Shown: one piece after another, positions 1 through 18,100 of the stretch | How positions within the stretch are numbered: the stretch's first letter is position 1 | How the letters are laid out: each line of letters opens with the position of its first letter | Source of the DNA: an uncultured Eubacteriales bacterium | GTDB lineage: Bacteria; Bacillota; Clostridia; TANB77; SIG350 | NCBI GenBank assembly: GCA_964520895.1 | Contig: CAZFOR010000023.1 | Span: 1-18,100 of the forward strand | Direction of reading: 5' to 3' | DNA length: 18,100 nucleotides | Notes under the pieces: generated by a model | Seen by the model: only the letters and a program-made list of their open reading frames with translations | The model's database searches: none | What the model was told of the DNA's origin: nothing | Position numbers and translations under genes: made by a program

Positions 1-100
1 TTAAAATCCCGCTTATGTTTAACTTTTTTTGGGACATTTTCCAAAAATATTGACATACCCTTTATAACTTTCTTGTATTTTTTACCATTTTTCTTTTTTA

Positions 101-1018
101 TTAATTAATTATAAGTTCCATTAGCTCCTGTGCAGAAGTCTGTCTAAGTATAGTATATCTTTTCATTAAATATAGCGTCTCAGGTATCTGTTTTGCTAAT
201 ATATTAGACCCTTTATCAGTTGTCAGTGTAACTTTAACACCCAAAGATTTCAACGTCTTTTCACTTATTTCATTATATACTCCATTTGGATATGAAACAA
301 CAATAATATCTTGTTTCAAATTGTTTTTAAAACATTCCTTCATTTTTTTAAAATCTTTTATAATATAATTTGCATATTCTTCATCTGTTTCATTATCAAA
401 CCTAGAAAAATTTTGCCTAGCATATTCAGTATTTTCATATTTAGCATTTTGATGCATATCATATGTATGACTTTGTATAAATATTAATCCCGAATCAATC
501 ATTTCTTTTGCTTTTTCATAAGAAAAATGAGGAATAATTTTATATTCAGTGTCTTTATATTTATCTGTTCCCATAGATGACCCTATTATAAATATAGTAG
601 CTTTCATATTATATTTTTTTAATATAGGATATGCCAATTCATAATTACTTAAATATCCATCATCAAATGTAATACATATTGGCTTTTCTGGTAATTCTTT
701 TTCATTATAAACATAGTCAATCATTTCATCAAATGATACCCCTGTATATCCACTATCATATAATTCTTTTATTTGCTGTTCAAATAGTTGTGTTGAAATA
801 GAATAATCACTTAGACTGTTATCATCAATATCATGATACATTAGTATCGGAACTTTTTTCTGTGACATTAAGTTATTCAAATATATATTTTCTTCATTTT
901 TTTCTTTTATATTATAACTATTTTCATTTGAATTAATAAAATAATTTGTTAATATAACTACGATACTTATTATAGTAACTGAAATAAGTATCAGTAATAG
1001 ATTTTTATTTGAACTCAT
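101..1018 (-). CDS. membrane-anchored polysaccharide deacetylase (NodB / CE4 domain)
   Basis: ORF 101..1084. The preferred start is the ATG at 1018 (MSSNKNLLLILISV...), preceded by SD GGAGGAAG (plus-strand cttcctcc, 1021-1028). An N-terminal TM helix is followed by NodB-type motifs ITFDDGY, SHTYDMH and VSYPNG. Confidence 0.85.
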   Translation of the reverse strand: MSSNKNLLLILISVTIISIVVILTNYFINSNENSYNIKEKNEENIYLNNLMSQKKVPILMYHDIDDNSLSDYSISTQLFEQQIKELYDSGYTGVSFDEMIDYVYNEKELPEKPICITFDDGYLSNYELAYPILKKYNMKATIFIIGSSMGTDKYKDTEYKIIPHFSYEKAKEMIDSGLIFIQSHTYDMHQNAKYENTEYARQNFSRFDNETDEEYANYIIKDFKKMKECFKNNLKQDIIVVSYPNGVYNEISEKTLKSLGVKVTLTTDKGSNILAKQIPETLYLMKRYTILRQTSAQELMELIIN

Positions 1019-1061
1019 ATCTTCCTCCAATGTATGCACATACATAAAATAGTATAATAAA

Positions 1062-2777
1062 TTACATTTTATCTGGGCAATCAATACCTAATAGTCTCAT
1101 ACCATTTTTTATAACATCACCAACTTGTTTAGTTAGTAATATTCTTGCTTTTTTAATATTTTCATCATCACACATAATTGTATATTTGGCATAATATGTG
1201 CTAAATGCTTGTGCTAAATCTATTATGTATCTAGATAAAATTGAAGGCTCATTTTTTAGCATTGCATTTTCTATTGTATTTGAGAAGTTACCTAATATTT
1301 TAACAATATTTATTTCTTCATCTTCTAATATTAGACTAAAATCTATTTGTGATATATCATTGATATCAATATTTGCTTTTTCTAATATACTTCTTGTTCT
1401 TACATACATAAATTGGATATATGGCCCTGTTTCTCCATTAAAATTAAGAATTGTATCCCAATCAAATATTTCATCTTTAATTCTAGATGATGATAAATCA
1501 TTAAATATTATTGCACCTACACCTACTTTTTTCGCTATTTCATCTTTATTTTCTAAATTAGGGTTTTTATCATTAATTATTTCCCTAGACTTATTTATTG
1601 CTTCATTTATAATATCTTCTAATGAAACTGAATTGCCTTTTCTTGATCCAATTTTTTCTCCATTTTTGTCAACTACTAATCCAAATGAAACATGCTCTGT
1701 TTTGTCAACATACTCTTTATACCCCATTAATTCCATAACTTTAAATATTTGCTTAAAATGTAATTGTTGTTCACCGCCAACTACATAAACCATTTTATCA
1801 AAATTATATTCTTTCATTCTGTATTTAAATGCTGCTAAGTCTCTTGTTGCATATATTGTGGTACCAGCTGATGTTATTATTATACAAGGTGACATATTAT
1901 ACTCATCTAAATCAACTATCTTCGCTCCTTGTGACTCAACTAATAATCCTTTTTCATTTAATTCTTCAACTATTGCATCCATTTTATCATTATAGAAAGC
2001 TTCTCCATTATATGAATCAAATTTTGAATTTAATAAATTATATGTTTTTTCATATTCATTTAAACTTACTTCTTTAATCCATTTCCATGTTTCTACCGCT
2101 TCTTCATCACCTTTTTCAAGTAATATAAACTGCTGTCTTGCAAGATTAGTCAATTCAGGATTTTCTTTTTCCTCTTTACTAAATCTAACATAAACTTTTA
2201 AAATTGAATTTATAGCATCATTTTCAAAATCATATTCAGGGTCATTTTTCCATAAATTTAATCCTGCCATTACTTTTCCAAACTGTATTCCCCAATCACC
2301 TAAATGATTTATTCCTATAACATTATATCCCATAAATTTATATATTTTATACAATGCTCCACCTATAACAGTTGTTCTTAAATGTCCAATATGAAAAGGT
2401 TTTGCAATATTTGGTGATGAATATTCAATAATAGCTGTTTTATTTTCTCCATAATTACTTTTCCCATAATCATCTTTTTTATTGAAAATTTCTGTCATTA
2501 TATCTTTTACAAATATTTGCTTATTTACAAAAAAATTCAAATATCCACCTTCAACTTTTATTTCATTTATTTCTTCATCTACTTCAAACTTTTCTTTTAT
2601 TTCATTTGCAATTACTATTGGTGATTTATGTAACTCTTTTGCCAGTTTAAAACATGGAAATGCATAATCACCCATATCACTATTTGGTGGTACCTCAACA
2701 TATTGCTCAATTTCGTTTTCACTAATATTGGTTATTAATGATATCTTTTTTATAATATTTTCTTTAATTTTAGACAT
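1062..2777 (-). CDS. argS: arginine--tRNA ligase
   Basis: 571 aa with class I HIGH motif (PFHIGHLRTT). The N-terminal Arg-tRNA-binding-like region and C-terminal anticodon-binding region align by eye with bacterial ArgRS. SD AAGGAG lies in the 14-nt gap before the ATG at 2777. Confidence 0.95.
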   Translation of the reverse strand: MSKIKENIIKKISLITNISENEIEQYVEVPPNSDMGDYAFPCFKLAKELHKSPIVIANEIKEKFEVDEEINEIKVEGGYLNFFVNKQIFVKDIMTEIFNKKDDYGKSNYGENKTAIIEYSSPNIAKPFHIGHLRTTVIGGALYKIYKFMGYNVIGINHLGDWGIQFGKVMAGLNLWKNDPEYDFENDAINSILKVYVRFSKEEKENPELTNLARQQFILLEKGDEEAVETWKWIKEVSLNEYEKTYNLLNSKFDSYNGEAFYNDKMDAIVEELNEKGLLVESQGAKIVDLDEYNMSPCIIITSAGTTIYATRDLAAFKYRMKEYNFDKMVYVVGGEQQLHFKQIFKVMELMGYKEYVDKTEHVSFGLVVDKNGEKIGSRKGNSVSLEDIINEAINKSREIINDKNPNLENKDEIAKKVGVGAIIFNDLSSSRIKDEIFDWDTILNFNGETGPYIQFMYVRTRSILEKANIDINDISQIDFSLILEDEEINIVKILGNFSNTIENAMLKNEPSILSRYIIDLAQAFSTYYAKYTIMCDDENIKKARILLTKQVGDVIKNGMRLLGIDCPDKM

Positions 2778-2791
2778 AATTCACTCCTTTT

Positions 2792-5236
2792 CTACTTCTC
2801 CAGTATTTTTTCAATTTGTTTCTTTTTGCTAGAAGTAGTATTTGTTTTTGTTAGTTTTTCTAATGTATTATTTAACATTAATGATGTATCAGTTTTCCTT
2901 AAAACTTGTTTACCATTATTTGAAACATTTTCTTCTAAATCAATATATGTTTCCCTTATAACCTTTTGTTTAGAAACAACTTTACTATTTCTAGAATATG
3001 ATACATCATCATTTCTATATGATTCCAAAGAACTTTCTATTTGTTTTTCTAATAATGGATACACACTATTAAATAATTTATCGTTTTTAACTTTTCTAGT
3101 CTTCTGTTTTTCAATACTGTTTTGTACACTATCAATTACTTCTTTTTTAATGTTATACTTTTCAGATAATTTTTCTTTTGATAACAAAAAATATTCAATA
3201 TTTAATTTTTCGCTACTATTTTTTTCTTTTATAATTAGAGGAATACCTTTTTGTCTAGCTATCATTAAATAAACTTGAAGTTGTGCATTTGGTATATCAA
3301 GTATTTGCGGATATGCTTCAATATAACTATACAAATTATTCTCTATCACTGTATCAATATTTTTCTCAATATTTTGTGTAGGTCTTGCATATAGTATATT
3401 TAATGGCATATCAATATTATTTCTTTCAAATACTTTTTTATTTTTTTCTATGTACTCAGATTTACCTTCAATTAGTAAACTAGGTACTTTTTCTATTTTC
3501 TGTTTTTCAAACCCTATTTTAGTAAGACCTTTATATACTTTTTCAATTTCTTTTTCATCTTCTCTTACTAAAATTTGTGAATTATCAGTAATTATTTTTT
3601 CAGACAAATTATTTTTTTCAAATATTCCAAATATATTTTCTATTTTAACTTTATCACTTTTTATATATATATCTGGATTATCTTGTATAATTTGTTTATA
3701 TTCTTTTGGTTTATGCTGTTTTAAAGTATTTGTTACTTCTCTAATAGTCATAGCACTCGAAAAAGCAATTAAACTAGGTTTATTTTCAATTAACTCTCCA
3801 CCAAATCCTTGATTATTAACTTCTTTTATTACATCTCTTACTTGTTTAGATGATGTTTTATTTAAAACACTAGTATCTTTTTTTAATACATTAATATCTA
3901 CTTTTTCCTCTTTTAATACATTTATAACCTTTTGTACTTCATCAATATTTTTAATTACAGTAATTGATTGCATATTTGATAAGCTTTTTCTATTTACGTA
4001 CTCTGTTTTATCATCATCTAAAAATCTTGACATATTATATACTTTTTCTACAAAAACATATGGTGACACATCTAATACTAGATTTATATCTGGATATGAT
4101 GTAGATAGTTCATTTTTTACTTCAATTAATATTTTAGTATTACCTGATATTAATACTTCTGGGCATGAATAAATTATATATTTGCTCATTTTATTTTGTT
4201 CTAAAACATCAATTATTTTATCTATTTTCTTTTGATTAGATAGTATTAATATACTAGGACAAACAGCTATAATATCCAAACTTAATCCATTTATTTTTAA
4301 TTGATGAATTATATTAGATATTTCATCAATTTTACCTCTTTGCAATATTTCAGGGCAAAATTCTAAAACACTTAGTGGTATATTGTTTTTAATAAGCAAA
4401 TCTATAATTTCACTAACTTGTCTTAAATTTTTTCTTTTTAATATTGCTGGGCATGATAATATTATTGCATTTGGTAACATATTGTTTTTTAGTACATTTA
4501 ACATATATGTTAAATTATCTTCTTTTCCTAACTGTATCATTCCAGAATTATTTTCTTTATTATCATTATCTTCTTCATTTATTTCTTCTTGATTATTTTT
4601 CTCTTTATCTTCATTTTCTTTATTATTATCTGTATCAGTAGTATTACTTATATTATTTACTTCATTATCATTTTTTTCTTTTTCTTTTATATCATCTATT
4701 ATTTGTTTTAATTCTTTTGAAGTTGATTTATATAATATTGCTATATTATTTCTAATTAAAGTTTTATATCCCTTGACTTCTTTTAATACATTTAAGTTAT
4801 CCCTTATAGTTTCATATTTTGCTGCATATAGTATCTTAGCATTTGAAGATGTTCTATCTTCTAATAAATCTATTAACCCTTCCTTTTCAAGTAATGTAAT
4901 TATTTTATCAATTTCTTCTGTATTAGAATTCACATTATTTCCAATTGATATTATTATATTAACATTTACATATGGACTTCTTTTTTTATTCATTTTTTTT
5001 ATGTAATTTAATCTTGATTCAAATTCTTCATCATCATAAATATCTATAACATCTAATAGAGAATTAAACTGATTAATATATCTTATATCTAACCCTATTT
5101 CTCTTAATACTTCTATTAATCTCATTACTCTGTTTATGACTGTGTCGCTTGGCTCATCACCATATCTTTTTTCAAGATATTCAATTACACCAATACTTAC
5201 TTTTAGTTCTCTTCTTAAATATTTATAGAAATCCAT
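2792..5236 (-). CDS. 814-aa helical-repeat protein with mTERF-like 32-residue repeats; function unknown
   Basis: Long uninterrupted ORF with SD AGGAGG before the ATG at 5236. Cys-Pro dipeptides at residues 262, 294, 326 and 358 have exact 32-aa spacing (SCPAIL, FCPEIL, VCPSIL, SCPEVL). More degenerate units extend from about aa 100 to 660. An N/D/E/K low-complexity linker spans aa 184-232. Confidence 0.8.
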   Translation of the reverse strand: MDFYKYLRRELKVSIGVIEYLEKRYGDEPSDTVINRVMRLIEVLREIGLDIRYINQFNSLLDVIDIYDDEEFESRLNYIKKMNKKRSPYVNVNIIISIGNNVNSNTEEIDKIITLLEKEGLIDLLEDRTSSNAKILYAAKYETIRDNLNVLKEVKGYKTLIRNNIAILYKSTSKELKQIIDDIKEKEKNDNEVNNISNTTDTDNNKENEDKEKNNQEEINEEDNDNKENNSGMIQLGKEDNLTYMLNVLKNNMLPNAIILSCPAILKRKNLRQVSEIIDLLIKNNIPLSVLEFCPEILQRGKIDEISNIIHQLKINGLSLDIIAVCPSILILSNQKKIDKIIDVLEQNKMSKYIIYSCPEVLISGNTKILIEVKNELSTSYPDINLVLDVSPYVFVEKVYNMSRFLDDDKTEYVNRKSLSNMQSITVIKNIDEVQKVINVLKEEKVDINVLKKDTSVLNKTSSKQVRDVIKEVNNQGFGGELIENKPSLIAFSSAMTIREVTNTLKQHKPKEYKQIIQDNPDIYIKSDKVKIENIFGIFEKNNLSEKIITDNSQILVREDEKEIEKVYKGLTKIGFEKQKIEKVPSLLIEGKSEYIEKNKKVFERNNIDMPLNILYARPTQNIEKNIDTVIENNLYSYIEAYPQILDIPNAQLQVYLMIARQKGIPLIIKEKNSSEKLNIEYFLLSKEKLSEKYNIKKEVIDSVQNSIEKQKTRKVKNDKLFNSVYPLLEKQIESSLESYRNDDVSYSRNSKVVSKQKVIRETYIDLEENVSNNGKQVLRKTDTSLMLNNTLEKLTKTNTTSSKKKQIEKILEK

Positions 5237-5253
5237 ACGCTACCTCCTTTTTA

Positions 5254-5760
5254 TTATATTATATATTCAAAACCTACTTCTGGATATAATTTTCCATCTA
5301 TATTAGTATCCTTTTCTTTGGATACTCTTCCACCCATTTTTTCATAAAATTTTCTTGATGGAAGATTATCTCTTAAACACCATATTATAATTTTATCTTT
5401 ATTTTCTTTTTTCAAATGATTAACTGCATATGTAAACATTTGTGTTCCTATACCACCATATTTACATTCAGGCTTTACATATATAGCAACTATCTCTCCA
5501 TTATATTCCTTAGAATTATCTGATACTACTTCACCATATCTACAAAATCCTACAATTTCATCATTGGCTTGTGCAACTATAAAGTGGCCTAATTGATAAT
5601 CATTTTTTCTTCTTTCAATATCTTTTTCTCTACTCATATTATCTAAAAATTCATCATCAATAATTCCTTTATATGCTATTTTCCAAGCGTTTATTCTTAT
5701 ATCAACAACTTGCTTTATATCATCATATTGTATGTTTCGTATTAACAATTCTGTTTTCAT
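5254..5760 (-). CDS. GNAT family N-acetyltransferase
   Basis: 168 aa with acetyl-CoA motif A (YVKPECKYGGIGTQMF) and C-terminal FYEKMGG, both typical of GNAT. SD AAGGGGG precedes the ATG at 5760. Confidence 0.85.
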   Translation of the reverse strand: MKTELLIRNIQYDDIKQVVDIRINAWKIAYKGIIDDEFLDNMSREKDIERRKNDYQLGHFIVAQANDEIVGFCRYGEVVSDNSKEYNGEIVAIYVKPECKYGGIGTQMFTYAVNHLKKENKDKIIIWCLRDNLPSRKFYEKMGGRVSKEKDTNIDGKLYPEVGFEYII

Positions 5761-5772
5761 ACAATACCCCCT

Positions 5773-6183
5773 TTATTTTATTAAATCAAGGTTACCATTT
5801 ATAACAATTGGAGAAAAGCCATGTATTTCATCATATAACATTCCTTGTGGAATATCATTATATAAATAGATTTTTTTATTACCCATAGATGCTTCATATA
5901 ATTCTAAAAATGTTGCTCCACCAATATAGTTTTCATTTCCGTTTTTATCAAAATTTAATGCTAAAACAGCATCCATATTATTAATAACTTCTTTAGACCT
6001 TTTATACATTCTAGTTTTAAATTGTGCATGTTCATTTTCACCTAAATCCCAATTTTGTTTTTCTATTAAAGGATTGTCATAGTAATTTGGTAATTCAATT
6101 TGATGTCCTTTTTCCTCCAATTGTTTTTTTATAGGTTCAATTTTGCTATAAAACGATTTACTACAAATAATTAATATTTTCAC
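5773..6183 (-). CDS. small hypothetical protein, possibly nucleoside 2-deoxyribosyltransferase/Rcl-like fold
   Basis: 136 aa. GTG start at 6183 lies 6 nt after SD AAGGAGA, which is embedded in the valS 3' end. The N-terminal strand MKILIICS and the later segment MDAVLALNFD...YIGGATFLELYEA..GNKKIYLY resemble the PF05014-type layout. This is a by-eye assignment only. Confidence 0.55.
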   Translation of the reverse strand: MKILIICSKSFYSKIEPIKKQLEEKGHQIELPNYYDNPLIEKQNWDLGENEHAQFKTRMYKRSKEVINNMDAVLALNFDKNGNENYIGGATFLELYEASMGNKKIYLYNDIPQGMLYDEIHGFSPIVINGNLDLIK

Positions 6184-6184
6184 A

Positions 6185-8812
6185 TTAGTTCTCCTTAATA
6201 TTATTTAATCTTTCTTCAACATTTTTTAACATTTGAATATAGTTTTCTCTTTTTTCTTTTTCTTCATTAATCTTTGCTTCTGGTGCTTTTGATACAAATC
6301 CAGGATTTGATAACATTTTATCTACTCTTTCAATTTCTTTTAAGTATTTATCTTTTTCATTATTTAATCTTTCAATCTCTTCATTGATATCTACTAAATC
6401 ACCTAATGGAATAAATATCTCAATATCTGGTACAGTAATTGATACTGCATTTTTATCAATACCTTGTTTATCCTTTTTAATTTCAAATGTTTCTATATTA
6501 ACTAATTTTTGTAATATTCCTTTTCCATTATTAATAATATCATCTCTATTGTTTGTTACAAATATTGCTGATATTTTTTTAGATGGTGGAACATTCATAT
6601 TAACTTTAACATTTCTAACACTTCTTATTATTTCTTTTGTTAATTCAATATCTTTTTCTTCATTTTCAAAATTAAACTTTTCACTATACTCAGGCCATTT
6701 TGATATCATTATACTTTCTTCTTTTTTGTTAATTTCTAAAAATATCTTTTCAGTTATAAATGGCATAAATGGATGTAATAATTTTAAAGAATTTTCAAGT
6801 ACATATCTTAATGTAAATTCAGCTTCTTTTTTAGTATCACAGTTTTGGTCATATAATCTTGATTTAACCATTTCAATATACCAATCACAGAATTCATACC
6901 ACATAAAATCATATATTTTCTGAAGTCCTATACCCAATTCATAATCATCAATATCTTTTGTAACTTCTGTAATTAATTTATTTAATTTAGATAATATCCA
7001 TTTATCTTCTAAACATAATTTATTTTCATCATAACTATTATCACTATCAATATCTATATTTGATATAACAAATTTTGAAGCATTCCATATTTTATTTGCA
7101 AAATTTTTACTCATATCTAATTTATCCATTGAATATTTAATATCATTAGCAAGTGAAATGTTTAATATAAGTGATAATCTTAATGCATCTGCACCATATT
7201 TTTCTATAACTTCAACAGGATCTATACCATTACCTAAACTTTTAGACATTTTTCTTCCTTGTGCATCTCTAACTAATCCATGCATTAAAACATCTGAGAA
7301 AGGTATTTCTCCCATATGTTCTATTCCTGAAAATATCATTCTAGCAACCCAGAAAAATATAATATCATATGCTGTAACTAATACATTTGTAGGATAAAAG
7401 TATTCTAATTCTTTTGTTTTTTCTGGCCAACCTAATGTTGAAAATGGCCATAATGCTGAGCTAAACCATGTATCTAAAACATCATCATCTTGTTTAAATG
7501 TTGTGCCTCCACATTTAGAACATTTATCTGGCATTTGTTTTGAAACTACTATTTCATTACAATCCTGGCAATAATATGCTGGTATTCTATGTCCCCACCA
7601 TAATTGTCTAGAAATACACCAGTCTCTTATATTTTCCATCCAGTTATAATATGTTTTTTCATGTCTTTGTGGTGTAAATTTTATTTTCCCATTTCTAACA
7701 ACATCTATTGCAGGTTTTGCAAGTCCTTCCATTTTAACAAACCATTGGTTTGAAATTGCAGGTTCAACATTTTTATGACATCTATAACATGTACCTACAT
7801 TATGGTTATATTCTTCTATTTTAATTAATGCACCAGTTTCTTTTAGGTCTTTAACTATTTCTTCTCTTGCTTCATATCTATCTAGTCCTTCATATTTACC
7901 ACCATTTTTGTTTATTTTACCATCATCTGTAAATATTTTTATTATTTCTAAATGATGTTTTTGTCCTATTTCAAAATCATTTGGATCATGTGCAGGTGTT
8001 ATTTTTAATGCACCAGTTCCAAATTCAATATCAACATATTCATCAGCTATAATTGGTATTTCTCTATTTACAAGTGGCAAAATAACTGTTTTACCAATTA
8101 GGTGCTTATATCTGTCATCATTTGGGTTTACTGCTATTGCTGTATCTCCTAACATTGTTTCAGGTCTAGTTGTTGCAATTATTATTTCATCATTACTATC
8201 TTTTGCTTTATACTTTATATGCCAAAAATGTCCTGGTTGGTCTACATATTCAACTTCTGCATCTGATAAAGATGTTTTACATGTCGGACACCAGTTAAGC
8301 ATTCTTTCACCTTTGTATATTAACCCTTTATTATATAAATTTATAAAAACTTGTTCTACTGCATTAGATAATCCATCATCCATTGTAAATCTTTCTTTTG
8401 TCCAATCACAAGAACAACCTAATCTTTTTAACTGACTAATTATTGTTCCACCATATTCCTCTGTCCAGTCCCATGCCATTTTCAAGAATTTTTCTCTACC
8501 TATATCTTCTTTTTTTAATCCTTCTTTTGCTAGTTTTTCAACTAATTTAAGTTCTGTTGCAATACTTGCATGGTCTGTTCCAGGTACCCATAACGCGTTA
8601 TATCCTTGCATTCTTTTTGTTCTAATCAAAATATCTTGTAATGTATTTACAAGTGCGTGACCAATATGTAATTTTGATGTTACATTTGGTGGTGGTATAA
8701 CTATTGTATATGGTGTTTTAGTTTCATCAACCTCTGCCTTAAAATATCCTTTTTCATTCCAATTTTTATATAATTCTTCTTCAAAGTCCAATGGATTATA
8801 TGTTTTTTCCAT
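6185..8812 (-). CDS. valS: valine--tRNA ligase
   Basis: 875 aa with HIGH (KLHIGHALVNT), KMSKS, the CP1 editing region and a C-terminal coiled-coil typical of ValRS. SD AAGGGGG precedes the ATG at 8812. Confidence 0.97.
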   Translation of the reverse strand: MEKTYNPLDFEEELYKNWNEKGYFKAEVDETKTPYTIVIPPPNVTSKLHIGHALVNTLQDILIRTKRMQGYNALWVPGTDHASIATELKLVEKLAKEGLKKEDIGREKFLKMAWDWTEEYGGTIISQLKRLGCSCDWTKERFTMDDGLSNAVEQVFINLYNKGLIYKGERMLNWCPTCKTSLSDAEVEYVDQPGHFWHIKYKAKDSNDEIIIATTRPETMLGDTAIAVNPNDDRYKHLIGKTVILPLVNREIPIIADEYVDIEFGTGALKITPAHDPNDFEIGQKHHLEIIKIFTDDGKINKNGGKYEGLDRYEAREEIVKDLKETGALIKIEEYNHNVGTCYRCHKNVEPAISNQWFVKMEGLAKPAIDVVRNGKIKFTPQRHEKTYYNWMENIRDWCISRQLWWGHRIPAYYCQDCNEIVVSKQMPDKCSKCGGTTFKQDDDVLDTWFSSALWPFSTLGWPEKTKELEYFYPTNVLVTAYDIIFFWVARMIFSGIEHMGEIPFSDVLMHGLVRDAQGRKMSKSLGNGIDPVEVIEKYGADALRLSLILNISLANDIKYSMDKLDMSKNFANKIWNASKFVISNIDIDSDNSYDENKLCLEDKWILSKLNKLITEVTKDIDDYELGIGLQKIYDFMWYEFCDWYIEMVKSRLYDQNCDTKKEAEFTLRYVLENSLKLLHPFMPFITEKIFLEINKKEESIMISKWPEYSEKFNFENEEKDIELTKEIIRSVRNVKVNMNVPPSKKISAIFVTNNRDDIINNGKGILQKLVNIETFEIKKDKQGIDKNAVSITVPDIEIFIPLGDLVDINEEIERLNNEKDKYLKEIERVDKMLSNPGFVSKAPEAKINEEKEKRENYIQMLKNVEERLNNIKEN

Positions 8813-9066
8813 AATAAATTCCCCCTTAACTAATATTAATCATATTAAAATACACTAAAATTAGTCCGATGACGCCGTACAACCACGCCGATAATCTTCA
8901 TTCCTATTGTTGCGTTATTTATATCACCTTTTGGAAAGGTTTTTTTAACAAATTTTCTTGCAGAAAATATCATATTTACTCCTAATAGTAAAATGGTAAA
9001 TCCTAATATTAATAAAATATACTGTAATTTCACTTTAATCTCTCCTAACTAAAATTTTACCAATAA
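8813..9066 (-). promoter_or_regulatory. valS 5' leader (about 250 nt), nature unresolved
   Basis: Long untranslated gap between a good sigma-A promoter and the valS SD. It contains small hairpins (ACCTTT-CCA-AAAGGT; TTTTCT-GCA-AGAAAA) and a GC-rich island at 8865-8892. I could not recognise a canonical T-box sequence. Confidence 0.5.
8845..9033 (-). CDS. possible 62-aa small membrane protein inside the valS leader (alternative reading of that leader)
   Basis: GTG start at 9033 lies 7 nt after AGGAGA, and there is a clear N-terminal TM helix (YILLILGFTILLLGVNMIF). The C-terminal part uses CGG, CGT and CGG Arg codons, which look atypical for this AT-rich genome and argue against coding. Confidence 0.3.
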   Translation of the reverse strand: MKLQYILLILGFTILLLGVNMIFSARKFVKKTFPKGDINNATIGMKIIGVVVRRHRTNFSVF

Positions 9067-9094
9067 AGTATATCACAAAATACAATATTTTCAA
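9067..9094 (-). promoter_or_regulatory. sigma-A type promoter for the valS leader/operon
   Basis: On the minus strand: TTGAAA (9094..9089), a 16-nt spacer ending in TGA, then TATACT (9072..9067), i.e. an extended -10. Confidence 0.55.
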
Positions 9095-9166
9095 ACATTA
9101 TATACAAATTTTTTTATATCAATTTCAAATAATTAATCTATTTTATGTTTTTTAAAAATTAAACAT

Positions 9167-9191
9167 AAAAAAAGAGGTGATTTCTCACCTC
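9167..9191 (-). terminator. rho-independent terminator of the ABC gene
   Basis: Minus-strand GAGGTGA-GAAA-TCACCTC followed by T7, starting 10 nt after the stop at 9201. Confidence 0.8.
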
Positions 9192-9200
9192 CCCGAAAAC

Positions 9201-10889
9201 CTAACTAATAACAGTCTTGACTTCCGTAATAGTATTAAAGTCAATTGTGTCATCAATTAAATCTTCTACCCAAGAATACTGATGTGTCGCAAGCATTACG
9301 AAACGCTGTTTGTCTGAGTTACAATAATCTTTTATGAATTTAACTATTTTAACTCCTGTTTCTCTATCAACGTTTCCAATTGGCTCATCAAATAGAAGTA
9401 AATCAACAGATTCATCTAATTGATAAAGCACCCTTGCCAGCAGTACCCTTTGGTCTAAACCAGTACTCAAATCAGTTTTATACGAATTTTTTAAATAACT
9501 AATTAAGTCCTGATTGCTTGTATTTGCCTTCATTGAAAAATTTTCGTAAAGACAAACACCTTTTAAAATATCAACTAACTTTTCTTCATCCTCCTCTGTT
9601 GCTAGTGTAATTTCATCGTAGAGGCTTTTTGTACCTAATCTAGCCTCTTTGAAATACTTTATGGCAGAAATGTTATACCCAATATCTCCTATTTCTCCAA
9701 CAAGTAAATCTATTAATGTCGACTTTCCTGCACCACTTTTACCATTAAGAAGAGTTAAGTTACCTTTTTTAATAGTAATTTCTTTGCTATTTTCTAAAGA
9801 AAAATTCGAGTATTTATGCTCAAACTTACTGATAACTAATGTGTCATCTTTTATTTCCTTTAATCTTTTCTCCACTTCATCATTGTATTCATTCATAATA
9901 AGTGAAAAGTTTACATACTTCTCATCTAATTCTATCTTTGACTTTACCAAATTAGAAAATAATTTTATGAATGAACTAACACTTGATAACACTCTACTAT
10001 ATATAGTAGAAATTGCAACTATGGACAAAAACTCGCCTGGTGTAAATTGACCAATACCTTTCTCAAAAAATGAAATTAATACCACTGCTATGATACTAAT
10101 TGATAGCATCATAGATTCAATAAAATTATTTTTTGAGTGTGCCTTAAAGAACTTAAAATTGATAATTAGAAAACGCTTATTTGAGCTACAGAAATTTTCA
10201 GCCATATAATTTTGATGTACATTGTTTATAGGTTCAATTTGCAATAAATCTTGTGTCGCATTGTTCAAAATAGTTCTTTCATTTTCCCTTTCTTTAGAGG
10301 TTTTACTAGCCTTTTTACAATTATCGTATGATAGCATTATAGTCATTAAAACACAAATGACAATAACAATAAATAGCAATGAAGAATTTTCTACTTTACT
10401 AATTGATACTTTCATTAAGCCAATAAAAGATATACAAAATACAATTGCATTAATAATAAAATTTAAAATTCCAATTATCATTTTGTAGTAATCCTCCAAA
10501 TAGACTTTTAGCACATTAAGTATATTTGCTGTACTAAAAACTATTCCGTCTTTATCCTTTACTTTTCTTCTTGTCTTTGATAAAACTCTTATTGCCTTAC
10601 TATTAATGTCATTATCTTTTTCAATTCCTGATTTATTTGCTAGTTTTTCAGTTGATAAAGATAAAAAATCAGTAATAACATCCTGAAGTAAATACACTCC
10701 AAACAAGATTAGACCCAAAATAACATTTCCTGCATTTATTTGCTCAGTTGCTCCATTTAGCAAAAAAACAAACAACTGCCTAACTAATGATGATAAACCT
10801 CCTAATACTAATAAAATAAGTTGATACTTTTTTAACTCTCTTGACATTTTCAAAACGTCATCTTTGCCGGCCGAGAAAAACTTTCTCAT
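9201..10889 (-). CDS. ABC half-transporter (fused permease + ATP-binding domain), divergent
   Basis: 562 aa. The N-terminal half has about 6 hydrophobic helices. The NBD has Walker A GKSGAGKST, signature-like LSTGLDQR, Walker B LLLFDEP and H-loop LATHQ. SD AAAGGAGG precedes the ATG at 10889. Confidence 0.85.
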   Translation of the reverse strand: MRKFFSAGKDDVLKMSRELKKYQLILLVLGGLSSLVRQLFVFLLNGATEQINAGNVILGLILFGVYLLQDVITDFLSLSTEKLANKSGIEKDNDINSKAIRVLSKTRRKVKDKDGIVFSTANILNVLKVYLEDYYKMIIGILNFIINAIVFCISFIGLMKVSISKVENSSLLFIVIVICVLMTIMLSYDNCKKASKTSKERENERTILNNATQDLLQIEPINNVHQNYMAENFCSSNKRFLIINFKFFKAHSKNNFIESMMLSISIIAVVLISFFEKGIGQFTPGEFLSIVAISTIYSRVLSSVSSFIKLFSNLVKSKIELDEKYVNFSLIMNEYNDEVEKRLKEIKDDTLVISKFEHKYSNFSLENSKEITIKKGNLTLLNGKSGAGKSTLIDLLVGEIGDIGYNISAIKYFKEARLGTKSLYDEITLATEEDEEKLVDILKGVCLYENFSMKANTSNQDLISYLKNSYKTDLSTGLDQRVLLARVLYQLDESVDLLLFDEPIGNVDRETGVKIVKFIKDYCNSDKQRFVMLATHQYSWVEDLIDDTIDFNTITEVKTVIS

Positions 10890-10926
10890 TTAAATGCCTC
10901 CTTTAAAATTATTTGTTTACATAATT

Positions 10927-10955
10927 ATTGTATCATTTATTTATAGCTTTTGCAA
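10927..10955 (-). promoter_or_regulatory. sigma-A type promoter of the ABC gene
   Basis: Minus strand: TTGCAA (10955..10950), 17-nt spacer ending TGA, then TACAAT (10932..10927). Confidence 0.6.
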
Positions 10956-10987
10956 TTATATGGTCACTATTTTAGTATAAGTAGTCA

Positions 10988-11040
10988 AAAAAAATAGACA
11001 AAAGTACAAATCATACTTTCATCTATTTGATATTATTATA
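10988..11040 (-). repeat. 53-bp direct repeat copy 1 (contains a terminator hairpin downstream of the ATPase gene)
   Basis: Matches 12388..12440 at 52 of 53 positions. On the minus strand the stem AAATAGA..AAAGTA / TACTTT..TCTATTT is followed by a T-run (plus-strand A8 at 10986-10993). The only mismatch (11006 C versus 12406 T) is in the hairpin loop. Confidence 0.85.
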
Positions 11041-11162
11041 TATTCACCTAGTTATTAGTAAAAAGATTATCTTCTAATAAAAAATCAATAATATTTTTAT
11101 GAATAATCCCATTTTGGCTATAATTTATTTTATCCATTGTTATAACATATTTAGGATAATTA

Positions 11163-12266
11163 TCATCTATTCCGCTTGTATGCTCCAAACTCTCTTTTAA
11201 TTACATCATCACTAGATAAGTAATCTGCAACTTGTATATATATCCTTTCACCAAAATTATCTATTATAAAATCTATTTCTCCTTTATCTGTCTTACCTAT
11301 ATATACTTCATATCCTCTAGCTATTAATTCATTATATACTATATTTTCTAATCTTCCTCCTGTTTTTTTCTCAACTGGAGATTTTTTTAATTGTAACAAA
11401 CCTAAATCTGTTAAATAATATTTTTCTAATGTAGCCATTACATTCTTTCCACGTATATCATATCTATTTACTTTATTTATGATAAGAGAATTATTTATAT
11501 ATCCAATATAATTTAAAATTGTATCTGCAGTAGTTGATATTTTTTCACTTTTTAAATATTTTGTTATTGAATTAGCAGAAATAACACCACCTATATTTTC
11601 CATAATAAACTGTATTATTCTATTTAAAAGGTTTATATCTTTTATTTTACTTCTTTCAACTATATCAACTAAGATTATTGTATTATATAAATCTTTTAAG
11701 TATAATTTTCTTTCTTGATTACTTTGTGTATTAAATATTTGTGGCATTCCACCCCACTGAATATATTCTAAAAACTCCTTATCTTTATCTAACAATTCCC
11801 CTTTTTCTTTTTCTAATTCTAAAAACTCCTTAAAAGTAAATGGCATCATTTTAATACTAATATATCTGCCAGATAAATGTGTTGCAAGTTCTCCTGATAA
11901 TAATTTACTATTAGAACCAGTAATAAATATACTTGCATTTAATGTAGCCCTAAATGAATTTACTACTTTTTCAAATTCATTTACATTTTGTATTTCATCA
12001 AAAAATAAATAGTATTTTTTTTCATCTTTTATAAGTGATTTAATGTAACTATGAAATTTCTTTGGCTCAGTATAATCTATATAATCATAATCTTCAAAAT
12101 TGATATAAATTATATGACTATCTTGTATTCCTTTCTCTTTTAATTCATTAATTATTTGATTTAATAAAACTGATTTTCCTGAACGCCTTACTCCTACGAT
12201 TACTTTAATTAACTCACTATCAAAAAACGGTCTTATTTTACTTAAATACATTTCTCTCTTAATCAT
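11163..12266 (-). CDS. AAA_14 / DUF4143 family ATPase
   Basis: The ORF track gives 11163..12413. I prefer the ATG at 12266 (MIKREMYLSKIRPFF), which has SD AGGAG. Motifs: Walker A GVRRSGKS, Walker B YYLFFDEIQ, a YYLTDLGLL-type DUF4143 motif, and a C-terminal GEIDFII segment. Confidence 0.85.
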   Translation of the reverse strand: MIKREMYLSKIRPFFDSELIKVIVGVRRSGKSVLLNQIINELKEKGIQDSHIIYINFEDYDYIDYTEPKKFHSYIKSLIKDEKKYYLFFDEIQNVNEFEKVVNSFRATLNASIFITGSNSKLLSGELATHLSGRYISIKMMPFTFKEFLELEKEKGELLDKDKEFLEYIQWGGMPQIFNTQSNQERKLYLKDLYNTIILVDIVERSKIKDINLLNRIIQFIMENIGGVISANSITKYLKSEKISTTADTILNYIGYINNSLIINKVNRYDIRGKNVMATLEKYYLTDLGLLQLKKSPVEKKTGGRLENIVYNELIARGYEVYIGKTDKGEIDFIIDNFGERIYIQVADYLSSDDVIKREFGAYKRNR

Positions 12267-12287
12267 ACTATTCAGCTCCTTTAATAT

Positions 12288-12316
12288 ATAATAACATATA
12301 TTATATATTATGTCAA
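12288..12316 (-). promoter_or_regulatory. sigma-A type promoter of the ATPase gene
   Basis: Minus strand: TTGACA (12316..12311), 17-nt spacer ending TGT, then TATTAT (12293..12288). Confidence 0.55.
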
Positions 12317-12387
12317 ACTTTTTCCATTTATACTCGAAAAATTTTTGGTTTTTTATTTTTTTTCGAGTTAGTAAATATTTCGTGTGT

Positions 12388-12440
12388 AAAAAATAGACAA
12401 AAGTATAAATCATACTTTCATCTATTTGATATTATTATAT
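12388..12440 (-). repeat. 53-bp direct repeat copy 2 (terminator hairpin of the PP-loop gene)
   Basis: Same sequence as 10988..11040, offset by exactly 1400 bp. It starts 12 nt after the stop at 12452. The hairpin plus T-run reads on the minus strand. Confidence 0.85.
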
Positions 12441-12451
12441 CCATATTTAGC

Positions 12452-13840
12452 CTATCTATGCATCGTATATTTCTTTTTTAATACTTCTAAATAAATATCA
12501 GGTACTAAGTTTTCATTATTAAAATATGTATCATAATTTTCATTTACAACATAATTTTGTATATAATCATAATATTTAGAAACTAATATTGGTAAAGCTT
12601 TTATATCATTACTACTTATATATTTTTTAAGTGCATAAATAATCTCATCTTTTGTTCCAACACATTCAAAAGGTTTTTCTATTTCTAGCCCTATTAATTT
12701 TCTAAACTCTAATTCTAATTGTATATCCTCTAACATATTTTTATTAAATATTTCATTTAATTTATCTTTTTGTAAAAATGGTGAAAGTAAAATATATACA
12801 AATACACATTTCGGACATTTCCCACACCAAATATTTTGCTTTATACCTGCATTACAACTTCTAAATATATTTAAATATTTATCATATTTTACTAATTGTT
12901 TTGTGATTTGATACTCACTAATTGGTCTTAATAAACTAAAATATTTAATTTTATCAGTAAAATATTTACTAGTATAATCATTAAAGTCTTGTTCAAATTC
13001 AAAACTTTTTGAATATTGATGGTTTATATTTGTACCTTCAATATTTCCTTCATTACTACTAGATTCATTTGATAAAACAATATATTCTTTACCAAGCAAT
13101 ATTGCTGATAAAAAACTTACAAAAGCTATCATACTAGATATTGGAACATGACCATTTATATATCCTTTTTCATTTAACTCAAATAACTTAGTATCTAAAT
13201 TTCTATCTACCTCAAATGTATCTTTCTCATCAAATCCAGCTACTTTGCATGTATCATATGATGCCTGTCTTTTATGATAAAACATAAACGGAGTGTTTTC
13301 ATATTGTTTTAATAATTCTAATGTAACAATACTATCTTTTCCACCACCTATTGGTATTAAGTTTCCGTTATATTCATATTTATTAAAATCAATATTATTG
13401 AAGCTGCCTTTTAACTCTTTATTTGATATTATTGATATAAAATCATCTATTTCTATATGTTCAAATCCATTTAAATATCTTAATTCACCTAATCCGTTAT
13501 ATATAAGTTTTTGCCACCATTTTGTTTGATAATCATCTAAATATCCACATTCAACATTAAATACCTTGCTACATGTTGTTTTATAGTAACTTATTGCCTC
13601 TGCAATTCCTATATTAAAAATACACATCTTAGATATATCTGAATATATATCAACCATAAAACCTTTTTGTATTTTGTTAATATATATTTTATTATTAAAT
13701 TCAATTTTATTATCCAATGAATATATAAATACTATTTCATATTTATTATCTAACTCGTTAATTATATAGTCTTTATATATAAACTCTTTATATTCACTTC
13801 TTAAATTATTAAACTTTTCTAAATTATTTATTTTATCCAT
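12452..13840 (-). CDS. uncharacterised PP-loop (adenine nucleotide alpha-hydrolase superfamily) ATPase with 4-Cys cluster
   Basis: The ORF track starts at a TTG at 13855. I prefer the ATG at 13840 (MDKINNLEKF), which has SD GAAAGGA. GGGKDS is encoded at 13331..13348. C-x9-C-x2-C-x2-C (CNAGIKQNIWCGKCPKC) is encoded at 12806..12856. Confidence 0.8.
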   Translation of the reverse strand: MDKINNLEKFNNLRSEYKEFIYKDYIINELDNKYEIVFIYSLDNKIEFNNKIYINKIQKGFMVDIYSDISKMCIFNIGIAEAISYYKTTCSKVFNVECGYLDDYQTKWWQKLIYNGLGELRYLNGFEHIEIDDFISIISNKELKGSFNNIDFNKYEYNGNLIPIGGGKDSIVTLELLKQYENTPFMFYHKRQASYDTCKVAGFDEKDTFEVDRNLDTKLFELNEKGYINGHVPISSMIAFVSFLSAILLGKEYIVLSNESSSNEGNIEGTNINHQYSKSFEFEQDFNDYTSKYFTDKIKYFSLLRPISEYQITKQLVKYDKYLNIFRSCNAGIKQNIWCGKCPKCVFVYILLSPFLQKDKLNEIFNKNMLEDIQLELEFRKLIGLEIEKPFECVGTKDEIIYALKKYISSNDIKALPILVSKYYDYIQNYVVNENYDTYFNNENLVPDIYLEVLKKKYTMHR

Positions 13841-13890
13841 AATATATCCTTTCAATTATATATAATATATATTTATTTTCTATTTAATAT

Positions 13891-13918
13891 ATTATCACAA
13901 AAAAATACTAAAGTACAA
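13891..13918 (-). promoter_or_regulatory. candidate sigma-A promoter of the PP-loop gene
   Basis: Minus strand: TTGTAC (13918..13913), 16-nt spacer, then TGTGATAAT with GATAAT at 13896..13891. Confidence 0.4.
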
Positions 13919-13955
13919 TAAAAAAGAGAATTTTAATAAAATCAAATTCTCTTTT
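13919..13955 (-). terminator. rho-independent terminator of the spoIIA operon
   Basis: Minus-strand AGAGAATTT - 10-nt loop - AAATTCTCT followed by a T-run, 10 nt after the sigF stop. Confidence 0.7.
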
Positions 13956-13962
13956 CAGGTTA

Positions 13963-14676
13963 CTATATTTTTTGTTTAAAATCTTCTAATATTTTTTTTT
14001 CTATTCTACTAACTTGTACTTGAGATATTCCTAGAATCTTGCTTATCTCAGTTTGAGTTTTCTGCCTATAATATCTAAGCAATATTATTTGTTTATCTCT
14101 ATCATTCAAATTATTTATCATATTTTTAACTAAAATAGTATTTGTAGACACTTCTTGTTCATCAATATTTGTTGATAACATATCTAAAACAGTATTATTA
14201 TCCTCATCATTACCTATTGTATTTTCAATATATTCAGGCTTATAGTTGCATTCCATAGCTTCTATTATATCATCAATAGGAACTTCTAATTGTTTTGATA
14301 ATTCACTAATTGTAATTTCTTTACCATATTGATTCAAATACCTTTGTTTACAATCATATATTTTATAACTTAATTCTTTTATACTTCTACTGACTTTAAT
14401 AATTCCGTCATCTCGTATAAACCTTTTTATTTCTCCCATTATAACTGGAACTAAATAGGTTGATAATTTAGTATTAAAATCAAAATTAAAATTTCTTATA
14501 CCTTTTATAAACCCTTCACAACCTATTTGAAACAAATCTTCTTTTTCATAATCTCTATTACTAAATTTTTTTACTATATTCCATACTAATTTTATATTTT
14601 CATCTAATAGTTTTGACATTGCTTCTTTATTTCCATTTTGTGCTTTTAGAATAGTCAATCTTAAATCTCTAGTCAT
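13963..14676 (-). CDS. sigF: sporulation sigma factor F
   Basis: 237 aa. Region 2 (DLFQIGCEGFIKGIRNF, STYLVPVIMGEIKRFIRDDGIIKVSRS) and region 4 (ISQVQVSRIEKKIL) closely match B. subtilis SigF. The gene is third in the spoIIAA-spoIIAB-sigF order. Confidence 0.92.
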   Translation of the reverse strand: MTRDLRLTILKAQNGNKEAMSKLLDENIKLVWNIVKKFSNRDYEKEDLFQIGCEGFIKGIRNFNFDFNTKLSTYLVPVIMGEIKRFIRDDGIIKVSRSIKELSYKIYDCKQRYLNQYGKEITISELSKQLEVPIDDIIEAMECNYKPEYIENTIGNDEDNNTVLDMLSTNIDEQEVSTNTILVKNMINNLNDRDKQIILLRYYRQKTQTEISKILGISQVQVSRIEKKILEDFKQKI

Positions 14677-14720
14677 GCCAAAATCTCCTCTTTTGTAAAA
14701 TTTATTTAATTAAATATGTA

Positions 14721-15146
14721 TTACTCTTTTTGTGATATTTTCTTTTTCATAATTACTTTTGTACCTAGTTTTAAATTAGATTCAATTTCTAATTCATCCA
14801 TAAAGCTCTCCATTATTGTAAATCCCATACCAGATCTTTCTAAGTCAGGTTTTGATGTGTATAATGCTTGTCTTGCTAAATTAATATTTTCAATTCCTTT
14901 ACCTTTATCTGATATTTCAATTTCAATTGTTTTATCAATTATTTTACATACAATAGTTATAACACCTTCCATGTTTTCATATCCATGTATTATTGAGTTT
15001 GTTACAGCTTCTGATACAGCAGTTTTTATATCAGCCATTTGATCAATAGTAGGATCTAATTGTGCTGCAAATGCTGAAACTGCAATTCTTGCAAATGATT
15101 CATTATTTGATTTACTTAAAAATTCTAGTTTCATTATATTTTCCAT
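14721..15146 (-). CDS. spoIIAB: anti-sigma F factor (serine protein kinase)
   Basis: 141 aa GHKL ATPase with N-box [15 protein letters not shown]1 DKGKGI and G2 SGMGFT. The ATG lies 2 nt after the spoIIAA stop. Confidence 0.92.
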
Positions 15147-15148
15147 TT

Positions 15149-15494
15149 TTACCCCCTTACACTGCTTAATATTGCATCATCTTCGTTTTGATATAAATCA
15201 ATAATCTTAAATATACCTGACATTTCAAATATTCTTTTAACATTATCATTAACATTTATCAAACATAACTTACCATTGTTTCTAATTATATTTTTATATC
15301 TCCCGAAGTATCATTCCTATTCCTGAACTATCCATAAATTCCACTTGTTGTAAATCAAAGATTAATTTCTTAGGTTTGTATTTATTAATTTCAAAATCAC
15401 TCCTTCTTTTAATATACTCACAACTATGATGATCAATGTCATCTAACAACTTAATTATAATTATATTACTAGCCTTGTCCATTTTTATTTCCAT
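15149..15494 (-). pseudogene. spoIIAA: anti-sigma F factor antagonist, disrupted by a 1-nt insertion (or sequencing error)
   Basis: Frame A (15494..15294) gives MEIK...FMDSSGIGMILREI*. The next frame continues as [51 protein letters not shown] and ends at 15149. B. subtilis SpoIIAA reads FMDSSGLGVILGRYKQIK, so one extra base near 15305 breaks the gene. Confidence 0.8.
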
Positions 15495-15719
15495 GCTTTT
15501 CCCCCTCTCTCATACATACTAAATACAATCTTTCTATATCTATTCCTTCATAGAAAAATGTTATATTTTGTAATAAATATGACATAATATGATAAATAAT
15601 TATGTCATTCAAGATATTTCTATTTGGTTCCACAAAACTGATAATTATGGTACTTTATATTTAAATTTAAAAAATATTTAAGAAAATTAAATCAATTTTA
15701 TATTAAAACTTGTATTTAT

Positions 15720-15748
15720 TTTTTATTTATGCTAAAATAGTATGGCAA
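15720..15748 (+). promoter_or_regulatory. sigma-A type promoter of rpmB
   Basis: TTGTAT (15720..15725), 17-nt spacer ending TGC, then TAAAAT (15743..15748). SD AAGGAGG precedes the ATG at 15777. Confidence 0.6.
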
Positions 15749-15776
15749 TGTTAAAAAAAACTAAGGAGGTGCTATT

Positions 15777-15962
15777 ATGGCAAAATGTGAAGTATGTGGA
15801 AAAGGTAAAGTGTTTTTTAAACAAGTAAGTCATTCACATAAAATATCAAGCAAAGCTTGGAAACCAAATTTAAGAACTGTTAAAACTTTAGTAAATGGAG
15901 AAAACAAAAAAATAACTATGTGTGCTAAATGTTTAAGAACAAGTAAATTACAAAAAAACTAA
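15777..15962 (+). CDS. rpmB: 50S ribosomal protein L28 (Cys-containing zinc-ribbon form)
   Basis: 61 aa; MAKCEVCGKG...SHSHK...W.PNL....LVNGE.KK...CAKCLR matches the L28 family. Two CxxC pairs are present. Confidence 0.93.
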   Translation: MAKCEVCGKGKVFFKQVSHSHKISSKAWKPNLRTVKTLVNGENKKITMCAKCLRTSKLQKN

Positions 15963-15970
15963 TAAAATTT

Positions 15971-15993
15971 ACACCTTAATTGGTGTTTTTTTT
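15971..15993 (+). terminator. rho-independent terminator of rpmB
   Basis: ACACC-TTAATT-GGTGT followed by T8. Confidence 0.7.
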
Positions 15994-16011
15994 ATTTATA
16001 TTGAAAGACAC

Positions 16012-16054
16012 AAAAAAACAGAAGATAAATTCTCTTAAAATCTTCTGTTTTTTA
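16012..16054. terminator. bidirectional terminator hairpin
   Basis: An A-run, then ACAGAAGAT (16018..16026), a 13-nt loop, ATCTTCTGT (16040..16048) and a T-run. It serves the minus-strand GHKL gene that ends at 16058 and backs up rpmB. Confidence 0.7.
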
Positions 16055-16057
16055 TTG

Positions 16058-16474
16058 TTATATTAAATTAATTTCTACATCAATAGTAGTTCCTACACCT
16101 ATTTCTGATGCAATATTTAATGTATCACTATTATCTTGTATAACACTAAGACCTCTTCCAAGCCCATATCCCTTTTCTTTCATTTCATTATTTGCAGTTG
16201 TAAATCCTTCTTCAAAAGCAAGTCCTATATTTTCAATTCCAGGTCCTTTGTCTCTAAATCTTGCTTTTAATATATTATCATATATATTAATTTCTATTTC
16301 ACCTGAATCTGCATAAAGTTTAATATTTTTTTCAGCTTCATATACTACTTTTTCAATTTTTTCTAATACATCTGTTTTAATATTATATTCTTTAATATTA
16401 TCCATTAGGTCTTTTGTTATATCTCCAATTTTTGTATCTTTTGTTATTTGCTTATATATGTAAATCTTATCCAT
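16058..16474 (-). CDS. orphan SpoIIAB/RsbW-like GHKL ATPase (anti-sigma-factor-type kinase fold)
   Basis: The ORF track starts at 16504. I prefer the ATG at 16474 (MDKIYIYKQ), 6 nt after GAAAGG. Motifs: N-box-like YEAEKNIKLYA, G1 DKGPGIENI, G2 GYGLGRG. Confidence 0.75.
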   Translation of the reverse strand: MDKIYIYKQITKDTKIGDITKDLMDNIKEYNIKTDVLEKIEKVVYEAEKNIKLYADSGEIEINIYDNILKARFRDKGPGIENIGLAFEEGFTTANNEMKEKGYGLGRGLSVIQDNSDTLNIASEIGVGTTIDVEINLI

Positions 16475-16539
16475 AACCATCCTTTCAATATATATTTTAT
16501 TCATGTATATGTATTATATCACTTTTTTAAAAAAATGTA

Positions 16540-16568
16540 TAGACATATTTTTTTTGCTATGCTATACT
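16540..16568 (+). promoter_or_regulatory. sigma-A type promoter of the membrane-protein pair
   Basis: TAGACA (16540..16545), 17-nt spacer ending TGC, then TATACT (16563..16568). SD GAAAGGAG precedes the ATG at 16592. Confidence 0.5.
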
Positions 16569-16591
16569 GTTTCAGAAAGGAGTGGTAAAAA

Positions 16592-16978
16592 ATGTTTTCA
16601 AAAAATATTAGAACCATTTATTTGTACTTAATATGTCTTATAACTTTATTCATGGTAATTGGAGGATTAATTTCTACAATATATAATGTTACAGAATATA
16701 TTTTTCCAAACAATTATTATAGAAGTTATGGTTATGACTATATCGATTCAAAAGAATTCGAAAATGAACCAGTATCTGCCCAGGAATATGAAGAATATAT
16801 TAAAATGCAGGAAATAGATAGACTTAGAGATGAACAAAATAATAAAAGACAAGATTTAAAAAATATAATATATTCTGCTACAATATGTATTGTTGCTCTT
16901 CCAGTATATTTATATAACTGGAGAAAAATTGAAAAAGAAAGAACTGAACTAAAAGAAACTGAAAGTGCAGGTGAATAA
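16592..16978 (+). CDS. small membrane protein, paralogue 1 (two TM helices around an acidic loop)
   Basis: 128 aa with a good SD. It shares NIRTIYLYLICLI...(TM)...NVTEYIFP and a C-terminal TM with the next gene. Confidence 0.7.
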   Translation: MFSKNIRTIYLYLICLITLFMVIGGLISTIYNVTEYIFPNNYYRSYGYDYIDSKEFENEPVSAQEYEEYIKMQEIDRLRDEQNNKRQDLKNIIYSATICIVALPVYLYNWRKIEKERTELKETESAGE

Positions 16979-16979
16979 T

Positions 16980-17348
16980 ATGGCATTAATTATATTATCT
17001 ATCTTCTTATTAATACCTATTATACTTTTAGTTACGATAATATTAATTTCAACTAAAAAATCAACAGAATTATTTGAAAATAAGCTTAGAACTATTTATT
17101 GTTATTTAATATTATTGATATGTATAGTAGCTGTAATAGTATCTGTAATATTATTTGTTAATAACTTAACAGAAGTATTAATTCCAGATATTGAAGAAAC
17201 AAATCCAATATATGAAGGCAACATTGTTAAATCTACAGATAATGATACAAAAATGAACCCATATTATCGTAATTTAATTACATGTGCATTTAGTATATTA
17301 ATATTTGTACCAGTTGGAATATATCATTCAAAGAAAATCAAGAAATAG
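16980..17348 (+). CDS. small membrane protein, paralogue 2 (extra N-terminal TM helix)
   Basis: The ORF track starts at a GTG at 16965. I prefer the ATG at 16980, after AGGTGA and 1 nt past the upstream stop. KLRTIYCYLILLI...NLTEVLIP and the C-terminal TM parallel paralogue 1. Confidence 0.7.
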   Translation: MALIILSIFLLIPIILLVTIILISTKKSTELFENKLRTIYCYLILLICIVAVIVSVILFVNNLTEVLIPDIEETNPIYEGNIVKSTDNDTKMNPYYRNLITCAFSILIFVPVGIYHSKKIKK

Positions 17349-17370
17349 ATATTATTAAATATTAACCAAA

Positions 17371-17400
17371 AACAGAAATAGAAAATCTATTTCTGTTTTT
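17371..17400. terminator. bidirectional terminator between convergent genes
   Basis: AACAGAAATAG - AAAAT - CTATTTCTGTT with an A-run before and a T-run after. The right arm overlaps the eno stop codon. Confidence 0.75.
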
Positions 17401-18100
17401 GTATTATCTCATTATTATATTTAGCACTGTTTCCTAGTTCATCTTCTATTTGAATTAACCTGTTATATTTTGATACCCTATCTGTTCTACAAGGTGCACC
17501 ACTTTTTATCTGTCCTACATTTAAGGCAACTGCTAAATCTGCAATAGTTGTATCTTCTGTCTCACCTGACCTATGTGATATAACACATTTATATCCATTT
17601 TGCCTTGCATATTCAATTACATCTAAACTTTCTGTTAATGTTCCAATTTGATTTAATTTTATTAATATACTATTAGCAGAATTTTGCTTAATTCCTTTTT
17701 TTAATCTTTGTATATTTGTAACAAAAAGGTCATCACCTACTAGTTGTACTCTATTACCTAGTAAACTAGTTAATTTTGTCCAATTATCGAAATCCTCTTC
17801 TGACAAACAATCTTCTAATGAAATAATAGGATACTTATGTGACAACTCACTAAAATATTCTATCATCTCATTTGGAGTTTTTAATATATTACTTTTCCAA
17901 AAATAGTAATATCCCTCTTTTCCTATTTTTTTTGCTTCTTCATACATTTCAGTTGCAGCAATATCTAGTGCAAACATAAAATCTGTACCTAGTATATATC
18001 CTGCCTTTTCAACTGCTTTTGATAAATACTTTAATGCTTGTTCATCATTTTCTAAATTTGGTGCAAAACCTCCCTCATCTCCAACAGAAGTAGTATACCC
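17387..18100 (-). CDS. eno: enolase, C-terminal part (gene continues beyond the window)
   Basis: The frame is open to position 18100 ([15 protein letters not shown]...). Contains [45 protein letters not shown] and IEDELG. Confidence 0.95.

Follow-up and report, generated by a model that had tools for sequence, protein, structure and literature searches.

The window, by which we mean the whole 18,100-nt stretch of DNA analysed here, comes from a very AT-rich (~23% G+C), spore-forming Clostridia bacterium and carries a previously unannotated gene between two aminoacyl-tRNA synthetase genes (Table 1). An earlier note on this DNA had proposed an 814-aa open reading frame at this position. It is a real gene, here called X, which is transcribed from the minus strand (5236 to 2792). 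The closest genome record for X is a Clostridiales MAG. The surroundings are as the note had described them: X follows valS and a GNAT acetyltransferase gene and precedes argS at a distance of 14 nt. A spoIIAB gene and a sigF-like gene are located near the valS/argS operon.

The transcription unit likely starts within 9067..9194, where consensus matching points to a terminator-like hairpin followed by a promoter-like site. Searches of the window and of a second locus (L002) revealed neither a T-box nor any other leader RNA before valS or argS; the region 5' of valS holds a conserved small ORF rather than a leader RNA. No tRNA genes were found near X or near its relatives.

About seven orthologues of X are present in public data, all without a name, giving eight loci when the window is counted. 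In all eight, argS follows X directly, with gaps of -14 to +14 nt, and valS precedes X in each of the seven loci for which that side can be seen. The X-argS junction is never interrupted, whereas two genes separate valS from X in the window; this pair, the 136-aa ORF and the GNAT gene (5254..6183), occupies the valS-X position only in the window lineage. Since the linkage to synthetase genes was kept at every locus surveyed, X did not turn up in the unlinked contexts that the earlier note had said would speak against a functional connection. Between loci, X is 32-45% identical, compared with 61-78% for ValRS and ArgRS.

X matched no enzyme family, and no phage or defence family either. A phage or defence origin found no support in four resources: there was no PADLOC hit, no BFVD structural match and no IMG/VR relative, and the only PHROGs match, to orthologue P0049, stayed below threshold (E 0.0073).

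Table 1 Features of the gene X locus, in window coordinates (L numbers denote other X loci)
Feature	Position	Strand	Basis or remark
Gene X, helical-repeat protein of predicted mTERF fold, 814 aa	2792..5236	minus	Stop TAG 2794-2792; orthologues 32-45% identical, 7 other loci
X ribosome-binding site AAAGGAGG	5243..5250	minus	6 nt 5' of ATG at 5236; direct reading
X-argS spacer, 14 nt, with argS ribosome-binding site AAGGAG (2789-2784)	2778..2791	minus	argS ATG at 2777
argS, arginine--tRNA ligase, directly downstream of X	1062..2777	minus	TIGR00456, 524 bits
valS, valine--tRNA ligase, first large gene in unit	6185..8812	minus	NF004349, 1246 bits
136-aa protein without family, between valS and X	5773..6183	minus	Absent here in L001-L004, L006, L007
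GNAT acetyltransferase, between valS and X	5254..5760	minus	Absent here in L001-L004, L006, L007
Small hydrophobic ORF, 62 aa, conserved, just upstream of valS	8845..9033	minus	Conservation
Terminator-like hairpin	9194-9171	minus	Consensus match only
Promoter-like site, extended -10	9094-9067	minus	Consensus match only
N-terminal helical block, aa 1-189, ~4 looser three-helix units	4670..5236	minus	AF2 helices; repeat-HMM matches aa 103-121, 167-185
Acidic disordered linker, Asn/Glu/Asp-rich, aa 190-235	4532..4669	minus	Net charge -11; pLDDT < 50
Repeat block A, aa 236-390, five three-helix units	4067..4531	minus	AF2 model and repeat HMM
Four strict-register units, aa 261-388	4073..4456	minus	32-aa register, Cys-Pro 262/294/326/358
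Non-repeat insert between blocks A and B, aa 391-427	3956..4066	minus	Conserved PYVFVEK, short strands, low-confidence loop 410-413
Repeat block B, aa 428-665, 7-8 three-helix units	3242..3955	minus	AF2 model, repeat HMM, hhalign
Basic C-terminal domain, aa 666-814	2795..3241	minus	pI 9.5, net +9; helices and three-stranded sheet aa 741-755

Repeat architecture and predicted fold of X

The four consecutive units with Cys-Pro dipeptides that had first drawn attention to this protein are present with the sequences quoted in the earlier note and keep a strict 32-aa register. Any two of them have 6-12 of 32 residues in common (19-38% identity). Their summed BLOSUM62 score was 223, as against -153 +/- 31 after reshuffling of the same residues (z = 12), and 0 of 20,000 shuffles equalled the observed score. 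Autocorrelation across aa 236-665 showed positive peaks at lags 32 and 64 only. A repeat HMM iterated over the orthologues (domain E <= 0.01) identified 11 units in X, starting at residues 103, 167, 236, 263, 295, 327, 359, 428, 521, 554 and 585. It thereby recovered the looser units previously suggested near residues 520, 552 and 584, whereas those near 486 and 642 were not HMM-significant; in the structure model, however, the latter two share the helix pattern of the other units.

Altogether, X comprises ~16 three-helix units of ~32 aa in three blocks, with the four strict units embedded among looser ones. The unit consensus reads P-E-I-L-x-x-G-x-x-x-E-I-x-x-I-I-x-x-L-x-x-x-x-I. A Pro followed by Leu/Ile at +3 occurs in most units, and these positions are the best conserved across orthologues; with the Pro numbered 8, the later hydrophobic heptad residues are at 19 and 26. 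The exposed repeat positions are highly variable among the orthologues, and the acidic linker differs in length. X and its orthologues are acidic to neutral overall (pI 4.9-6.5), with a net charge of approximately zero in the repeat blocks.

The AlphaFold2 model of X (pLDDT 80.9) shows one long helix followed by two short ones, in repetition. DSSP assignment resolved this pattern into a helix of 12-14 residues and two of 4-7 residues, recurring five times in aa 239-388 and seven to eight times in aa 431-663. In a Foldseek search against the PDB, ranks 1-11 were all proteins of the mTERF (mitochondrial transcription termination factor) family (MTERF1, MTERF3, MTERF4 and a ciliate mitoribosomal protein), with prob 1.00, E values of 3.6e-3 to 9e-2 and TM scores of 0.35-0.49 (on target). 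The best match was DNA-bound MTERF1 (3n6s; E 3.6e-3, prob 1.00). MTERF4 chains, including rRNA/NSUN4-bound MTERF4 from mitoribosome intermediates (7odr, 7o9k), appeared at ranks 6-9, 11 and 13. Next after the mTERF set came designed repeat proteins at much lower probability, and no TPR, HEAT, ARM, PPR or PUF protein was among the PDB matches of X. The check suggested in the earlier note thus returned mTERF with no competing natural repeat class, and the model indicates that X very probably folds as an mTERF-type solenoid.

The C-terminal domain, modelled separately (pLDDT 82.7), had no PDB match with E < 1 in Foldseek. Its sole hits, to winged-helix-type regulators, were very weak (prob < 0.06), so that no fold was assigned. 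It also lacks a Pfam match and is specific to the X family, being matched only by orthologue fragments in an exhaustive profile search. We considered a dsRNA-binding domain at aa 719-774 (helix, three strands, helix), which was supported by neither Foldseek nor Pfam.

Relationship to mTERF proteins in organelles and bacteria

A direct match to the Pfam mTERF family (PF02536), which the earlier note had proposed to look for, was not obtained at E <= 10 with X, its repeat region, three orthologues or the family consensus. Searches of Pfam, NCBIfam and PDB (phmmer/hmmsearch) with X, a 3-sequence profile, the repeat region, extra orthologues and the consensus likewise gave nothing meaningful. The Pfam search of X returned two matches, both sub-threshold and neither to a repeat family, and no other repeat family in Pfam was significant; the one TPR-type entry, TPR_IF140_C, reached E 0.6, far below its cut-off.

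The mTERF reading is nevertheless supported by a profile chain through a paralogous family, a second line that is independent of the predicted fold. An exhaustive profile search with the X family retrieved 44 relatives, eight of which match Pfam mTERF. The family profile reached one of them, P0016, with E 2.2e-13, aligning block A to its residues 52-139; P0016 residues 4-133 in turn matched Pfam mTERF with 42.3 bits (E 5.7e-11; curated gathering threshold 23.1 bits) and two individually significant stretches. A further relative, P0020, scored 31 bits. Block A is also the portion of X that matches the tandem-repeat relatives. In hhalign, the X family aligned with the P0016/P0019 group at 99.4% (E 1.5e-21) over 248 columns, corresponding to X aa 422-672; the alignment stayed in register also through non-repeat motifs, NIxKNIDxLIENxL among them. 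These profiles demonstrate homology of X to recognised mTERF members, in a transitive manner only. A PDB sequence search with the Pfam-positive P0016 gave nothing useful, and the repeat-rich relatives produced many spurious summed Pfam matches in which no stretch was significant by itself.

X resembles the eukaryotic mTERF proteins (PF02536; MTERF1-4, plant mTERF1-35) in its units of ~30-32 aa with two helices and a short third, in its conserved Pro with Leu/Ile three residues on, and in its predicted all-alpha solenoid stacking. However, mTERF proteins are nucleus-encoded and organelle-targeted, whereas X is bacterial and chromosomal. At 814 aa, X is also 2-3x longer, with ~16 units as opposed to ~8 in solved MTERF1, and has a splitting acidic linker and a basic C-terminal domain of its own. 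According to its description, the mTERF motif has Pro at position 8 and hydrophobic residues at 11, 18 and 25 (PMC11417379, from Roberti et al. 2009), so that the later two differ by one residue from those in X.

A second comparison is with the pTERFs, prokaryotic mTERF-like DNA-binding tandem-repeat proteins described in Nucleic Acids Res in 2024 (PMC11417379). Like X, they come from uncultured Bacillota/Clostridia, are known from metagenome assemblies only, and have three-helix repeats with an mTERF-like predicted fold. They consist of 3-11 near-identical tandem units; pTERF1 (MBQ3414883.1), catalogued with a period of 35, was reported without the conserved Pro and Leu (PMC11417379). Compared by these descriptions, X stands apart with its ~16 degenerate 32-aa units that keep Pro-x-x-Leu, its extra domains and its fixed synthetase-operon position. 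An array of 3-11 near-identical tandem units covering most of the protein was not found in X, where only four units are in strict register and the repeats are broken by the linker and the insert before giving way to a 150-aa non-repeat domain. Three relatives of X (P0008, P0011 and P0013) do have near-identical tandem units and look pTERF-like; a sigma-factor-like C-terminal domain that we considered in the tandem-repeat relatives was unsupported by Pfam and dropped. The earlier note had regarded a bacterial mTERF-type solenoid co-expressed with two synthetases as unusual. An mTERF-type protein in bacteria is less unprecedented than was thought, because pTERF DNA binders from Clostridia MAGs had been reported in 2024 (PMC11417379).

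A further family, here called Y (P0019, P0025; 1050-1315 aa), is clearly homologous to X across ~250 residues in block B, a stretch that contains the closing motif NIxxNxxxLIENxL. It occurs in similar AT-rich Clostridia and likewise has a fixed housekeeping position, albeit at a different locus (glyS-obg-lexA-like-Y-uvrC). Y carries a long Glu/Lys-rich C-terminal region where X has a compact basic domain, and fragments of Y pass Pfam mTERF, which X does not. One NCBI member, from a Clostridium sp. MAG, is labelled 'hypothetical protein'. With its predicted mTERF fold and its fixed place between valS and argS, X is a rare bacterial branch of an organelle-associated family.

Possible roles of X

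In the explanation we propose, X is a soluble alpha-solenoid with the mTERF fold and without enzymatic activity, co-transcribed with valS and translationally coupled to argS. The solenoid may bind nucleic acid lengthwise and serve as an adaptor or clamp, with no catalysis of its own. The reading we favour is an RNA-directed adaptor that would work with ArgRS after the pattern of MTERF4-NSUN4, the human mitoribosome assembly adaptor. In that complex RNA is bound by the solenoid and the enzyme partner by a different part of the protein. The likeness lies in an mTERF solenoid accompanied by an RNA-handling enzyme, which in the case of X is the co-expressed ArgRS. The partner of MTERF4, however, is a methyltransferase rather than an aminoacyl-tRNA synthetase, and nothing there corresponds to the C-terminal domain of X.

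mTERF proteins bind dsDNA or RNA, including tRNA genes/transcripts (mTERF6 at trnI.2) and rRNA (mTERF9) (PMC7909791, PMC7826268). We infer that X probably binds nucleic acid of some kind. By analogy with MTERF4-NSUN4, a preference for RNA and a contact with ArgRS are possible, yet we propose them only tentatively. Fold, nucleic-acid binding and RNA-directed ArgRS adaptor together form the best explanation as a whole, which we would stop somewhat short of calling probable. Several observations speak against this explanation: X, its orthologues and their consensus lack a direct sequence match in Pfam, NCBIfam and the PDB, the overall pI is acidic to neutral with nearly uncharged repeat blocks, the exposed positions are variable and X is far less conserved than ValRS and ArgRS, which is unexpected for a surface docking on tRNA, rRNA or ArgRS, and neither a tRNA gene nor a T-box is nearby. 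Moreover, operon membership by itself is no proof of shared function. The stronger version, in which X is a dedicated partner of ArgRS (perhaps also of ValRS) that binds tRNA or another translation RNA and tethers or regulates the synthetase, seems unlikely. If true, X would be a bacterial counterpart of MTERF4-NSUN4 or of eukaryotic multi-synthetase scaffolds, and the mTERF fold would have a bacterial translation-linked history, before or parallel to its organelle use.

Alternatively, X could be a sequence-specific dsDNA binder of the MTERF1/pTERF type that blocks the path of transcription or replication, or has a regulatory function, at some chromosomal site; shared expression would then be the only reason for its position in the synthetase operon. 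The top structural match, DNA-bound MTERF1, points in this direction, as does the setting of paralogue family Y, always between a lexA-like gene and uvrC and hence in a DNA-repair context. For two members of the pTERF family, binding to specific DNA motifs has a nanomolar Kd (PMC11417379), and block A is nearest in sequence to the bacterial near-perfect tandem repeats of 31-33 aa (P0008, P0011, P0013), which look pTERF-like and may be related to that family. The quick evolution of exposed residues would fit a co-evolving target, but no candidate target site was identified and the protein is acidic to neutral overall. DNA binding would also leave the unbroken coupling to argS (8/8 loci) unexplained. 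We regard this alternative as possible but rather doubtful.

Helical solenoids are common as protein scaffolds, and translational coupling is typical for genes with co-assembling products. X might be a scaffold for proteins only, bringing ArgRS, ValRS or other partners together in the manner of HEAT/ARM proteins and contacting no nucleic acid, consistent with the near-zero net charge of its repeat blocks, its acidic overall pI and its coupling to argS. We consider this quite unlikely: nucleic-acid binding is common to every characterised protein of the mTERF fold (PMC7909791, PMC7826268, PMC11417379), X ends in a strongly basic domain (net +9), and low surface conservation argues against docking onto highly conserved synthetases.

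The least probable alternative, an unrelated Lys/Ile/Asn/Glu-rich helical repeat whose resemblance to mTERF is convergent or compositional and whose profile links reflect low-complexity bias, draws on the ~23% G+C genome, the missing direct PF02536 match of X, the spurious summed matches of repeat-rich relatives and the loss, in full-length family Y members, of the Pfam mTERF match seen in fragments, but it is at odds with Foldseek ranks that contain mTERF only before designed repeats at much lower probability, with the two significant, HMMER bias-corrected stretches of P0016 above the curated cut-off, with 248 hhalign columns in register including non-repeat motifs, and with the Pro-x-x-Leu hallmark of most units.

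mTERF proteins are usually described as a eukaryotic invention for the control of organelle genomes, without bacterial relatives. It was not until 2024 that candidate relatives from prokaryotes were first reported (PMC11417379). The X locus represents a different bacterial branch. Its protein is large, with degenerate repeats in place of a perfect tandem array, and its gene is chromosomal, lies in a housekeeping setting and keeps a fixed place beside that of an aminoacyl-tRNA synthetase. Similar Clostridia contain at least two other mTERF-like families, which suggests that the fold has diversified among them. Should X work together with ArgRS, it would represent a bacterial synthetase accessory factor of a new type; if it binds DNA specifically, it would be a long modular addition to the potentially programmable repeat proteins. 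The locus thus offers a concrete setting in which to ask from where the mTERF fold originated and what job such a solenoid does in a cell that has no organelle to control.

X, a repeat protein between two synthetase genes

The window has a G+C content of ~23% and carries nearly all of its genes on the minus strand. The 814-aa open reading frame claimed at 2792..5236 in the earlier note (X) is real, and strand was the sole correction needed. A strong ribosome-binding site (AAAGGAGG) lies 6 nt ahead of its ATG, and the 14-nt spacer between its stop and the argS ATG contains the argS AAGGAG. The Cys-Pro dipeptides at residues 262, 294, 326, and 358 and the unit sequences quoted in that note match exactly. 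These four units have 6–12 of 32 residues in common, with a summed pairwise BLOSUM62 score of 223 (shuffles: −153 ± 31; z = 12; 0 of 20,000 reach this value). Autocorrelation of aa 236–665 showed positive peaks at lags 32 and 64 only, and a repeat HMM iterated over orthologues recovered 11 units with the consensus PEILIKGNEKEIEKIIEELKKNNIDLNII.

A word-indexed search with X returned one other cluster only (44% identity). When 1.84 billion representatives were searched exhaustively with a profile, 44 proteins were obtained at E ≤ 1e-3, of which only P0002–P0007, P0010, and one small fragment were orthologues; a GTDB genome (Clostridiales MAG), a JGI metagenome, and an ENA cluster member added one each. 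No source searched held a name for any orthologue, the sole name met being "hypothetical protein", on a member of a paralogous family (family Y). Rather than occurring in many unrelated contexts, which the earlier note had named as evidence against its proposal, X lay directly upstream of argS in 8/8 loci (gap −14 to +14 nt), with valS upstream in all seven where that side was visible. The valS and X genes were directly adjacent (13–77 nt) in every locus but the window, where two small genes are inserted. Between loci, X shared 32–45% identity, compared with 61–78% for ValRS and ArgRS of the same loci; X therefore evolves fast, yet its position never changes. X shares a transcript with valS, and its translation is coupled to that of argS.

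Coordinates of features in the window and in comparison loci (L numbers)
Feature	Position	Strand	Remarks
Terminator-like hairpin	9194-9171	-	Upstream of 62-aa ORF/valS
Promoter-like site	9094-9067	-	Upstream of 62-aa ORF/valS
Conserved small ORF, 62 aa	9033-8845	-	Between promoter-like site and valS
valS	8812-6185	-	Valine--tRNA ligase model, 1246 bits
136-aa protein gene	6183-5773	-	Without family
GNAT acetyltransferase gene	5760-5254	-	Between 136-aa protein gene and X
Gene X	5236-2792	-	814 aa; ATG at 5236, TAG 2794-2792
argS	2777-1062	-	524 bits; directly downstream of X
Polysaccharide deacetylase gene		-	Downstream of argS
AAA_14/DUF4143 ATPase gene	11163-12413	-	Adjoins 467-aa ORF
467-aa ORF	12452-13855	-	No family match
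spoIIAB, then sigF-like sigma factor gene	13963-15146	-	Further upstream of X operon
196-aa ORF	17387-17977	-	Enolase C-terminal barrel only (Pfam profile positions 101-294)
Family Y members	L008 8001-11948; L010 8001-11237; L011-L014		
Tandem-repeat group	L009 2588-4303		P0008, P0009, P0011-P0015 and similar; repeat e.g. CLSVLARGKAEEIKEIFKVLNENGIQKETIEN

Operon and window neighbours

L002 shows DNA-level conservation of the 62-aa ORF, and L006 has it as a 64-aa gene; what looks like a valS leader is therefore in fact the gene for a small protein, probably a membrane protein. Its N-terminal half is hydrophobic, and a one-base indel relative to L002 alters the C-terminus. T-box control is common for aminoacyl-tRNA synthetase genes in Firmicutes, which makes it notable that neither a T-box nor any other Rfam family was found before valS or argS (window 8813–9200 and 2778–2791; L002 whole; gathering threshold or E ≤ 1). 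As for argS, it is wholly without a leader of its own. The 136-aa and GNAT genes (5254–6183) stand between valS and X in this lineage only; nothing in Pfam, NCBIfam, or PHROGs matched the 136-aa protein. L006 instead has a GNAT gene on the upstream side of valS.

Further upstream, spoIIAB (anti-sigma F factor) exceeds its model cut-off with 206 bits, and the neighboring sigma factor scores 281 bits against the SigF model without reaching the cut-off of 321 bits. The latter is of the SigF/SigG sporulation type, in a genome that is very AT-rich, and the host is therefore a spore-forming member of the Clostridia. The 467-aa ORF and the ATPase gene are flanked by the sigF-like gene on one side and an ABC transporter gene on the other. 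The enolase-like ORF, wholly inside the window and 123 nt short of its end, could be an enolase gene that has been split or truncated.

Fold and bacterial relatives of X

The proposal of an mTERF identity held for structure and transitive homology, but not for direct sequence matching: X failed the Pfam mTERF membership test, and neither X, a three-sequence profile, the repeat region, other orthologues, nor the family consensus matched Pfam, NCBIfam, or PDB. An AlphaFold2 model from a shallow, 8-sequence alignment reached a mean pLDDT of 80.9 (pTM 0.52), with disorder only in the acidic linker (aa 190–235), a loop (410–413), and the final 15 residues. Its repeat unit, one 12–14-residue helix followed by two 4–7-residue helices, occurs five times in aa 239–388, 7–8 times in aa 431–663, and more loosely in aa 1–189. 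In Foldseek against PDB, ranks 1–11 were mTERF proteins only (DNA-bound MTERF1, MTERF3, MTERF4 on mitoribosome assembly intermediates, and a Tetrahymena mitoribosome mTERF protein) at probability 1.00, modest E values of 3.6e-3 to 9e-2, and TM scores of 0.35–0.49 on the target. Designed repeat proteins followed with far lower probability, and no TPR, HEAT, PPR, or PUF proteins were among the PDB matches.

Pfam mTERF is matched by 8 of the 44 relatives (P0016, 42.3 bits; P0020, 31 bits; cut-off 23.1). The X profile matches P0016 at E 2.2e-13, the Cys-Pro block aligning to the same part that matches Pfam mTERF. Using hhalign, the X family and the P0016/P0019 group aligned over 248 columns (99.4% probability), including the non-repeat closing motif NIxKNIDxLIENxL. 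As structure model and transitive homology agree, we assign X to mTERF: its modeled fold is very probably that of mTERF, and its sequence relationships place it in the superfamily.

The linker (aa 190–235) is Asn/Asp/Glu-rich (net charge −11) and differs in length among orthologues. The C-terminal 150 residues form a basic stretch (pI 9.5, net +9) with strongly conserved family motifs (RKIKN..LYN..YPIL and VSKQKVIRExYLDLE). Modeled alone, this C-terminal domain folds confidently (pLDDT 82.7, pTM 0.77); no PDB fold matched it below E = 1, Pfam gave nothing, and in the exhaustive search only orthologues matched it.

The searches brought out three groups of bacterial mTERF-like proteins, X being one. 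Family Y (1050–1315 aa) combines an N-terminal solenoid with a long Glu/Lys-rich tail and is always located between a lexA-like gene and uvrC, with glyS and obg upstream; short fragments pass Pfam mTERF, while full-length members are without a precomputed Pfam domain. The third group shares the N-terminus MITKEEL... and has near-perfect tandem repeats of 31–33 aa, followed by a ~250-aa domain without Pfam match.

Candidate function and place of the X family

X is a real, conserved, non-enzymatic mTERF-type solenoid. Because every characterised mTERF-fold protein binds nucleic acid, be it dsDNA (MTERF1, mTERF6, mTERF8, pTERF1, pTERF2), rRNA (MTERF4, mTERF9), or intron or tRNA transcripts (PMC7909791, PMC7826268, PMC11417379), X probably binds nucleic acid of some kind. 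Since the X-argS junction is unbroken, we tentatively and by a narrow margin favor an RNA-directed adaptor that would work with ArgRS after the MTERF4-NSUN4 pattern. Features that speak against such an adaptor are electrically neutral solenoid blocks, an acidic protein overall, and exposed repeat positions that are poorly conserved among orthologues.

Sequence-specific DNA binding is a comparably tentative reading. From Clostridia MAGs, a 2024 study described the pTERF proteins, two of which recognize specific DNA motifs at nanomolar affinity (PMC11417379). Our tandem-repeat group resembles these proteins and may be the pTERF family; if so, the closest bacterial relatives of X bind DNA, which also speaks against the ArgRS adaptor. 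A protein-only scaffold is improbable, and a convergent or compositional look-alike, despite the missing direct Pfam match, is more improbable still beside the Foldseek and homology results.

Following the 2024 pTERF report, bacterial mTERF-like proteins are not unheard of (PMC11417379). Unlike pTERFs, X has degenerate 32-aa units that keep the Pro-x-x-Leu hallmark, ~16 units in three blocks, an acidic linker and unique basic domain, and a fixed site in a synthetase operon. The X family is undescribed, and nameless in all sources searched.
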